From: Candidatus Oxydemutatoraceae bacterium
Lineage (GTDB): Bacteria > Pseudomonadota > Gammaproteobacteria > Poriferisulfidales > Oxydemutatoraceae
Direction of reading: 5' to 3'
Length of the DNA stretch: 64,000 nt
Assembly (NCBI GenBank): GCA_965218975.1
Contig: OZ244717.1
Location: 64,001-128,000, forward strand
The notes under the pieces: generated by a model
Databases searched by the model: none
What the model saw: the letters and a program-made list of their open reading frames with translations, nothing else
Told to the model about the DNA's origin: nothing
In this document: positions 1 through 64,000 of the stretch, one piece after another
Numbering within the stretch: position 1 is the first letter of the stretch
Layout of the letters: every line of letters begins with the position of its first letter
Position numbers and translations under genes: made by a program

Positions 1-696
1 ATAACCGCGCAACCAGCGGTTTTGCCACGACAAAAACGGAACGCCTAAACGTGACAGACGTTGCTCTTCCATCCCATACAAAAACTTCGATTGACCAAAA
101 TAGGATTTCGGAAAGTGCATATACAAACTTCTGCCGCGCGGCGCCGTCGCCGGGTCGTCTTCACAACCTAGTTCCAAATGATGGTTATACACATGCGCAT
201 AGCAAAAATGCGACGAACCGCTCAACGCCATCATCCAACGGGCAATCACAAAACTAAACCCTTTGGTGTGAGCTAACTCATGACCGTAGATAATGCCGAT
301 GCCGGCAAAAATTGCCGACGAAATGACCGCACCGACTAATTGAGTGCCGGTTATCCCTTGATAAACCGTGATGCCGAACATTTCACCGACTCCTAAAGGA
401 ACACCTGCGGTATATTCATAGATGCGCCATGCCAGATTGATTTGCAATAATACAAATATCCCAAGCATCGCATACATTATCGCATTATGAAACGGCACCA
501 CTCCATATGTGTCTCCGGTCTCATCGTAACCTGCACCTTGAGTTCTTTGCATCGCTATGGTATCCAAAAATATACCTAACCCGAGCAGAAACAAACCCGT
601 CCATGTCCACGGGCCGCCAATGAATACACCATACATCGCAATCAGAATAAATAGCGGCGCTATCAGATAACGTATGTTGATTAGAAATTTTTCCAT
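1..696 (-). CDS. AlkB/XylM-like membrane di-iron monooxygenase (runs off the window edge; absent from the ORF track)
   Basis: Manual translation from ATG at 696 gives MEKFLINIRYLIAPLFIL..., several TM segments, His boxes HELAH and HVYNHH, and DPATAPRG typical of AlkB/XylM. No stop before position 1. Confidence 0.85.
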   Translation of the reverse strand, partial: MEKFLINIRYLIAPLFILIAMYGVFIGGPWTWTGLFLLGLGIFLDTIAMQRTQGAGYDETGDTYGVVPFHNAIMYAMLGIFVLLQINLAWRIYEYTAGVPLGVGEMFGITVYQGITGTQLVGAVISSAIFAGIGIIYGHELAHTKGFSFVIARWMMALSGSSHFCYAHVYNHHLELGCEDDPATAPRGRSLYMHFPKSYFGQSKFLYGMEEQRLSRLGVPFLSWQNRWLRGY

Positions 697-907
697 TTTT
701 TTCTCCTTTTTTATCCCTTTATAAAATGGGTCACATAATGGTTACTGTAGCCAACAGCAAGTCTTATAACAATGTTTTGTTTTACTTTTGTCCTAGACAA
801 AAGCTTAGTAAACAACGTAGAATTCTTGAAAAATCTGGTACAAACGCTATTAGACTATAAACAGAAAATGGACAACTTAATATAAAAAATTTAATTATTA
901 AATTAAT

Positions 908-1852
908 ATGACAGAAGAAGCGGGCAAAAAACATCCGATCCGGGTTGTCGCACGATATACCAACTTGAATGTCGACCGAATCCGCGCTTGGGAAAAACGT
1001 TATAAAGTGGTCAGCCCAAAACGAGATGCCAGCGGCAGACGTTTATATAGCGATCAAGATATCGAACGGCTGACATTGCTCAAACAGGTTTCAGAATTCG
1101 GCAGACGTATCAGTGAAATCGTTCATTTATCCACCGATAGCCTGAAAAACATGTTGCGCGAAGATGCGATTAAAGAATCTGCCGTTAAAGAAGCCCAAAC
1201 GCGTCCTAGTACCGGCGTGGTAATGGAATATTTTGATGTGTGCTTTGATGCGATCAAAAGCTTGAACACTAGCATATTTTACGCAAATTTCTTGCGTGCA
1301 AACGAAGCTTTAGGCCCGATATTCCTCACTGAGGAATTATTATCACCATTAATCATGCATGTTTCGGAAGAATGCCGTCGCGGTAATTTACAGAATGTAC
1401 ATTCACAAATGTGCAAAGAAATCATGCATGCTTGTCTATTACTATTATGTCCGCTCGGAAAATCTTCCGACACCAGATTCAGTACGGTTGTCTGCTCTTT
1501 GGAACAGGACCCTGAATTGATAAGTTGGCGGAGTGCGGCAATTGCCGGCATCTCCGGTTGGAATCCTATTTGCCTCGGAGAACTAGTTGACGTCGACAAA
1601 ATTCGTGATGCGGTTGAAATTAGCAATTCGCTCGCCGTCATTATCGGCTTTGGCACCGATAGCGAAAACTTTCAGACTCCGAATCAGTTACGTTGGCTAA
1701 AAACCTTGCTATTGAATAATACAGCACTGATTGTAAATTTACCGCAGACTTCTTCGTATCGGTTTGCTTTAAAAGAAATCGGTGCATTGGAAGTACACAA
1801 TTTATCCGAATTACGTTATACACTAAATAAACTAGTAGCGAAATTAAATTAA
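908..1852 (+). CDS. MerR-family regulator, CarH/LitR-like with a degenerate B12-binding domain
   Basis: N-terminal MerR HTH (IRAWEKRY...P.R...GRRLYS..DIERL), then helical-bundle and Rossmann-like C-terminal regions. Confidence 0.75.
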   Translation: MTEEAGKKHPIRVVARYTNLNVDRIRAWEKRYKVVSPKRDASGRRLYSDQDIERLTLLKQVSEFGRRISEIVHLSTDSLKNMLREDAIKESAVKEAQTRPSTGVVMEYFDVCFDAIKSLNTSIFYANFLRANEALGPIFLTEELLSPLIMHVSEECRRGNLQNVHSQMCKEIMHACLLLLCPLGKSSDTRFSTVVCSLEQDPELISWRSAAIAGISGWNPICLGELVDVDKIRDAVEISNSLAVIIGFGTDSENFQTPNQLRWLKTLLLNNTALIVNLPQTSSYRFALKEIGALEVHNLSELRYTLNKLVAKLN

Positions 1853-1859
1853 ATTAGAT

Positions 1860-2195
1860 ATGACGGAGAACTTTATGCAAACGATAAAAGAAAAAATTGA
1901 AGCGAAGATTCTGAACGCATTACAACCGACTCATTTAGAAGTGATCAATGAAAGCAATAAGCACAATGTCCCATCCGGTTCGGAATCACATTTTAAACTA
2001 ATCATTGTTGCCGATACTTTTGTCAATCAGCCATTGATAGAACGTCATCGTGCCATCAACTATTTACTCGCGGATGAACTTGCAGGAAGCATCCACGCGT
2101 TAGCATTACGTACACTAACTCCCGAAGAATGGCAGACCTGTCATGGCACGGTAAGCTCAACCCCGCCGTGTTTAAGTCAAGCCAAAAAAATTTGA
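1860..2195 (+). CDS. bolA: BolA family protein
   Basis: HLEVINESNKHNVP.GSESHFK, RHR, IHALAL motifs. Confidence 0.9.
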   Translation: MTENFMQTIKEKIEAKILNALQPTHLEVINESNKHNVPSGSESHFKLIIVADTFVNQPLIERHRAINYLLADELAGSIHALALRTLTPEEWQTCHGTVSSTPPCLSQAKKI

Positions 2196-2196
2196 T

Positions 2197-2487
2197 ATGG
2201 ATACCATTCTCCTTGAGAAATCCCCGGCGCCGGGAAAACTAGAAGTCTTAAATGTGGATGCATGGCCATTGAAAAAATTTCCCGTCGGGGAGCACTTCCA
2301 ACATCACAAGTTAAGCGAAAAATGCTATATCGTTGCCGGTAAAGTCAAATTGGTTGCTGAAGACCAAAAGTCCTTAACCGCTTGGCAAGGAGATTTATTC
2401 ATTATTTCCGCAGATAGTAAAGTGCGATGGTGTGTTATCGAAGCGATTGAATATCATTATTACCAAACACCACTCGTCAACATTTAA
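2197..2487 (+). CDS. small cupin (DUF861/cupin_3-like)
   Basis: L.V..WP, E.CY...GKV, GDL, W.V pattern. Confidence 0.65.
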   Translation: MDTILLEKSPAPGKLEVLNVDAWPLKKFPVGEHFQHHKLSEKCYIVAGKVKLVAEDQKSLTAWQGDLFIISADSKVRWCVIEAIEYHYYQTPLVNI

Positions 2488-2495
2488 TCTGTGAT

Positions 2496-3065
2496 TCATG
2501 CGTAGTCAATAATCCGAATTTTTCCCTCATTGTTACGAATGATTTCCCCCTGATGCAGATGGAAACATCCTTGGTTGCAATCCTCAAAATATAGTTCCAA
2601 CGATCGCTTTACGACCGGAAAAGCAATTCCATTCCATGGAATATCCTGTTTGTCACAAAGCATTGTTAGCGAAGTTTCGCTATTCGCTTTAGCTTTGCCA
2701 TCTTTTAGGACCCCGCGATAGACCATATACACCTGATCAACATACTTTAACGTATAGATACTGTGTAATTCCAATGCCTCCGATCGCGCAAATGCCTCCT
2801 CCCATGATTCACGTGCCGCCGCTTCGGAAACCGACTCTGATTTTTCCATAAAGCCTGCCGGTATCGTCCAATAACCAAGTTTCGGTTCTATCGAACGCTT
2901 ACACAGAAGTACTTTGTCATCCCACTCTAAGATGCAACCCGCAACAATCTTAGGATTTTGATAAAAAATGGCTTTGCATTCTTCGCATATATGCCGCGGG
3001 CGATTGTCCTCCTTTGGAGTTTTTAGGCGAATAGTTGACGAACCGCATTCACTACAGAAATTCAT
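2496..3065 (-). CDS. NUDIX hydrolase with N-terminal zinc ribbon
   Basis: FCSECG...CEEC, YQNPKIV, PAGFME..E...AAARE..EE Nudix box. Confidence 0.9.
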   Translation of the reverse strand: MNFCSECGSSTIRLKTPKEDNRPRHICEECKAIFYQNPKIVAGCILEWDDKVLLCKRSIEPKLGYWTIPAGFMEKSESVSEAAARESWEEAFARSEALELHSIYTLKYVDQVYMVYRGVLKDGKAKANSETSLTMLCDKQDIPWNGIAFPVVKRSLELYFEDCNQGCFHLHQGEIIRNNEGKIRIIDYA

Positions 3066-3068
3066 AAC

Positions 3069-3938
3069 TCATACGCTGCCCGGTTCGTCACCTTGTACAC
3101 GGGGACGATGCGACGAACGTATCCATTCGCTCCATGAGCCGACATATAGGTGTGTATCGGGGAAACCTGCTATTTTCATCGCCAACACATTATGACAAGC
3201 GGTGACTCCCGATCCGCATGAGTGAATCGTCGTTGGTTTCTGCAATTTTTCAAACATCTCGCGCAGTTGTTGTGGTGGTAAAAAACACCCTTCATCATCA
3301 AGGTTCTTAGTCAAGGAATGATTAATCGCGGTTGGTATATGTCCGCCCTCCTTGTCAACCGTTTCCTTCTCTCCGCTATATCTTGCCGGAGTACGCGAAT
3401 CAATAATCACAACATCCTTATTTCCTAATGAGCGCTCAACTTGGTCGGCACTGACCTGAAGCCGATCATTACAACGGAAATCAAAATCACCGGTAGTGCT
3501 CGAATTACTAGAAGGCAGCCACTCGCCTGACTTCAACGGCTTATGCTCCGTATGCCATTTGTCGATACCGCCGTCAAGCACTGCAACAGCTTCATGTTGC
3601 AACCAACGTAACAGCCACCAAAAGCGACCGGCAATAGAGCCCGATACATCATCGTACACAACCACTTGGGAATTTCGACTGACGCCCCAATCTTTTAATT
3701 TGTCGACAAGTTGATGCGGGTCCGGCAGAGGATGTCTACCCGTTTCGGCAGTGGACGGAGATGATAAATCCTTATCTAAATCCGCGTAACGCGCGTTTGG
3801 AATATGATTCTCAAGATATTTCTGTCTGCCTAAATCAGGCTTCCCCAAAACAAAACGGCAATCAAAAACCACCCAGTCGGGATAATCAATATGTTGTAAA
3901 AGCCGGTCGGTTGAAATAATCGTATTATACATCGTCAA
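3069..3938 (-). CDS. sseA: tandem-rhodanese sulfurtransferase (SseA/MPST-like)
   Basis: HIPNA, GRHPLP, LDGG, GHIP, CGSGVTAC, YVGSWSEW. Confidence 0.85.
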   Translation of the reverse strand: MTMYNTIISTDRLLQHIDYPDWVVFDCRFVLGKPDLGRQKYLENHIPNARYADLDKDLSSPSTAETGRHPLPDPHQLVDKLKDWGVSRNSQVVVYDDVSGSIAGRFWWLLRWLQHEAVAVLDGGIDKWHTEHKPLKSGEWLPSSNSSTTGDFDFRCNDRLQVSADQVERSLGNKDVVIIDSRTPARYSGEKETVDKEGGHIPTAINHSLTKNLDDEGCFLPPQQLREMFEKLQKPTTIHSCGSGVTACHNVLAMKIAGFPDTHLYVGSWSEWIRSSHRPRVQGDEPGSV

Positions 3939-3940
3939 AC

Positions 3941-4132
3941 CTACTTATCCGTCGCAACTGAAATAGATTCCCGCCTTGATCCCTTGCGACTACAAATATG
4001 AGGGTTCGAGCAAGCAGCACAATTAATACCGCCGCAACTGCCGCGTATACGCTTATCTTGGATAATCACACCGATCGCCATCGCCGCTACCACCAACAAA
4101 GTTAATATGAATGCCAAAAAATAAATGATCAC
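3941..4132 (-). CDS. nqrM: Na+-NQR maturation factor NqrM (DUF539)
   Basis: TM helix ending MAIGVI, then IRGSCGG and a Cys cluster. Lies downstream of nqr/apbE. Confidence 0.85.
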   Translation of the reverse strand: MIIYFLAFILTLLVVAAMAIGVIIQDKRIRGSCGGINCAACSNPHICSRKGSRRESISVATDK

Positions 4133-4267
4133 TTTCTCATTCCCGTATGTATCTTACATTAGAATCATACCACTGTGGAAATTATTATAATTCCCAGCGT
4201 CTTGCATAATTCTCGTCCATATTGCCATGCAATATTCAGACCTTGACTACTTTGCTTAATCGTACTC

Positions 4268-5362
4268 TTACTCATGCAACAGATCCATTTGCTCCGGTAC
4301 TTTGCTTGCACCTGATTGACACAGACCCGATACCGTTACCCCCAGCAAGCGAATAGGTTTTCCTACTGTCAGTGACTTTTGAAGCAATTCCGGTAATAAT
4401 CCGTACAGTTCATACAAACCGCTTAACGGCTGCGCCAAAGTTTGGCTACGGGTGACTTGTTGGAAATCGGAAAACTTTACTTTGACCGTCACCGTTTGAC
4501 CGGTCATTTTCTTTTGAACCAATGTTTTAGCAACTTCGCGCGCACGCTGTTTTAATAGCAACAGCATCATTTGAGTATCCGTTAAGTCTTTTTCAAAAGT
4601 CTTTTCCGACCCGATGGATTTTCGAACCCGACTTGCAACCACCGGACGTTCGTCAATACCAAAAGCAGCATTATAATAATAAGCGCCGACCTTACCGAAC
4701 TCTGCGATCAAACCTTGCATTGACCAACGTTGCAAATCACGACCAAATTCAATCCCTAATGAGTGCATACGCTTCGCCGTCGCCTTGCCGACGCCATAAA
4801 ATTTAATGACCGGCAATTGCGCCGCAAATGCCTCACCTTGCTTGGGCTTGATTGTGTACAATCCGTCGGGCTTACCCGCATCAGAGGCGATTTTTGCAAG
4901 AAATTTATTATAAGAAACGCCGGCAGATGCCGTTAGACGAGTACGTTTTTTGATTTGAACTTTAATTTCTTGCGCCAAAACGGTTGCCGAGCATCGGCTT
5001 GTTCGGGTATATTCGCTGACATCTAAGTACCCTTCATCCAATGACAAAGGTTCAACGAGATCAGTGTAGCTATAAAAAATATCCAAAATTTCGCGTGAAA
5101 CCGCACGGTAAGTTTCAAACCTTGGCTTGATAAAAATCGCATGGGGGCATAATTTTGCCGCCTTTGACGAAGCAATTGCGGATGAAATGCCAAATTGACG
5201 TGCTATATAGTTGCAGGTCGCAACCACACCGCGACGTGACGGTAAACCGCCAATAATAACCGGATTTCCGGCCAATTCGGGAAAATCTCGCTCTTCAATT
5301 GCCGCATAAAACGCATCCATATCAATGTGAATAATCTTCCTGCCGACAGTGTTACGCGACAT
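4268..5362 (-). CDS. dinB: DNA polymerase IV (start uncertain, alternative ATG at 5398)
   Basis: RKIIHIDMDAFYA, SLDEGYLD, NKFLAKIASD..KPDG. Confidence 0.95.
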   Translation of the reverse strand: MSRNTVGRKIIHIDMDAFYAAIEERDFPELAGNPVIIGGLPSRRGVVATCNYIARQFGISSAIASSKAAKLCPHAIFIKPRFETYRAVSREILDIFYSYTDLVEPLSLDEGYLDVSEYTRTSRCSATVLAQEIKVQIKKRTRLTASAGVSYNKFLAKIASDAGKPDGLYTIKPKQGEAFAAQLPVIKFYGVGKATAKRMHSLGIEFGRDLQRWSMQGLIAEFGKVGAYYYNAAFGIDERPVVASRVRKSIGSEKTFEKDLTDTQMMLLLLKQRAREVAKTLVQKKMTGQTVTVKVKFSDFQQVTRSQTLAQPLSGLYELYGLLPELLQKSLTVGKPIRLLGVTVSGLCQSGASKVPEQMDLLHE

Positions 5363-5416
5363 GCTGAAAATTATATTTTCCGACCCATCATTCTCCATAA
5401 ATAAAGACTTCAATAA

Positions 5417-6436
5417 TCACAAATATTCTTCAAACGCATCGCTCCATTTGCCGACAAATTCGTCCCCCTTGCGCAGGAGAAAGTAAGCAGCAATATTCTT
5501 AGACTGAGCGGATTTCAACCCTCGTTCCTCACCCAATATTAAAAATGCCGTCGCCCACGTGTCTGCTTTCATTGTGTTTTCCGCAATCACACTAACCGAA
5601 GCAACACGATGCGTAATCGGCCTACCCGTTGTCGGATCAATGCCGTGTGAGTATTTTTTGCCGCCAAACTCGCGATAGTTTCGATAATCACCCGAAGTAG
5701 CAATCGCCGCATGGTTAAGGTGTACTACTTGTACGATTGATCGCGATGTATCGGGGGTTTCAATTCCAACCCGCCATATTTCACCATCGGGATTTACCCC
5801 GCGCGCGCGTAGCTCACCGCCGATCTCAACTAGATAATTAGCAATTCCTTTAGCATCCAGCAATCGGGCAATTTGATCCACCGCATATCCTTTGGCAATG
5901 GCAGACACGTCTATCGCCAAATCGGGAATATCCTTTTTAATCATTGCGGGGTCCGAACTGATCGCCAAATGCCGATAGCCAATATGCCGCAAACGCTCGT
6001 TAATCTCCAAATCCGTCGGAAGTTTATCAGACATGGACTCCGGTCCGAATCCCCACAAATTGACGATGGGTCCTACCGTGACATCAAATGCCCCATTACT
6101 CAAATGGCTGATGCGTTGCGCCATAGTCAGCACTTCAACCAATGGCTTGGATACCGGCTGCCATTGCGTGCTACGAGAACGATTAAACAGACTGATTTCG
6201 GAATCGTCAATGTACGTTGACATTGAAGCATTCACTTGGCTAAGACTTTGCTCAATCAACACTTCCAGATTAACGACATTTATCTTGTCCCGCGGTTCGG
6301 CAATTGTAACCGAATAGCTGGTACCCATTGTTTTACCCGAAAACAATACAGGCGATTGCTGACACGAAGCCAGCAATCCGAAAACCAGCATCGCCGTCAC
6401 AATAGATAAGTGCGTCTGCTTACCGCGCCGTAACAC
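5417..6436 (-). CDS. apbE: FAD:protein FMN transferase ApbE (GTG start inferred just after the nqrF stop)
   Basis: GKTMGT, FDVTVGP..NLWGFG, AIAKGYAVD, ATSGDYRNY, lipobox-like LASC. Confidence 0.9.
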   Translation of the reverse strand: MLRRGKQTHLSIVTAMLVFGLLASCQQSPVLFSGKTMGTSYSVTIAEPRDKINVVNLEVLIEQSLSQVNASMSTYIDDSEISLFNRSRSTQWQPVSKPLVEVLTMAQRISHLSNGAFDVTVGPIVNLWGFGPESMSDKLPTDLEINERLRHIGYRHLAISSDPAMIKKDIPDLAIDVSAIAKGYAVDQIARLLDAKGIANYLVEIGGELRARGVNPDGEIWRVGIETPDTSRSIVQVVHLNHAAIATSGDYRNYREFGGKKYSHGIDPTTGRPITHRVASVSVIAENTMKADTWATAFLILGEERGLKSAQSKNIAAYFLLRKGDEFVGKWSDAFEEYL

Positions 6437-6440
6437 CCCG

Positions 6441-7658
6441 TCAACCTCCAAAATCGTCAAACAGAATATTTTCTTCGTCAACACTCAACGAATCCAACAT
6501 ATTAATCACCGCCGTATTCATCATCGGCGGCCCGCAGATATAGTACTCACAATCTTCCGGCGCGGAATGTTGTGACAAATAATTGTCATACAGCGCTTGA
6601 TGGATAAATCCCGTATGACCCTTCCAATCGTCCTCCGGTTGAGGATCGGAAAGTGCGATATGCCAATCAAAATTCGAATGCATTTTTGCCAGTTGATTAA
6701 AATCTTCCACAAAAAATAACTCTCTGTAACTACGCGCGCCGTACCAAAAGCTAATCTTACGTTGACTCTGTAAACGTTTTAACTGATCAAGAATATGCGA
6801 ACGCATCGGCGCCATACCGGCGCCACCTCCGACAAAAATCATCTCGTTTACCGTATCACGCGCAAAAAAGTCCCCAAACGGACCGGATACTACGATCTTA
6901 TCGCCCGGTTTAAGACCGAACAAGTAAGACGACGCCTGACCAGGGGGCAAGTTAGGTTTCGGCGGTGTTGCGATACGCACATTAAGCATGATGATTCCCT
7001 TCTCATCGGGATAATTTGCCATTGAATAAGCACGAGAAATTGTTTCCGTTACGGTCGACTTGTACTGCCAAAGATTAAATTTATCCCACGCGTCACGGTA
7101 TTCGTCCGCAACCGCAAAATCAGTGAATTTTACATGGTGGGCAGGACATTCTATCTGCACATATCCGCCAGCACGGAAATCAATATTTGCTCTGGGCTCT
7201 AATTTCAGAACTAAGTTTTTAATAAAAGTGGCGACGTTGCGATTGGAACGCACCGTGCACTCCCATTGAGCGCAACCGAAAACCTCCGGGTCAACTTCAA
7301 TCTCCATATTACGCTTAACAGTAACCTGGCACGATAAGCGATTGCCTTCACGCGATTGCCGCGGCGTGATATAAGTGGTTTCAGTCGGCAGCAAGCTGCC
7401 GCCGCCGGAGAATATTTTGACTCGGCATTGTCCGCAGGTCCCACCGCCGCCGCAAGCGGATGAAACAAACAGATTGTTTGACGCTAAACCGGTCAGTAAT
7501 TTTGTTCCAACCGGAATCAGCACTTCTTTTTCTTTATTCACACGTACTGTAGCTTGACCGGTGGCAACCAGCTTGCTTCTCGCAATCAGGATAAAGAAGA
7601 CCAAAAAAAGCACTACTAAAGTAAACAAACTAATGCCTAAACCGATTTCTATCAGCAC
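6441..7658 (-). CDS. nqrF: Na+-translocating NADH:quinone reductase subunit F
   Basis: [46 protein letters not shown] end. Confidence 0.97.
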
Positions 7659-7665
7659 TTCGACC

Positions 7666-8274
7666 TCACAATTGAATACCGGAAAATGCCATGAACCCCA
7701 ACGACATCAGACCTACCGTGATGAAAGTAATACCAAGTCCGCGTAAACCATCGGGCACGTCGTTATATTTTAGTTTCTCGCGAATACATGCCAGTGCAAT
7801 GATCGCAAGCGCCCAACCACCACCGCTACCAATTCCATATATGACGCTCTCGGCAAAATCATAGCTACGCTCCATCATAAATAAAGATCCTCCGAGAATC
7901 GCACAATTTACTGTAATAAGAGGCAGGAATATACCTAGTGCGTTATACAGAGAAGGAAAATATCGGTCCAGCAGCATTTCAAGAATTTGCACGATAGCCG
8001 CAATTACGCCGATGTAGCTTAGCAGAGCTAAAAAAGATAAATCCACTTCCGGCAACCCCATCCAAGCGAGGGCGCCTTTTTTCAATAGCCATTCGTAAAT
8101 CAAATTGTTGGCGGGTACGGTGATTCCTTGCACGATAATTACCGCGACCCCCAAACCAATCGCATTTTCAATCTTCTTTGAAATAGCAAGAAAAGTACAC
8201 ATTCCCAGAAAGAAAGAAAGTGCGAGATTTTCAACAAATATCGCCCGTATTGCCAAACTGATATATGCTTCCAT
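7666..8274 (-). CDS. nqrE: Na+-NQR subunit E
   Basis: [34 protein letters not shown] end. Confidence 0.97.
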
Positions 8275-8282
8275 AATTTGAT

Positions 8283-8939
8283 CTACGCTGCCGTTTTCTT
8301 CGGTACTTGAATTTGAAATTCAATTTGCTCGATTTGCACCGGGCGATAGGTGCGAATGACCCAAATCATTAAACCGATAATAAAGAAAGCACTAGGCGGT
8401 AATAACAACAGACCATTCGGCTGGTACCAACCGCCATCGGCAACCAAAGAAAGTATCGGATAGCCAAGCAAGGTTCCCGAACCAAACAATTCACGTATTG
8501 TGCCGACCACCACCAATACAAGACTGTAGCCCAAACCGTTGCCGAGACCGTCCAAGAAGCTGAGCCCCGGCGGATTTTTCATCGCATACGCCTCTGCTCG
8601 TCCCAACACGATACAGTTTGTAATAATTAAACCCACAAACACCGACAACACTTTACTTATTTCATAAACGTATGCCTTCAATATTTGATCGACCACAATC
8701 ACCAAAGATGAAATAATCGTCATTTGCACAATGATCCGAATGTTTACCGGAACATGGTGACGAATCATGCTGATTGAAGCATTGGAGAGTGCGACTACCG
8801 AAGTAAGCGCAAGACACATTACCAAAGATGCTCCAAGCGTAGTCGTGACAGCAAGTGCGGAACAAATGCCAAGTATCTGCAGAGTAATCGGATTGTCATC
8901 CACCAACGGGTCAAGCAATACTTTTTTTCTCTTACTCAT
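8283..8939 (-). CDS. nqrD: Na+-NQR subunit D
   Basis: [31 protein letters not shown]. Confidence 0.97.
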
Positions 8940-8944
8940 AGCAA

Positions 8945-9709
8945 TTAACTGATTTCTCCCTGTTGTATCCGTTCAAGAAAAGCTGAATAGCCGAGTTCTC
9001 CGCTCCAGAAACGCACCAACCGACTCACTCCTATACTTGTCAATGTGGCACCCGCTAAGCCGTCAACCTGATAGAGCGCGGTGGGAGAATCGCGTGCAAC
9101 TCTACCTTTAATCACTTCCAAAACGGGAATACCTTGGTCATTGTATAGCCGTTTACCGCGCCATAAGCGTTGCCATTTCGGATTATCCACTTCGCCGCCG
9201 AGTCCCGGTGTTTCCGCATGATCATAAAACTGCAAGCCATAAACCGTTTGCGCATCTTTTTCCAATGCCATATAACCATACAAAGTTGACCACAAGCCAT
9301 AGCCGTGTACCGGCAGAATCACTTTGTCCAAAACTCCTTGTTGGTCACGTGCCAAATAAACCACGACAAACTCCGGAACTTTTCTGATTTTTGCGATATC
9401 TTCTTTCCTATCCAATGTGCGATAAGGGATACTCTCAGCCGGCAATTGCATCGGATCTATCGTTTCAAACGAACCGGTATCCAGCCTGATGACACGCGCT
9501 TCAATTTGTCCGAATACCTTTTCAACCGGGACTGAAGGAATATACAACCCGGCCACCGACAAAATGCTTTTATATCGATCAAGACGCACATTTTCTTCTT
9601 GCAGAGCTCTGAACCCTACCGCTGCGGTTGAAACGACCACCGAACATATCAAACACAATATGATGGTAACCGCCAGAACTTTACCGATGCTTTCATTGGA
9701 CATTGACAT
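8945..9709 (-). CDS. nqrC: Na+-NQR subunit C
   Basis: [22 protein letters not shown] flavinylation motif. Confidence 0.95.
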
Positions 9710-10916
9710 ACCGCTTCATTCGTTGCTGCATATTGAACTGTATAACAAAATAATCAATCAAAGGGGCAAAAATATTCGCAAATAAAATTGCTAACATCAT
9801 GCCCTCCGGAAATGCCGGATTAACCACTCGAATCATGACTGCCATAAACCCAATCAATGCACCGTAAACCCAGCGCCCGGCATCCGTACACGAACCCGAA
9901 ACCGGTTCAGTTGCCATATACACCATGCCGAAAGCGAATCCGCCTAAAACCAAGTGCCAATACCACGGCATAGCAAACATCGGATTCGTTTCACTTCCTA
10001 TCCAATTTAACAATGACGCAGTGGCAATCATGCCTAGCATTACACCGCCGATAATCCGCCACGAAGCAATTCGAGTATATACCAAAAACACCGCCCCGAT
10101 TAAGCATGCCAAAGTGGAAGTTTCACCTAGAGAACCAGGAATTAATCCCAGAAATGATTGCGCCCAGCCGTAGCCGGCAGCAATCGCTTCCGACAAACCC
10201 GATTGTGCCGCAATACCAAGTGCCGTTGCGTTGCTATAGCCATCAACCGCAACCCAAACACTATCGCCGGACATAGATGCGGGGTAGGCAAAATATAGGA
10301 ATACACGTCCGGTCAATGCAGGATTTAAAAAATTTTTACCAGTCCCTCCGAACACTTCTTTGCCAATGACTACACCAAAAGAAATTCCCAATGCAACCAA
10401 CCACAGCGGAATATCCGGAGGTAAAATCAGAGTATAAAGAATAGATGTAACGAGAAATCCTTCATTGACGTCATGCTTTCTTATGATAGCAAACAAAACT
10501 TCCCACCCCCCCCCGACAATCAGTGTCACCATGTAAATCGGAAGAAAATGCAAGAACCCCAACCACAAACATGCCGCAATATTTTGGGGGTCGTGCGGTA
10601 TACCCAGTGCCGCAGTCAATGCACCTTGCCAGCCGGGCAAAGCGCTTATACCGCTAACTACCATGGCAAGATTCGCCTGATAACCAGTATTAAACCACGC
10701 CATAAAAATACACGGGATGGTTGCCAACACTACATAAGACATAACACGCTTGATATCCAAGGCATCACGAATATGCGGCGCACGCTGTGTAACCTGATTT
10801 GTCCAATAAATAAACGTATCTACCATTTCATAAAGCGGATACCACTGATGCCACGCACCCTCTTTGGCAAACTTCTGCGATAACGTACCGGAAAGCTTCT
10901 TTTCTTCAGCCATCAT
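9693..10916 (-). CDS. nqrB: Na+-NQR subunit B
   Basis: [35 protein letters not shown]. Confidence 0.97.
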
Positions 10917-12253
10917 CCTTCCTTCTCAATCTGCTCCAGAGTGGAACGCAACATCCAACCAAACTCATGCTTACTCGGGCAAACATACGAACACAAAGCA
11001 AGGTCTTCTTCGTCTAATTCAAGACAACCTAATTTTTGTGCCATATCGGTATCCATCACCAACAATGATTTGAGTAATGGCGCCGGCAGTATTTCAAGCG
11101 GCATTACATACTCATATAGTCCAAGAGGAACAAATGCGCGCGGACTGCCGTTTTGCCGACAGTTGAAAATAAACTTGCTTTGCTTGCCCAACCAAGTTAC
11201 CGCTTTGCTCAACGAAAATGTATTACGCAAAGGTTTCAACCAGCCGAGAACCGAACTTTCACAATATTCTTCCAGCAACGTAATTTGCAAAGTCGAATAA
11301 CCCAGAAAATCCAAAGCTCCGGATGCGCGCCAGCCCTCCAATACCGAACCGGCAATGACTCGGCAGTTATCTAAAGCAATTACGCTACCACATAACTCGC
11401 TAATACTGGCACCAACATGAGTGCGTAACAAACGTGGCTGTTGCATTGTCGACCCGAGCGAAATTATCCGTTCAAACGACAGATTGCCTTGGGAAAATAA
11501 TTTGCCGATTGCAATCACGTCCTGATAGCCGATAGACCAAACTACTTTGTCCCCCACAATAGGATCAAGATAATGAATATGGGTGCCGACTAATCCCACG
11601 GGATGAGGACCGGCAAAACGCACTTGGCGAACCGTATCTTTTTGCGGCAGAGTTAATCGAGCTTGCTCGGATGTGCAAACAAATACTTGTCCGCTTGTCA
11701 TTTGTGACAAAACTTGGACACCGACGGCAAACAAACTCTCTGCTTGCCGGATAACCATTATCGGATCAATCGCCAAGGGGCGAGTATCCATCGCAGTCAC
11801 GAATATTGAATGAGGCCGCGTACCCGGATTAGGTACTTTACTGTAAGGCCGCGTTTTGAAACCAATCCATAGACCGGAATCAAGTAAATGCCGAACGATT
11901 TTATCGTCGCTGAGTTTAGTTATTTCATCATTGGTAAAGCTTTCATATTCAGGGGTCGGCGCCGGTTGTAGTTCAATCACCACCGAATGCAATAACCGCC
12001 GTTCACCGCGATTTATTTCCCGAACAATACCCGATACAGGCGCGGGATAACAAACATCGGAGTTACGCTTGTCGGTAAATAAAGTCTGTCCGACGGTTAC
12101 CCTATCACCAATTGCTACCGCCATACCGGGCTTAAGTCCATGAAATCCATAAGCAACACTTGCCGCTCGACTAACCGTATCAGCGTCTTCGATCTGCTGC
12201 ACGGTAGTCTTACCCAAAGGAATATCAAGCCCCTTATCAATTTTTATCAACAT
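10913..12253 (-). CDS. nqrA: Na+-NQR subunit A (true start ATG at 12253; the ORF-track extension is read-through from the IS)
   Basis: [51 protein letters not shown] end; 446 aa. Confidence 0.95.
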
Positions 12254-12439
12254 GTAAAGTACGAACCCGTCTGCAGAATTATGAAGTGAGTTATTGATTT
12301 TACTACGAACCTTCTGACTTATGCAGTATCTGTACGATGCCACCCTAAATGGGATTTTTGAAGGGCGCTTCGGGGGAAGCGTTCGGCAGTAACATTCGGA
12401 TCGGTGCTTTCTGTCCGTTGCCGGCATGAGGACGGTGCA

Positions 12440-12537
12440 GGGTGAGACGCGCCCGGAAAACCGATCGGTTTTCAGCGGCGAACGACCCGACAAGGATGTC
12501 GGGGCTGGCGTTCATTGACAGAACCAAGTCTCGTCAT
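12440..12537. repeat. 98-bp structured repeat, 1 unit
   Basis: GGGTGAGACGCGCCCGGAAAACCGATCGGTTTTC...CCCGACAAGGATGTCGGG...GTCTCGTCAT. Confidence 0.95.
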
Positions 12538-12791
12538 GGACGACAGACACTTTGCTGAGCATTCGCCAACAAACACAAAACGGTTTCATAACCGGTCATT
12601 GAATGCTTCCGTATCGGCGAATAGCAGGTCTTCTGCATGATCGATACAATCTTCTTGGACGGTGCGGTTGAAGCGCTCGATGTGCGCGTTCATTTTTGGA
12701 CACTTGGGATAGGTCAGCCACTGCTCAATCGCGGGTGATTCCCGGATGAGCCGGGCAAACTGTCCTTGAAACTCACTACCACCGTCTGTCA

Positions 12792-12987
12792 GGGTGAGAT
12801 GCGCCCGGAAAACCGATCGGTTTTCAGCGGCGAACGACCCGACAAGGATGTCGGGGCTGGCGCTCATTGACAGAACCAAGTCTCGTCATGGGTGAGACGC
12901 GCCCGGAAAACCGATTGGTTTTCAGCGGCGAACGACCCGACAAGGACGTCGGGGCTGGCGTTCATTGACAGAACCAAGTCTCGTCAT
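12792..12987. repeat. 98-bp structured repeat, 2 tandem units
   Basis: Units start at 12792 and 12890 (period 98). Confidence 0.95.
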
Positions 12988-13382
12988 GGACGACAGGCAC
13001 TTTGCTGAGCATTCACCAGCAAACACAAAATAGTTTCATCAGCTCAAAGACTTTACTGCTGCCGAAATTCTGCCAGGCGCAGGAATGCGGCTGCGTTGCG
13101 GCTGTTACAGCGGTTGGTTGCCACTGCTATTGCCATTCGGGTATAGACATCGATGGTCGTTAAGACGTAGCGGCGCACTCCGTGCTGATAACGCACAATC
13201 GTATCCAGGGCGATGCAATGCCCCGCCGGATACTGTGCTTTGAAGTGTTTCGGCTTGCGTGCCCTGCAACGGCGCTTAAACGGTCGTTTTGTTTATCCTT
13301 TGGCATTCAGCCGCTGCGGAATACAGCGCATTTTATCCGGCGCATCTGCGATCAGGCGCGCAATCGTGCGGACACTCAGGCA

Positions 13383-13480
13383 GGGTGAGACGCGCCCGGA
13401 AAACCAATTGGTTTTCAGCGGTGAACGACCCGACAAGGACGTCGGGGCTGGGGCTTGTTGACAGAACCCAGTCGCGTCAT
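13383..13480. repeat. 98-bp structured repeat, 1 unit (AATT variant)
   Basis: Palindrome GAAAACCAATTGGTTTTC. Confidence 0.95.
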
Positions 13481-13579
13481 AGATGACAGGCACTTTGCCG
13501 ACAATCCGGCAACAAACACAAAACGGTTTCATCAGCTCAAAGATTTTACTGCTGCCGAGATTCGGATAAGCCTGGCGCA

Positions 13580-13775
13580 GGGTGAGACGCGCCCGGAAAA
13601 CCGATCGGTTTTCAGCGGCGAACGACTCGACAAGGACGTCAGGGCTGGCGCTCATTGACAGAACCAAGTCTCGTCATGGGTGAGACGCGCCCGGAAAACC
13701 AATTGGTTTTCAGCGGCGAACGATCCGACAAGGATGTCGGGGCTGGCGCTCATTGACAGAACCAAGTCTCGTCAT
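13580..13775. repeat. 98-bp structured repeat, 2 tandem units
   Basis: Units start at 13580 and 13678. Confidence 0.95.
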
Positions 13776-14324
13776 GGACGACAGGCACTGCGCTGACAAT
13801 CCGCTGGCGCCTCTTACGCGGCGCTTTGCCGCGATCATGCAAGGCGCTGAGACCAGTGCGGCGATAACGCCGGCGCCAACGGTACAAAGTACTGCGACCG
13901 ATCTTGAATGCGTTCGGGAGTTACAACCCTCCCAAAATAATAGGGCATCATATTTCTGTTGAAGATTAGAGCGCTCATGAGCCTCTATTTTTGAAGCAAA
14001 ATTGGCTGTACGATGCCATCATAAATGGGATTTTTGAAGGGCTTCGAAGGAAGCGTTCGGCAGTAACATTCGGATCGGTGCTTTCTGCCCGTTGCCGGCT
14101 GAGTCAGGAACAACGACAACTACTTAGAGAGTATGCCGAGGAGCACGGCCTGCAATGCCCTGGTCGGCAGAGCGATCAGGGCAAATAATACGGATTGAGC
14201 GATTTATCCCTGGGTCACAGCGATACGGCAGAATAACGGCAGAGATAGTCATTAGCGGAGGCGACTACCCGCTTTCCAAAACTCGGAAAATCACCCCGGC
14301 GGATCCGCGCATGCTGAAGTTCAG

Positions 14325-15197
14325 TCAATCAAGTCTCGGCTGATCAAACTGAGTATGCGTTTTTTTATCTAAAAGATAAGGATGTGCTGAGCGCAAGGAT
14401 GAGGGGAGAAAGGCTCTTATGGCATAAGCAACCGGACGCGCCAACACATGGAGTAACGACGGTTGTCTTGCAAAGCTGGTAGTATAAACAGGACGCACCC
14501 ATGGTGTTCTTACGGCAAATAGATTGGGCGTGCTGCTATATAGTATCTCCGTATCTATCGTTCGTTGAACATCATACGGAACCAGCTCGGAACAGAAACG
14601 GCGCGCGCATGCCGGAGTGATGACGTACCCGAGCGCCGTATAGTTCAACTTGTTGGGTTCCCACTTCTGCAATACTTTTACGTACTGGTCTGAATATTTT
14701 TCGTACTGGCCAATTCCTCCGGGCCATAGATGTAGAAAATCCGCTGATTCCGGCCATCCAATTCCGTCAAATGGAATCGCAGGATTTATGATAGCGTCAT
14801 CTTCGACAATCATACAAAGATCATCAGCCGGCATTTTACGGCAGAGGTTCCAGATTTCTATTTGGGAAAATGCAGCTGCAATACTTCCTATTCTTCGCAC
14901 CGCAGCGTCCTTTTTTTTCCGCGTGAGCATCGGATCATACTTTTGAGCAAAGTCTTGTGCATATTTTTCCCAACCCAGCCGTAGTTTCAATTTAACCCAC
15001 CACCTGCGGTCATCTTTAATCAGGTGTTGATATTTTGATTCCTCCAGAACCAAATGGTTTTTATTAACCCCGTTATACGAAATAGGCGGCGGTTTGGTTT
15101 GCCAGTTCTGAAATTGCTGTTCAAAGAGCTTGCGCCGTTTCTTTCCGAGCACGGGCGGATTGATCACAAAAATCCGAGTGATGAGACGTTTTTGCAC
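14325..15197 (-). CDS. glycosyltransferase family 25-like protein
   Basis: IFVIN...RR..F..Q start, IVEDDA motif, GYVIT...ARR. Confidence 0.7.
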   Translation of the reverse strand: MQKRLITRIFVINPPVLGKKRRKLFEQQFQNWQTKPPPISYNGVNKNHLVLEESKYQHLIKDDRRWWVKLKLRLGWEKYAQDFAQKYDPMLTRKKKDAAVRRIGSIAAAFSQIEIWNLCRKMPADDLCMIVEDDAIINPAIPFDGIGWPESADFLHLWPGGIGQYEKYSDQYVKVLQKWEPNKLNYTALGYVITPACARRFCSELVPYDVQRTIDTEILYSSTPNLFAVRTPWVRPVYTTSFARQPSLLHVLARPVAYAIRAFLPSSLRSAHPYLLDKKTHTQFDQPRLD

Positions 15198-15380
15198 AAC
15201 TTTGTTCTTATCGGTTATGGTAGAGAGCAGTCATTATAACAAAAATACTGCACGATACACCCAGTGTATAGGTCCATAACATTTGCATAAGCTCAGAAAC
15301 ATTTGGCACTATACAGTATCTGCCGGTAAAATATCTTATACAAAATATTGACCAGCTCATTGATACGACTAACAAACGGA

Positions 15381-16685
15381 ATGGAAAACAACAAGCTGTC
15401 AGACCACTCATCCGCATCACTTTTCTCACGCGCCTGCAAATTGATCCCCGGCGGTGTAAACTCACCGGTACGCGCCTTCAAAGGTATGGGACGACACCCA
15501 ATTTTCTTTACCCGCGGTAAAGGGTCGAAACTCTACGACGAAGATAAAAATACCTATTTGGACTACGTCTGCTCTTGGGGATCTTTGATCGTAGGACATG
15601 CTCACCCGCATATCGTCAATGCCGTTATACAAACAACGCAAAACGGCTTGAGTTTCGGCGCGCCGACCAAACTTGAAATTAGAATGGCGGAAAAGCTGTC
15701 CGCTTTAATGCCATCACTGGAAATGGTACGCATGGTCAACTCCGGAACCGAAGCAACCATGAGCGCGATACGACTTGCCCGTGGTTATACTCGCCGCGAA
15801 AAAATCATTAAATTTGCCGGATGTTACCACGGCCATTCCGACAGTTTACTTGTTGAGGCCGGTTCCGGTGTTTTAACTCTAAGTATTCCTGGTTCGCCCG
15901 GCATCACTGCAGCGGCCGCATCCGATACGATTGTTTTGGATTACAACGACTCCAAGCAGCTGGAATCAGCTTTTGAACGATACGCTGATAAAATCGCCGG
16001 AGTGATTATTGAGCCTATCTCCGGCAACATGAACTTTATTCCCGCAGATAAGAAATTTTTGCAGAATCTGCGCCGCTTATGCGATCAATTCGACAGCGTG
16101 CTTATTTATGATGAGGTGATGACCGGCTTTCGAGTGGCGCTTGGCGGCGCTCAAGCGTTATATGGTATCCAACCCAACTTAACGACGCTCGGGAAAGTAA
16201 TTGGTGGTGGGATGCCGGTCGGTGCATTCGGCGGACGTCGCGATATTATGCAAACACTGGCGCCATCAGGCAATGTTTATCAAGCGGGAACTTTATCAGG
16301 CAACCCTGTGGTGATGGCAGCAGGTCTCGCAACTTTGGAATTGGTCGAGACCGATAACTTTTTTGAATCTTTAACTCAAAAAACCAAGACCCTTGTCAAG
16401 GGGTTGACAGAAATTGCTGCTAGTCACAATATCCCGTTCCATAGCGATCACTGCGGCGGAATGTTTGGCTTTTCTTTCATTGATACACCGGCACGTAATT
16501 TCACACAAGCAACGAAAACAAATCCGAAGCGCTTCAAACAATTTCATAATGAAATGTTGCGGCAGCATATCTATCTCGCACCATCGGCATTTGAAGCAAG
16601 CTTTGTTTCAAGCGTACATTCCGATCGGGATATTGCCGAAACTTTGGATGCGGCAAATAAGTCAATGCGCGCATTAAAACAGTAA
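15381..16685 (+). CDS. hemL: glutamate-1-semialdehyde 2,1-aminomutase
   Basis: IPGGVNSPVRAF, NSGTEATMSAIRLARG, DEVMTGFR, GKVIGGG.PVGA. Confidence 0.97.
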   Translation: MENNKLSDHSSASLFSRACKLIPGGVNSPVRAFKGMGRHPIFFTRGKGSKLYDEDKNTYLDYVCSWGSLIVGHAHPHIVNAVIQTTQNGLSFGAPTKLEIRMAEKLSALMPSLEMVRMVNSGTEATMSAIRLARGYTRREKIIKFAGCYHGHSDSLLVEAGSGVLTLSIPGSPGITAAAASDTIVLDYNDSKQLESAFERYADKIAGVIIEPISGNMNFIPADKKFLQNLRRLCDQFDSVLIYDEVMTGFRVALGGAQALYGIQPNLTTLGKVIGGGMPVGAFGGRRDIMQTLAPSGNVYQAGTLSGNPVVMAAGLATLELVETDNFFESLTQKTKTLVKGLTEIAASHNIPFHSDHCGGMFGFSFIDTPARNFTQATKTNPKRFKQFHNEMLRQHIYLAPSAFEASFVSSVHSDRDIAETLDAANKSMRALKQ

Positions 16686-16688
16686 GCC

Positions 16689-18491
16689 TCACAACTGGGC
16701 AGAAAAAAGTCTGGTGTAAAGTCCTTGCATTTCGATCAACTGATCATGGTCGCCATGCTCAACAATTTTTCCGTCCTCAAAAACATACACTTGATCCGCC
16801 TGCCGCACCGCGCTCAATCGATGCGCAATAATTAGCATTGTTTTATCATTTAAAACTTCAAATAATGCTCGGTACAAGTCGCACTCTGTCTTAGAATCAA
16901 CAGCGGAAGTCGCTTCATCAAAAATGACCACTCTCGGTTGCATCAATAGCATCCTGGCAATTGCTAAACGCTGACGTTGCCCACCCGACAACTTTAGCCC
17001 TTGCAGCCCGACGACCGTATCAAGTGTTCTGGGCTTTTCCCGAACGAACAAAGCAATTTGCGCAAGCTCTAAAACATCCCACAGCTGGTCATCCGAAGCA
17101 TCGCGCCCTAAAGTCAAGTTTTCACGGATCGTATCATTAAACAACATCGGATGCTGTAGGACGCATCCGACATTTTCGCGCACAGCTTTCAAACCAATCC
17201 GATTGATCAGGACACCTCCGTAAAAAATATTCCCGCTGACTGCTTGATATAAGCCTAGCAATGCGTGTACTAAAGTTGTCTTTCCTCCACCGCTAGCACC
17301 GACAATGGCAATTTTCTCACCAGGAGCAATCGATAAATTTACATCTCTTAGCACTTTGTTTTCCGCGTACGCTAAATTAAGGTTACGTACTTCAACCGAA
17401 ACGGTTTCTCGCTCGCTAAACGGATTTTCTATAGCGGTATAGCTTGGTTCGAGAACAAATTTTAGAATGCGATTTACTCGATCAACCGCAGCTTTCGCCC
17501 CAAACCAAGCATACTGCATATTCAATATTTCCTGGATCGGACCCAACATAAACCACAGATAGCCAAATACCGCGATCATCTCACCGATACTGAGGTCGGA
17601 AAACAATACCATCAACATCCCAATTGCGCGAAAAATATCAAATCCGACCAAAAAAATTAGAAATGAAAAACGATTCGCCATATCGCTTTTCCAAGCAAAT
17701 TTGGTAGCCTTATTTCTTATATCGCGAGCAAAATCAACCAATCTACCAATGTAATGCCTTTCACGATTACTTACCCTGATTTGATGAATAACCGAGAAAG
17801 TCTCGACAACTGCCTGTTGAAAAACCTCAATAGCCTTATTTTCCATACCTTTCAGCTCCTTTACCTGCTTACCGACCATCATCGTAAAATAAATCACGAC
17901 TGGATTAAGCAGAAGAAGAAACAGCGCCAATTGCCAATGTAGAAACATAAGAATGAACGCCGTTGCAATAATCGTCATTATGGAAATTAAGAATCTGCTG
18001 ATAGTCGCGCTAAAAAATTGGTCAAGTGTTTCAAGATCGGTTACCAAATACGAACTGATTGTGCCGCCTCCTTCACTTTCATATTCCGTAATGGAAGTTT
18101 TGCTTAAATACCACAACAATCTCCGGCGAAGATGGAAAATAATGTTTTTTGAAACCCGATAAAAAATCCATGACTGCCAAACGGTAAGCAACCATGAAAT
18201 TAACCTCAAAGCAATTGTGACCAATAACACTACAGCAATATAAAATTCCGGTTCATAAAAATATTCGGGAAATATAAATCGGATAGTAGCGGTCAATCGT
18301 CCCGGTATATCAAGTAAAACTTCATCAACCATCAGTGGCATCAGCAATGGCAACGGCGCACTTGCCAAAGTCGCAAAAACTGCGACAATATTGGCAATAA
18401 TCAGTTCCTGACGACGCTGAGTCGCCAAAGCAAATAAGCCTTTCAAACTGTAAGAAGGAGATCTTCCGCCATTAAAGTCGGAAGACTGCAT
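16689..18491 (-). CDS. ABC exporter, fused permease/ATPase (MsbA-like)
   Basis: N-terminal TM domain, GASGGGKT, LSGGQRQR, DEATSA, IAHRLS. Confidence 0.9.
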   Translation of the reverse strand: MQSSDFNGGRSPSYSLKGLFALATQRRQELIIANIVAVFATLASAPLPLLMPLMVDEVLLDIPGRLTATIRFIFPEYFYEPEFYIAVVLLVTIALRLISWLLTVWQSWIFYRVSKNIIFHLRRRLLWYLSKTSITEYESEGGGTISSYLVTDLETLDQFFSATISRFLISIMTIIATAFILMFLHWQLALFLLLLNPVVIYFTMMVGKQVKELKGMENKAIEVFQQAVVETFSVIHQIRVSNRERHYIGRLVDFARDIRNKATKFAWKSDMANRFSFLIFLVGFDIFRAIGMLMVLFSDLSIGEMIAVFGYLWFMLGPIQEILNMQYAWFGAKAAVDRVNRILKFVLEPSYTAIENPFSERETVSVEVRNLNLAYAENKVLRDVNLSIAPGEKIAIVGASGGGKTTLVHALLGLYQAVSGNIFYGGVLINRIGLKAVRENVGCVLQHPMLFNDTIRENLTLGRDASDDQLWDVLELAQIALFVREKPRTLDTVVGLQGLKLSGGQRQRLAIARMLLMQPRVVIFDEATSAVDSKTECDLYRALFEVLNDKTMLIIAHRLSAVRQADQVYVFEDGKIVEHGDHDQLIEMQGLYTRLFSAQL

Positions 18492-18505
18492 CGTTGTGCT
18501 ATCGC

Positions 18506-19306
18506 CTAGCACCGAGATATTCCGCGTTGCGCATATACTCGCTGCTGCCGTATAGCTTGTTGAAACATTTGATAATTTTTGCTTGGGAGTTCTATCTTAT
18601 CATCTCCCAAATGAAGCACTGTAACCGCATAATTTCCATCCTTACGACGAACACCACGGTTCAACATCCGCACAACTAAATCCGAATCTTCATATCCCCG
18701 TCCTTCAAATCGCTCGTCAAATCCTCCTACTGCATAAAAATCCTTCCGATAAAAAGCCAAGTTAAAGCCAGTTGCGCCCTGCCACTTCTTATACTTCAAC
18801 TTCCTAAAAAATCCTCCGGGTAAATGTAATAAAGGTAGTATGCGCTGTACCTTCCCCGCCATCCTCAAACGTATCCACTGAGCAATACTGTAATTAAAAA
18901 TTGGCAAGCGCTCTAACTTCACCGTTGCAGTAAACGAATCCGTCAGCTTGATTCGTGAACCTCGGACAAACCAGCCAGGTTGCGCCAAACGCCGATGACG
19001 AAAAACAAAGCCGGGCAGTGACACACAATCTCCATCCAAGAATATAAAATACTCGCCGCGTGCTTGCATCGCGCCTAAATTTTTTACCGCTGCTAAGCGA
19101 TATCCTCTATCCTCCTGCCGTATATGTACTAGGCGATAAGGAAATGTTCTTTTATAATGGGCAATCAAGTCTTCAGTTTTTTGAGTAGAACCGTCATCCG
19201 CGACAATCACTTCAAATTTTTTATCGGTCTGACAAATAAAACTATCCAAAATGATTGTCAGGCACTCCGGCTGATTATATGTTGCCACGATAATGGAAAT
19301 TAGCAT
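18506..19306 (-). CDS. glycosyltransferase family 2
   Basis: SIIVATYN, VADDGS, FLDGDC, GGFDE.F.G.G.EDSD. Confidence 0.9.
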   Translation of the reverse strand: MLISIIVATYNQPECLTIILDSFICQTDKKFEVIVADDGSTQKTEDLIAHYKRTFPYRLVHIRQEDRGYRLAAVKNLGAMQARGEYFIFLDGDCVSLPGFVFRHRRLAQPGWFVRGSRIKLTDSFTATVKLERLPIFNYSIAQWIRLRMAGKVQRILPLLHLPGGFFRKLKYKKWQGATGFNLAFYRKDFYAVGGFDERFEGRGYEDSDLVVRMLNRGVRRKDGNYAVTVLHLGDDKIELPSKNYQMFQQAIRQQRVYAQRGISRC

Positions 19307-19429
19307 GGTAGAATACTCAATGCAAACCTTGCTTTATACAAGAAATTATAGAAAATACAATTTTTTGATTCGCGCAAGTGTAAACTTATAAATCATTATA
19401 TATAGTAAAAAACCCCTCTACTTTTTCCA

Positions 19430-20284
19430 ATGAATATCGGAATTATCGGCTACGGTATCGTAGGGAGATCTATTGCGGCAGGCTTTCAGAGCCGGTGCTC
19501 TCTTTATATTTATGACAGCAGCCCAAAAAGCTATGCGGATGACACGGCAAAAGAAAAAATAGTGTTGTGTCAGGATGTGAGCGCTGTTATTAAAAATGCT
19601 GAATTTATTTTTGTCTGCGTTCCCACACCCAGAAAAAAAAATACCAATCACTCGTTTGATGGCACACATTTAGATGCCACATTGCGTGCCATTGCGCAAA
19701 GCAAGTTAACAAACAAAAAACATATTCTGATCATAAAAAGCACTGTCGTGCCATCGAAAATCAGGGAATATGTTACCGAGTATCCTCAGTTAAATCTCGT
19801 AATCTGCCCGGAGTTCCTTATTGAAAAGAATTTTATTGAATGTTTTCTTAAGCCTAATTATCGTATATATGGCGGAGAAAATGAACAAACTCGCAAAGTG
19901 CACCAATTATTTGAGAAACATAGTATTTGCCAGCCGTGCAAAATTGCTTACACTGATTATTATAGCGCCTCTATCATAAAGTATATGATTAATTCCTTTC
20001 TCGCAATGAAGGTCAGTTATATGAATCAATTCTATGACATAGCAAAATTAAGCGGCGTCCAAATGCGGTGGGAGCAACTGGAGGAAATTTTCCATTATGA
20101 CACACGGGTAGGAAACAGCCACTCCAACGTACCGGGACACGACGGGCAAAGAGGATGGGGCGGGAAATGTTTCCCCAAAGACGTATCCGCAATCATTGAC
20201 GAAGCAAAAATGCATGGCTATACTTTAGACATATTGCAAGCGGTCTGGGATTACAATTATTCACTACGCAATGACATTGATTGA
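19430..20284 (+). CDS. short UDP-glucose/GDP-mannose dehydrogenase family protein
   Basis: GIIGYGIVG, CVPTP, IKSTV.P, PEFL, KY..NSFLA, GGKCFPKD. Ends before the usual C-terminal domain. Confidence 0.85.
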   Translation: MNIGIIGYGIVGRSIAAGFQSRCSLYIYDSSPKSYADDTAKEKIVLCQDVSAVIKNAEFIFVCVPTPRKKNTNHSFDGTHLDATLRAIAQSKLTNKKHILIIKSTVVPSKIREYVTEYPQLNLVICPEFLIEKNFIECFLKPNYRIYGGENEQTRKVHQLFEKHSICQPCKIAYTDYYSASIIKYMINSFLAMKVSYMNQFYDIAKLSGVQMRWEQLEEIFHYDTRVGNSHSNVPGHDGQRGWGGKCFPKDVSAIIDEAKMHGYTLDILQAVWDYNYSLRNDID

Positions 20285-20391
20285 TCGTACGCGGTCAACC
20301 TCATGAGCAAAATATAGCCAGTCTATTAGTAGCTTTTCTATCACTATGTGTCGCCAAAGGTAAAACCTACAGCGACTATCAAGGGAGGTTT

Positions 20392-20446
20392 TATACAGCC
20401 CTGAAAACATTTAAAACTCGAGTTCTTTCTCACTTCGGACTATACA
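20392..20446. mobile_element. possible ultra-short IS481-like end pair
   Basis: TATACAGCCCTGAA...TTCGGACTATACA imperfect inverted repeat resembling the TGTATAGT ends seen elsewhere. Confidence 0.35.
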
Positions 20447-20588
20447 GTGACAACCCCAGGTATTCGGGCAAAGCGGCGGGGCTGCAACGCTCGGACAACT
20501 AGGCATTTGGGCATTTCCCCCTCCCACCGAGCCATCCGTTTATTATGCGATGTTGTTTAACGATGTTAGGGTATAGTAGCTTTATTCC

Positions 20589-21248
20589 TTATTTGCACTG
20601 CCAATACCTCTTCACGTTTTTAAAGTGATTTATTCGTTCATTGATCTTGAAACTTTCCTTCGGGTAAAAATCCAAAAGGTTATCGCACATTTCAATCATC
20701 CAATTTTTACGCTTATTCTTGAGCATGAGAGTCACAGTACTCGCGTTGGCTATCTGAATTTGTCCCCACCCTAATGCTCCAAGCGTCAGGCAACCCCAGG
20801 AAATAAACTCTATCGGAACAAAAGTGACCCTATCAATTATTCATCTCGTATTTTCTACCTTATAGTTTACTTTCAAGACGCAGAAATGATTTTTGTCATC
20901 CTCATAAAATCGCGATAGTCGCTCAACCGAAGTTAGATTCGGCATATTAAACTTTGTATCAAGCCGATGAGTTTTGACATCAACGACATAGTAAAAATTG
21001 TCCTTATCGGTGAAAGCGAGGTCGGCCATTGCCCGGCGCGCAAATTGGGAAGAATATTCTTTCGGCAGAGCACCTAAAATCGTCCCGAAGTTTTCGGCAA
21101 GGATGTTTTCTATTGCGCCGCCGACGGCACGAGGACTATTGATTGTTCTGGGAAAAAGAAAATCAGTTTGCTCGCTGAGGAAATCCCTGATTTTCTTTTC
21201 GAGTTCTCTGTAAGTGTCCGTATAGAAAATTTTGCTTTTTGGCATCAT
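20589..21248 (-). pseudogene. probable type II restriction endonuclease with one in-frame TGA at 20841-20843
   Basis: PD-(D/E)XK-like MADLAF...VDVKT. The frame continues 83 codons past the TGA (IIDRVTFVPIEF...GALGWGQIQIAN...YWQCK*). Overlaps the MTase stop. Confidence 0.7.
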
Positions 21249-22261
21249 GGAGGTTTACTGTCAAATAATGGCTTCTGACTTTCCGATTCCCCATTATTTT
21301 TGCCCTTGATATTCAGTTGCTTACTAAGGGTATTGCGCTCCCAAAAAACACCGCCGGAATAACCCTGAATAGTTTTGTCCGCTTCCGCCATTTCAAGTCG
21401 CTTTTCTGCAAGACAGCCGTAAAACTCATCTATTTCAATTCCTACATAGTTTCTACCCAGTTTTTTGGCAACAACCGATGTAGTGCCCGAACCGAGAAAT
21501 GGGTCAAAAACTATATGCTCGGGCTTTGAGCTTGCGAGGAGAATTTTTGCGACAAGCTTTTCCGGCTTTTGTGTCGGGTGATCCGTGTTCTCCGACATAG
21601 ACCAAAATGGGATGGTCATATCAGTCCAAATGTTCGAAGGATGGGTTAAACGATATTTGCCGTTCTCATCCTCGCTCCAATCTTTCTCTCTGCCGAAACC
21701 ATCACGATAAGGAGCAATAACCTTTCTTTTCATTTTCACCGCGTCAACATCAAAATGATAATCTCTTGACATGGTGCAAAACCAAATATCCTCGGAGCTA
21801 TTTTTCCAGTTTGTTTTTGCGCCCCGCCCTTTTTCTCTTTCAAATGTAATACGGTTTTGAATCGCAAAATACTTTCGCGCGACATTGAAAATTGCGCCGG
21901 ATGATTTCCAATCGCCACAGATGTAGATTGATGCGGTTGGCTTCAAAAGCCGAACCATTTTGCTTACCCAAGAATCAAACCACTTTGCGTATTTCTCCGA
22001 TTCCATTGCCTTGAAAGTAGTGAGATTGAAAGTTTTGTTGAGATTGTATGGCGGGTCGATGAAAACAAGATCAATAAACTGGTCCGGCAGATGATCAAGT
22101 GTATCGAAAATATCTTGTTGTATTGTCGTATTCAAGATTTCATCAACAGAAATCGGCTTATCGATTTTGATAAGTCGTTTTTTGTATCTCTCCTTCTCGC
22201 TATCGCTCAAGTCAATGGTGCGATTGCGTGGAGCGCGCTGTTTTGTCGTGTTATAACTCAT
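21245..22261 (-). CDS. site-specific DNA methyltransferase (N4/N6, beta-class motif order)
   Basis: DPPY precedes HPTQKP and DPFLGSGTT. Confidence 0.92.
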   Translation of the reverse strand: MSYNTTKQRAPRNRTIDLSDSEKERYKKRLIKIDKPISVDEILNTTIQQDIFDTLDHLPDQFIDLVFIDPPYNLNKTFNLTTFKAMESEKYAKWFDSWVSKMVRLLKPTASIYICGDWKSSGAIFNVARKYFAIQNRITFEREKGRGAKTNWKNSSEDIWFCTMSRDYHFDVDAVKMKRKVIAPYRDGFGREKDWSEDENGKYRLTHPSNIWTDMTIPFWSMSENTDHPTQKPEKLVAKILLASSKPEHIVFDPFLGSGTTSVVAKKLGRNYVGIEIDEFYGCLAEKRLEMAEADKTIQGYSGGVFWERNTLSKQLNIKGKNNGESESQKPLFDSKPP

Positions 22262-22263
22262 GT

Positions 22264-22335
22264 TTAATAAATCAAATCATCAACTCCCACATCAACAATA
22301 TTGGCAATTTTAGCAAGCGTCTCAATAGTCAGAGT
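22264..22335 (-). pseudogene. remnant of an XRE-type HTH (possible R-M controller) C-terminal half
   Basis: Translates TLTIETLAKIANIVDVGVDDLIY*, ending 2 bp before the MTase ATG. No N-terminal half found. Confidence 0.55.
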
Positions 22336-22432
22336 TCGGGCTGTGTCGCCCGCTGAAAAACCCCTCCCCTCCGACAAGTGTGGCTAGCAAGGCAACAAGC
22401 TACCCGGCGCTTTCCCCAAAAGCAAAATACGG

Positions 22433-22522
22433 CGGAGAGGGCGGGATTCGAACCCGCGTGCCGACTTACATCGACCATCTGATTTCGAGTCAGCGCCGTT
22501 ATGACCGCTTCGGTACCTCTCC
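22433..22522 (-). tRNA. tRNA-Ser(CGA)
   Basis: GGAGAGG acceptor stem, CT-CGA-AA anticodon loop, long variable arm, GGTTCGAATCC. Followed by CCG rather than CCA. Confidence 0.95.
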
Positions 22523-22687
22523 GTTAGTAAAGCACTGAGGGACACTGTCTGTCTATAGCATTCGCTTTACTCTCTTAAAAGCGCATTTCGACCTGACATC
22601 CGTGCCAAAGACGCTTCCATAGCATCTTTTCTCATCAACTAACAGTTCCGCAAATTGGCAACTCTTTGTCAGATTAAGCAACTTTGG

Positions 22688-23317
22688 CTAGCTTTGCGCA
22701 AGTAGCTCCTTTAATAACCCTTCAATTGCACTAGCGCGACGGCTCCCTTTGTGAATCTCTCCGACAAAAACACCGCGAATATTACCTCGCTTATCAATCA
22801 CATAGTACGCAGGCCAATACTTATTCCGCATGGCTCGCCAGTAGCTGAAATCATTGTCGATCATGATCGGATGATGCAACTCAAACTCCGCAGATTTCCG
22901 GCGAACGTTGTCGATATCACGCTCGTGATCAAACTCCGGCGAATGCACACCGATGATTTGGAAAGCGTCACCATCAAACCGCTGCTCAACGGAACGCAAC
23001 CATGGAAATGAACGATAGCAATTCCAACAATCAAAAGTCCAAAAATCTATCAGAACCACCTTGCCTCTCAACTCAGAAAGCTTCAACGGTTCAGAGTTTA
23101 ACCATTCGGTCGGTTGTCTATGAGTGAATTCAGGCGCTACAGTGGGTCGCGCCAATTTACCGAAAGGAGTTGCCGCCGCAGGAAGCGACAGTGCGGATAG
23201 AATATAAAACGCAATCAGGCCCCATGCCATAACCCGTACGTATTGCTTATATCCATAAACGGTTTTGTGTTGGTCAGTCACGAGTGAATACCTCCTATGA
23301 TACATCAGCGCTATCAT
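22688..23317 (-). CDS. TlpA/DipZ-like thioredoxin-fold redoxin
   Basis: WLNSEPL, LRGKVVLIDFWTFDCWNC, GVHSPEF, YWP. Confidence 0.85.
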   Translation of the reverse strand: MIALMYHRRYSLVTDQHKTVYGYKQYVRVMAWGLIAFYILSALSLPAAATPFGKLARPTVAPEFTHRQPTEWLNSEPLKLSELRGKVVLIDFWTFDCWNCYRSFPWLRSVEQRFDGDAFQIIGVHSPEFDHERDIDNVRRKSAEFELHHPIMIDNDFSYWRAMRNKYWPAYYVIDKRGNIRGVFVGEIHKGSRRASAIEGLLKELLAQS

Positions 23318-23345
23318 ACACTAGTACGTGCGGTTGCCTATTCAC

Positions 23346-23403
23346 TGTATAGGTCCATAACATTCACCACATCGGGTGATGCTTTAGCTATGCCACTGAT
23401 ACA
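23346..23403. mobile_element. ultra-short IS481-like end pair (58 bp)
   Basis: Starts TGTATAGGTCCATAACATT (same 19 bp as at 15265) and ends TGCCACTGATACA. Confidence 0.55.
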
Positions 23404-23779
23404 ACCGTCCGTCCGATTCTTTATTAGATGCCCGGCATAACTTATCTCCTGTACAGTGCCAGATACATGTGGGATTCACGGCACGACTCAAAAAGGTAAC
23501 CGATATGCAATATCAGCACATCGGCCACCGCATCAAAGGTTTCTATATGAGCCAATTTTGCTTCAAAAATAGAGGCTCATAAACACAACGGCTCAACAGA
23601 AATATGATGCCCTATTATTTTGGGAGGGTTGTAACTCCCGAACGCATTCAAGATCAATCGCAGTACTTTGTACCGCTGGCGCCGGCGTTATCGCCGCATT
23701 GGCCTCAGCGCCTTACATGATTGCGGCAAAGCGCCGCGTAAGAGGCGCCAGCGGATTGTCAGCAAAGTGCTTGTCGTCC

Positions 23780-23877
23780 ATGACGAGACTTGGTTCTGTC
23801 AATGAACGCCAGCCCCGACGTCCTTGTCGAGTCGTTCGCCGCTGAAAACCGATCGGTTTTCCGGGCGCGTCTCACCC
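23780..23877. repeat. 98-bp structured repeat, 1 unit
   Basis: ATGACGAGACTTGG...GCGTCTCACCC. Confidence 0.95.
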
Positions 23878-24290
23878 TGCCCGAGTGTCTGCACGATTGC
23901 GCGCCTGATCGCAGATGCGCCGGATAAAATGCGCTGTATTCCGCAGCGGCTGAATGCCAAAGGACAAACAAAACGACCGTTTAAGCGCCGTTGCAGGGCA
24001 CGCAAGCCGAAACACTTCAAAGCACAGTATCCGGGGCATTGCATCGCCCTGGATACGATTGTGCGTGATCAGCACGGAGTACGCCGCTACGTCTTAACGG
24101 CCATCAATGCCTATACCCGAATGGCAATAGCAGTGGCAACCAACCGCTGTAACAGCCACAACGCAGCCGCATTCCTGCGCCTGGCAGAATTTCGGCAGCA
24201 GTAAAGTCTTTGAGCTGATGAAACCATTTTGTGTTTGCTGCCGGATTGTCGGCGGATTGTGCCGGATTGTCAGCGCAGTGCCTGTCGTCC

Positions 24291-24486
24291 ATGACGAGAC
24301 TTGGTTCTGTCAATGAGCGCCAGCCCCGACATCCTTGTCGGGTCGTTCGCCGCTGAAAACCAATTGGTTTTCCGGGCGCGTCTCACCCATGACGAGACTT
24401 GGTTCTGTCAATGAGCGCCAGCCCCGACGTCCTTGTCGGGTCGTTCGCCGCTGAAAACCGATCGGTTTTCCGGGCGCGTCTCACCC
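24291..24486. repeat. 98-bp structured repeat, 2 tandem units
   Basis: Units at 24291 (AATT) and 24389 (GATC). Confidence 0.95.
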
Positions 24487-24740
24487 TGACGGACGGCGGG
24501 AGTGAGTTTCAAGGACAGTTTGCCCGGCTCATCCGGGAATCACCCGTGATTGAGCAGTGGCTGACCTATCCCAAGTGTCCAAAAATGAACGCGCACATCG
24601 AGTGCTTCAACCGCACCGTCCAAGAAGATTGTATCGATCATGCAAAAGACCTGCTATTCGCCGATACGGAAGCATTCAATGACCGGTTATGAAACCGTTT
24701 TGTGTTTGTTGGCGGATTTTCGGCACAGTGCCTGTCATCC

Positions 24741-24936
24741 ATGACGAGACTTGGTTCTGTCAATGAGCGCCAGCCCCGACGTCCTTGTCGGGTCGTTCAC
24801 CGCTGAAAACCAATTGGTTTTCCGGGCGCGTCTCACCCATGACGAGACTTGGTTCTGTCAATGAGCGCCAGCCCCGACGTCCTTGTCGGGTCGTTCGCCA
24901 CTGAAAACCGATCGGTTTTCCGGGCACGTCTCACCC
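24741..24936. repeat. 98-bp structured repeat, 2 tandem units
   Basis: Units at 24741 and 24839. Confidence 0.95.
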
Positions 24937-25198
24937 TACACCGTCCTCATGCCGGCAACGGACAGAAAGCACCGGTCCGAATGTTACTGCCGAACGCTTC
25001 CTCCGAAGCCCTTCAAAAATCCCATTTAGGGTGGCATCGTACAATCTCTTTACGCTAGTTCTCTATAAATCATAATACGGCTTGCGGAAAATAATCCTCT
25101 ACACTTTACTCTTACTCATACTCAGTCACGGCACAATAGACAAGTAATATGCAGACTTGGAGGGAAACCTGTTGTCCGAACTGTGCCCTTTGATGAAA

Positions 25199-26218
25199 TT
25201 ATTTCTTCAGATCGTTAGCACATTTCACTGACAAGCGCATGCTACACCTTTCTCCTTTTCCTATCTTTAGGTATAAGGCGCTGTAAAAGCGTAGCTTTTG
25301 AAAATACGATGACTTAAACTCAAGTATCGGTCCGCCGTGATATTTATGCTGTCGAAAAAAATATATCATCCCATATATTGATAATTTCATCAGAAACTTT
25401 ACGGGCAGGGTTAAAGTCTTAGACAAGAAACGTAAGGCTGGCCATATAGGCACGGGCTTCAGGGATTGGTCATTTGTCTGCTTGAATCCGATGTGCTTAC
25501 GGGAGTGTCGGCGCTTTGCTTCCGGGTCTCCATGATGTATACCTGATTTAAACATTGAAAGATCGCTGATTACTTTCCCGTGCTCCACCAATCTTTTTCC
25601 TCTCAATGAATAATAGGCAGACAGCGAATACGTAGTATTAAACAATCGGTTGTCAGTATTCACTATAATAGGGTAAGCAAGCCGAACCCATTCTTCCGCC
25701 AGGGAACGTCGAATGAGATAGGCTTGCACACCTGTCACGAGTCCGTGCGGTAAACCCACCGTGTAATCTTTATAAGGGCGCCAGGTTTTTCGGTACCACA
25801 TAATAACTTTAGCATCCGGCTTGGGTAATGAACGGGACAAATGTACAATTTTCCAATCGTCGGGTAACTTGTCGCGATGTTCAAGAAAGGGAACGATATC
25901 GGGTGAGATATATACATCATCTTCCAGCACCAGCGCTTCGGAGAGGCTGCGCTCGCAGATGATCCGTGCTGCTTTGACATGGCTCATATAGCAACCTATT
26001 TCACCCAAAGACATTCCGCGTCCCCAATACCGAAGGGTTATCTGTCTGTTATAGACACGATTTAATTCTTCCGTTGTTATTTCATTGCCGTCAATGGCAT
26101 CAACAAATTCGTATTGCAGACCGATATCGCCCAACATTTCTCTCATGTGAACGCGGCGCTCTTTGGAATGAGCCAAATTGATGACGAAAATTGCCGGTAA
26201 AGCACTTTTTGTTTGCAT
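25199..26218 (-). CDS. glycosyltransferase family 25
   Basis: IFVINL..S.ERR, DAIDG, GEIGCYMSH, VLEDD. Confidence 0.9.
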   Translation of the reverse strand: MQTKSALPAIFVINLAHSKERRVHMREMLGDIGLQYEFVDAIDGNEITTEELNRVYNRQITLRYWGRGMSLGEIGCYMSHVKAARIICERSLSEALVLEDDVYISPDIVPFLEHRDKLPDDWKIVHLSRSLPKPDAKVIMWYRKTWRPYKDYTVGLPHGLVTGVQAYLIRRSLAEEWVRLAYPIIVNTDNRLFNTTYSLSAYYSLRGKRLVEHGKVISDLSMFKSGIHHGDPEAKRRHSRKHIGFKQTNDQSLKPVPIWPALRFLSKTLTLPVKFLMKLSIYGMIYFFRQHKYHGGPILEFKSSYFQKLRFYSALYLKIGKGERCSMRLSVKCANDLKK

Positions 26219-26415
26219 AATGATTGAAGCCTAATCCTGCGTTGACAAAAATTTAGAGTGTACTTTATTTTATTAAAGGATTAAAATCCAAAAAGTGTTT
26301 TTAAGGTGCCGGATCAGTTTGCTATCATTAAAACTACTTTGCCATAGATAAACTTGATTGGACTTTCCCGGCTATTTTTATATAAACGAAAGGACTTCAG
26401 TATAATAATATTGCG

Positions 26416-27801
26416 ATGCTCAATAAAGTTTTTATATTCTCTGCCGCCGTCCTGATGCTTTCTGCCTGCATGACATTACCTGATGCTCCCGACGCATCGC
26501 TGCCTCCCCCCGACCGGCATGGTGTGACTGAGTTTACTCTTAGCAACGGTATGAAAATCATTGTGAAAGAAGATCATCGTTCGCCCGTTCTGGTCACGCA
26601 ATTTTGGTATAAAGTCGGCGCAAGCGACGAACCAAACGGCCTAACCGGAATCTCGCATGTGTTAGAGCACATGATGTTCAAAGGCACATCCAAATATCCC
26701 GCCGAAACGTTTACCGAAATCGTCAAACAAAAAGGCGGAAGATACAACGCTTTCACCGGTCCCGATTACACCGCCTATTATGAAGTGTTTGAAAAAAGCC
26801 ACTTAGCGCTCAGCTTTGATTTGGAATCCGATCGGATGGTCAATCTTATCTTGCGTGAGGAAGATTTTGCCAAAGAAATAGAGGTGGTTAAAGAAGAACG
26901 TCGTATGCGCACCGATGATGACCCGCGCGCAAGAGTATGGGAACAACTATATGCAACCGCTTTCAGAAATGCACCTTACGGAAATCCGGTCATCGGATGG
27001 ATGGATGATTTGGACCATCTGACACTGAAAGAGTTGCAAAAATGGTATCAAACTTGGTACTCGCCGAACAATGCTTTTGTCGTGGTCGCCGGTGATGTAA
27101 ACCCGGATGAAGTATATGCCCTCGCATTAAAATATTTGGCGCCGTTACAACCGCGAGCGTTGCCAAATCGGAAGCCTCGACGCGAAATACAACAAGCAGG
27201 CGAACGGCGTTTCACGCTGGAAGCTCCGGCAAAAAAACCCTTTCTTACGATCGCATATAAAGTCCCCAATATTAAAACTTCACCAACCGAATGGGAGCCC
27301 TACGCATTGGTTGTGTTGGCGGGTATATTATCAGGCAGCAGCAGCGCCCGATTTCAGAAAAACTTAATTCGCGGCCGAAAAATCGCTCTCGGGGTCGGCA
27401 CTAATTACGACCCTTATAGTCTGTACGATGATTTGTTTGTCATTACCGGCACACCTCTAGCGGATGTCAGTATCGCACAACTTGAACAAGCAATCGAAGA
27501 AGAGGTTAACCGAGTAAAAACTGAGGGTATTGAAGAAAAAGAATTGGATTTTATCAAAGCAAATTTAACTGCGAATGAGGTTTACAGTCAGGACTCAATT
27601 ACGCGACAAGCTTATAAACTTGGCCAATATGAAGCTATCGGCGTCGGTTGGCGGACTCTGTATGAAAAAACTGATCGTATCCGAAACATAACTCCGGATC
27701 AGGTGCAAGCTGTCGCACGTAAATATTTAAGCAAACAAGTGAAAACTGTGGGGCAATTAGCCCCCCAGCCTATCTCGCTCAATGATTCCGATATTCAATA
27801 A
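26416..27801 (+). CDS. M16 family zinc peptidase, catalytic subunit
   Basis: GISHVLEHMMFKGT (HxxEH), NAFT..DYT.Y, EERRMRTDD. Confidence 0.92.
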   Translation: MLNKVFIFSAAVLMLSACMTLPDAPDASLPPPDRHGVTEFTLSNGMKIIVKEDHRSPVLVTQFWYKVGASDEPNGLTGISHVLEHMMFKGTSKYPAETFTEIVKQKGGRYNAFTGPDYTAYYEVFEKSHLALSFDLESDRMVNLILREEDFAKEIEVVKEERRMRTDDDPRARVWEQLYATAFRNAPYGNPVIGWMDDLDHLTLKELQKWYQTWYSPNNAFVVVAGDVNPDEVYALALKYLAPLQPRALPNRKPRREIQQAGERRFTLEAPAKKPFLTIAYKVPNIKTSPTEWEPYALVVLAGILSGSSSARFQKNLIRGRKIALGVGTNYDPYSLYDDLFVITGTPLADVSIAQLEQAIEEEVNRVKTEGIEEKELDFIKANLTANEVYSQDSITRQAYKLGQYEAIGVGWRTLYEKTDRIRNITPDQVQAVARKYLSKQVKTVGQLAPQPISLNDSDIQ

Positions 27802-29116
27802 CGATGCGCGTCGGAAAATTATTGTTTTGAGCATGCTGTGTGCTATGTTCGGTAATGCCTATGCAGGTGTAAAAATTGAACATTGGAAAACGCAGAACAA
27901 TGTACCGATATATTTCGTGCCCCTACCGGAACTTCCGATGATTGACATTAAATTACAATTTAGAGCCGGCGCGAGCCACGACGACAAACTACCGGGCATT
28001 GCATCAATGACAACCGCCTTACTCCGAACCGGCGCCAAAGGAATGGACGTAGTTGCAATCAACGAAGCTTTTGACAGCATCGGCGCACGCTTCGCTACAG
28101 GTGCCGGCTATGACGGCATTAGCGTTTCTTTACGCAGCTTGACTGAAAAGCAATACTTAAATAAAGGCCTGCAAACATTTTTACATGTGTTGTCTCAACC
28201 GACATTCCCATTAGATGAGATAGAACTCAACAGAAAAAAAGCTTTATTAAATATCCGTGCCGTCAAAGAAAAACCCGGCAATGTCGCCAATCAACATTTT
28301 CGTGAAAATATATACTCCGGTCACGTTTACGAGCACGCTGTTATCGGGAAGGAAGAAAGTGTGAAACGCATCACCGCTGAAGACATTCGCCGCTACTACA
28401 ACACTTATTTCGTTACTGAGAATCTAGTTATCACCGCTGTCGGAGCGGTGTCAAGACAGGAATTTGAAACCATCGCCGAGCGGATTGCTAACTCTTTACC
28501 CAAAGGCAAAAAAGCCAAACCGGTTGAACCGGTGCCGCCCTTACAAGAAGCAAAAGAAGTTTATGTCCCTTTTCCCTCGCAGCAAGCGCATATTAAAATT
28601 GGCCAGCCTTTGATTGAAGCAGGTAACCCTGATTTTTTCGCCCTATACCTCGGCAACCATATCCTCGGTGGCAGCGGCTTTGGTTCGCGGTTATTAGAAG
28701 AAATTCGCGTAAAACGCGGTCTTGCATACAGCAGCAGTAGTTATTTCAATACCCGTGTCGCCGCCGGACCATTTACGATCGGTTTCCAAACGCAAATTAA
28801 TCAAACGCGGAAGGCGACTAAAGTTGCTTTCGAAACGCTTAATGAGTTTGTAGAGAAAGGTCCGACCGACAAGGAAATTAAATTGTCTATAGAAAGTATC
28901 AGAAATAATTTTGCATTAAGAATGACTAGCAATAGAAGTATTCATAATGCCATCGGTAAAATCGCGTTTCATGAACTCGGCATCGACTATTTCGATTACT
29001 ACTTGGAACAATTCAACCATTTGGATGCCGATAAAGTACTCGCCGCTTTGCAAAAACACCTTCATCCTGAAAAAATGGTCACTGTTATCGTCGGAGGAAA
29101 TAAACTACGGAATTAG
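27782..29116 (+). CDS. M16 family peptidase, non-catalytic partner
   Basis: Lacks HxxEH; has NHILGG.GFGSRL..EIR.KRGLAY. Confidence 0.9.
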   Translation: MIPIFNNDARRKIIVLSMLCAMFGNAYAGVKIEHWKTQNNVPIYFVPLPELPMIDIKLQFRAGASHDDKLPGIASMTTALLRTGAKGMDVVAINEAFDSIGARFATGAGYDGISVSLRSLTEKQYLNKGLQTFLHVLSQPTFPLDEIELNRKKALLNIRAVKEKPGNVANQHFRENIYSGHVYEHAVIGKEESVKRITAEDIRRYYNTYFVTENLVITAVGAVSRQEFETIAERIANSLPKGKKAKPVEPVPPLQEAKEVYVPFPSQQAHIKIGQPLIEAGNPDFFALYLGNHILGGSGFGSRLLEEIRVKRGLAYSSSSYFNTRVAAGPFTIGFQTQINQTRKATKVAFETLNEFVEKGPTDKEIKLSIESIRNNFALRMTSNRSIHNAIGKIAFHELGIDYFDYYLEQFNHLDADKVLAALQKHLHPEKMVTVIVGGNKLRN

Positions 29117-29123
29117 CCGGGGC

Positions 29124-29681
29124 ATGTATCGCAAATCGCAGCTGCGTATTATTGGTGGTGACTGGCGCAGTCGTAAGTTACAATTCCCGGATATACCGGA
29201 TATACGCCCATCGCCGCAGCGGGTTCGCGAAACGCTATTCAACTGGTTGACGCCTAAAATAGAAGGCGCTACTTGTTTGGATTTGTTTGCCGGTAGCGGT
29301 GCGCTAAGCTTTGAAGCGGTTTCCAGAGGTGCGACGAGCGCCATCTTGATTGAATGCAATATGGAAATATGCGCCCAAATAAAAATTGAAGCGCAGCGTT
29401 TCGGAACAAAAAAAATAAATGCCGTGTGCGCCCGAAGCGAACAGTATATTAAGCAAACAAAGCAAAGTTACGACATCATATTTGTTGACCCTCCGTTCTA
29501 TCGGAAACTAGTTGAAACGACTATCATGCAGCTATCTGCGAGTGATTGTGTTTTACCTAAAAAAACGTTGGTTTATGTTGAACATGAAGCGGAAAAATCA
29601 CTAGAGCTTCCGCCAAACTGGCAATGGTGGCGTCAATCACGCGCCGGCGAGGTCGGATATGGACTGTTAATAGTTGCCTGA
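29124..29681 (+). CDS. rsmD: 16S rRNA m2G966 methyltransferase
   Basis: LRIIGG.WRSRKL, RVRETLFNWL, LDLFAGSGAL, DPPF. Confidence 0.95.
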   Translation: MYRKSQLRIIGGDWRSRKLQFPDIPDIRPSPQRVRETLFNWLTPKIEGATCLDLFAGSGALSFEAVSRGATSAILIECNMEICAQIKIEAQRFGTKKINAVCARSEQYIKQTKQSYDIIFVDPPFYRKLVETTIMQLSASDCVLPKKTLVYVEHEAEKSLELPPNWQWWRQSRAGEVGYGLLIVA

Positions 29682-29756
29682 TAACATTTCATGTTAATCG
29701 TTAACTGGTAAATACTATAATATAAGGATGATTAACCAAACGTTATTGCATTGACT

Positions 29757-30507
<751 letters not shown>

Positions 30508-30523
30508 CCCTACGGCTAAAGCT

Positions 30524-32188
30524 ATGCGGCGAAAAATTCCGACACCTCTGCAGATTGTCTGCTTAATCGTTTGGCTAATCACCTCGTGTAGTGAAAAACC
30601 GGTAGGCTATGCCATTGCGACCGCGCATCCGCTCGCAACACAGGCGGGTTCTGAAATACTTGCACAGAACGGTAACGCTTTTGATGCGGCAGTCACCATC
30701 AGTGCGGTATTAGCGGTTGTCGAGCCCTATTCATCCGGTTTCGGCGGAGGTGGCTTCTGGCTATTGCACCGCCGACAAGATAATCGGCAAATCATGCTCG
30801 ACGGGCGCGAACGCGCACCAAGCGGCGCGAATCGCAACATGTATTTAGACAAACAAGGAAATTTAATCGAAACCAAATCTTTGCTCGGCCCTCTCGCGGC
30901 GGGTATTCCTGGATTGCCTGCCGCACTGGTTCACCTTTCTAAAAATTACGGTATTTTACCTTTATCGGTTACATTAAAGCCTGCTATCCGATATGCGCGC
31001 GAAGGTTTCCCTGCCGATATAAAGTTAGTGGAAATGATTGAAAAACGCAAGGGAATTCTATCTCCTATGGCGAAAAAAATATTTCTGCCGAATAATAAAG
31101 TCCCTGACCTAGGCGACACGATTTACCAAACCGACCTTGCCGATACTATTGAGCAAATTGTTATACATGGCTTTGACGGGTTTTACCGCAGCAATGTTGC
31201 GAACAAACTAGTAACGGAATCAAGGTCCGCAGGCGGTATTTGGACATTGGCGGACCTCGCTACTTATACAGTGGTTGAGAGAGACCCCATCCGTTTCTCT
31301 TTTCAGGGAGCCTCTATCACCAGCGCGACATTACCGTCGTCCGGTGGTATCGTCTTGGCTGAAATTCTGAACCTGCTGACACAGCTCGGTGTCCACTCGC
31401 CACAAAACTCGGAAGATATTCATTACATCATTGAAGCAATGCGGCTGGCTTACCGTGATCGCGCCAAATGGTTAGGCGACGCCGACTTTGTCGAGGTGCC
31501 GCAAAAAAAACTTATTAGCCCCGCATACGCCAAACAACTCGCTCAACAAATCAGCGCCCGACATGCCGGCAAAAGCAATCGGTTATTTAACACACAACGA
31601 AACGAAGGTCGTGACACGACACATTTCTCAATTATTGACCGACATGGCAATCGTGTCGCCGCAACACTTTCAATCAATTATCCGTTTGGGTCCGGATTTA
31701 TCGCCAAAGGCTCCGGAATACTATTCAATAATGAAATGGATGATTTCTCGGCCAAGCCCGGCACACCGAATATTTACGGTCTCATCGGGGGGAAAGCGAA
31801 TGAAATCGCACCAAACAAGCGAATGCTATCAAGCATGTCGCCAACGTTTGTGGATGACGGCAAACGTGTTGCCATCATCGGAACACCCGGTGGAAGCCGC
31901 ATTATCACAATGAACCTGCTAGGAATTCTGCGCTTCCTAAAAGGAGAAAATGCGGCATCTATTGTTGCGGCAAAACGTTTCCACCATCAATATTTACCTA
32001 ACTTGGTTGAATATGAAACCGGGGCACTCAGTCAGCAGACATTATCCGAGCTTGTCGCAAAAGGACATCGCTTAAAGCGCCGCCAAACGGATTATGGCAA
32101 TATGCAGGTTGTGATCTGGGATTATTCCGGCAATCAACTCAATGCCGCTTCCGACCCGCGCGGTATCGGAACAGTCAACATTAAATAA
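30524..32188 (+). CDS. ggt: gamma-glutamyltransferase
   Basis: GNAFDAAV, TTHFSIID nucleophile, NNEMDDF, KRMLSSMSPT, GTPGGSRI. Confidence 0.95.
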   Translation: MRRKIPTPLQIVCLIVWLITSCSEKPVGYAIATAHPLATQAGSEILAQNGNAFDAAVTISAVLAVVEPYSSGFGGGGFWLLHRRQDNRQIMLDGRERAPSGANRNMYLDKQGNLIETKSLLGPLAAGIPGLPAALVHLSKNYGILPLSVTLKPAIRYAREGFPADIKLVEMIEKRKGILSPMAKKIFLPNNKVPDLGDTIYQTDLADTIEQIVIHGFDGFYRSNVANKLVTESRSAGGIWTLADLATYTVVERDPIRFSFQGASITSATLPSSGGIVLAEILNLLTQLGVHSPQNSEDIHYIIEAMRLAYRDRAKWLGDADFVEVPQKKLISPAYAKQLAQQISARHAGKSNRLFNTQRNEGRDTTHFSIIDRHGNRVAATLSINYPFGSGFIAKGSGILFNNEMDDFSAKPGTPNIYGLIGGKANEIAPNKRMLSSMSPTFVDDGKRVAIIGTPGGSRIITMNLLGILRFLKGENAASIVAAKRFHHQYLPNLVEYETGALSQQTLSELVAKGHRLKRRQTDYGNMQVVIWDYSGNQLNAASDPRGIGTVNIK

Positions 32189-32547
32189 ATCAACGCTGTA
32201 GCACAGCTACAATTCTCCGCATATTGTCTCTGAAGCGGCCAATACCTAAATCCGGCGGATACTTGGAACGAATCCTCCCGATGCAATCCATACACAAAAG
32301 CGTTACGCGGTCGCCTCTGATACTATTATTTGTCCTGTAACTTCGCGCCACTCAAAAAACAGTCTTTACAGCGTACACTTTAAAATCATTCGACAATATA
32401 TTAAGTTTAACAAGCTAAGTCGAACGCCACCGGAGGGGGGCAGCGCCTGCAATTATCCTCCCGTATCAATACCCCAAGCCGGAAGGAATCTATTTTTCGC
32501 CGTAATATTAATCAATTGTTCATTAGGAGAGCACTTAGCTGAATTTT

Positions 32548-33366
32548 TTATCGTTGACAATGGCCGCAAAAGAAACTGGAACGTTGTCCGATTGTGCGGC
32601 AACGGATCAGTCTGCCGCAAGTGAAACATGGGGCGGAAGTGCGCCCATATACTTTTAGTGCAACTTTAAAATACCCGGGATTACCATCCTCCCGAATAAA
32701 ATCGCGCAGTGTTGTCCCGCCTCGCTTAATTGCATGCTGCAAAACCCGCCGCACGGACGCAGCTAATACATTCAATCGTCGTCGGGAAATGCGGCGCACG
32801 CTGCGCGCCGGATGAATACCCGCTGCATACAACGACTCGTTAGCATAAATGTTACCGATTCCAACGACCACCTTAGAATCCATAATAAAGTTTTTTATCG
32901 CAATCGCATTACGTGAACGGGACTTACGGTACAAATAATCGCCGTCAAACTGCTGGGTCAAGGGTTCGACTCCTAATGAGCGTAGCAGCTTATGCTGTAA
33001 CGGATCGCGCTGAGTCCATAACACCGTACCAAACCGCCTAGGGTCGCGGAAACGCAAAACTTTGGCATTGTTTAACACAAAATCGATATGGTCATACGCG
33101 CTTGCAGGTACGTATTTCGGTAACACTCGGAGGCTACCCGACATGCCAAAATGCAGAATTAAATTTCCTCGATTGGTATAGAACAAAAGATATTTGCCAC
33201 GCCGAGTCAATTGTTTGATAGTTGCAGATGCGGCCTTTTGTTCAATACCTTTGGTAACGGGGTAGCGCAACTGTCTTTGACGTAAAACGATCTTCTGAAA
33301 ACTGTATCCTGTTACATACGTTTCAATCCCGCGACGTATGGTTTCAACTTCAGGTAACTCGGGCAT
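32548..33366 (-). CDS. mutM: formamidopyrimidine-DNA glycosylase
   Basis: MPELPEVET, DPRRFG, GIGNIYANE, C-terminal zinc finger. Confidence 0.97.
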   Translation of the reverse strand: MPELPEVETIRRGIETYVTGYSFQKIVLRQRQLRYPVTKGIEQKAASATIKQLTRRGKYLLFYTNRGNLILHFGMSGSLRVLPKYVPASAYDHIDFVLNNAKVLRFRDPRRFGTVLWTQRDPLQHKLLRSLGVEPLTQQFDGDYLYRKSRSRNAIAIKNFIMDSKVVVGIGNIYANESLYAAGIHPARSVRRISRRRLNVLAASVRRVLQHAIKRGGTTLRDFIREDGNPGYFKVALKVYGRTSAPCFTCGRLIRCRTIGQRSSFFCGHCQR

Positions 33367-33371
33367 AACAA

Positions 33372-34349
33372 CTATTGCACGGATAACACCGCCTCAACTT
33401 CAACGTCTAGTTCCGAACGACAAACTTCACCGATTAGAAAGACAATCTGATTGGCACGTAAAGAACGTTTAGATAAACAGGTAGCGATAAACTGTTGCAG
33501 TATCTCAGCTTTTGTGATGTGACGGATGTACACTTTAAGGGAATCGAATTGATTTAAAATCACGCCGGGTTGTTGTGCGCATTTCTTGAGTAATACATCA
33601 AAATGAGCAAAAATTTGTTCCAATTGGGCCGTAGTACTATCGATATACACCGAACGATGTCCGATAATGCTTGCGGTTCCGGAAATAAAAAGCATTGTTA
33701 AATCTCCACTCCATGTCGCCCGCGAGAACAATGGCTTAGCAGTAGCTTCAATCTCGGGATACTCCCACGGATTTACTTGACGGGGGTTTTCAATCGGTGT
33801 TCCCGGTTGACGAGTTGCAATAAAAAACATCGTGCCTTGTGCGACGGTTGTCCCGATAACAGTCGTCGCACAACGCCGTTCAATCGCCGTACGGCCATCT
33901 ATTGCAAACGCTTGGTTCCTTCCTCGACAAAATAATTGATAGCGCGAAACCTCGCCTTCTTTTTGATGCAGATTCGGCAAATAATGCCAAACTCTGATTA
34001 AATGAGGAAACCCTAAATTATCTAGTAGCGTAAAAGCTTCATAGTAGGCATTGGCAATCATATAATTCAACGCAGAACCATGCTGCAATTGCACATGGCC
34101 GAACAATGCTTTCTCGTCGTGCGCATAAGAAATATTGCCGGCAATAGCCCGTGTTATCGCTCCTTCACTGCGCCAACTTTCCAGTAACAAAGGCTCTGCG
34201 GGTTGTGTCAATTGTTGCAAACCGCTATTGTAACAAAATGTCGAATCACATAGCGGCAGATTCGGATCAAATATGATTTGCGCCAATAAATCGGTAGAAC
34301 CAGCTTGTGCCAAATCTTCTTGAGTATACTCCTGATAAGAAATTTTCAT
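33372..34349 (-). CDS. FkbO/Hyg5-family chorismatase-like protein (XanB2-like)
   Basis: RVWHY, RYQLFC.GR..AF, IENPRQ...YP, FSRAT, ISGTASI.GH, VCR.EL.VEVE. Confidence 0.75.
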   Translation of the reverse strand: MKISYQEYTQEDLAQAGSTDLLAQIIFDPNLPLCDSTFCYNSGLQQLTQPAEPLLLESWRSEGAITRAIAGNISYAHDEKALFGHVQLQHGSALNYMIANAYYEAFTLLDNLGFPHLIRVWHYLPNLHQKEGEVSRYQLFCRGRNQAFAIDGRTAIERRCATTVIGTTVAQGTMFFIATRQPGTPIENPRQVNPWEYPEIEATAKPLFSRATWSGDLTMLFISGTASIIGHRSVYIDSTTAQLEQIFAHFDVLLKKCAQQPGVILNQFDSLKVYIRHITKAEILQQFIATCLSKRSLRANQIVFLIGEVCRSELDVEVEAVLSVQ

Positions 34350-34700
34350 GTGAAATAGTGAAATATTTCGTATCCGCTAAGGGAATAGTTGCCTATAATT
34401 AAATGAAACATAATATCATGCGCTCTTTGGTTAATTTTTATGTATGCATGTTTCAAATGAATTGCGGTGAAATTACTCGGCGGCTACATCAGTAGAACAT
34501 TTTCCGGTTCAATTTTTCTATCGGGAAGCAAACTTGTCTATATACATAACCCTATACATAACCCTTTTAACGTCTAACGCCCCGGAACAAGCCATATTGA
34601 AACGATCCGAGAGGCGCACATACCTTAAGCTTGACAATCAACATCCGATAATCCGCTCGCCATAGTTAATGTGTATCGCAGCATCAATGTTAACGAAGGG

Positions 34701-35216
34701 ATGAAAGTATCCGGGTTCCCGCCAATTTTGCCGCACAAGCCGTGCATATTGGTCTTAGGTTCAATACCTAGCGTCGAATCACTACGTCAGCAACAATATT
34801 ATGCGCATTCGCGTAATGCTTTCTGGAAAATTATGAGTACATTCATTGGTTTTGATGTTGGTCTAGACTACAAGCAACGCAGCGGAATTCTCAAACAACA
34901 TCATATTGCGGTATGGGATGTATTGAAACGTTGTGAAAGGCACGGTAGTTTGGACAGCGCTATCAAGCCGGAAAGCGAAAGAGCAAATAACATTGCCGAA
35001 TTTTTACAACGTCACAGTAGCATTAGAGTAGTATTATTTAATGGAAAAAAAGCGGCAGCAGCATTTAACCGTCATATTTTGCCAAAATTGCACCCCCCGC
35101 GCACCGCTGACATCTGCTTTATGACACTGCCTTCAAGTAGTCCGGCGAACGCGCGATTGAATGTAGCAGAGAAATGTGCGATATGGCACCTAATGCTTGC
35201 AAAAACAACAAACTGA
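34701..35216 (+). CDS. hypoxanthine/deoxyinosine DNA glycosylase (UDG superfamily)
   Basis: LGS.P...SL..QQYYAH.RN.FW, WDV, GSLDSAI, LPSSSPANA. Confidence 0.88.
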   Translation: MKVSGFPPILPHKPCILVLGSIPSVESLRQQQYYAHSRNAFWKIMSTFIGFDVGLDYKQRSGILKQHHIAVWDVLKRCERHGSLDSAIKPESERANNIAEFLQRHSSIRVVLFNGKKAAAAFNRHILPKLHPPRTADICFMTLPSSSPANARLNVAEKCAIWHLMLAKTTN

Positions 35217-35447
35217 CGGCAGCATTATTAGTAGAGCAAGTACTCGAGATATCCGTAATAAACCGCAGCAGCATCAGTAAGCTCGTGTGCTTTGCTAGCA
35301 TCGCATGTGGAATAACATACTGAAAAACCTATAGTTTATCGAATCCGATCGTTTGCGAACTTAATTTATCAAAATATCTTTTTTGACTGTTGTGCTCACT
35401 CGGGGTAATATTTGGGGAAGTTTTTACTACTAATATATCTTTTTTTG

Positions 35448-36635
35448 ATGATAAACATCTTATTTGGCGGCGGTTTATTCAGCCTACCTTGGTGGGGTTA
35501 TGCCCTACTTGCCTTAAGTATCACACATGTTACGATCGCCTGCGTTACCTTATATTTGCATCGCGGACAAACACACCGTGCAATCATACTTAGCCCCGCG
35601 GTGTCGCATGTAATGCGTTTTTGGTTATGGCTAAACACCGGAATGGTCACAAAAGAGTGGGTCGCGGTTCACCGCAAACATCATCATGTAGTAGAAACCG
35701 AACATGACCCGCATAGCCCACGGCACCAAGGTTTATTAAACGTGCTGTTCAAAGGCACTGAAATGTACCGAAATGAATCCGTTAATAAAGAGACTCTCAA
35801 AGTGTACGGCCAAGGTACGCCTCGCGACTGGTTGGAAAGAAATCTATATGCCAAACGTACATTGGCAGGCATAATCCTGTTATTCGTAATCCAATATATT
35901 TTATTTGGTTTGGGGGGAATTACTGTATGGGCGGTTCAAATGATGTGGATTCCATTTTTTGCTGCGGGGGTTATTAACGGTGCGGGGCATGCCGTCGGTT
36001 ATCGTAACTTTGATACTCCCGATGATTCGACAAACCTGGTGAATTTTGGCATCATTATCGGTGGCGAAGAACTTCACAATAATCACCACGCATTCCCCGG
36101 TTCGGCAAAATTTTCCCTAAAGCCATGGGAATTTGATATTGGTTGGGTATATATTAAAATATTGCAGAAATGCAAACTGGCTGTCGTTCGCCAAGTTGCT
36201 TCTCCTAAGATACAGATGCCACAAAATAACTTGGATCTTGAAGCGGCAAAAATACTGTTCCGCGACCATGTGCATGTCATGGCGGAGTATATTAATGCTG
36301 TGATGCGTCCGATATTTTTCAATGAACTCAGTAAGGCAAAAACACAAATCAATGATTACAATTTATTAAAGAAAGCAAAGCATGCTTTTTTTAATCATAG
36401 AACTCGCATCCGATTAAACGAACATAAAAAACTAGAAGAAGTATTGCACGCAAATCAGGCAATGCAAACTGCCTACGAATTTAAACACTTGTTACAGACT
36501 TTGTGGCACGCACACCGAAACGATCACGAAAAACTAAAAGAGGCTTTATTGGAGTGGTGCTCTCAAGCGGAAGAAACCGGCTTGGTGGCGTTAAAGGATT
36601 TTGCTCTTAGAATGAAAGGAACAAAAGCCATATAA
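35448..36635 (+). CDS. DesA-type acyl-lipid/acyl-CoA desaturase with C-terminal helical extension (start uncertain)
   Basis: YLHRGQTH, WVAVHRKHH, DPHSP, GEELHNNHH, WEFDIGW. Confidence 0.9.
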   Translation: MINILFGGGLFSLPWWGYALLALSITHVTIACVTLYLHRGQTHRAIILSPAVSHVMRFWLWLNTGMVTKEWVAVHRKHHHVVETEHDPHSPRHQGLLNVLFKGTEMYRNESVNKETLKVYGQGTPRDWLERNLYAKRTLAGIILLFVIQYILFGLGGITVWAVQMMWIPFFAAGVINGAGHAVGYRNFDTPDDSTNLVNFGIIIGGEELHNNHHAFPGSAKFSLKPWEFDIGWVYIKILQKCKLAVVRQVASPKIQMPQNNLDLEAAKILFRDHVHVMAEYINAVMRPIFFNELSKAKTQINDYNLLKKAKHAFFNHRTRIRLNEHKKLEEVLHANQAMQTAYEFKHLLQTLWHAHRNDHEKLKEALLEWCSQAEETGLVALKDFALRMKGTKAI

Positions 36636-36705
36636 CTCTCTTAGTTTTCTTTTAGAAACTTTTTACATACCCTCGCTACCCGGATTCATCCTCCAAGTAA
36701 AGGAA

Positions 36706-36861
36706 CTACTTAATTTTTTGTTCTCTATAGACGACGTGCTTACGAATCACCGGATCGTACTTCTTCAACGAAAGCTTCTCCGTCATATTCCGCTTATTTT
36801 TGGTTGTCGTATAGTAATGTCCCGTATCTGCAGAAGAAACCAGTTTTATCTTTTCACGCAT
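36706..36861 (-). CDS. rpmG: 50S ribosomal protein L33 (below the ORF-track cutoff)
   Basis: [51 protein letters not shown]. Confidence 0.95.
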
Positions 36862-36884
36862 GATTTCCGAGGCGCAGCAATCGC

Positions 36885-37121
36885 TTAAACCTTTTCTCCT
36901 CGTTCACGTATGTCAGCAAGCACAGTGGCAATACCTTTCTTATTAATGATCCTCAGTCCCTTTCTAGAAACACGTAATTTCACCCAACGATTTTCGTCAC
37001 CAATCCAAAATCTCAACGTATGTATATTCGGCAAAAAACGACGACGCGTCTTATTATGCGCATGGGACACATTATTCCCGCTCATGGGCTTTTTCCCAGT
37101 TACTTGACAAATCCTAGACAT
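36885..37121 (-). CDS. rpmB: 50S ribosomal protein L28
   Basis: [32 protein letters not shown]. Confidence 0.97.
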
Positions 37122-37298
37122 ATTCCAAACTTATTTTGCCAGTTTCTAAAGGTGTATATTCTAGCAAAAAATCAATCCCGGTAATAGAGTGTGTACGATG
37201 CCACCCTAAATGGGATTCTTGGAGGGCTTCGGGGGAAGCGTTCGGCAGTAACATTCGGACCGGTGCTTTCTCCCCGTTGCCGACATGAGGGCGGTGCA

Positions 37299-37494
37299 GG
37301 GTGAGACGCGCCCGGAAAACCGATCGGTTTTCAGCGGCGAACGACCCGACAAGGACGTCGGGGCTGGCACTCATTGACAGAACCCAGTCTCGTCATGGGT
37401 GAGACGCGCCCGGAAAACCAATTGGTTTTCAGCGGTGAACGACCCGACAAGGACGTCGGGGCTGGAGCTTGTTGACAGAACCCAGTCGCGTCAT
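37299..37494. repeat. 98-bp structured repeat, 2 tandem units
   Basis: Units at 37299 and 37397. Confidence 0.95.
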
Positions 37495-37769
37495 GGATGA
37501 CAGGCACTTTGCCGACAATCCGGCACAATCCGCCGAAAATCCGACAACAAACACAAAACGGTTTCATAACCGGTCATTGAATGCTTCCGTATCGGCGAAT
37601 AGCAGGTCTTCTGCATGATCGATACAATCTTCTTGGACGGTGCGGTTGAAGCGCTTGATGTGCGCGTTCATTTTCGGACACTTGGGATAGGTCAGCCGTT
37701 GCTCGGTCGCAGGTGATTCCCGGATGAGCCGGGCAAACTGCCCTTGAAACTCACTGCCGCCGTCCGTCA

Positions 37770-37867
37770 GGGTGAGACGCGCTCGGAAAACCGATCGGTT
37801 TTCAGCGGCGAACGACCCGACAAGGACGTCGGGGCTGGTGCTCATTGACAGAACCAAGTCTCGTCAT
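37770..37867. repeat. 98-bp structured repeat, 1 unit
   Basis: Sits between the KVLV and LTDGG codons of the transposase. Confidence 0.95.
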
Positions 37868-38393
37868 GGACGACAAGCACTTTGCCAGGTTGCGGCAGTA
37901 CCGACACTATACACGCCAGGGTCAGGCGCAGGAATGCGGCAGCACTACGGCTGTTACAGCGGTTGGTTGCCGTTGCTGTTGCCATACGGGTATAGACATC
38001 AATAGCCTATATGTTGGATTTGCAAGGCTTCTCCTCCTGTCGGCAGGAGTGCCAAATGTTTCTGAGCTTATGCATGCGAGGCGCTAGTCCCAGTGCGGCG
38101 ATAATGCCGACGCCAACGGTACAAAGTGCTGCGACCGACCTTGAATGCGTTCGGGAGTTACAACCCTCCCAAAATGAGGGCATCATATTTCTGTTGAAGT
38201 TTAGAGCACTCATGAGCCTCCATCTTTGAGGTTAAACAGGCTCATATAGAAACCTTTGATGCGGTGGCCGATGTGCTGATATTACATATTGCATATCGGT
38301 CACCTTTTTATTGAAAAGTATTTTCCGGTATGTATCTGGACACGTACATCAAACCCTTATATGATTAATCTTATTCACTGGCTTGAAGCAATA

Positions 38394-38762
38394 ATGAGTG
38401 CCATTTTTATAGAAGCACTGAAAGTTGACGTTATTATCGGTGTTTTCGAATGGGAAAAACGTATCCCCCAAACAGTGCTAATTGATTTGGAAATAGTAAC
38501 GGATTCATCGGTTGCAGCGATAAGTGACAATATCGCAGATGCTCTCAATTACAAAGATATTGCCAAAAGAGTGATGAATTTCGCCAGCGAAAGTAGATTT
38601 ACGCTAATTGAAACGCTTGCTGAAAGAACTGCTAATCTTCTAATTAAAGAATTTAAAATTTCGACTATTAAGGTAACAGTGAACAAACCAAGAGCTGTGC
38701 GTCATTCAAAAAATGTCCGTATTACCGTAGAAAAATCTGCTCATGAAGAAAGCCTTCGTTAG
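38394..38762 (+). CDS. folB: dihydroneopterin aldolase
   Basis: IIGVFEWEK...Q...IDL, ALNY, LIETLAE, KP. Confidence 0.93.
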   Translation: MSAIFIEALKVDVIIGVFEWEKRIPQTVLIDLEIVTDSSVAAISDNIADALNYKDIAKRVMNFASESRFTLIETLAERTANLLIKEFKISTIKVTVNKPRAVRHSKNVRITVEKSAHEESLR

Positions 38763-39270
38763 CATCGGTAGCAACATCGATAAAGAGCGCAATGTTGCCA
38801 ATTGCATCAAAACTTTACATCGGACTTTCGGCGCTTTAATTCTATCTCCCGTATACGAATCAAAACCGGTCGGATTTGTCGGGGATAATTTCTACAATAT
38901 GGTTGTTGCTTTCGATACCATACTTTCGCCTCAAAAAATCCACACTTTACTGCGACAGATCGAACATAAATATCAGCGTATCCGGGGGGGGGACAAGTTC
39001 GTCTCACGAACTCTGGACCTAGATCAATTGCTGCATGATAACCTAGTCATTGAAAGTGGCCAGTTGAAACTTCCTAGCGAAGAAATTACCCGATATATGC
39101 ACGTCCTATACCCGCTTGCCGATATTGCCGGAAGTTTGTGTCATCCGATACTGGGAAAAACGTATCGCGAGTTACGTAACAAACTGAATCCGCTCATCAC
39201 GCCGGTCAATATCATTCCGTTTGAGGCAATTGAGAAAAGAACATCCTTACCCGCACGCGACACCGCCTAA
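38743..39270 (+). CDS. folK: 2-amino-4-hydroxy-6-hydroxymethyldihydropteridine diphosphokinase
   Basis: SIGSNI, SPVYES.PVGF, RTLDLD, HP. Confidence 0.92.
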   Translation: MKKAFVSIGSNIDKERNVANCIKTLHRTFGALILSPVYESKPVGFVGDNFYNMVVAFDTILSPQKIHTLLRQIEHKYQRIRGGDKFVSRTLDLDQLLHDNLVIESGQLKLPSEEITRYMHVLYPLADIAGSLCHPILGKTYRELRNKLNPLITPVNIIPFEAIEKRTSLPARDTA

Positions 39271-40007
39271 TTACTTAACGTGCGTCCTCCATCAACAACG
39301 ATTGTTTGCCCGGTTGTATAATCTGCGTCGCAGATTAGAAAAAGCACCGCATGCGCAATATCACGCGGTTTTCCTTCTCGCTTGAGGGCGGTACGCGCAA
39401 TAATTTCACGATGCACTGCCATATACGATTCCTGCTCCGGCCATAAAATAGCGCCAGGCGCCACCGCATTACAACGTACTTGCGGAGCAAGTTCACGCGC
39501 CAACGCTTTAGTCAATGCGACTAATCCCGCTTTGGCGACCGAATATGCCGAATATGTCTTCAGTGGTCGGTCGGTATGAATATCCGTGATATTAACGATA
39601 CAGCCTCTGCGTTTTTTTAATTCGTTAGCAAAATATTGTGTAAGAAAAAAAGGCGCTTTAATATGTACGCTCAGCATTTCATCCCATTCTTGCTCGGTCG
39701 CCCGCATCATCGGCGTCGGATAAAATGCCGAGGCATTATTGACTAACACGTCAATGCCTCCCCAATGTGCAACCGCTTCTCGCGCTAATTCCCGCAACGC
39801 AGACGATTGCAATAAGTTTGCCCGAATGACATGCGCCGAATCTGCCCGTTTACCGTTCAACGATCGACTGATTTCTTCAACCTCAGAAACGGAGTGGCGA
39901 CAATGCAACAAGACTTTCATACCTTCGTTATGCAACGCCACTGCTATTTCAGCACCGATGCGCCGTCCCGCACCGGTAATCAAAACTACTTTATCTGACG
40001 CTCTCAT
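39267..40007 (-). CDS. pteridine reductase (SDR, FolM/PTR1-like)
   Basis: ITGAGRRIG, NNASAF, Y...K (YSVAK), APGAILWP. Confidence 0.88.
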   Translation of the reverse strand: MRASDKVVLITGAGRRIGAEIAVALHNEGMKVLLHCRHSVSEVEEISRSLNGKRADSAHVIRANLLQSSALRELAREAVAHWGGIDVLVNNASAFYPTPMMRATEQEWDEMLSVHIKAPFFLTQYFANELKKRRGCIVNITDIHTDRPLKTYSAYSVAKAGLVALTKALARELAPQVRCNAVAPGAILWPEQESYMAVHREIIARTALKREGKPRDIAHAVLFLICDADYTTGQTIVVDGGRTLSN

Positions 40008-40072
40008 CCCTATTATTGTGCTTTACTTTGAAGAAAGATTAAAATCAATCATAATAGCCTTCTTCGTTCCTC

Positions 40073-40858
40073 ATGGATTTTATACAGGCAATTACTTTAT
40101 CTTTGGTTCAGGGCCTTACTGAATTTTTGCCGATATCCAGTTCGGCACACCTAATTTTATTTTCAAAGCTAGCCGGTTGGAAGGATCAAGGTGTCGCTTT
40201 TGATGCTGTAGTTCACTTTGGAACATTAACCGCAGTGGTTTTTTACTATCGTGCCACTTTACTGAATAACTCAATCACCAACATCTTGCCGACCAAACAC
40301 CATCCTTTGCTACTCGTCGGTATCGCCAGTATCCCCATTTTTATCGTTGCTTACCAGTTTGAATCAATTATTACATCACAACTACGCACTCCTTTGATCA
40401 TTGCCGGTTCAACCATCTGCTTTGGGCTGCTACTTTGGTTAGCGGACTACGTCGGCAAAAAAGGCAATCCAAGTAACACAATCATCACCGTTCCGTATGC
40501 TTTATTGATTGGTATTGCGCAGATATTAGCTTTGATTCCCGGCACTTCGCGTGCCGGTATAACATTAACAGCGGGTTTATTGCTTGGCTTATCACGCACT
40601 CACGCGACACATTTCTCTTTTCTATTGGCAATTCCAACCATTGCCGCCGCCGTTTTGTACGAGGGACTTAAACTTTCTGCCGTGCCCGATACCGATATTC
40701 AGCTATTATTGGTATTGTTGCTAAGTTTTGCGCTATCTGCTTCTGTCGCACTTTTAACTATTCACTTTTTTCTTGCTTTGGTTGAAAAAATCGGGATGCT
40801 GCCATTTGTCATTTACCGCATTGTTCTCGGCAGTATCCTACTTGTTTTGTTCGGATAA
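40073..40858 (+). CDS. uppP: undecaprenyl-diphosphate phosphatase
   Basis: VQGLTEFLPISSSAH, PGTSRAG, FSFLLAIP. Confidence 0.95.
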   Translation: MDFIQAITLSLVQGLTEFLPISSSAHLILFSKLAGWKDQGVAFDAVVHFGTLTAVVFYYRATLLNNSITNILPTKHHPLLLVGIASIPIFIVAYQFESIITSQLRTPLIIAGSTICFGLLLWLADYVGKKGNPSNTIITVPYALLIGIAQILALIPGTSRAGITLTAGLLLGLSRTHATHFSFLLAIPTIAAAVLYEGLKLSAVPDTDIQLLLVLLLSFALSASVALLTIHFFLALVEKIGMLPFVIYRIVLGSILLVLFG

Positions 40859-41992
40859 ATCGGATAAAAAATTATTCAACGCTCGTATTTGCTCCGTTTC
40901 CACCATTATTTTAATCTCCCGAGGGTTATCGTGTTTCAATGCACTGCTCAAATCGGCATGGATAACTTTATGTAACGCCGAATAGATCAACTCACAGACC
41001 GGCGTGCCACGATAGGCATCAAGGTGCGACGGTAACGCACACATTCGCCATACCGGCATTAACATACCCAATCGCTGCGGATTTCTTAGCAAATCATTTT
41101 GCTTAAAAAAGTTAAACAGAGACTCGGCGCTAAAATCTGCGCTGGTTTTCGTCAGTTTATAAAGCTGTGGCATCACTCTGGTTAGTTGCCGATAATTTTT
41201 TGGCGCTTTTAATCCGGCACACCATTCATCAAGCAACAAATCCGCCGCCGCCGCCCAACTTACGAGCACCGCAAAACTGACCTCAGCTTTCCCCTTGGAT
41301 GCGGCGCCGCTCAACGCATTGGCAAGCAATTTCTCAAGCGACAATTCTCCGAATAGAATGTCCAATTCGGCGGCAATAATTTCCAAAGTATTCGTATCTT
41401 TCAATGTACGAAAAAATGCCGCCGGCGCCGGTGTGATAAGCGCTGCGGTTAATTCTTTCCATATACGTTCGGGAACCAGCGTTGAAATCTCGCTTTTAAC
41501 GCTCATCGTCCGCATCAACTCAAGCGTATCGTCGGCGATATAAAACCCTTTCGGTTGAAATCGCGCAAGAAAACGCGCGATGCGTAATACCCGTACCGGA
41601 TCTTCGGCAAAAGCGGGCGATACATGCCGCAGAACTCCTTTGTGCAAGTCATCCAGCCCGCCGAACGGATCAATTAATTCGCCTTCATCGTCTACCGCCA
41701 TTGCGTTAATTGTCAAATCGCGTCGCCGTAGGTCCTCTTCCAAAGTCACATCAGGTCCGGCATGAAAAACAAACCCATGATAGCCTTTTCCGGTCTTACG
41801 CTCAGTTCTTGCCAATGCGTATTCTTCTTTTGTCCGAGGGTGCAAAAATACCGGGAAATCCTTGCCTACCGGCTTAAAATTATGCTCTATCATGACTTCA
41901 GGCGAAGCATCAACCACGACCCAATCGCGCTCGTTTACCGGCAAGCCGAGCAGTTTATCGCGCACTGCTCCACCAACAAGAAAAACTTTCAT
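40838..41992 (-). CDS. cca: CCA tRNA nucleotidyltransferase
   Basis: VGGAVRDKLLG, GKDFPVFLHP, EDL.RRDLTINAMA, EDPVRVLR. Confidence 0.95.
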   Translation of the reverse strand: MKVFLVGGAVRDKLLGLPVNERDWVVVDASPEVMIEHNFKPVGKDFPVFLHPRTKEEYALARTERKTGKGYHGFVFHAGPDVTLEEDLRRRDLTINAMAVDDEGELIDPFGGLDDLHKGVLRHVSPAFAEDPVRVLRIARFLARFQPKGFYIADDTLELMRTMSVKSEISTLVPERIWKELTAALITPAPAAFFRTLKDTNTLEIIAAELDILFGELSLEKLLANALSGAASKGKAEVSFAVLVSWAAAADLLLDEWCAGLKAPKNYRQLTRVMPQLYKLTKTSADFSAESLFNFFKQNDLLRNPQRLGMLMPVWRMCALPSHLDAYRGTPVCELIYSALHKVIHADLSSALKHDNPREIKIMVETEQIRALNNFLSDLSEQNK

Positions 41993-41996
41993 TGAA

Positions 41997-42857
41997 TCAG
42001 GAAATACAGTTATGGCCGACTTCGGATAAGCGTGTCAAACAAGGTTCGGCATTAGTACAAATACTGTCTAATTGCAAGGAACGATAGTTATCAAGGCTGA
42101 AAGGTTTGCCCGGAATCAATTCGCCTATCTGCGCCTGCAGCCTTGCCAAAGGATCAGGTAATGCAATAACGTGAATACGTCGGTGAATCAAACCGGCAAC
42201 ATAATTCACGATTTCGCCTAATGTGAGATGTTCGGGCCCGCATAGCCGGACCCGTTGCCCGGCAGCCTTATCGTCAATACTATCGGCGACCGCAGTGGCA
42301 ACATCTCCAATGTAAACCGGCGCAAACATCGTATGAGCGCATGCTAGCGGTAAAACCGGCGGCGCATACTTCAGAATTTTTACAAACCGATTTAATAATC
42401 CGTCGCCCGGACCAAAAATCACCGATGGCTGAAAACTAGTCGTCCGCATTTTCGCATCATTGTGCGCAATGTTCTCAGATTCACCTTTCGTCCTCAGATA
42501 TTCACTGGGGGCATCGGTTGAAGCATTCAGTGCGCTCATATGTAAATAACGTGTCACATGGTTGAAATGACATGCTTCCAATATCTTGAGAGTCAACCGC
42601 ACATGAGCATCAAAAAAATCCTCGCTACGAAACAACCTGCTATTGAGGATGCCTACCAGATTAATTACAGCATCGGAACCTGCAACCACAGGTATTAGGC
42701 TTGATAGCTTAGACGAATCATATCTGCGCCACTCAAACTCATCTGTCAAAATATTTTGCCGGCTAATTACGCGCACCGAATATCCTCTGTCAGCTAATGC
42801 TATACAAACGGCACGCCCGACAAAACCGCTCCCTCCAATGATTGAAACTTTTTTCAT
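41997..42857 (-). CDS. NDUFA9-like NAD(P)-binding epimerase family protein
   Basis: GGSGFVG, VINLVGIL, HMSALNA, SEYLRTKG, PSVIFG. Confidence 0.85.
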   Translation of the reverse strand: MKKVSIIGGSGFVGRAVCIALADRGYSVRVISRQNILTDEFEWRRYDSSKLSSLIPVVAGSDAVINLVGILNSRLFRSEDFFDAHVRLTLKILEACHFNHVTRYLHMSALNASTDAPSEYLRTKGESENIAHNDAKMRTTSFQPSVIFGPGDGLLNRFVKILKYAPPVLPLACAHTMFAPVYIGDVATAVADSIDDKAAGQRVRLCGPEHLTLGEIVNYVAGLIHRRIHVIALPDPLARLQAQIGELIPGKPFSLDNYRSLQLDSICTNAEPCLTRLSEVGHNCIS

Positions 42858-42959
42858 TACATTATTCTACAATATGCAATATGACAGAAATTCTCGTTCA
42901 TTTAGGTATGGCATTATCCGTATTATTTCCTAAACCTTGATTTCAAGCAAATATTCACT

Positions 42960-43874
42960 ATGTATATAAAAGTATCAGCTTACGTCACATGGCTATGTTT
43001 GAATATACTCTTTTTTTCGGCTGTGGCGGCAGAAACGGAACCTTCTAATATCATTCGTGAAAATACATCGACAATATCATCTACCAAAAGTATAATGCGG
43101 GAGGCTGTTTTCCAAAACGCATTACACGCTTATCTAAAAGAGCAGTTCAAAGAAGCGGAACTAATCTTTCGAAATCTGCTAGAGCGATATCCGAAAAACC
43201 CTCTAATCCTAAACAACTTAGCTGTTACTATTGCAAAGCAAGGCAAACACGACCTTGCAATCCGACTGCTTAAAAATGCAATTGCATTAAACGAAATTCT
43301 CAATACTAGCTACCAAAATCTTTCATCAATTTATGCATACGAGGCAGTAAATGCGTATCGTCGAGCATTATCTTTAACCATTGATTCACCCGAACCTTTA
43401 GACCTGATTTTAATCGGACACACCGACGAACTGATCAGATCATCGTTTGTCACCAAGCAAATTTTGCAAGACGGGGGAATCAACCAACCTCTAGTGCAAG
43501 AACCCGAAGCCCCGGCTGCTATCGGAAAAGGCGCTATAGACGGCGAGATTATGGCAAACGTGATGCGTTGGGCGAAAGCTTGGTCAAACCGGAATCTTAA
43601 TGAGTATTTTGCAAGCTACCGCGACGGTTATGCTCCTTCGGGCAAAACGCACCGGGAATGGAAGAAACTCCGGATTCAACGTTTGCGCACGCCACAGAAA
43701 ATTCAAGTTGCTATTAACGATGTACACATCCAACGACTGACACCTGACAAGGTAGTAGCAACGTTTCTCCAAAATTATCGTTCGAATTTGCTAAAGAGTA
43801 CAGTAACAAAACGGCTGGAGATGACCCGCATCAACGACGAATGGAAAATCACCGATGAAAAAGTATTACGCTAG
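42960..43874 (+). CDS. TPR protein with C-terminal NTF2-like domain
   Basis: NNLAV...G TPR; WAKAWS.R....YF..Y...WKI..E tail. Confidence 0.75.
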   Translation: MYIKVSAYVTWLCLNILFFSAVAAETEPSNIIRENTSTISSTKSIMREAVFQNALHAYLKEQFKEAELIFRNLLERYPKNPLILNNLAVTIAKQGKHDLAIRLLKNAIALNEILNTSYQNLSSIYAYEAVNAYRRALSLTIDSPEPLDLILIGHTDELIRSSFVTKQILQDGGINQPLVQEPEAPAAIGKGAIDGEIMANVMRWAKAWSNRNLNEYFASYRDGYAPSGKTHREWKKLRIQRLRTPQKIQVAINDVHIQRLTPDKVVATFLQNYRSNLLKSTVTKRLEMTRINDEWKITDEKVLR

Positions 43875-45057
43875 CCTGAAAAAAAACTGTCGCAACATAA
43901 TCACACTGATCGGCGTAATATGCGCAACCAACCCCGGAACAATATTTGCCGAACAAACAACACCAAGAGATGCTGAAAGAATGTTTCGCGGGGTTCTGAC
44001 CGCGGTATTGGATAACCGAACCGATACTGCTTTATCAATCGTGGAAAAATCGCTTGCGGTGTACCCAAACTTCCGTATCACTGAAATTCTTCACGGAGAT
44101 TTACTGACCGCACACGCACATCAGAAGCCTTTGATAGCAATGCCGCAAGCATTGCGACAACAGCGCATCATCGGTTTAAGAGATGAAATGCTAGCACGTT
44201 TTACTCACCACCTTCCCAAAGCGGGTCATCTCCCACAAAGCATCTTGAAATTGTCGCCATACTATAATTTTGCCTTAGTCTTAGATGCTTCACAATCTCG
44301 CTTGTATATATTCAAGAATGATAACGGCAACCCGACTTTAATCAATCACTACTACGTTTCCATCGGTAATGGCGGTATGGGTAAAACCACTGAGGGTGAT
44401 AACAAAACGCCGACCGGTATCTATACGATTGTTTCGTATTTGGATGATAATGAATTGCCCGAGTTGTACGGTGTCGGCGCATATACGCTTAACTACCCCA
44501 ACAGTTGGGACAAACAGTCGGAACACGACGGTTATGGTATTTGGATACACGGTATTCCTCGTCAATTAAGCAGCCGTCCGCCGCAAGATAGTCGCGGCTG
44601 TATAATTTTGGAAAATACTTTTATTGCGGAACTAAGAAAATACCTTGGTGCAGAAAAAGCGCCTGTGCTGCTTAATCCGAAAATAACCTGGCTTGATTCC
44701 AAAACATGGCGGACTCAACGCAATCAATTACTGCAACACATCCGCGACTGGCAACATGATTGGGAAAGCATGAATATCGAACAATATTTAAGCCACTATG
44801 CTCCCGAATACAAAACCGAAACACAAAACTACCGACAAATGCTTACTCAAGCACGGATCAATGCTAATAAAAAAACTTTCGTTAAAGTGATAGTCGAAAA
44901 CTTAGACTTATTCATCCATCCCGGCCAACCCGGTCTCGCACAAATAGTTTTTGATCAGAACTATCAAAGCAACAATTACAATATTCAATACCGTAAACAA
45001 CAAATGTGGCGACATACCAATGAAGGTTGGAAAATTATTTATGAAGGAAAAACTTAA
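43855..45057 (+). CDS. L,D-transpeptidase (YkuD) family protein with NTF2-like tail (Csd6-like)
   Basis: EGD.KTP.G.Y, LNYPN.WD, GIWIHG, SRGC. Confidence 0.88.
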   Translation: MKKYYASLKKNCRNIITLIGVICATNPGTIFAEQTTPRDAERMFRGVLTAVLDNRTDTALSIVEKSLAVYPNFRITEILHGDLLTAHAHQKPLIAMPQALRQQRIIGLRDEMLARFTHHLPKAGHLPQSILKLSPYYNFALVLDASQSRLYIFKNDNGNPTLINHYYVSIGNGGMGKTTEGDNKTPTGIYTIVSYLDDNELPELYGVGAYTLNYPNSWDKQSEHDGYGIWIHGIPRQLSSRPPQDSRGCIILENTFIAELRKYLGAEKAPVLLNPKITWLDSKTWRTQRNQLLQHIRDWQHDWESMNIEQYLSHYAPEYKTETQNYRQMLTQARINANKKTFVKVIVENLDLFIHPGQPGLAQIVFDQNYQSNNYNIQYRKQQMWRHTNEGWKIIYEGKT

Positions 45058-45968
45058 TAGATATTCTCCTGCTTGATCCCCTCTTGCTTTCGCGGTGAAA
45101 TATCATCAATTAACCAACGCACTAAATCCACCCACATTTGTCGCAATTCGGCGTCTGCCGGCATATAACGTGACGAAGCAAGTTCAATCGTCAGCAACGG
45201 CAACTTGATGATCTCGCCGGCATAGCGTCCGAGCGAACCTGGGAATGTTCCAAGATCACCCAATCTCAAACTGCCTAAACCTGCAGGCGGAGCAACCGTA
45301 TCAGGGCCGTCATAATCAACCATGCCGTAAGGTGCGTGTAAAGATATGATTACGTCCGGCTTGAAACTGGCGATTTCATCTACCAGCCAACGTGTTTCAT
45401 TTTCACTGGCGGCGGTTGCTCCCGGATAACGTCGAAAATCACGTCCGGTTTCTTTTTCCCAGTACAACAAAGCGTCTTCCCAGTTTCCGGTCGGCAGATT
45501 ACGATTTAGGTCCACCCGGTTGTGATTGACTCTGACTGCCGGACTCTTTAGCAAACCGTCAAGATTCAATGCCGGAATAATGTGCCAATGAAAAAGCCCC
45601 GAATGATGTTGATCCAGAATCTTCATCCACTTAAACATCACGCTAAAAGAAGCGTATTCATCACCGTGCACCCCACCGATCAATAAGACACGAGCGCGTG
45701 GTGTTTTTCCTACAAGCGGCGGATATTCTTTATATAAAATCGGATTGCCCAAAGCAGTATAGGCATATGTTTCTTTCAGATGAAGCTCCAAGCACTCCCG
45801 AACATTCACCGATGTCAGCTTATTACCTACTCGCTCACATGCTGCTTGCATACTAATCGTTCCCGCTCGCACCGACAAAATTGGAATACTAACGAACAAA
45901 ATGACGATCATCGCACTTCTGATCGGATATGAAATTTTAGCTTTTACCAAAGTGGCCACTCCTTTCAC
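45054..45968 (-). CDS. M14 murein peptide amidase (MpaA-like)
   Basis: GGVHGDE, N.DG, VDLNRN, SLHAP, PGSLG.Y, TIEL. Confidence 0.8.
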   Translation of the reverse strand: MKGVATLVKAKISYPIRSAMIVILFVSIPILSVRAGTISMQAACERVGNKLTSVNVRECLELHLKETYAYTALGNPILYKEYPPLVGKTPRARVLLIGGVHGDEYASFSVMFKWMKILDQHHSGLFHWHIIPALNLDGLLKSPAVRVNHNRVDLNRNLPTGNWEDALLYWEKETGRDFRRYPGATAASENETRWLVDEIASFKPDVIISLHAPYGMVDYDGPDTVAPPAGLGSLRLGDLGTFPGSLGRYAGEIIKLPLLTIELASSRYMPADAELRQMWVDLVRWLIDDISPRKQEGIKQENIY

Positions 45969-46402
45969 TTATTGTCTCAGACACTTGGTACTCGAAAATA
46001 ATCTTTTCTGATCAAGATTAAAAGATTAAAAAAGGCTAATCTGCAAAAGCGCCGACCCTCCGCTCTGTATAATGCCAGATACATATGGGACTCACGGCTT
46101 AACTCGAAAAGATGACCGATATGCAATATCAGCACATCGGCCACCGCATCAAAGATTTCTATATGAGCCAATTTTGCTTTAAAAATAGAGGCTCATGAAC
46201 ACAACGGCTCAACAGAAACACGATGCCATGTTATTTTGGAGGATTGTAACCCTAAACGCATTCAAGGTCGGTCGCAGCACTTTGTCCCGTTGGCGTCGGC
46301 GTTATCGCCGCACTGGCCTCAGCGCCTTGCATGACCGCGGCAAAGCGCCGCGCAAGAGGCGTCGGCGGGTCTGGCTGCAACCCGGCAAAGTGCCTGTCGT
46401 CC

Positions 46403-46607
46403 ATGACGAGACTTGGTTCTGTCAATGAGCGCCAGCCCCGACGTCCTTGTCGGGTCGTTCGCCGCTGAAAACCGATCGGTTTTCCGGGCGCGTCTCACCC
46501 TGCTCGTCCATGACGAGACTTGGTTCTGTCAATGAACCCCAGCCCCGACATCCTTGTCGGGTCGTTCGCCGCTGAAAACCGATCGGTTTTCCGGGCGCGT
46601 CTCACCC
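46403..46607. repeat. 98-bp structured repeat, 2 units with 9-bp spacer TGCTCGTCC
   Basis: Units at 46403 and 46510. Confidence 0.95.
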
Positions 46608-46968
46608 TGCCCGAGTGTCCGCACGATTGCGCGCCTGATCGCGGATGCGCCGGATAAAATGCGCTGTATTCCGCAGCGGCTGAATGCCAAAGGACAAACA
46701 AAACGACCGTTTAAGCGCCGTTGCAGGGCACGCAAGCCGAAACACTTCAAAGCACAGTATCCGGGGCATTGCATCGCCCTGGATACGATTGTGCGTTATC
46801 AGCACGGAGTGCGCCGCACCATCTTAACGGCCATCAATGTCCATACCCGAATGGCAATAGCAGTGGCAACCAACCGCTGTAACAGCCGCAACGCAGCCGC
46901 ATTCCTGCGCCTGACCCTGGCGTGTATAGTGTCGGTACTGCCGCAACCTGGCAAAGTGCTTGTCGTCC

Positions 46969-47066
46969 ATGACGAGACTTGGTTCTGTCAATAAGCACCA
47001 GCCCCGACATCCTTGTCGGGTCGTTCGCCGCTGAAAACCGATCGGTTTTCCGAGCGCGTCTCACCC
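46969..47066. repeat. 98-bp structured repeat, 1 unit
   Basis: Sits between the KVLV and LTDGG codons. Confidence 0.95.
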
Positions 47067-47341
47067 TGACGGACGGCGGGAGTGAGTTTCAAGGACAGTT
47101 TGCCCGGCTCATCCGGGAATCACCCGTGATTGAGCAGTGGCTGACCTATCCCAAGTGTCCAAAAATGAACGCGCACATCAAGCGCTTCAACCGCACCGTC
47201 CAAGAAGATTGTATCGATCATGCAGAAGACCTGCTATTCGCCGATACGGAAGCATTGAATGACCGGTTATGAAACCGTTTTGTGTTTGTTGGTGGATTGT
47301 CGGCGGATTGTGCCGGATTGTCGGCAAAGTGCCTGTCGTCC

Positions 47342-47546
47342 ATGACGAGACTTGGTTCTGTCAATGAGCGCCAGCCCCGACGTCCTTGTCGGGTCGTTCG
47401 CCGCTGAAAACCGACCGGTTTTCCGGGCGCGTCTCACCCTGCTCGTCCATGACGAGACTTGGTTCTGTCAATGAGCGCCAGCCCCGACGTCCTTGTCGGG
47501 TCGTTCGCCGCTGAAAACCGATCGGTTTTCCGGGCGCGTCTCACCC
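47342..47546. repeat. 98-bp structured repeat, 2 units with 9-bp spacer
   Basis: Units at 47342 and 47449. Confidence 0.95.
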
Positions 47547-47755
47547 TGCACCGCCCTCATGCCGGCAGCGGACAGAAAGCACCGATCCGAATGTTACTGC
47601 CGAACGCTTCCCCAGAAGCTCTTCAAAAATCCCATTTAGGGTGGCATCGTACATTATATTGCTATTTTTTTTTTCTAATGTAGAATAAACCTCTTTGAAA
47701 GCAAAGACCTTTTGCACCGGTTTTCACAAAACAGAATACCCATGGCTCCATAAAA

Positions 47756-48085
47756 TTGAGTGACAATATTATTGAACACATCACAGATGGCGATTTTGAA
47801 CGAAGCGTACTGCAATCGGACATTCCCGCTTTAGTGGATTTCTGGGCATCGTGGTGCGGACCATGCAAAGCTATCGCTCCGATACTAGAAGAAATTGCGG
47901 TGGATTACAAAGGAAAACTTAAAATTTTAAAACTTAACGTTGATGAAAATCGCAAAAATCCCGAACAATACGGTATTCGCGGCATCCCGACCTTGATAAT
48001 TTTTAAAAATGGTAATGCCGAAGCGACCCACATCGGCGCCCTTACTAAATCGCAACTAACCACTTTTATTGATCAAAATATATAA
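47756..48085 (+). CDS. trxA: thioredoxin
   Basis: DFWA.WCGPCK, GIRGIPTL; lies upstream of rho. Confidence 0.97.
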   Translation: MSDNIIEHITDGDFERSVLQSDIPALVDFWASWCGPCKAIAPILEEIAVDYKGKLKILKLNVDENRKNPEQYGIRGIPTLIIFKNGNAEATHIGALTKSQLTTFIDQNI

Positions 48086-48266
48086 CTAATATTGCGAGGA
48101 GAAAACAGATAATTACAGACTTTACTCTGTAGTTTGCATATTTTGTAATTTTCATTACTATTACTATATTGGATGCATTCCATTGCCTCTGAATCCTTAA
48201 TAAGCAATCTTGATTCCACCCTCAATAAAAAAACCGTTTACATCAATCTAACCATGAATCTCAATA

Positions 48267-49526
48267 ATGATCAACTTGTCCGAACTTAAGAAAAAACCTG
48301 CCACAGAACTACTAGAGATGGCCGAAACAATGGGCATTGAAAATATTGCTCGTACACGTCGCCAAGATATTATCTTTTTCATCCTCAAAGCAACCGCACG
48401 CAACCGCGAAGACATTGCCGGTGAAGGCGTTCTGGAAATCCTCCAGGACGGCTTCGGCTTTCTCCGTTCTGCCGATTCCTCCTATCTCGCAGGACCCGAC
48501 GATATTTATGTTTCGCCAAGTCAAATTCGTCGCTTCGGATTACGTACCGGCGATACGGTGACCGGGAAAGTCAGACCACCTAAAGAAGGAGAGCGTTATT
48601 TTGCGATGTTAAAAATTGAGCAAATTAACAGTGAACCCACAAAAAATGCTTACAAAAAGATTTTGTTTGAAAACCTTACTCCGTTACACGCCGAAGAACA
48701 ACTCAAGTTGGAACGCGGCAACGGTAGTTCTGAAGACATCACAGCGCGAGTTATAGACATTACCGCCCCTATCGGTAAAGGGCAAAGGGGGTTGATCGTA
48801 TCGCCGCCAAAAGCAGGCAAAACAATCATGTTACAGAATATTGCTCAAAGCATTACGGCAAATCATCCTGAAATTCATCTTATCGTGCTATTAATTGACG
48901 AACGTCCTGAAGAAGTAACTGAAATGGTGCGTATGGTACAAGGTGAAGTAGTATCTAGCACTTTCGACGAACCGGCAAGCCGCCATGTGCAAGTCGCCGA
49001 TATGGTCATTGAAAAAGCAAAGCGTCTCGTTGAACACAAGCAGGATGTTGTCATCCTATTAGATTCAATCACCCGGCTCGCACGCGCCCACAATACGGTC
49101 GCTCCCGCTTCCGGAAAAGTATTAACCGGTGGCGTTGATGCCAACGCTTTACACCGCCCCAAACGATTTTTTGGTGCGGCACGTAATATTGAAGAAGGCG
49201 GCAGCTTAACCATTCTCGCAACCGCGTTGATCGATACGGGTTCCAAGATGGATGAAGTCATCTACGAAGAATTCAAAGGCACCGGCAATATGGAGATTCA
49301 CCTTGATCGACGCATCGCTGAACGCCGTATATGGCCTGCAATTAACATTAAACGTTCCGGTACACGCCGTGAGGAACTTCTTATCGCCCCGGAAAAATTG
49401 CAGAATATCTGGGTTCTGAGGAAGTTTCTGCATCAGTCGGATGATTTTGAAGCGATTGAGTTTCTAATCACAAAAATGCAGTCATCCAAAAGCAACACAG
49501 CCTTCTTTGAAGCGATGAAACGCTAA
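48267..49526 (+). CDS. rho: transcription termination factor Rho
   Basis: [37 protein letters not shown]. Confidence 0.98.
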
Positions 49527-49697
49527 AAACGATTCAATAAAGGAAACAAAACGGCAAAGAAAACGCGCTTGGAAATCATCATTAGAAATGGCGACCGGTA
49601 AAAATGCCTTTTAACGTAATTATGATGTTTAATTAGCCTATGAATATAGAACTAAAATTAAGCATTCAATATATGAACCTACACGCTAAAAATATAT

Positions 49698-50987
49698 TCA
49701 ATTAGTGGTCGCTTGGTTGCGTGCGCCGATATCATACCGGTAAAACGCACCCTCCCAATTGATTTTAGAACAATTGCGATAGGCCAAATTACGTGCGTCC
49801 GAGAGCGTATCGGCAAGCGCTGTCACACATAGCACTCTCCCGCCCGAATTCACGATACGGCCATCGTTTCTTAATTTCGTTCCGGCATGAAAAACTTTGA
49901 CGGTATCTGAGTCCAACCGTTCCAAACCTGAAATAGCATGAGCTTTGCTGTAATCGCCCGGGTAGCCGCGCGATGCCATCACAACGTTCAATGCAGTGCG
50001 CGCATCCCATTCAATCGCCGCATTACTGAAGCTGCCATCCGATAGACTCATCAGTAATTTGACCAAATCACTTTTCAGTCGAAAAATAATCGCCTGAGTT
50101 TCAGGGTCTCCTAAACGACAGTTGAATTCAAGCACGCGCGGCTTACCGTCGTAGCCAATCATCAATCCCGCATATAAAAATCCGGCAAAAGGGCTACCTT
50201 CTTCTCGCATCCCTCGAATACACGGCTTGATCACACAGTTCATCACAGTCGTTTGTATTGCTTCATCGATAATCGGAGCGGGCGAATAGGCGCCCATACC
50301 ACCGGTGTTTGGACCTTGGTCACCATCATCACGCGCTTTATGATCTTGCGAACTAGCAAGCGGTAATACCGTATTTCCGTCAGTCAGGCAAATAAAACTT
50401 GCTTCTTCCCCTTCAAGAAACTCCTCAACCACGATGTTCTTCCCAGCATCGCCAAAAGATTCGCCCGATAACATCTCCCGAATTGCCGCCGCTGCTGTAG
50501 ATGGATTGTGCGCAATCAACACCCCCTTCCCAGCAGCAAGGCCGTCCGCTTTAACGACTATCGGAAATCGACACCTGCTCAAATAATCCAACGCATCTGC
50601 GATTTCATTAAATAACTGATACTGCGCAGTAGGAATACAGTATCTTGACATAAAATCTTTACTGAATATTTTGGAAGATTCAAGGCGAGCAGCAGCACGA
50701 GTCGGACCGATGATAACAAGCCTCCGTTGTTGGAATCGGTCGACAATGCCCGCTGCTAATGCATCTTCAGGACCAACGACTGTCAATCCAATTTGATGTC
50801 GATGAGCGAATTCGGCCAATTGTTCAATATCCTGCGCCGCAATCGCTACATTTTCCACTTGATACTCGCGCTGTATACCGGCATTCCCCGGCGCAACATA
50901 AACTTTGCTGACTTGCGAGCTTTGTGCCATCTTCCATGCCAACGCATGTTCTCTGCCGCCGCTGCCAACAACCAAGACTTTCATCAT
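49698..50987 (-). CDS. purD: phosphoribosylamine-glycine ligase
   Basis: GSGGREHAL, KADGLAAGKGV, GPNTGGMGAYSP, R.GDPETQ. Confidence 0.97.
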   Translation of the reverse strand: MMKVLVVGSGGREHALAWKMAQSSQVSKVYVAPGNAGIQREYQVENVAIAAQDIEQLAEFAHRHQIGLTVVGPEDALAAGIVDRFQQRRLVIIGPTRAAARLESSKIFSKDFMSRYCIPTAQYQLFNEIADALDYLSRCRFPIVVKADGLAAGKGVLIAHNPSTAAAAIREMLSGESFGDAGKNIVVEEFLEGEEASFICLTDGNTVLPLASSQDHKARDDGDQGPNTGGMGAYSPAPIIDEAIQTTVMNCVIKPCIRGMREEGSPFAGFLYAGLMIGYDGKPRVLEFNCRLGDPETQAIIFRLKSDLVKLLMSLSDGSFSNAAIEWDARTALNVVMASRGYPGDYSKAHAISGLERLDSDTVKVFHAGTKLRNDGRIVNSGGRVLCVTALADTLSDARNLAYRNCSKINWEGAFYRYDIGARNQATTN

Positions 50988-52564
50988 CAATGTCGAAAGT
51001 GGCGTATACCGGTATAAACCATAGCAATCGAATGACGCTCTGCCGCAGCAATTACTTCTTTATCGCGCACCGAGCCGCCCGGTTGAATAATCGCACTGAC
51101 TCCCGCTTGAGCTGCAAGTTCAATGCTATCTGCGAATGGAAAAAAAGCATCTGACGCCATAACCAATAATTGTTTATGCGCCTGATCGACAGCTTTCTCA
51201 ATCGCCATACGCACTGATTCAATGCGGCTGGTTTGTCCCGCACCGATTCCGGCAGTGCAGCAATTCGTACCGTCGGCTGTTGCCAATACAATTGCATTTG
51301 ATTTAGCGTACTTAACTACGCGCCAAGCAAATAACAATCCGGATATTTGATTATCATCAGGCATTCGGCCGGTTTGCACTTGTAAATCATCGCGCGTAAT
51401 CTTTACAGTATCTTTGTCTTGCACCAAGACCCCGCCGGCTATACTGCAATAATCAAACGGATCTTCAAGAAAACACCCTTGCAATACCCGCAAAGAAGTC
51501 TTTTTGCGCAAAATAGGAAGCGCCTCGGGATCAAAATTCGGAGCGATAATAACTTCAGCAAATACTCCGTCAACTAATTGACGCGCTAATGTCGCATCCA
51601 AGCTGCGATTAAATGCGATAATCCCACCGAATGCGGATGTCATATCGGATGAACATGCATTTTGATACGCAAGACCGATGTTTTTCGCATAAGCCGCACC
51701 ACAAGGAGTTGCATGTTTAACAATCACACAGGCCGGCTCGGAGAATTCGTGAACACAACGGTCCGCAGTTTCCGCATCAACGACATTATTAAATGACAAA
51801 TCCTTCCCTTGCAATTGATTTATACCCATTAGCAAACCGGCAGATTCGTTCGGTTTCTGTTGATAAAAAGCCGCTCGCTGATGAGGGTTCTCACCATAGC
51901 GAAGCAATAACGCTTTCTTTGCAGATAACTGCAATTGATCAGGCAATTGTGCGTTGTCGGAGGGTGCTGATCGCTCTTGTGTGTGAAGAAACCAAGCCGC
52001 AATCGTTGCATCATAGTCGGCGGTTCGTTGAAATGCTTTGGTTGCCAAGGTGGTGCGTAATTGCAATGAAATCCCGCCGGATTCTTTGATCTCGCGCTCT
52101 ACTACCATATAATCATCAGGATGAACCACCACGGTTACACGCTGATGATTTTTTGCCGCGGACCGAATCATCGCCGGACCGCCAATATCAATCTGTTCAA
52201 TGCAAAGATGATAATCGGCCGTCATTATGGTTTTTTCAAAAGGATAAAGATTTACAACCAATAAATCGATGGGTTCTATCCCATGTCCCTGCATTACTTC
52301 TCGGTCAACCGTCTCTCTACCAAGTAATCCGCCATGCACTTTGGGATGTAACGTTTTGACACGTCCGCTCATTATTTCCGGAAATCCGGTGTAATCGGCA
52401 ACATCCGTAACAACCAGACCCTGCTCAGTCAAAAGTTTGGCGGTACTGCTGGTTGACAATATTCGCACACCCAGAGTGCTTAAGAAACGTGAAAACTCAA
52501 TGATGCCGCGCTTGTCGAAAACGCTGATCAACGCTTGTCTTATCGGCTGAATCGCATCAATCAT
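50987..52564 (-). CDS. purH: bifunctional AICAR transformylase/IMP cyclohydrolase
   Basis: GRVKTLHP, IDIGGP.MIRSAAKN, LRYGENPHQ, SDAFFPF, RHFRH end. Confidence 0.97.
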   Translation of the reverse strand: MIDAIQPIRQALISVFDKRGIIEFSRFLSTLGVRILSTSSTAKLLTEQGLVVTDVADYTGFPEIMSGRVKTLHPKVHGGLLGRETVDREVMQGHGIEPIDLLVVNLYPFEKTIMTADYHLCIEQIDIGGPAMIRSAAKNHQRVTVVVHPDDYMVVEREIKESGGISLQLRTTLATKAFQRTADYDATIAAWFLHTQERSAPSDNAQLPDQLQLSAKKALLLRYGENPHQRAAFYQQKPNESAGLLMGINQLQGKDLSFNNVVDAETADRCVHEFSEPACVIVKHATPCGAAYAKNIGLAYQNACSSDMTSAFGGIIAFNRSLDATLARQLVDGVFAEVIIAPNFDPEALPILRKKTSLRVLQGCFLEDPFDYCSIAGGVLVQDKDTVKITRDDLQVQTGRMPDDNQISGLLFAWRVVKYAKSNAIVLATADGTNCCTAGIGAGQTSRIESVRMAIEKAVDQAHKQLLVMASDAFFPFADSIELAAQAGVSAIIQPGGSVRDKEVIAAAERHSIAMVYTGIRHFRH

Positions 52565-52591
52565 AATGTCGCCGGTTTGCAAACAATGAGA

Positions 52592-53509
52592 TTACTTTCT
52601 CAGCTTATTCTTGTTGGGGTCAAACCCTTTGAAAAATTCAGCGAATAATCGAAACTCATTTTCATGTACCGCACCCTTTCTCCAAACAAACCCAATTTCG
52701 CGGTATGCGTTGTCGGAAGTCTTAGATAAATTGATATGCGTTTTCTTAAGCAAATCACTGTCAATTGCCAATTGCGGAATAAAAGTCACACCTAAATCGT
52801 TATCAACCATTTGTATAATGGTATGCAAATTACTAGTGAAATAAGGATTAACCTTATTCGTGTTTCGCACATCACACGCAGATAAGGTATGCTCACGCAA
52901 ACAGTGGCCGTCACCTAACAATAAAACCCCCTTCTCCGGCAGGTCCGCCTCATTGGCATAAGGTGTTTTCATCAAACGCGTATTTTCTCGACTCGCAAAA
53001 AAGAAGTAATCTCGGAACAGACTAAGCGTCTCAACATTTTCCAAATCAAAAGGCAAAGCAATAAGCAATAAATCCAACTCATCGTTGATTAAATCCTCAT
53101 AGATGTTCCGTGTCAGCTCTTCTTTAATATACAAGTTCAGGTCCGGGTATTTACACAAAATTTGGGGGAGAATCTTAGGCAATATGAATGGCGCAATCGT
53201 GGGAATTACTCCAAAGCGCAAATCACCCGACAATGGTTTGCGCCAACCTTTGGAAATTTTGGCAAGCTCCTCGGCGTCGACAAGAATTTTACGCGCCCGC
53301 TCAGCAACTTTTTTTCCGATGGCGGTAATAACTACTTCTTTATTCGTACGCTCGGCAAGCTTAGCGCCGAGGATACTTTCAAGCTCCTTAATTGCAACGC
53401 TAAAAGCTGGCTGGGCCACAAAACACGCTTTCGCTGCTTTGCCAAAATGTAGATGCTTATTCAGGCTGACAAAAAAACGTAGTTGTTTTAATGAGGGCAA
53501 TCTTTTCAC
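52592..53509 (-). CDS. oxyR: OxyR-like LysR regulator
   Basis: HFGKAA..CFV.QP HTH, GVIPTIAP, DGHCLREH..SAC with both redox Cys positions. Confidence 0.8.
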   Translation of the reverse strand: MKRLPSLKQLRFFVSLNKHLHFGKAAKACFVAQPAFSVAIKELESILGAKLAERTNKEVVITAIGKKVAERARKILVDAEELAKISKGWRKPLSGDLRFGVIPTIAPFILPKILPQILCKYPDLNLYIKEELTRNIYEDLINDELDLLLIALPFDLENVETLSLFRDYFFFASRENTRLMKTPYANEADLPEKGVLLLGDGHCLREHTLSACDVRNTNKVNPYFTSNLHTIIQMVDNDLGVTFIPQLAIDSDLLKKTHINLSKTSDNAYREIGFVWRKGAVHENEFRLFAEFFKGFDPNKNKLRK

Positions 53510-53581
53510 TATAAAAATCTATGACAAGATAAGAAATCACTCATTTTCATTGTACTATATCTGCGGCAAAGAATAATTGCT

Positions 53582-54175
53582 ATGCATACTATCCATACGA
53601 GATTCTTGACGAACTTAAACAAGCACTTAAAAATTATCAGCGGCGGACAAACCGGCGTTGACCGAGCGGCTCTGGATATCGCCAACGCATTGGGGATTAA
53701 TTACGGCGGCTGGTGTCCGAAAGGAGGACTTGCTGAAGATATGCCAAATCCGCCGGGACTGCTGCATCGCTATCCGGCATTACGCGCTACTGCAATCAGC
53801 GATTATTTTGCGCGAACACGTTTAAATGTTGAAGATAGCAGTGCAACTCTGATTATTGCTTCGAGCAAAATACTCGCTATGACCGGCGGCACCGGCTACA
53901 CCATACAATATGCAGACCTAAAACAAAAACCTTGTCATATAGTTTTGCTGACGAAAACAAATACCATGACGCAAATTATGTATGAAACCACCGCTTGGAT
54001 GAATGATTTATTTGTCAAGTACCGTTGGGGAAACAAAAACGCCGATAAAATAACTCTAAATATTGCCGGTCCCCGCGCAAGCAAAGCGCCGGATATCTAC
54101 CGCGAAGCTTACTGCTTCCTGGAAAGCTTGCTCCATGATGTAACAATCACCAATGGCGTTGACACAAACGAGTAA
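53582..54175 (+). CDS. putative molybdenum-carrier / SLOG-family protein
   Basis: KIISGGQTGVDRAALD, GGWCPKG, RT..NV.DS.ATL, LNIAGPRAS. Confidence 0.85.
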   Translation: MHTIHTRFLTNLNKHLKIISGGQTGVDRAALDIANALGINYGGWCPKGGLAEDMPNPPGLLHRYPALRATAISDYFARTRLNVEDSSATLIIASSKILAMTGGTGYTIQYADLKQKPCHIVLLTKTNTMTQIMYETTAWMNDLFVKYRWGNKNADKITLNIAGPRASKAPDIYREAYCFLESLLHDVTITNGVDTNE

Positions 54176-54176
54176 G

Positions 54177-54253
54177 TGGCGCGCCTGGCAGGATTCGAAC
54201 CTGCGACCTTTGCCTTCGGAGGGCAACACTCTATCCGACTGAGCTACAGGCGC
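54177..54253 (-). tRNA. tRNA-Arg(CCG)
   Basis: GCGCCTGTAGCTCAG...CT-CCG-AA...GGTTCGAATCC...GCGCCA; 77 nt with encoded CCA. Confidence 0.97.
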
Positions 54254-54382
54254 GAACCAGGCTATCCTAACCGAACCGCTTGACTTAAACCAGAATATTT
54301 ATATCTTCAAAGTGCTTTATAAATCCATTATCCCCTCTTAATACTTATTTTCTCGGGAATAAACGTTTATCAAAAAAAGAAA

Positions 54383-54431
54383 TGCATAGTGCCGGATACA
54401 TACCGGACAAATACTTTTCAATAAAAAGGTG
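54383..54431 (+). mobile_element. orphan IS481 left end (copy-C type) abutting copy E
   Basis: TGCATAGTGCCGGATACATACCGGACAAATACTTTTCAATAAAAAGGTG matches the reverse complement of about 38301-38340. Confidence 0.75.
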
Positions 54432-54770
54432 TGTATAGTGCCAGATACATATGGGACTCACGGCTTAACTCGAAAAGGTGACCGATATGCAATATCAGCA
54501 CATCGGCCACCGCATCAAAGGTTTCTATATGAGCCAATTTTGCTTCAAAAATAGAGGCTCATGAACACAACGGCTCAACAGAAACACGATGCCCTGTTAT
54601 TTTGGGAGGATTGTAACTCCCGAACACATTCAAGCTCAGTCGTAGCACTTTGTATGCCTGGCGCAAGCGTTATCGCCGCACTGGGCTCAGCGCCTTGCAT
54701 GACCGCGGCAAAGCACCGCGCAAGAGGCGTCGGCGGATCTGGCCGCAACCTGGCAAAGTGCCTGTCATCC

Positions 54771-54975
54771 ATGACGAGACTTGGTTCTGTCAATGAGCGC
54801 CAGCCTCGACGTCCTTGTCGGGTCGCTTGCCGCTGAAAACCGATCGGTTTTCCGGGCGCATCTCACCCTGCTCGTCCGTGATGAGACTTGGTTCTGCGAA
54901 TGAACCCCAGCCCCGACATCCTTGTTGGGTCGTTCGCCGCTGAAAACCGATCGGTTTTCCGGGCGCATCTCACCC
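54771..54975. repeat. 98-bp structured repeat, 2 units with 9-bp spacer
   Basis: Units at 54771 and 54878. Confidence 0.93.
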
Positions 54976-55368
54976 TGCCCGAGTGTCCGCACGATTGCGG
55001 CCTGATCGCGGATGCGCCGGATAAAATGCGCTGTATTCTGCAGCATCTGAATGCCAAAGAACAAACAAAACGACTGTTCAAGCACCGTTGCAAGGCACGC
55101 AAGCCGAAACACTTCAAAGCACAGTATCCGGGGCATTGCATCGCCTTGGATACAATCGTGCGTTATCAGCACGGGGTGCGCCGCACCATATTAACGGCCA
55201 TTGATGTCTATACCCGTATGGCAACAGCAGCGGCAACCAACCGCTGTAACAGCCGTAGTACTGCCGCATTCCTGCACCTGGCAGAATTTCGGCAGCAGTA
55301 AAGTCTTTGAGCTGATGAAACCATTTTGTGTTTGCTGCCGAATTGTCGGCGGATTGTGCCTGTCATCC

Positions 55369-55662
55369 ATGACGCGACTGGGTTCTGTCAACAAGCGCCA
55401 GCCCCGACGTCCTTGTCGGGTCGTTCACCGCTGAAAACCAATTGGTTTTCCGGGCGCGTCTCACCCATGACGAGACTTGGTTCTGTCAACAAGCGCCAGC
55501 CTCGACGTCCTTGTCGGGTCGTTCACCGCTGAAAACCAATTGGTTTTCCGGGCGCGTCTCACCCATGACGAGACTTGGTTCTGTCAACAAGCGCCAGCCC
55601 CGACGTCCTTGTCGGGTCGTTCGCCGCTGAAAACCGATCGGTTTTCCGGGCGCGTCTCACCC
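55369..55662. repeat. 98-bp structured repeat, 3 tandem units
   Basis: Units at 55369, 55467 and 55565. Confidence 0.95.
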
Positions 55663-56074
55663 TGACGGACGGCGGTAGTGAGTTTCAAGGACAGTTTGCC
55701 CGGCTCATCCGGGAATCACCCGCGATTGAGCAGTGGCTGACCTATCCCAAGTGTCCAAAAATGAACGCGCACATTGAGCGCTTCAACCGCACCGTCCAAG
55801 AAGATTGTATCGATCATGCGGAAGATCTGCTATTCGCCGATACGGAAGCATTCAATGACCGGTTATGGGAGTATTTAGCCTGGTATAAGCTGCACCGTCC
55901 TCATGTCGGCAACGGACAGAAAGCACCGATCCGAATGTTATTGCCGAGCGCTTCCCTCGAAGCTCTTCAAAAATCCCATTTTTAGGGTAACATCGTACAC
56001 AAAATCCACTATCAGCGTATTTTCCCGGTATAATGGCGCTCTTAATTTTTTTGCTAGTAGTCCAAGGTAGCAAA

Positions 56075-56578
56075 ATGAGCGACAAGCAATTTATAAATAT
56101 ATTCTCTATCATTATTGGAGCATTAATCGGCATCACGGCGTTGATACTTATTGCCGCTACTTCGCTTTCATCCATCCATGCTGAAATGGATCTTGCCATG
56201 AGACATAGTATGGAAGAACACTTATCTCCCATCGGGAAAGTTCATATCGGATCGGTAGTAATGACAGGTCAGGACGTTAAACGATCCGAACCAGCCGATT
56301 CGCTACAAAACGTAACGAATCCATCTGCAGATCAAACAATGGATGGCAGAAGTGTCTATAACACAGTCTGTTCTGCTTGCCATTTAGCCGGCGTTGCCAA
56401 TGCACCGATTTTTGGGAATAAAGCAACATGGGCGCCGCGCATTTCTCAAGGAATTGAAACACTCTACACATCGTCATTAAACGGTAAGGGCGCAATGCCC
56501 GCCAAAGGCGGACGCACCGACTTACCGGATAATCTTATCAAAAGTGCCGTTGATTACATGGTTGAAGCGGTCCGTTAA
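56075..56578 (+). CDS. cytochrome c5 family protein
   Basis: N-terminal TM, CSACH, GVANAP, W.PR, AMPAKGG, AVDYM. Confidence 0.9.
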   Translation: MSDKQFINIFSIIIGALIGITALILIAATSLSSIHAEMDLAMRHSMEEHLSPIGKVHIGSVVMTGQDVKRSEPADSLQNVTNPSADQTMDGRSVYNTVCSACHLAGVANAPIFGNKATWAPRISQGIETLYTSSLNGKGAMPAKGGRTDLPDNLIKSAVDYMVEAVR

Positions 56579-56582
56579 TTGG

Positions 56583-58088
56583 CTACACTTTAAATAATTT
56601 ATCCATAGCACGATAAGACAACGCTTCAAGCAAGTGCCGACGGGTAATAAGCTCGCTTGCGGATAAATCGGCAATAGTGCGGGCAACCTTTAGCGTACGG
56701 TGCACTGCACGGGCGGATAAATTCAACCGTTCTACTGCTTGAAAAAATAATGTTTTATCTTGCTTGGACAATCCGCAATGTTTTTCAATTTGCGCATTAT
56801 CAATATACGCATTTTGTCTGTCCTGTCGTTTTATCTGACGCTGGTACGCCGCCAAGACTCGCTGACGTACAACCACACTAGGCTCACACTGCTTGACTTC
56901 CCCCTTCCCCCAACTAATACGCGGCACTCGCACATGCATATCAATACGATCTAGAAAAGGCACGGATAAGCGGCTGTAGTAGCGCTGCAATCTCGCATCG
57001 CTGCAAGGGCATGCGCCGTTCTCATCCACGTCGGAGCCATCCGGGCAAGGATTCATTGCGGCAATCATTTGAAACCGCGCCGGATATTCAATATGTCCCG
57101 CAACTCGCGATAAACGCACCGAATGTGATTCAAGCGGTTCGCGTAGCGTTTCCAAAGCACGGCGTTGGAATTCCGGTAACTCATCAAGAAACAACACACC
57201 GTGATGTGCGCGTGTGACTTCGCCAAGACGCAAATCCGCGCCTCCGCCCACCAACGCCGCTGCGGATGCCGAATGATGCGGTGAACGAAAAGGCCGCTGA
57301 TAAAACTGTTGCGGTTTAACTTGTTTTCCATCCAAAGAACGTAGAATCGTTACCTCCAAGGCATCACTATGATTCAACGGCGGCAAAATACCCGGAAGGC
57401 GGCTGGCAAGCATAGTCTTGCCGGTACCAGGCGCACCCATAAACAAACAATTATGGTTGCCGGCAGCAGCAACTTCCAATGCACGTATTGCATGATATTG
57501 TCCGCGAATATCGGATAAATCAGGATACACCATATCGCTATCCGAAATTTCTGCCGGGGCCAATGCCTTTAACACGCGATGTCCGAGCAAATGCTCGCAT
57601 ACCCTAAGTAAATTATCTGCGGGATAAATTTCCGCATCGTGAACCAATGAAGCTTCGACGCAATTTTTCTGTGGAATGACAATTTTGCGCTTTTGCCGCG
57701 CTGCCGCCACTACCGCAGGTAAAACGCCGCGGACCGGACGCAAAGTACCGGATAAGCCAAGCTCGCCAATAAATTCATAGTCGGCAACCACTTTGGGCGG
57801 AAGCTGTTTGCCAGCAACTAAAATCCCCAATGCAATCGGCAAGTCAAAACGCCCACCTTCCTTAGGCAAGTCTGCCGGAGCAAGATTGACGATAATGCGT
57901 TGACATGGAAATTCAAAACAGCTATTCAATAACACCGCTCTTACACGATGCTGACTTTCACACACTTCTTTTTCAGGAAGACCGACTATGACAAATTTAG
58001 GCAGTCCCGCACCGACATATACTTCAACATTAACCGGAATTGCCTCCAGACCACGCGCAGCGCGACTACGCACCATCGCCAATGTCAT
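56583..58088 (-). CDS. comM: ComM/YifB Mg-chelatase-like AAA+ ATPase
   Basis: NLAPADLPKEGGRFDLPIA, GAPGTGKTMLA, FRSPHHSAS, LFLDELPEF. Confidence 0.92.
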   Translation of the reverse strand: MTLAMVRSRAARGLEAIPVNVEVYVGAGLPKFVIVGLPEKEVCESQHRVRAVLLNSCFEFPCQRIIVNLAPADLPKEGGRFDLPIALGILVAGKQLPPKVVADYEFIGELGLSGTLRPVRGVLPAVVAAARQKRKIVIPQKNCVEASLVHDAEIYPADNLLRVCEHLLGHRVLKALAPAEISDSDMVYPDLSDIRGQYHAIRALEVAAAGNHNCLFMGAPGTGKTMLASRLPGILPPLNHSDALEVTILRSLDGKQVKPQQFYQRPFRSPHHSASAAALVGGGADLRLGEVTRAHHGVLFLDELPEFQRRALETLREPLESHSVRLSRVAGHIEYPARFQMIAAMNPCPDGSDVDENGACPCSDARLQRYYSRLSVPFLDRIDMHVRVPRISWGKGEVKQCEPSVVVRQRVLAAYQRQIKRQDRQNAYIDNAQIEKHCGLSKQDKTLFFQAVERLNLSARAVHRTLKVARTIADLSASELITRRHLLEALSYRAMDKLFKV

Positions 58089-58172
58089 ACGATATTTCCT
58101 CCGCTGACGGAATGAAAAAATACCAGCATGAATGTATCCCGCTATAGCGAGATACATTTACGACGAACGGTA

Positions 58173-58436
58173 TTATTTGGCAGATGAACGGTCGGTATTC
58201 TGCTTTTCATATTGGCCAAGCGACTGCTCAATTTCGGCGACTTGTTGCCGCAAACGTTCTAGCAAATCAACCTGTATGTCGTATTCCTCGCGACTAACCA
58301 AATCCATACGTTGAAGTAAAGCAGACATGTTAGCTCGCATCACTTTTTTGAGTTCATCACACGCCAAATGGAGTTCAGGAGATAAATTCTCCTGTAACTG
58401 CCGCAGTATCCTCTCGATTTTTGTGTCATAGTCCAC
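58173..58436 (-). CDS. ubiK: UbiK-family accessory factor
   Basis: MDLVSREEYDIQ..LL.R motif; lies upstream of comM. Confidence 0.8.
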   Translation of the reverse strand: MDYDTKIERILRQLQENLSPELHLACDELKKVMRANMSALLQRMDLVSREEYDIQVDLLERLRQQVAEIEQSLGQYEKQNTDRSSAK

Positions 58437-58441
58437 TGAAT

Positions 58442-59500
58442 TTACCTGCTCACAGTGCGTTCGGCAGAAAAATCTATCATTCGTTGCGTAGACTGAAGTG
58501 CAGATTCGATTGTTGCCATATCCAGAATAATTTCATTATCCTGCCGATCAAGAACTCGTTCCAAATTGTCTAAACTATTCATCGCCATCCACGGACAATG
58601 CGCACAGCTACGACAAGTTGCACCCTCTCCCGCAGTCGGCGCCTCAATAAATATTTTGTCGGGAGCTAGTTGACGCATCTTATAAAAAATTCGGTTATCA
58701 GTTGCCACAATGAAATACTTATTAGGCAGATTGCAGGCGGCTTTAATCAATTGACTGGTTGATCCCACCGCATCGGCAATATCAATAACCATCTCAGGAG
58801 ATTCAGGATGCACCAACACCGCGGCGTCGGGATACTCTTCTTTCAATTCCAGCACGCCATGATACTTAAATTCCTCATGTACCACGCAGTGTCCCTGCCA
58901 AATCAACATATCGGCGTCTGTAACTCGCTGAATATAATTACCAAGATAGCGATCGGGCGCCCACAATATTTTTTCATCTTCATCCATCAAGTGCGAAATC
59001 ACTTCCACTGCGATACTAGAAGTAACTACCCAATCAGCAATTGCTTTTACCTCAGCGCTTGTATTTGCATAAACGACAATCGTGTGAGCGGGATGATTGC
59101 TACAAAAAGCGGCGAATTCACCTGCCGGACAACTCAAGTCTAAGGAGCAAGTGGCTTCAAGCGTCGGCATTAAAACAGTTTTATCCGGACTAAGTATCTT
59201 CGCCGTCTCGCCCATAAAACGTACACCGGCAACTACCAATACATCGGCCGGGCTTGCCTGCCCGAAACGTGCCATTTCAAGTGAATCCGACACAATCCCG
59301 CCGCTCTCCTCGGCAATCCTCTGGATATCTTCGTCCACATAATAATGCGCAACCAAAACCGCATTCAGCGCTTTAAGTTTTTGTTTAATGTGCATTGATT
59401 TCTTTTCAAGCGCCTCCCCTTCATAACGAAACATCGTTCGGCAAACTTCCGAAGTCATCGGCGCTTTTATCTTAATGGGTCTATGCGTTACAAGTTCCAT
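58442..59500 (-). CDS. nadA: quinolinate synthase
   Basis: [42 protein letters not shown]. Confidence 0.97.
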
Positions 59501-59509
59501 CGGATCATT

Positions 59510-60565
59510 TTAACATTGAATTTGTATCATGCCATGCTGCCACTCGGTTTGAACTTTACCAATCTTCTGCGCCATATTAAATCCTTTGCGATGGAACATT
59601 TCAACCACTGCTTGAGCCGAATGCGCCGCACAACTAACCAACAATCCTCCGTTAGTCTGGGGGTCCAGCAACAAATTCTTTTGCCACGATGCGACTGTTT
59701 CGGAAAAACACAGATGTTCACGATAAGCTGCATAATTACGCTTCGCTGCGCCGGTCGTGAGACCTTGCTCGGCAAAATTCCGCGCCGGCGCAAGTATTGG
59801 CACAGAATTGAAGTCAATCGTCACGCTTACTTGCGATGCTTTGCAGATTTCGGACAAATGACCCAGCAGGCCGAATCCGGTTACATCAGTCATCGCATGC
59901 ACCGTCGGCAGGGCACCAAACTGCTCACCGATACGGTTTAATTTTGTAGTCCAACGAATCAATTCGCAGTATTCATCTTCCTTTAGCTGCCCGCGTCTGA
60001 ACGCACTAGAGAGAATGCCCACACCTAGCGGCTTGCCTAAAATCAAAGCATCACCAACTTCAGCGGTTGCATTACGCTTAATGTGCGACTGAGCGATGAT
60101 TCCGACAACCGCTAATCCGTAAATAGGTTCGGAAGCGTTGATCGAATGCCCTCCGGCAATCGTAATTCCGGCGGAACGGCAAATCTCCGCGCCGCCCATC
60201 AAAATCCGCGTAATAATCTCTCGGGGAATTTTATCTACCGGAAACCCTACGATATTCAAAGCAAAAAGTGGTTTGGCACCCATCGCATAAACATCCGACA
60301 ACGCATTTGCCGCGGCAATTTTGCCAAAATCATGCGCATCATCAACAATCGGCATAAAAAAATCAGTGGTGGCAACTAATGCTTGATTGTCATTTAAGAA
60401 AAAAATTGCGGCATCATCCATTGCATCATTACGCATTAATCGGCCATTGCATTTTCCATCATCCGCATAAGCAAAGTATTCTTTCAGAATTTCGGATAAG
60501 ATACCCGGAGCGAGTTTACAACCGCACCCGCTGCCATGAGCAAATTCTGTTAGCTTAAATGCCAT
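59510..60565 (-). CDS. selD: selenophosphate synthetase (Cys form)
   Basis: HG.GCGCKL, TTDFF.PIVDD, NALSDVYAMG, TDVTGFGLLGH, DPQT.GGLL. Confidence 0.95.
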   Translation of the reverse strand: MAFKLTEFAHGSGCGCKLAPGILSEILKEYFAYADDGKCNGRLMRNDAMDDAAIFFLNDNQALVATTDFFMPIVDDAHDFGKIAAANALSDVYAMGAKPLFALNIVGFPVDKIPREIITRILMGGAEICRSAGITIAGGHSINASEPIYGLAVVGIIAQSHIKRNATAEVGDALILGKPLGVGILSSAFRRGQLKEDEYCELIRWTTKLNRIGEQFGALPTVHAMTDVTGFGLLGHLSEICKASQVSVTIDFNSVPILAPARNFAEQGLTTGAAKRNYAAYREHLCFSETVASWQKNLLLDPQTNGGLLVSCAAHSAQAVVEMFHRKGFNMAQKIGKVQTEWQHGMIQIQC

Positions 60566-60589
60566 GTCCTATTACCGGAAAATAGAGTA

Positions 60590-61627
60590 GTGCTGACATT
60601 ATCACAAATCGACCGGTTTGAAGAGATTATTGATGTTCGATCACCGGTAGAATATGCTGACGATCATATTCCCGGAGCGCATAATTTTCCGGCATTAAGC
60701 GACAAGGAACGTTCCCATATCGGCACACTTTACAAACAGATTTCTGCATTTGAAGCAAAAAAACAAGGCGCCTCGCTTATCGCCGAAAATTTTGCCGGAC
60801 ATCTACGGGAACACCTCAATGCCCGCGATGACAACTGGCGACCATTAGTATATTGCCAACGAGGAGGAGAACGTAGTGCGGCATTTACTCATATTCTAAA
60901 GAAGATCGGCTGGCCGGCAGTTTCTTTACCCGGCGGATATAAGGCATACCGCAGTATGGTCAGAACAACTATTGATGATATCGCCCCCAAACTAAAGTTC
61001 AAAGTACTATGCGGACGTACCGGCGTCGGGAAAAGTAGGCTGTTGAATATTTTGGCGCAAGAAAAAGCGGCGCAAGCACTGAACCTTGAACAGTTAGCAA
61101 ACCATCGTGGCTCAGTACTGGGAAATCTCTTACACGAAGAACAACCGTCACAGAAATACTTCGAGAGTCTATTGTGCAAAACCTTGCGCCGTTTCAATCC
61201 GAAACTACCGACTTATGTGGAAGCAGAGAGCCGTAAGATCGGTAAGATACATATACCCACTACTGTATTAAACGCTATTCGTGCCGCCGAATGTATTTGC
61301 ATTGAAACGGGTCTTAAGGCACGAGTGGAATATTTGTTGAATGAATATCAACATTTCCTAACCGATCGCACATTGCTCAAGTCTTCGCTTGCTTTACTCA
61401 TTCCTTTTTTAGGAGTTGAAAAAATTAACCGCTGGACGCATTGGAAAACTCATCGAGATGCGGAAAACATGGTAATCGGTTTGCTTAATGAGCACTATGA
61501 TCCGATTTATCTAAACTCAATGAAGCGGCATTTTACGCACTATTCCCGTGCTGCCATGGTGCGAATTGAACGCATCACCGACAATGACCTCAGAGCGGCC
61601 GCATTAAAAATTTCGGACGGAAAATAA
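60590..61627 (+). CDS. mnmH: tRNA 2-selenouridine synthase
   Basis: DVRSP.EY..DHIPGA, YC.RGG.RS, G.TG.GKS, LANHRGS.LG, EAESRKIG. Confidence 0.93.
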   Translation: MLTLSQIDRFEEIIDVRSPVEYADDHIPGAHNFPALSDKERSHIGTLYKQISAFEAKKQGASLIAENFAGHLREHLNARDDNWRPLVYCQRGGERSAAFTHILKKIGWPAVSLPGGYKAYRSMVRTTIDDIAPKLKFKVLCGRTGVGKSRLLNILAQEKAAQALNLEQLANHRGSVLGNLLHEEQPSQKYFESLLCKTLRRFNPKLPTYVEAESRKIGKIHIPTTVLNAIRAAECICIETGLKARVEYLLNEYQHFLTDRTLLKSSLALLIPFLGVEKINRWTHWKTHRDAENMVIGLLNEHYDPIYLNSMKRHFTHYSRAAMVRIERITDNDLRAAALKISDGK

Positions 61628-61660
61628 ATCTATTTTGATACGAAAAAATCGGATTATTAT

Positions 61661-62194
61661 CTACTCGGATTTTTGTTGTTTGACTATTATCTCAATTCGA
61701 TGATTCTTTAAACGCATTCGCGTCTCGCTTATATCTTTCAGTTCGTGATAAGGCCCAAGCTCCACGCGGTACCAAGCTTCACCCTCTTCTTCAATCTTGC
61801 GAATGATTGATTTATAACCCAAACTCAGTATCCGCTGCTTCAAAGACTGAGCTTCCGCTTGTGTGCGGTAACTTTTTGCTTGCAAAATATATTCCATTTT
61901 CCAGTCCGGCAGCAGCACATTGGAACCGTAGAGCAGAGTATCGTTCACTTCGCGATCGCTAATTCTCGGTTCAGGCTGTGGGGATTCGATTTCAGCAGAA
62001 GTTTGCGCTGTCAATTGTGGTGGCGTCGGCATGGGCGATGCCTCGTCGGATGCAACAATCACATGATAAACATGCACCGATGCGGCAATGGTGAGCCCGA
62101 CAGACAAACCCGATAAAAAACCGCGCACTATGCCGGAAGAACCTTCCGCCGGCGGTATTTTGTTGGGGCTTCTTTTATAGTCTTTACGAATCAC
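61661..62194 (-). CDS. SPOR-domain protein (FtsN-like position after argS)
   Basis: TM segment, linker, YILQ..SY....A...WYRVELGPY. Confidence 0.8.
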   Translation of the reverse strand: MIRKDYKRSPNKIPPAEGSSGIVRGFLSGLSVGLTIAASVHVYHVIVASDEASPMPTPPQLTAQTSAEIESPQPEPRISDREVNDTLLYGSNVLLPDWKMEYILQAKSYRTQAEAQSLKQRILSLGYKSIIRKIEEEGEAWYRVELGPYHELKDISETRMRLKNHRIEIIVKQQKSE

Positions 62195-62199
62195 AGCCG

Positions 62200-63978
62200 T
62201 TACATTTTTTTAGGCGCTGATACGCCGATCAGATGTAGACCATTGGCAAATAAAATGCGTAGCGCAAGCAGTAGCACCAGTCGCGCATTACGCAACGCTT
62301 CATCTTCCACCAAAAAGACATGCCGGTTATAGTACGCATGGAATTTTGTTGCAAGCCCGCGTAAAAAATTTAGCAATAACTGAGGATCAATTTTTTCTGT
62401 CGCATTACTTAATGTTTTCTCATAGATCGCCATTTGTCTTACCAAACCAATCTCTTCATCTTCAGCCAAATATTCAAACTTTGCATCCGCGGAGTTGAAG
62501 GTGATTTTTTTCTCTTCAAGTTGTTTAAAAACGCTATGGATTCGCGCATGGGCATATTGCACATAATAAACCGGGTTATCGACATTTTCCGATTTGGCAA
62601 GTTCCAAATCAAATTTCATATGTTGATTCGGCTTGCGCATAATATAAAAAAATCGTGCCGCATCTTTACCTACTTCGGTACAGAGCTCACGCAATGTAAC
62701 AAACTGACCGGCACGTGTTGACATCGGAATTTTTTTAGACCCTCGATATAGAGTAGCGAACTGCACCAGAAAAATGGTCAACTTATCAACATCCAAGTCT
62801 AATGCTCTTAGTGCGGCAATCAAACGTGTCGTATAACTATGATGATCCGCTCCCCAAATATTTATCATCAAATCATAGTCTCTCGCATACTTATCCGCAT
62901 GATAGGCGATGTCGGATGCAAAATAGGTAAATTGCCCGTTTTCACGCCTTATCACACGATCTTTATCGTCGCCAAAATCAGTTGAACGAAACCACAAAGC
63001 GCCATCTTTTCGATACAACACCCCTTTATCTTCAAGCAAATTGACCACTGTTACAACTTGACCCGACCCGACCAAAGTTTTTTCTGAAAACCAGTGCGTA
63101 TGATGCACACCAAATTTTTCCAAATCCCTACGGATATCTCGTAAAATCGCTTGTTGTGCCATCTCCTGAACAATTGCATAATTTGCACCAAGTAAGAAAC
63201 GGCTATTATTAATTAAGACGTCTAGTTGCGCTTGACTATGATCCTGATTCGTACCCTCATCGTCCCGACCCGTTATCGCCACATTGGAAAATACTTCCAT
63301 CAAAGGATGATCAAACTCTCCTCCATATCGGTTCCTAACCGCTGCCGCAATATCGTAAATATAATCGCCCTGATAGCAGTCTTCCGGAAAAAAAATCTCT
63401 CCTTCGGTTTGATTTCCAAGCTCTAAATAACGCAACCAAACCGATAGTGCCAGAATATCCATCTGCCTCCCCACATCATTCACATAGTACTCGCGCTCCA
63501 CCGTGCAGCCGGCAGTAGTAAAAAATGTGGCGATACTTTCACCGTACGCGGCGCCGCGCCCGTGTCCGACATGCAAAGGGCCGGTCGGATTGGCAGACAC
63601 ATATTCAATGAGAATACGTTTTCGGAGAGAACGCATCGAACCATTCGCAAAGTTTTCACCTTGCTCAATAATTTCCCGAATGATTGTCGATGACAAATTA
63701 GTTTTGATATAAAAATTAATAAACCCCGGCCCCGCCACTTCCACTTTTTCCAGTATTTCATCTGTCGGTAAGTAAGCGACAATTTTTTGCGCAAGTCGAT
63801 GAGCGGTTAAATCGGTCTGACCGGCAGCAACTAAAGCGATATTGCTAGTATAGTCGCCGCGAGTTCGTCCTTTTGACGCGGTAACTTGCACTTGGACATT
63901 TTTCAACGAAATGCCTTCTTCGTGTAGTAGTGCGAGGCTTGCGCTTAACCATTGCGTAATTTTGTCTTGCGTAGACAT
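62200..63978 (-). CDS. argS: arginyl-tRNA synthetase
   Basis: AGPGFINF, EYVSANPTGPLHVGHGR, WGADH, MSTRAG, NPVYYVQYAHAR. Confidence 0.98.
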   Translation of the reverse strand: MSTQDKITQWLSASLALLHEEGISLKNVQVQVTASKGRTRGDYTSNIALVAAGQTDLTAHRLAQKIVAYLPTDEILEKVEVAGPGFINFYIKTNLSSTIIREIIEQGENFANGSMRSLRKRILIEYVSANPTGPLHVGHGRGAAYGESIATFFTTAGCTVEREYYVNDVGRQMDILALSVWLRYLELGNQTEGEIFFPEDCYQGDYIYDIAAAVRNRYGGEFDHPLMEVFSNVAITGRDDEGTNQDHSQAQLDVLINNSRFLLGANYAIVQEMAQQAILRDIRRDLEKFGVHHTHWFSEKTLVGSGQVVTVVNLLEDKGVLYRKDGALWFRSTDFGDDKDRVIRRENGQFTYFASDIAYHADKYARDYDLMINIWGADHHSYTTRLIAALRALDLDVDKLTIFLVQFATLYRGSKKIPMSTRAGQFVTLRELCTEVGKDAARFFYIMRKPNQHMKFDLELAKSENVDNPVYYVQYAHARIHSVFKQLEEKKITFNSADAKFEYLAEDEEIGLVRQMAIYEKTLSNATEKIDPQLLLNFLRGLATKFHAYYNRHVFLVEDEALRNARLVLLLALRILFANGLHLIGVSAPKKM

Positions 63979-64000
63979 AGATTTCTATATTCAGACAGTC

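Follow-up and report, generated by a model that had tools for sequence, protein, structure and literature searches.

A 98-bp repeat in the 2.081-Mb genome of a Candidatus Oxydemutatoraceae bacterium is best explained as a passenger that was amplified by hitch-hiking inside an IS481-family element, by tandem duplication, and by template switching or ectopic conversion, a reading to which we assign a probability of about 0.55. The results support a repeat that is specific to this lineage and essentially confined to IS481-type remnants, which carry it, much as an earlier note on this DNA had proposed in calling the dead IS its vehicle. That note was made from one whole stretch of 64,000 nucleotides, here called the window, and described five IS481 elements partitioned by the repeat. 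Its observation was confirmed, and its interpretation as a whole was partly supported.

IS481-type mosaics and their repeat unit

The five elements of the window, e1 to e5, have ends of the type TGTAC...GTACA, with the short terminal inverted repeats beginning with TG and ending with CA that mark IS481. The end on the C-terminal side of the transposase (TGTACGATGCC...) was matched five times in the window versus zero times expected from shuffles; this end of e5, which has too many mismatches for the pattern match, was read directly. The opposite ends are ...GGCACTGTACA at 23450, ...GGCATTATACA at 46066, ...CACTATACA at 54432, and ...ACACGTACA at 38348. Element e1 has no such opposite end and is cut at 14006 by a 93-bp end fragment (14007 to 14099, forward strand), a second copy of the IS end in direct orientation. 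As judged by eye, e2 is flanked on both sides by GAGAT, and e3, e4, and e5 show no target duplication. Between the ends lie colinear transposase fragments with the motifs HCIALDTIV, LTDGGSEF, and NAHIERFNRT; both the ends and the fragments had been read correctly in the earlier note, and the family assignment made there also held. Among NCBIfam models, IS481 (NF033577) scored highest for P0003, P0004, and P0002, at 77, 58, and 30 bits, values below the cut-off of 224 because only fragments of the transposase remain, and it was likewise the top model (170 bits) for the full-length outside relative P0020. The host is thus an IS481-family element with a DDE (rve) transposase. Matches to PF00665 (rve) numbered eight in the genome, all in open frames of at most 246 amino acids, and the genome has no full-length transposase frame.

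The mosaic e1 (12331 to 14006) has its transposase sense on the reverse strand and is truncated on the N-terminal side. It runs from the C-terminal end through the unit of site A, a C-terminal piece, the units of site B, a middle piece, the unit of site C, the D segment, and the units of site D to an N-terminal piece. Its units lie on the forward strand: one at site A (12440 to 12537), preceded by ...GGACGGTGCA and followed by a 52-bp tail, GGACGACAG...GGTTTCAT; two at site B (12792 to 12987), which adjoin the LTDGGSEF codons and have no spacer between them; one at site C (13383 to 13480), the putative founding site, flanked by the ...CRIV and CPSVRT... codons; and two at site D (13580 to 13775), adjoining the LRQAYPNLG codons. 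Both IS ends are present in e2 (23450 to 25043, forward strand), which has units on the reverse strand at site C (23780 to 23877), site B (two, 24291 to 24486), and site A (two, 24741 to 24936). The middle of e3 (37192 to 38348, reverse strand) is deleted; its forward-strand units occupy site A (two, 37299 to 37494) and site B (37770 to 37867, in the precise 117-bp form described below), and at about 37990 to 38075 there is an N-terminal piece from another IS481 lineage. Element e4 (46066 to 47653, forward strand), again an IS481-like mosaic, has reverse-strand units at site C (two, 46403 to 46607, separated by the 9-bp spacer GGACGAGCA), at site B (46969 to 47066, precise 117-bp form), and at site A (two with a spacer between them, 47342 to 47546). 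In e5 (54432 to 55999, forward strand), reverse-strand units are found at site C (two with a spacer, 54771 to 54975) and site B (three, 55369 to 55662), and site A is empty, with its native 26 bp at 55865 to 55890. All 24 units in the window are antisense to the transposase.

The unit at 13580 to 13677 (98 bp) served as the reference for a blastn search of the whole genome. The search returned 24 matches in the window, split 6, 5, 3, 5, and 5 over e1 to e5, and none elsewhere in the window, in agreement with the earlier count; the units are also full length as had been stated (98 nt in 23 of the 24 and 97 nt in the other), with a mean column identity of 97%. Periods of 98 and 107 bp were detected at all five elements by Tandem Repeats Finder. 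Genome-wide there were 319 matches of at least 40 nt, 303 of which were near full length, and a covariance model of the unit gave 306 matches in the first 2.0 Mb; the unit makes up ~1.5% of the 2-Mb genome. The 319 copies group into 193 runs (109 single, 58 double, 19 triple, 2 each of four, five, and six units, and 1 of seven, the longest array), with array order and unit counts resting on one assembly whose arrays are not bridged by short contigs. One of the long arrays occupies genome positions 241,509 to 242,191. Outside the window, a period of 110 bp also occurs. Such head-to-tail arrays of constant period place the unit among tandem (minisatellite-like) repeats. Truncated matches were ~8 at the 5' end versus ~14 at the 3' end.

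The minimal form of the insert is 117 bp long, consisting of the 98-bp unit and a further 19 bp (GGACGACAGGCACTTTGCC), and has stop codons in all three transposase sense frames. The two ends of the unit (GGGTGAGACG... and ...CACTTTGCC) do not mirror each other as inverted repeats. The unit contains a perfect 18-bp palindrome, GAAAACCGATCGGTTTTC, and can form a hairpin at nt 11 to 41; another spans the border between unit and tail (TCGTCATGGACGA). Descent of the unit from the IS end, suggested by a gapped likeness seen by eye between unit nt 16 to 56 and the reversed IS end, was considered and dropped: when repeats were searched without gaps, a single 15-nt direct match at 80% was the only result, and no inverted repeat between IS end and unit was found.

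The earlier note had argued that ordinary IS decay should not spare one subsequence, and this premise was contradicted by the conservation of the flanking DNA. Between sites A and B, the 202-bp transposase piece shows 98% identity among e1 to e5 and no indels, versus 97% for the units, and the mosaics are therefore young copies of a non-autonomous master that was already rearranged. The frameshifts and deletions are shared junctions, passed down from the master copy, and do not reflect independent decay. The unit is not specially preserved, and a function need not exist.

Distribution and junctions of the unit

The earlier note had proposed counting copies inside and outside IS481 across the genome. 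Contexts were classified by eye for 157 of the 193 runs (three places among the other 36 were looked at later), and 155 of the 157 lie in IS481-derived DNA or inside arrays. The remaining 2 lie in ordinary DNA, so that the claimed absence outside the IS is true of the window and nearly so of the genome. Left contexts that recur among these 157 of 193 runs included A (43), A' (12), B (25), C (19), D (18), and D2 (5). A single orientation relative to the transposase, which holds for all 24 units in the window, is broken genome-wide by three runs of opposite orientation. Three IS481 lineages, with transposases that share only 37 to 43% protein identity, contain the module, which sits in them at non-homologous positions and in both orientations. 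Identity to the reference unit is 88 to 97% in the E lineage and 91 to 95% in the F lineage, where the module has the inverted orientation; elsewhere the units are antisense to the transposase. The two free-standing units in ordinary DNA carry a transposase-derived tail and therefore descend from IS-borne copies.

Relatives, which the earlier note had also suggested checking, yielded no unit in 40 genomes searched by BLAST or in 52 genomes of the order searched with the covariance model, and these 52 do carry intact IS481-type genes. A 28-nt pattern from the core of the unit had no match in two public collections, one of genome contigs and one of metagenome contigs, and no unit was found in plasmids and phages at E values up to 0.01. 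Among named organisms, the HemL of this genome was closest, at 56 to 60% identity, to that of uncultured Coxiellaceae MAGs and of one Thioploca MAG. Within the library and terms covered, a literature search returned no described repeat confined to IS481 transposase genes; a paper on a Coxiellaceae pathogen of crayfish mentions a multicopy transposase and, in the passages covered, no repeat of this kind.

At site C the transposase sequence ...CTCGGGCA is followed by the insert and then by GACAATCC..., with nothing duplicated, and deletion of the 117 bp restores an in-frame ...CRIV-CPSVRT... with the spacing of intact relatives (KPWCEARGIACPSVST in P0018). A clean insertion of 117 bp between two transposase codons at this site seems to have been the founding event. 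No empty site C was found with up to 3 mismatches. Among the later sites, site A and site B are each empty in 4 copies; comparison of filled with empty sites shows 26 target bases replaced at site A and 14 at site B, with microhomologies of GCAG and CAT at site A and of CAG with TTTNCC at site B. Overall, the non-founding junctions are exact at the unit start, have 1 to 6 nt of microhomology, replace 14 to 26 target bases, and include flank from the founding site. At least 15 distinct left contexts join precisely at the first base of the unit, and most left flanks of unit runs end in CA; in the 20-kb genome loci, the words GTGCA, GCGCA, GTCA, and GGGCA occur joined to GGGTGAG 42, 36, 28 (3 in one array), and 14 times, respectively. 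Downstream of nearly every run is native transposase DNA adjoining site C and coding ELMKPFCVCCRIV. This co-copied flank extends for 19 bp, 29 bp, or ~52 to 90 bp or continues into the D segment, and one tail variant, GGATGACAGGCACTTTGCCGACAATCCGGCACAATCCGCCGA.., is common to left contexts A, A', B, C, D, D2, and F, which points to transfer in blocks. Slippage at the unit start is also seen outside the IS, in a 303-bp triplication in which ...CGCGCA is joined to GGGTGAG where the host DNA has GGGACG. There are also arrays of period 98 without the 19-bp right part, which therefore arose by duplication and not by insertion.

Origin and spread of the unit

Copy numbers, junction sequences, and empty sites were observed directly, as was the fact that units and transposase pieces are equally conserved; transposition in trans and the copying mechanism are inferred. 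In the passenger reading, the 98-bp unit would be the part that repeats within a small non-coding insert able to form hairpins, 117 bp in its minimal form. This insert would have entered an IS481-family transposase gene a single time, at site C, where its stop codons in every sense frame destroyed the gene. The broken element would have retained both ends and spread without autonomy, presumably mobilized in trans by the transposase of an intact relative that is now lost. It multiplied with the insert inside, and most unit copies would therefore be hitch-hikers. Two further processes would have worked within IS copies and between them. Tandem duplication would have produced the arrays of period 98, 107, and 110 bp. 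Non-homologous copying that began exactly at the first base of the unit, probably through template switching at hairpins and ectopic gene conversion between units, would have put units with a variable length of site C flank elsewhere in the same element and also into two further IS481 lineages. Several observations fit the passenger reading poorly. Joining is exact at the first base in at least 15 contexts and 5' truncations are few, where random cuts inside units would be expected, and the unit start therefore behaves like a defined, active end. The occurrence in three IS481 lineages with only 2 non-IS contexts looks like a preference for IS481 DNA. No intact transposase is left that could act in trans, and, apart from the GAGAT at e2, the five window elements lack clear target-site duplications.

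It is possible, though we consider it doubtful, that the unit is instead an active non-autonomous element that prefers IS481-family transposase genes, a parasite of a parasite. Its exact start and leaky other end could reflect one-ended, rolling-circle, or single-strand (HUH-type) transposition, or it may use IS481 transposition intermediates. The precise left end in at least 15 contexts and the CA that closes most left flanks would be expected of such an element, as would the lack of terminal inverted repeats and of a target duplication at the clean site C, the hairpins near both ends of the 117-bp form, the two insertions in ordinary DNA, and the spread to non-homologous sites, in both orientations, of three lineages with 37 to 43% protein identity. 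Active targeting of IS481 is on these grounds possible. However, three candidate enzymes had no gene in the genome: Y1_Tnp (PF01797) had no match in this 99.4% complete genome and was matched in 6 of 14 control genomes, and RVT_1 and IS110 had none in the genome either. The search for Y2/IS91 carries no weight, as its control matched in no genome. Phage_integrase (tyrosine recombinases) had six genome matches, four of them in intact frames of 261 to 316 amino acids. Only site C is clean, and the replacement of 14 to 26 bp together with carried site C flank at the other sites is unlike the action of a transposase; the junctions show microhomology, the tails of the free-standing copies point to IS-borne descent, and the period-98 arrays without the 19-bp part point to duplication. 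Another reading, which we think unlikely, is a new kind of hyperparasite that spreads only via IS481-family DNA and is copied in the replicative "copy-out" step of IS481 transposition, in which hairpins would stall synthesis and the nascent strand would switch to another IS template. This would explain the exact unit start, the microhomology, the replaced target bases, and the co-copied flank, as well as the near-absence outside IS481 and the arrival in three lineages. If so, the module would put a self-spreading brake on this IS family, since every copy disrupts a transposase gene.

Still less probable is a module selected to silence IS481, whether as a structured antisense RNA against the transposase or through a host protein bound to the palindrome GAAAACCGATCGGTTTTC; the earlier note had offered a selected RNA/DNA module as one option. 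The near-full length of 303 of 319 matches and the antisense orientation everywhere except in the F lineage are consistent with selection, but the flanking transposase pieces are equally conserved. Unit and tail together fold better than shuffles (z = −3.4), whereas the unit alone does not (z = −0.8 and −1.4). Covariation was found at 1 of 26 base pairs among 113 distinct rows, which share descent, so that the pair counts are not independent: the two-sided change at the palindrome center, from CCGATCGG to CCAATTGG, left 86 GC, 20 AU, 6 GU, and 1 other pair in these 113 rows, and one-sided changes in helix 1 mostly retained a G-U pair (30, versus 5 unpaired). Both changes in the covarying pair are CpG transitions, which can recur without selection. 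Rfam returned only 2 tRNAs for the whole window at gathering score, leaving the unit without a match, and nothing for 12300 to 14120 at E values up to 1; no promoter or terminator consensus was found inside the units, and the unit is missing from the 52 relatives with intact IS481-type genes. These results speak against the selected RNA.

That the mosaics are artefacts of assembling a repeat-rich genome is hardly credible. The arrays are long, near-identical repeats, and none of the listed contigs spans a whole element. However, unit, tail, and junctions recur in contigs assembled from four runs that belong to three studies, the two unique flanks each continue into an IS end with 0 differences (one contig, of 11,692 bp, passes from unique flank to 28 bp inside the IS end without a difference), and the same junctions are found at dozens of loci with diverged sequences. 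The summed depth of the unit bin was ~300 times that of the flank in two runs (58,711 versus 180 and 8,210 versus 27), which fits ~319 copies, although summed contig depth is not a copy number.

Relation to known repeats

Small structured repeats are a large and poorly understood part of the genomes of host-restricted bacteria. The near-confinement of this unit to one IS family provides an unusually clean case in which to ask how repeats of this kind spread with no enzyme of their own, and it bears on whether nesting in transposase genes helps to shut down an IS family, an idea that was once proposed for a pneumococcal repeat (RUP) and later dropped. The mosaics will mislead gene callers and assemblers, and the catalogue of junctions allows them to be annotated as one element family.

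CRISPR arrays combine 23- to 55-bp repeats with unique spacers and cas genes. The loci had been called repeat-spacer-like, and direct repeats of one sequence do alternate with other DNA here; the likeness is superficial, however, since the repeat measures 98 bp, often follows itself in direct tandem, and occupies ~100 loci and not one or few, and since each locus, bounded by IS ends, has as its "spacers" one recurring set of four or five transposase pieces in gene order. RUP, the 107-bp Repeat Unit of Pneumococcus, is a parallel in that it, too, is structured and non-coding, ~100 bp long, and present in many copies, but RUP has terminal inverted repeats like those of IS630-Spn1 and mostly intergenic positions, and the paper that describes it reports no support for an association of RUP with IS elements. 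The unit, in contrast, is IS associated in 155 of 157 readable contexts, has no terminal inverted repeats, forms tandem arrays, and is co-copied with transposase flank. The BOX elements of streptococci (boxA-boxB(n)-boxC) are likewise modular, with a tandem-variable inner module and other modules at the ends (PMC3049150, in the part available), comparable to the unit(n) plus tail seen here. BOX elements are intergenic and scattered and have inverted ends, whereas the present module lies within IS481 genes and has taken its tail from transposase DNA.

In the Cardinium symbiont of Oedothorax gibbosus, a new MITE found only in that strain spread and helped to pseudogenize other mobile elements, according to the accessible part of that report (PMC9769881). 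The likeness is that of a repeat-rich, host-restricted bacterium with a lineage-specific small element, but the Cardinium MITE derives from a parental IS982, and its movement is ascribed to parents that are still intact. The unit has no similarity to IS481 ends and no intact parent in the genome. More generally, it has neither the terminal inverted repeats matching a parent IS nor the target-site duplication of a classical MITE.

IS200/IS605-type and REP/BIME elements have no terminal inverted repeats, make no target duplication, carry hairpins near their ends, and insert in one orientation by a short target word. The unit likewise combines subterminal hairpins with the absence of inverted repeats and target duplication, which is the structural pattern of the IS200/IS605 type. 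Movement of IS200/IS605-type and REP elements needs a Y1 (HUH) transposase or RAYT, and REPs are 20 to 40 bp long and extragenic; neither of these enzymes, however, was found in this genome, where PF01797 had no match. IS110-type elements are reported, in the part of the source available, to insert into REPs (PMC12288879), which is the reverse of the relation described here, where the repeat lies inside the IS.

Composition of the five mosaic elements

The window occupies positions 64,001-128,000 in a single contig of 2.081 Mb (here, the genome) with a G+C content of 47.7%, and among named relatives HemL was closest to uncultured Coxiellaceae MAGs and to one Thioploca MAG (56-60% identity). 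A genome-wide blastn search with window 13580-13677 as the query matched 24 copies of the 98-bp hairpin-forming repeat (the unit) in the window, distributed as 6, 5, 3, 5, and 5 among the mosaics e1 to e5 (12331-14006, minus strand; 23450-25043, plus; 37192-38348, minus; 46066-47653, plus; and 54432-55999, plus), with zero elsewhere in the window. These units fill 98 aligned columns with a mean column identity of 97%, and Tandem Repeats Finder reported periods of 98 and 107 bp at nine window places. One end of the elements, TGTACGATGCC..., had 5 window matches compared to 0 expected by chance; the other, ...GGCACTGTACA or a near variant, lies at 23450, 38348, 46066, and 54432. A directly oriented second copy of the TGTACGATGCC end interrupts e1 at 14006. 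The transposase pieces in all five elements are colinear and have IS481 as their top model match, and no full-length transposase frame remains anywhere in the genome. The five IS481-like elements of the earlier note, with 24 units confined to them in the window, were thus confirmed by blastn, by their ends, and by the model match.

The argument that ordinary IS decay had spared one subsequence did not survive comparison of the elements. Between sites A and B (unit positions within the main-type transposase), 202 bp of transposase sequence are 98% identical with zero indels across e1 to e5, compared to 97% for the units, and the IS ends are likewise alike, small indels aside; the units are therefore preserved no better than their surroundings. 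The transposase frameshifts and deletions have identical junctions in every copy and were inherited from a master element that was rearranged before it multiplied.

Several other features were observed in and around these elements. In e3, window 37990-38075 contains CCAARTGTTTCTGAGCTTAT, a word marking the N-terminal piece of a second IS481 lineage (E); it occurs at 18 places genome-wide, and because main-type copies, e3 among them, have this E-type piece spliced in, the lineages form chimeras. The 170 bp adjoining the N-terminal end are common to all of the lineages. Upstream of nqrA, whose start is probably at 12257 (minus strand; window 12221-12331), e1 ends at a distance of ~74 bp, and the IS may influence expression of the nqr operon; the sole promoter-like site of the scan was at 12250-12221 (minus strand), just inside the nqrA start and not between the start and the IS end. 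Two minus-strand tRNA genes are located at window 22433-22522 and 54180-54253; ~180 bp separate the latter from e5, whose near end has an extra 50-bp IS end fragment beside it (54386-54431). Short tandem repeats of 21 bp (14666-14709) and 27 bp (31106-31157), each of ~2 copies, are unrelated to the unit.

Genome-wide contexts of the unit

Blastn found 319 unit matches of at least 40 nt in the genome, 303 of them near full length, in 193 runs of adjacent units (109 single, 58 double, and 19 triple, with a maximum of 7 units); a covariance model of the window's 24 copies found 306 units in the first 2.0 Mb. Neighboring units are separated by 0 bp, by the 9-bp spacer GGACGAGCA, or less often by 12 bp, and array periods are consequently 98, 107, and 110 bp. 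With an outside IS481-type transposase as the tblastn query, 70 transposase remnant loci were detected; the IS end occurs ~85-90 times, the unit ~317 times, and transposase pieces 25 to 55 times.

The sequence directly upstream of the run was sorted by eye for 157 of the 193 runs, and recognizable IS481 DNA adjoins 141 of these: site A, 43; A', 12; B, 25; C, 19; D, 18; D2, 5; lineage E, 4; a third IS481 lineage (F), 3; C-like sites in other lineages, 2; the outer IS end, 6; the E-lineage C terminus, 2; and others within transposase loci, 2. A tail (transposase DNA 3' of runs) or partial unit within larger arrays precedes another 14, and the remaining 2, at genome 365,977 and 393,302, adjoin ordinary DNA. 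The statement that no unit lies outside IS481 thus holds for the window and, counting units inside arrays, nearly holds for the classified runs, but fails at these two loci. Counts of exact junction words in 20-kb genome loci agree with the classes (a slash marks the junction): GTGCA/GGGTGAG, 42; GTCA/GGGTGAG, 28, including 3 within one array; GGGCA/GGGTGAG, 14; and GCGCA/GGGTGAG, 36. Wherever orientation is readable the unit is antisense to the transposase, except in the three F-class runs, which are in the same sense.

The transposases of lineages E and F share 43% and 37% identity with the main type, and both lineages carry the module with the main-lineage tail at nonhomologous positions. 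Identity of their units to the reference is 88-97% in E and 91-95% in F, so the module arrived after the lineages had diverged. One F locus (genome ~325,320-326,830) holds three units and a tail, all oriented like its transposase, and its context recurs at 1,216,603 and 1,751,429. At the two non-IS modules (genome 365,834-366,197 and 393,302-393,465) the unit-start side lies on ordinary DNA; both carry the transposase-derived tail and so descend from IS-borne copies. A small host gene stands between the former and the nearest IS end.

A probable founding insertion and the spread of units

Removal of 117 bp (the unit and the next 19 bp) from site C restores ...KPFCVCCRIV-CPSVRTIARLI... in frame, with the spacing of intact relatives (KPWCEARGIACPSVSTIGRII in P0018). 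This site shows no target duplication, the insert lacks ends that are inverted relative to each other, and in the consensus of the 24 window units every frame of the transposase sense contains a stop codon. No empty site C was found in the genome with up to 3 mismatches allowed. Sites A and B are each empty in 4 copies, those of A including e5. Filling replaced 26 native bases at A, with GCAG shared at one junction and CAT at the opposite one, and 14 at B, with CAG and TTTNCC shared in the same way. The tail 3' of nearly every run is the native transposase DNA adjoining site C; it extends for 19 bp, 29 bp, or ~52-90 bp or onward into the next segment, and includes an 11-bp micro-repeat of variable number. 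One tail variant occurs behind many different left contexts, a sign that whole blocks were transferred from site to site.

The simplest account of the spread of units is a single clean insertion into an IS481 gene, which would have produced a nonautonomous element that multiplied and carried the unit along, with tandem duplication and microhomology-mediated copying or ectopic conversion placing units and the site C flank at further positions. A 303-bp tandem triplication at genome ~1,034,800-1,035,720 (minus strand), adjoining a 40-bp IS end fragment, comprises the first 79 nt of a unit and 224 bp of AT-rich host DNA, including the opening 12 codons of a gene. Its junction reads ...CGCGCA/GGGTGAG where the host has GGGACG, and with GCAGGG as microhomology it is a plain microhomology duplication, starting again at the unit's first base. 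However, many independent junctions fall exactly on that base, and nearly all new positions are in IS481-type DNA, distant lineages included. Since the simplest account does not fully explain either observation, we keep an active, IS481-directed spreading mechanism at about one chance in four; template switching in the replicative copy-out step of IS481 transposition is an attractive version of it. We nevertheless favor one insertion followed by nonautonomous amplification and microhomology copying.

The genome contains no Y1, reverse transcriptase, or IS110-type genes and has 6 tyrosine recombinase matches. A check of relatives, suggested in the earlier note, returned zero copies of the unit, both by BLAST in 40 and by covariance model in 52 genomes of the order; 10 of the 52 have intact IS481-type genes (350-390 amino acids, 41-54% identity). 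A 28-nt pattern was absent from two large public collections, and the unit was absent from plasmid and phage collections. Four public runs, from three studies, did yield contigs with the unit and its junctions, and in two of these runs the unique flanks join IS ends with 0 differences. A run of a separate study has contigs 90-95% like the unit, tail, and IS pieces but lacks all of the unique flanks, so the repeat family probably exists in a related organism as well.

Fold of the unit and known elements

An Rfam search, also suggested earlier, matched no RNA family over e1 at E values up to 1, and across the window only two tRNAs reached the gathering score. Folding of the unit by itself did not exceed that of shuffles (z = -0.8 and -1.4); with the tail it was somewhat better (z = -3.4, unit strand). 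Among 26 tested pairs, 98% of cells were paired, and only one pair showed two-sided change. That pair is the center of an 18-bp perfect palindrome; each of its changes is a CpG transition, and the aligned rows share common descent. Across all copies the palindrome center (unit positions 22-29) reads CCGATCGG or CCAATTGG, with few intermediates; the transitions lie at symmetric positions and could reflect cytosine methylation of the site rather than selection. No promoter- or terminator-like sites were found inside units.

By its defining features the repeat does not qualify as a classical MITE, since the insert has neither inverted ends nor target duplication, as an IS200/IS605-type element or REP, since the genome lacks the Y1 enzyme, or as a CRISPR array. 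The nearest precedents are pneumococcal RUP, for which a preference for IS elements that would limit functional transposases was once proposed but later not confirmed, and the modular BOX elements (PMC3049150), together with a strain-specific MITE of a Cardinium symbiont that pseudogenized other mobile elements (PMC9769881).

What the first reader, a model, noticed from the sequence alone, without database searches (positions are those of the whole stretch)
46066..47653. Repeat exits at CTG and entries use microhomology: replacement rather than simple insertion
Seen: each non-tandem unit ends GTCTCACC-CTG and resumes the transposase at one of four native CTGs: CTGCGCCAGG (A), CTGCCCGAG (A,B,D,E), CTGACGGAC (all five) and CTGCACCG (A-D; CTA in B). 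On the entry side the gene jumps into a shared linker through 3-8 bp microhomologies, e.g. GGTTATG|AAACC at about 47270 and CCTGCGCC at about 24175, losing short native pieces. In C and D the site KVLV|LTDGG loses nothing and looks like the founding 101-bp insertion just before the second catalytic Asp. Its left edge CCATGACGAGAC resembles the target CCTGACGGAC. Inference: the module spread by template switching or gene conversion, or by nested self-insertion followed by deletions that stop at the repeat edge.
Basis: partly seen in the sequence, partly recalled or inferred. Interest (0 to 1): 0.75.

Follow-up and report, generated by a model that had tools for sequence, protein, structure and literature searches.

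The report
Repeat patches inside dead jumping genes
A 98-base hairpin repeat lies inside more than a hundred dead copies of one jumping gene, and it got to its several positions through copy-and-join accidents that overwrote short native stretches and mostly rejoined the gene at a CTG, which is an unusual piece of junk-DNA history rather than a new machine.

Summary
Window 46066-47653 is one decayed IS481-family element. It belongs to a family with remnants in 126 stretches of this 2.08 Mb genome. It carries five units of a genome-specific 98-bp GC-rich hairpin repeat (R).

Confirmed:
- R leaves the gene at native CTGs, in the window and genome-wide (144 of 168 edge-to-native joints fall on four CTG sites).
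- Entries run through a shared non-native linker and use 3-9 nt microhomologies.
- Every patch replaces native bases (about 13-38 nt).

Refuted:
- The KVLV|LTDGG site is not a clean founding insertion. Empty-site copies and intact outside homologues show about 13 native bases (VKYI) overwritten there.
- The founder is the site before CTGCCCGAG. Later patches carry its native left flank.

The five window copies are not independent. I count about 13 distinct exit joints and roughly ten entry classes, each shared by many copies.

CTG preference among distinct landing sites is still strong: 7 of 13, against 2.2% expected. One of these landings is in non-IS DNA. Non-CTG exits also exist.

Best reading: microhomology-mediated templated patches anchored at R's 3' edge, plus R-R unequal recombination and IS amplification or gene conversion. 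No enzyme for R mobility was found. An earlier scan note had already described the repeat arrays in these dead IS copies; the junction rules are new.

The parts
46066..47653 (+). Decayed IS481-family element, 'copy D', 1588 bp, with both terminal inverted repeats
   Evidence: NCBIfam NF033577 gives partial hits only. Chain map to the repeat-free reference. The ends TGTATAATGCC... and ...GGCATCGTACA are read directly.
46066..46379 (+). Native segment A: left end, HTH region, up to ...RRRRVW
   Evidence: reference positions 1-316, 89% identity. HTH_28 hit.
46380..46401 (+). Entry joint of the first patch: ACC plus the linker tail CGGCAAAGTGCCTGTCGTC
   Evidence: entry class N316->X40, 8 copies genome-wide.
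46402..46606 (+). Two R units (46402-46499 and 46509-46606) joined by the 9-nt CTGCTCGTC (107-bp period)
46607..46609 (+). Exit 2: the native CTG of ...L-C-P-S-V-R-T-I...
   Evidence: The empty site in copy G000 210250(-) reads ...CAGCTGCT|CTGCCC. There are 19 joints of this class.
46607..46922 (+). Native segment C: transposase middle part with the first catalytic Asp region
   Evidence: reference 436-752, 97% identity. tblastn to intact homologues.
46923..46967 (+). Entry joint at site 3: 27 nt (TGTATAGTGTCGGTA plus CTGCCGCAACCT), then the linker tail GGCAAAGTGCTTGTCGTC. It replaces the native GGTAAAATATATT.
   Evidence: 6 copies share the 27-nt form; a seventh has a variant form. The native state is seen in L010, G000 278968 and G000 1183160.
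46968..47065 (+). R unit 3, a single unit
47066..47271 (+). Exit 3 (native CTG at 47066-47068) and native segment D: LTDGGSEF... to ...NDRLM. The catalytic Glu position reads Lys here.
   Evidence: There are 30 joints of this class.
47272..47340 (+). Entry joint at site 4: 11 nt AAACCGTTTTG copied from the native left flank of site 2, then the 58-nt non-native linker with its 10-11-nt minisatellite. It replaces 22 native nt.
   Evidence: 44 copies. The empty site 4 is seen in window copy E and in G000 1500730.
47341..47545 (+). Two R units (47341-47438 and 47448-47545), 107-bp period
47546..47653 (+). Exit 4 (native CTG at 47546-47548, the Leu of ...K-L-H-R-P-H) and native segment E up to the right inverted repeat
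   Evidence: 57 joints of this class.
12330..14103 (-). Copy A of the same IS. It has all four exits.
   Evidence: G000 76330-78103.
23448..25043 (+). Copy B. It has exits 2, 3 and 4 (exit 4 reads CTA). The entry via CCTGCGCC lies near 24175.
37192..38309 (-). Copy C. It is internally deleted and has exits 3 and 4.
54432..55999 (+). Copy E. It has exits 2 and 3. Site 4 is EMPTY: the native 22 nt lie at 55868-55889 and the CTG at 55890.

Best explanation
R is a genome-specific, strongly folding 98-bp repeat of unknown origin, always preceded by a non-native linker. It entered one IS481-family element once, just upstream of the CTG of ...LCPSVRTI (site 2), and overwrote 18 native bases there.

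It reached its other positions by a small number of microhomology-mediated, templated 'patch' events. In each, a stretch ending exactly at R's 3' edge (...GTCTCACC, followed by CTG(C)) and starting at a variable point upstream was copied. The copy was joined in at a short homology on the left and at a C-rich or CTG(C) microhomology on the right, replacing about 13-38 native bases.

The resulting forms were then multiplied and shuffled in three ways:
- amplification of the already dead IS copies in trans, and/or gene conversion among copies;
- unequal homologous recombination between R units, which duplicates or deletes the gene segments between them;
- tandem expansion of R.

What is shown: the joints, their microhomologies, the replaced native bases, the order founder-to-derived, and the clustering of breakpoints at R's 3' edge.

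What is inferred: the enzymology. The candidates are replication template switching or single-strand annealing of the SPDIR/MMBIR kind. I also infer that the closing stem GAGAC...GTCTC, three bases from the edge, makes that spot a preferred break or dissociation point.
For: (1) Empty sites.
- Empty sites for all four positions exist in other copies.
- Sites 3 and 4 are colinear without gaps with intact homologues P0001 and the G017 transposase.
- Sites 1 and 2 keep the spacing of those homologues. I compared this by eye with the ORF and the proteins.

(2) Founder order.
- The linker abuts native flank only at site 2 (66 joints).
- Patches at site 4 (44 joints), at site 3 (14 joints, via the 8-nt CCTGCGCC) and in IS481 subfamily beta (3 joints) contain native DNA from the left of site 2.

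(3) Microhomologies at entries: ATG (3 nt), CCTGCGCC (8), TCGGCGGAT (up to 9), ATGAAA (6).

(4) Hot spot at the R edge.
- About 17 distinct joint types start at the last base of R, by my tally of the tables.
- About 12 start anywhere else in R's other 97 positions.

(5) Landing sites. 7 of 13 distinct native landing sites begin with CTG, against 24 CTG in 1113 positions of the repeat-free reference. The binomial probability is 3e-9, or 8e-8 for 6 of 12 if the mutated one is dropped.

(6) Every exit also matches R's terminal CC or CCC, and several match CTGC(G)C, which amounts to extended microhomology.

(7) A joint of the same type occurs in non-IS DNA: a 302-bp tandem triplication whose joint is the R edge landing on a genomic CCCTGCGCG.

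(8) Unequal recombination between R units: tandem [segment D + patch] blocks and many [segment B + R] arrays.

(9) Arrays inside one copy resemble each other.
- They share the 98- versus 107-bp joint type in 36 of 40 pairs, against 24.6 expected (2 of 5000 shuffles reach this).
- Their units are more alike than same-site units of other copies (0.059 against 0.080; 0 of 2000 permutations reach this).

(10) recA is present.

(11) R stays with the IS. R and linker are never apart (115 of 115 linker hits are followed by R). 185 of 195 arrays adjoin IS DNA, and orientation agrees in 186 of 189.

(12) 5-bp target duplications flank 4 of 27 two-ended, R-laden copies.
Against: - The mechanism is inferred from scars only. 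No intermediate, polymorphism or active event was seen.
- If the donor flank already carried CTG(C), landing on CTG follows from microhomology and is not a separate preference. It still does not explain why the donor break is always at R's edge.
- Patches of 116 to about 330 bp are longer than the 3 to about 100 bp described for SPDIR (bioRxiv 10.1101/2023.11.22.568220, Introduction read).
- Even the founder event replaces native bases, and its donor is unknown. Linker and R show no significant similarity to the IS or to each other (best 22-33 of 1000 shuffles).
- How R-laden copies without any intact transposase spread to dozens of loci is unexplained. No copy is intact (0 matches over the family cut-off).
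- The tree of segment D is a star. It cannot separate descent from gene conversion.
Confidence: 0.58

Rival explanations
1. Linker+R is, or was, a true non-autonomous mobile element. It has an enzymatically defined 3' end and prefers to integrate just 5' of CTG(C). It would be copied one-ended (rolling-circle/HUH-like or by reverse transcription), so the 5' extent varies and upstream flank is carried along. The enzyme has since been lost.
For: - The 3' end is exact in about 17 distinct joint types and the 5' extent varies.
- CTG is enriched among landing sites (7 of 13).
- Hits occur in a second IS481 subfamily and in non-IS DNA.
- The orientation is constant.
- The last hairpin ends 15 nt before the edge. 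This resembles the geometry of IS200/IS605 ends, which I recall rather than tested.
Against: - No RVT_1 and no Y1_Tnp are found in the genome. Y2_Tnp and IS91 are also not found, but the controls for those searches were silent.
- Every integration deletes about 13-38 native bases and shows microhomology. Cut-and-paste, peel-and-paste and rolling-circle elements do not do this as a rule (established knowledge, recalled).
- Almost no copies lie outside IS481 DNA, although CTG is everywhere in the genome (185 of 195 arrays adjoin IS DNA; genome CTG frequency 1.2%).
- Six of 13 exits are not at CTG.
- There is no Rfam family.
Confidence: 0.15
2. Nested self-insertion and deletion only. IS copies inserted into one another, and later deletions with one end at the repeat edge, plus R-R crossovers, produced all the mosaics. 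No templated patching would be needed.
For: - The entry at site 3 in window copies C and D (7 copies in all) has 15 nt that begin with the 9-nt IS left terminus TGTATAGTG. The bases that follow match the site-1 entry form.
- Ordinary microhomology deletions are abundant in the family, with dozens of singleton joints.
- Truncated forms A-R-C, A-R-D and A-R-E exist.
Against: - Backward joints cannot arise by deletion alone. Examples are the end of segment D joined to the upstream flank of site 2 (44 copies) and segment C joined to segment B (14 copies). They need a duplication or a switch of template.
- No IS terminus is seen at the other entries.
- The joint in non-IS DNA is a duplication.
Confidence: 0.12
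3. All four R positions were present in one master copy that then amplified. The window pattern would be pure inheritance, and nothing recurrent happened at CTG.
For: - The same breakpoints are shared by up to 66 copies.
- The segment D tree is star-like.
- Target duplications flank R-laden copies.
Against: - Empty sites persist at every position.
- There are at least three different entry classes at site 1 and two at site 3, all with the same exit.
- Separate R-edge joints exist in subfamily beta, in a diverged alpha' copy and in non-IS DNA.
- Even one master copy would have needed four edge-at-CTG events.
Confidence: 0.1

Closest known systems
[quoted passage not shown] 2016, as described in bioRxiv 10.1101/2023.11.22.568220; I read the abstract, the Introduction and the first Results section)
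   Same: - A stretch of native DNA is replaced by an ectopic stretch copied from elsewhere in the genome.
- Both joints carry microhomology or extended, interrupted microhomology.
- No dedicated enzyme is needed.
   Different: - The patches here are 116 to about 330 bp, against 3 to about 100 bp for SPDIR.
- One end of the donor is always the same base, the 3' edge of a hairpin repeat.
- The events are fossil and were then amplified to dozens of copies.
Microhomology-mediated template switching and tandem duplication: MMBIR (PMC2621351) and MTD (PMC13167724). For both I saw only the search listing and the start of the abstract.
   Same: - Joints at 2-9 nt homologies.
- Duplications mixed with deletions.
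- Tandem duplications that can expand into arrays.
   Different: Those models do not predict a single recurrent donor breakpoint at the foot of a structured repeat.
Small structured bacterial repeats inserted in genes or IS elements: MITEs, Correia elements, REP/BIME, Rickettsia palindromic elements. All recalled; none tested against a library other than Rfam.
   Same: - About 100 bp long, GC-rich and hairpin-forming.
- Present in hundreds of copies.
- Can sit inside coding sequence.
   Different: - R has no terminal inverted repeats beyond 5 nt and no target duplication.
- It has one orientation only.
- It is practically confined to one IS family.
- It always follows a shared linker and always comes with loss of target bases.
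IS481-family insertion sequences (NCBIfam NF033577)
   Same: - The host element has an HTH plus DDE (rve-type) transposase in pieces.
- It has terminal inverted repeats.
- Some copies have 5-bp target duplications.
   Different: - No copy in this genome reaches the family cut-off (best 90 bits against 224).
- All copies are interrupted or truncated.

Membership tests
IS481-family insertion sequence (the host element) | A transposase that matches NF033577 over its curated cut-off | tested here: not met
   The genome gives 118 partial matches. The best scores 90.1 bits against a cut-off of 224, and none is over the cut-off. The window pieces score 28-32 bits. The pieces are colinear with intact IS481-type proteins of relatives. 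This is therefore a decayed member.
IS481-family insertion sequence (the host element) | Terminal inverted repeats and short target-site duplications | tested here: met
   The ends TGTA(C/T)AGTGCC... and ...GGCATCGTACA are read directly. A perfect 5-bp duplication flanks 4 of 27 two-ended copies.
MITE-type mobile element (for R) | Terminal inverted repeats, a target-site duplication, and dispersed copies in both orientations outside the parent element | tested here: not met
   Only the 5-nt pair GAGAC/GTCTC is inverted. There is no duplication; native bases are lost instead. 185 of 195 arrays adjoin IS DNA, and orientation equals that of the IS in 186 of 189.
IS200/IS605-derived palindromic element (PATE/REP) | A Y1 HUH transposase in the genome, and clean insertion next to a fixed tetra- or pentanucleotide | tested here: not met
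   PF01797 gives no match in the genome, while the control rang in 6 of 14 genomes. Insertions are not clean. Subterminal hairpins are present.
Rolling-circle (IS91/ISCR) one-ended transposition | A Y2 transposase, and one precise end beside a conserved target | tested here: inconclusive
   PF04986 and NF033538 give no match, but the controls rang nowhere. One precise end beside CTG(C) is seen. Loss of target bases argues against this family.
Retro-element or intron (group I/II intron, retron, DGR) | A reverse transcriptase or a known ribozyme/RNA family, with the reading frame restored on removal | tested here: not met
   There is no RVT_1 and no Rfam hit at E<=1 in window 45900-47800. Removing the patches leaves deletions of 18, about 13 and 22 nt, of which 22 is out of frame.
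SPDIR / microhomology-mediated templated patch | Native bases are replaced, the donor is identifiable elsewhere, and both joints carry microhomology | tested here: met
   This holds for sites 1, 3 and 4, subfamily beta and the non-IS locus.
SPDIR / microhomology-mediated templated patch | Patch size of 3 to about 100 bp | tested here: not met
   The smallest patch is linker tail plus one R, 116 bp. The largest are about 330 bp. The size range is taken from the Introduction of bioRxiv 10.1101/2023.11.22.568220.

The most novel reading that the evidence does not exclude
The 3' foot of R (...GTCTC-ACC^CTG) is a structurally or enzymatically defined end. It repeatedly released or primed a single strand that invaded CTG(C) sites. 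On this reading R behaves as a 'one-ended, hairpin-anchored copy-paste' parasite of an IS family, a mode of spread between illegitimate recombination and true transposition. It killed, or marked, the transposase genes of more than a hundred IS copies.
Probability: 0.2. Interest if true: 0.7.

Novelty: new variant of a known kind. Interest (0 to 1): 0.4.

Why it matters
The locus gives a natural, well-replicated record of templated patch mutations in a bacterium: about 170 joints falling into about 25 classes. These patches are larger than the SPDIR events described from the laboratory, and one hairpin foot acts as a recurrent donor breakpoint. If the hot spot is real, short structured repeats can colonise and inactivate a whole IS family without a transposase of their own. 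That bears on how IS bursts end and on how repeat arrays are born in shrinking genomes. It also serves as a practical warning: several look-alike copies in one window are not independent events.

Tried and rejected
- Rfam scan of window 45900-47800 at E<=1: no family.
- Exact 29-mer of R in genome contigs and metagenome contigs: 0 matches each; the window's own genome may be left out of those collections.
- R in 40 relatives: not found in those searched.
- Sequencing runs: no RNA holder is listed. Only Logan contigs were available. They stop at the IS ends (46102 and 47625), and the 'joints' are other copies of the same family. This gave no information on excision, circles or heterogeneity at this copy.
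- Tree of 34 segment-D copies: a star with 1 well-supported inner branch out of 31. It could not test single against multiple origins.
- Similarity of linker or R to the IS, to each other, or to inverted native sequence: not significant. The idea that the linker is a decayed R end or an inverted copy of the replaced 18 nt was therefore dropped.
- A Chi-like CCACCAGC lies in the replaced 18 nt. It is noted but not pursued. Chi is recalled from E. coli, and RecC was not found here in a search whose control rang only in E. coli.
- Intron or bypass reading of R: rejected, because removing the patches does not restore the frame.
- One search failed on a search term that was too short. I read the paper by section instead.
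Full report
WHAT IS THERE

Window 46066-47653 is one copy ('D') of a decayed IS481-family insertion sequence.
- Its reading frame survives only in pieces. These give partial hits to NF033577, the IS481 transposase (28-32 bits against a cut-off of 224), and to HTH_28.
- The pieces are separated by five units of a 98-bp, GC-rich repeat (R: CATGACGAGAC...GCGCGTCTCACC) at 46402-46499, 46509-46606, 46968-47065, 47341-47438 and 47448-47545.
- R folds into three or four hairpins. Its z-score against shuffles is -3.6 as DNA and -2.3 as RNA. It matches no Rfam family.

The window holds four more copies of the same element (A-E).

GENOME-WIDE PICTURE

The window is G000:C1:64001-128000 of a 2.081 Mb single-contig genome with 47.7% GC.
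- The genome holds 319 R units of 40 nt or more, 302 of them full length, in 195 arrays.
- IS481-type remnants lie in 126 merged stretches. In 92 of them native IS DNA and R occur together.
- 185 of 195 arrays have native IS DNA within 400 nt. R has the orientation of the IS in 186 of 189 cases.
- A 58-nt linker always precedes an array: 115 of 115 linker hits are followed by R within 80 nt. The linker contains a 10-11-nt minisatellite.
- R was not found in the 40 relatives searched. Its 29-mer was not found in genome contigs or metagenome contigs.
- No copy of the transposase is intact: 0 of 118 matches pass the cut-off.

Two earlier notes of this scan (e1-4721253 and e1-4721254) had already described decayed IS481 copies carrying 98-bp hairpin arrays elsewhere in this genome. 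My data agree with them.

CHECKING THE OBSERVATION

Of 168 joints from the last base of R into native DNA, 144 fall on four sites:

| Site | Sequence at the exit | Joints |
|---|---|---|
| 1 | CTGCGCC | 38 |
| 2 | CTGCCCGAG | 19 |
| 3 | CTGACGGAC | 30 |
| 4 | CTGCACCG | 57 |

The CTGs are native. I found copies with an empty site for every position.
- Sites 1 and 2 are empty in G000 210250(-), and site 1 also in G000 1725800(-).
- Site 3 is empty in L010, in G000 278968 and in the diverged copy at G000 1183160.
- Site 4 is empty in window copy E (native 22 nt at 55868-55889), in G000 551620 and in G000 1500730.
- Across sites 3 and 4 the empty state aligns without gaps to intact transposases from outside. 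These are P0001, from the protein collection, and a 294-aa ORF of relative G017.
- At sites 1 and 2 the spacing also equals that of the G017 and P0001 proteins. I compared this by eye.

The patches are therefore replacements, as the title of the finding says. The native bases lost are about 25-36 nt at site 1, 18 nt at site 2, about 13 nt or 36-38 nt at site 3 (two entry classes) and 22 nt at site 4.

The site 'KVLV|LTDGG' does lose sequence.
- The native state is PVKYI|LTDGGSEF.
- GGCAAAGTGC(C/T)TGTCGTC is the tail of the shared linker.
- In copies C and D the entry also holds 15 odd bases whose first nine equal the commonest left terminus of the IS.

The founder is site 2.
- Only there does the linker follow native flank directly (66 joints).
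- The patches at site 4 begin with 11 nt of that flank, joined at ATG (44 joints).
- The main patches at site 3 begin about 70 nt further upstream, joined at the 8-nt CCTGCGCC (14 joints).
- A patch in a second IS481 subfamily ('beta', for example G000 1204400-1205900) begins with the same flank (3 joints).
- Entries at site 1 fall into three classes: 20, 8 and 10 joints, with homologies of up to 9 nt.

The 166 entry joints reduce to roughly ten classes and a tail of singletons. The five window copies are therefore relatives, not replicates.

IS CTG MORE THAN CHANCE?

Counting distinct landing sites rather than copies:
- Seven begin with CTG. These are the four main sites, one near the right end of the IS (N1081), one in subfamily beta (now reading TTG where the native sequence has CCCTGC), and one in non-IS intergenic DNA. 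At the last of these a 302-bp segment was triplicated, with the joint R edge|CTGCGCGAGC.
- Six do not: CGGCAACGG (12 copies), CAGAAGC (3), CGCCGCTACG in beta (3), CGTTTTGTG (7), and two rare ones.
- I left out one joint with 49 unplaced bases.

CTG fills 24 of 1113 positions of the repeat-free reference. Seven of 13 then has a binomial probability of 3e-9, and six of 12 has 8e-8.

All exits begin with C, or with a C-to-T variant, and match R's terminal CC or CCC. Several also share CTGC(G)C. The same CTG follows R in the 28 intra-array joints of the 107-bp period (CTGCTCGTC). CTG may therefore equally be read as the last three bases of a longer repeat unit.

On either reading the right joint is a 2-8-nt microhomology with the string ...ACCCTGC.

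What microhomology alone does not explain is that the donor break is always at this one spot. By my tally of the tables, about 17 distinct joint types start at the last base of R. About 12 start at all its other positions together.

WHAT SHUFFLED THE COPIES

- Blocks of [segment D + patch] or [segment B + R] repeated in tandem show unequal crossing-over between R units.
- Arrays inside one copy share the 98- or 107-bp joint type in 36 of 40 pairs, against 24.6 expected (2 of 5000 shuffles reach this).
- Their units are more alike than units at the same site in other copies (0.059 against 0.080 for first units, 0 of 2000 permutations; 0.072 against 0.077 for last units, 1 of 2000).
- A weaker same-site signal also exists (4-5 of 1000 permutations).
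- recA and mutS are present. RecC was not found.
- Four of 27 two-ended copies, all R-laden, keep 5-bp target duplications. R-laden copies were therefore either mobilised in trans or filled later by gene conversion. The star-like tree of segment D cannot tell which.

ENZYMES

No reverse transcriptase (RVT_1) and no Y1 HUH transposase is found. Y2 and IS91 are also not found, but those searches had silent controls.

MECHANISM

The scars fit templated patch replacement through two illegitimate joints. This is described for bacteria as SPDIR: single strands annealing at microhomologies in the replication fork (bioRxiv 10.1101/2023.11.22.568220; abstract, Introduction and first Results section read). 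More generally it fits microhomology-mediated template switching (MMBIR, PMC2621351; tandem duplication, PMC13167724; for both I saw only the listing and the start of the abstract).

Two things differ here. The patches are larger (116 to about 330 bp), and the donor end is fixed three bases beyond the closing stem GAGAC...GTCTC. I infer that the folded repeat defines where a nascent or displaced strand ends. This step is not shown.

A true mobile element with a defined 3' end remains possible at about 15%. It is disfavoured by the loss of target bases at every site, by the confinement to IS DNA and by the absence of an enzyme.

READ DATA

Only short-read contigs were available, and they break at the IS ends. 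They say nothing on present-day activity.

VERDICT

Its founder inference is wrong, and its independence is overstated.

The feature is a decayed IS family colonised by a private hairpin repeat through a few microhomology-mediated replacement events with a recurrent breakpoint. It is a new variant of known processes, of moderate interest.

Noticed in passing
G000:C1:1034788-1035700 (outside the window): A 302-bp tandem triplication built from ordinary intergenic DNA plus a 5'-truncated R unit. Its joint is the R edge landing on a genomic CCCTGCGCG. The same kind of joint therefore also forms outside IS DNA.
   Followed up: partly
G000:C1:1204400-1205900 and 588650-590200 (outside the window): A second, clearly different IS481 subfamily carries one patch. 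The patch brought along native DNA of the first subfamily and leaves at a non-CTG site (CGCCGCTACG). The same entry and exit recur in three copies.
   Followed up: partly
G000:C1:405429-405451, 405488-405510, 416818-416843, 712706-712728 (outside the window): A 23-26-nt palindrome (CTGYCTGTG...CAGACAGG) sits inside the loops of two R hairpins, twice at each place. Only 5 matches to the pattern exist in the genome.
   Followed up: partly
window 47283-47340 (and every linker): The linker contains a 10-11-nt minisatellite (GGATTGTCGGC-like), present in 1 to 5 copies in different IS copies.
   Followed up: partly
window 46923-46937 (copy D) and the matching place in copy C: The 15 nt TGTATAGTGTCGGTA start with the 9-nt left terminus of the IS. 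This may be a remnant of an IS copy inserted into another one.
   Followed up: partly
G000:C1:210250-211520 (-), the 18 nt that are replaced at site 2: The replaced native stretch contains CCACCAGC, the reverse complement of the E. coli Chi octamer (recalled). RecC was not found in this genome, in a search whose control rang only in E. coli.
   Followed up: no
window 46580-46913 and 47311-47377, as covered by a contig of coded run X6: A 456-nt contig from a run labelled as another organism carries the R end, exit 2, segment C and the linker/R start, with 12 differences in 334 nt at depth about 3. The repeat and these joints therefore exist in at least one other sample.
   Followed up: no
window 47180 region (copy D): In copy D the conserved ...NAH-I-E-RFNRT motif reads K in place of the catalytic Glu, whereas other copies keep E. 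This is one more sign of decay.
   Followed up: no
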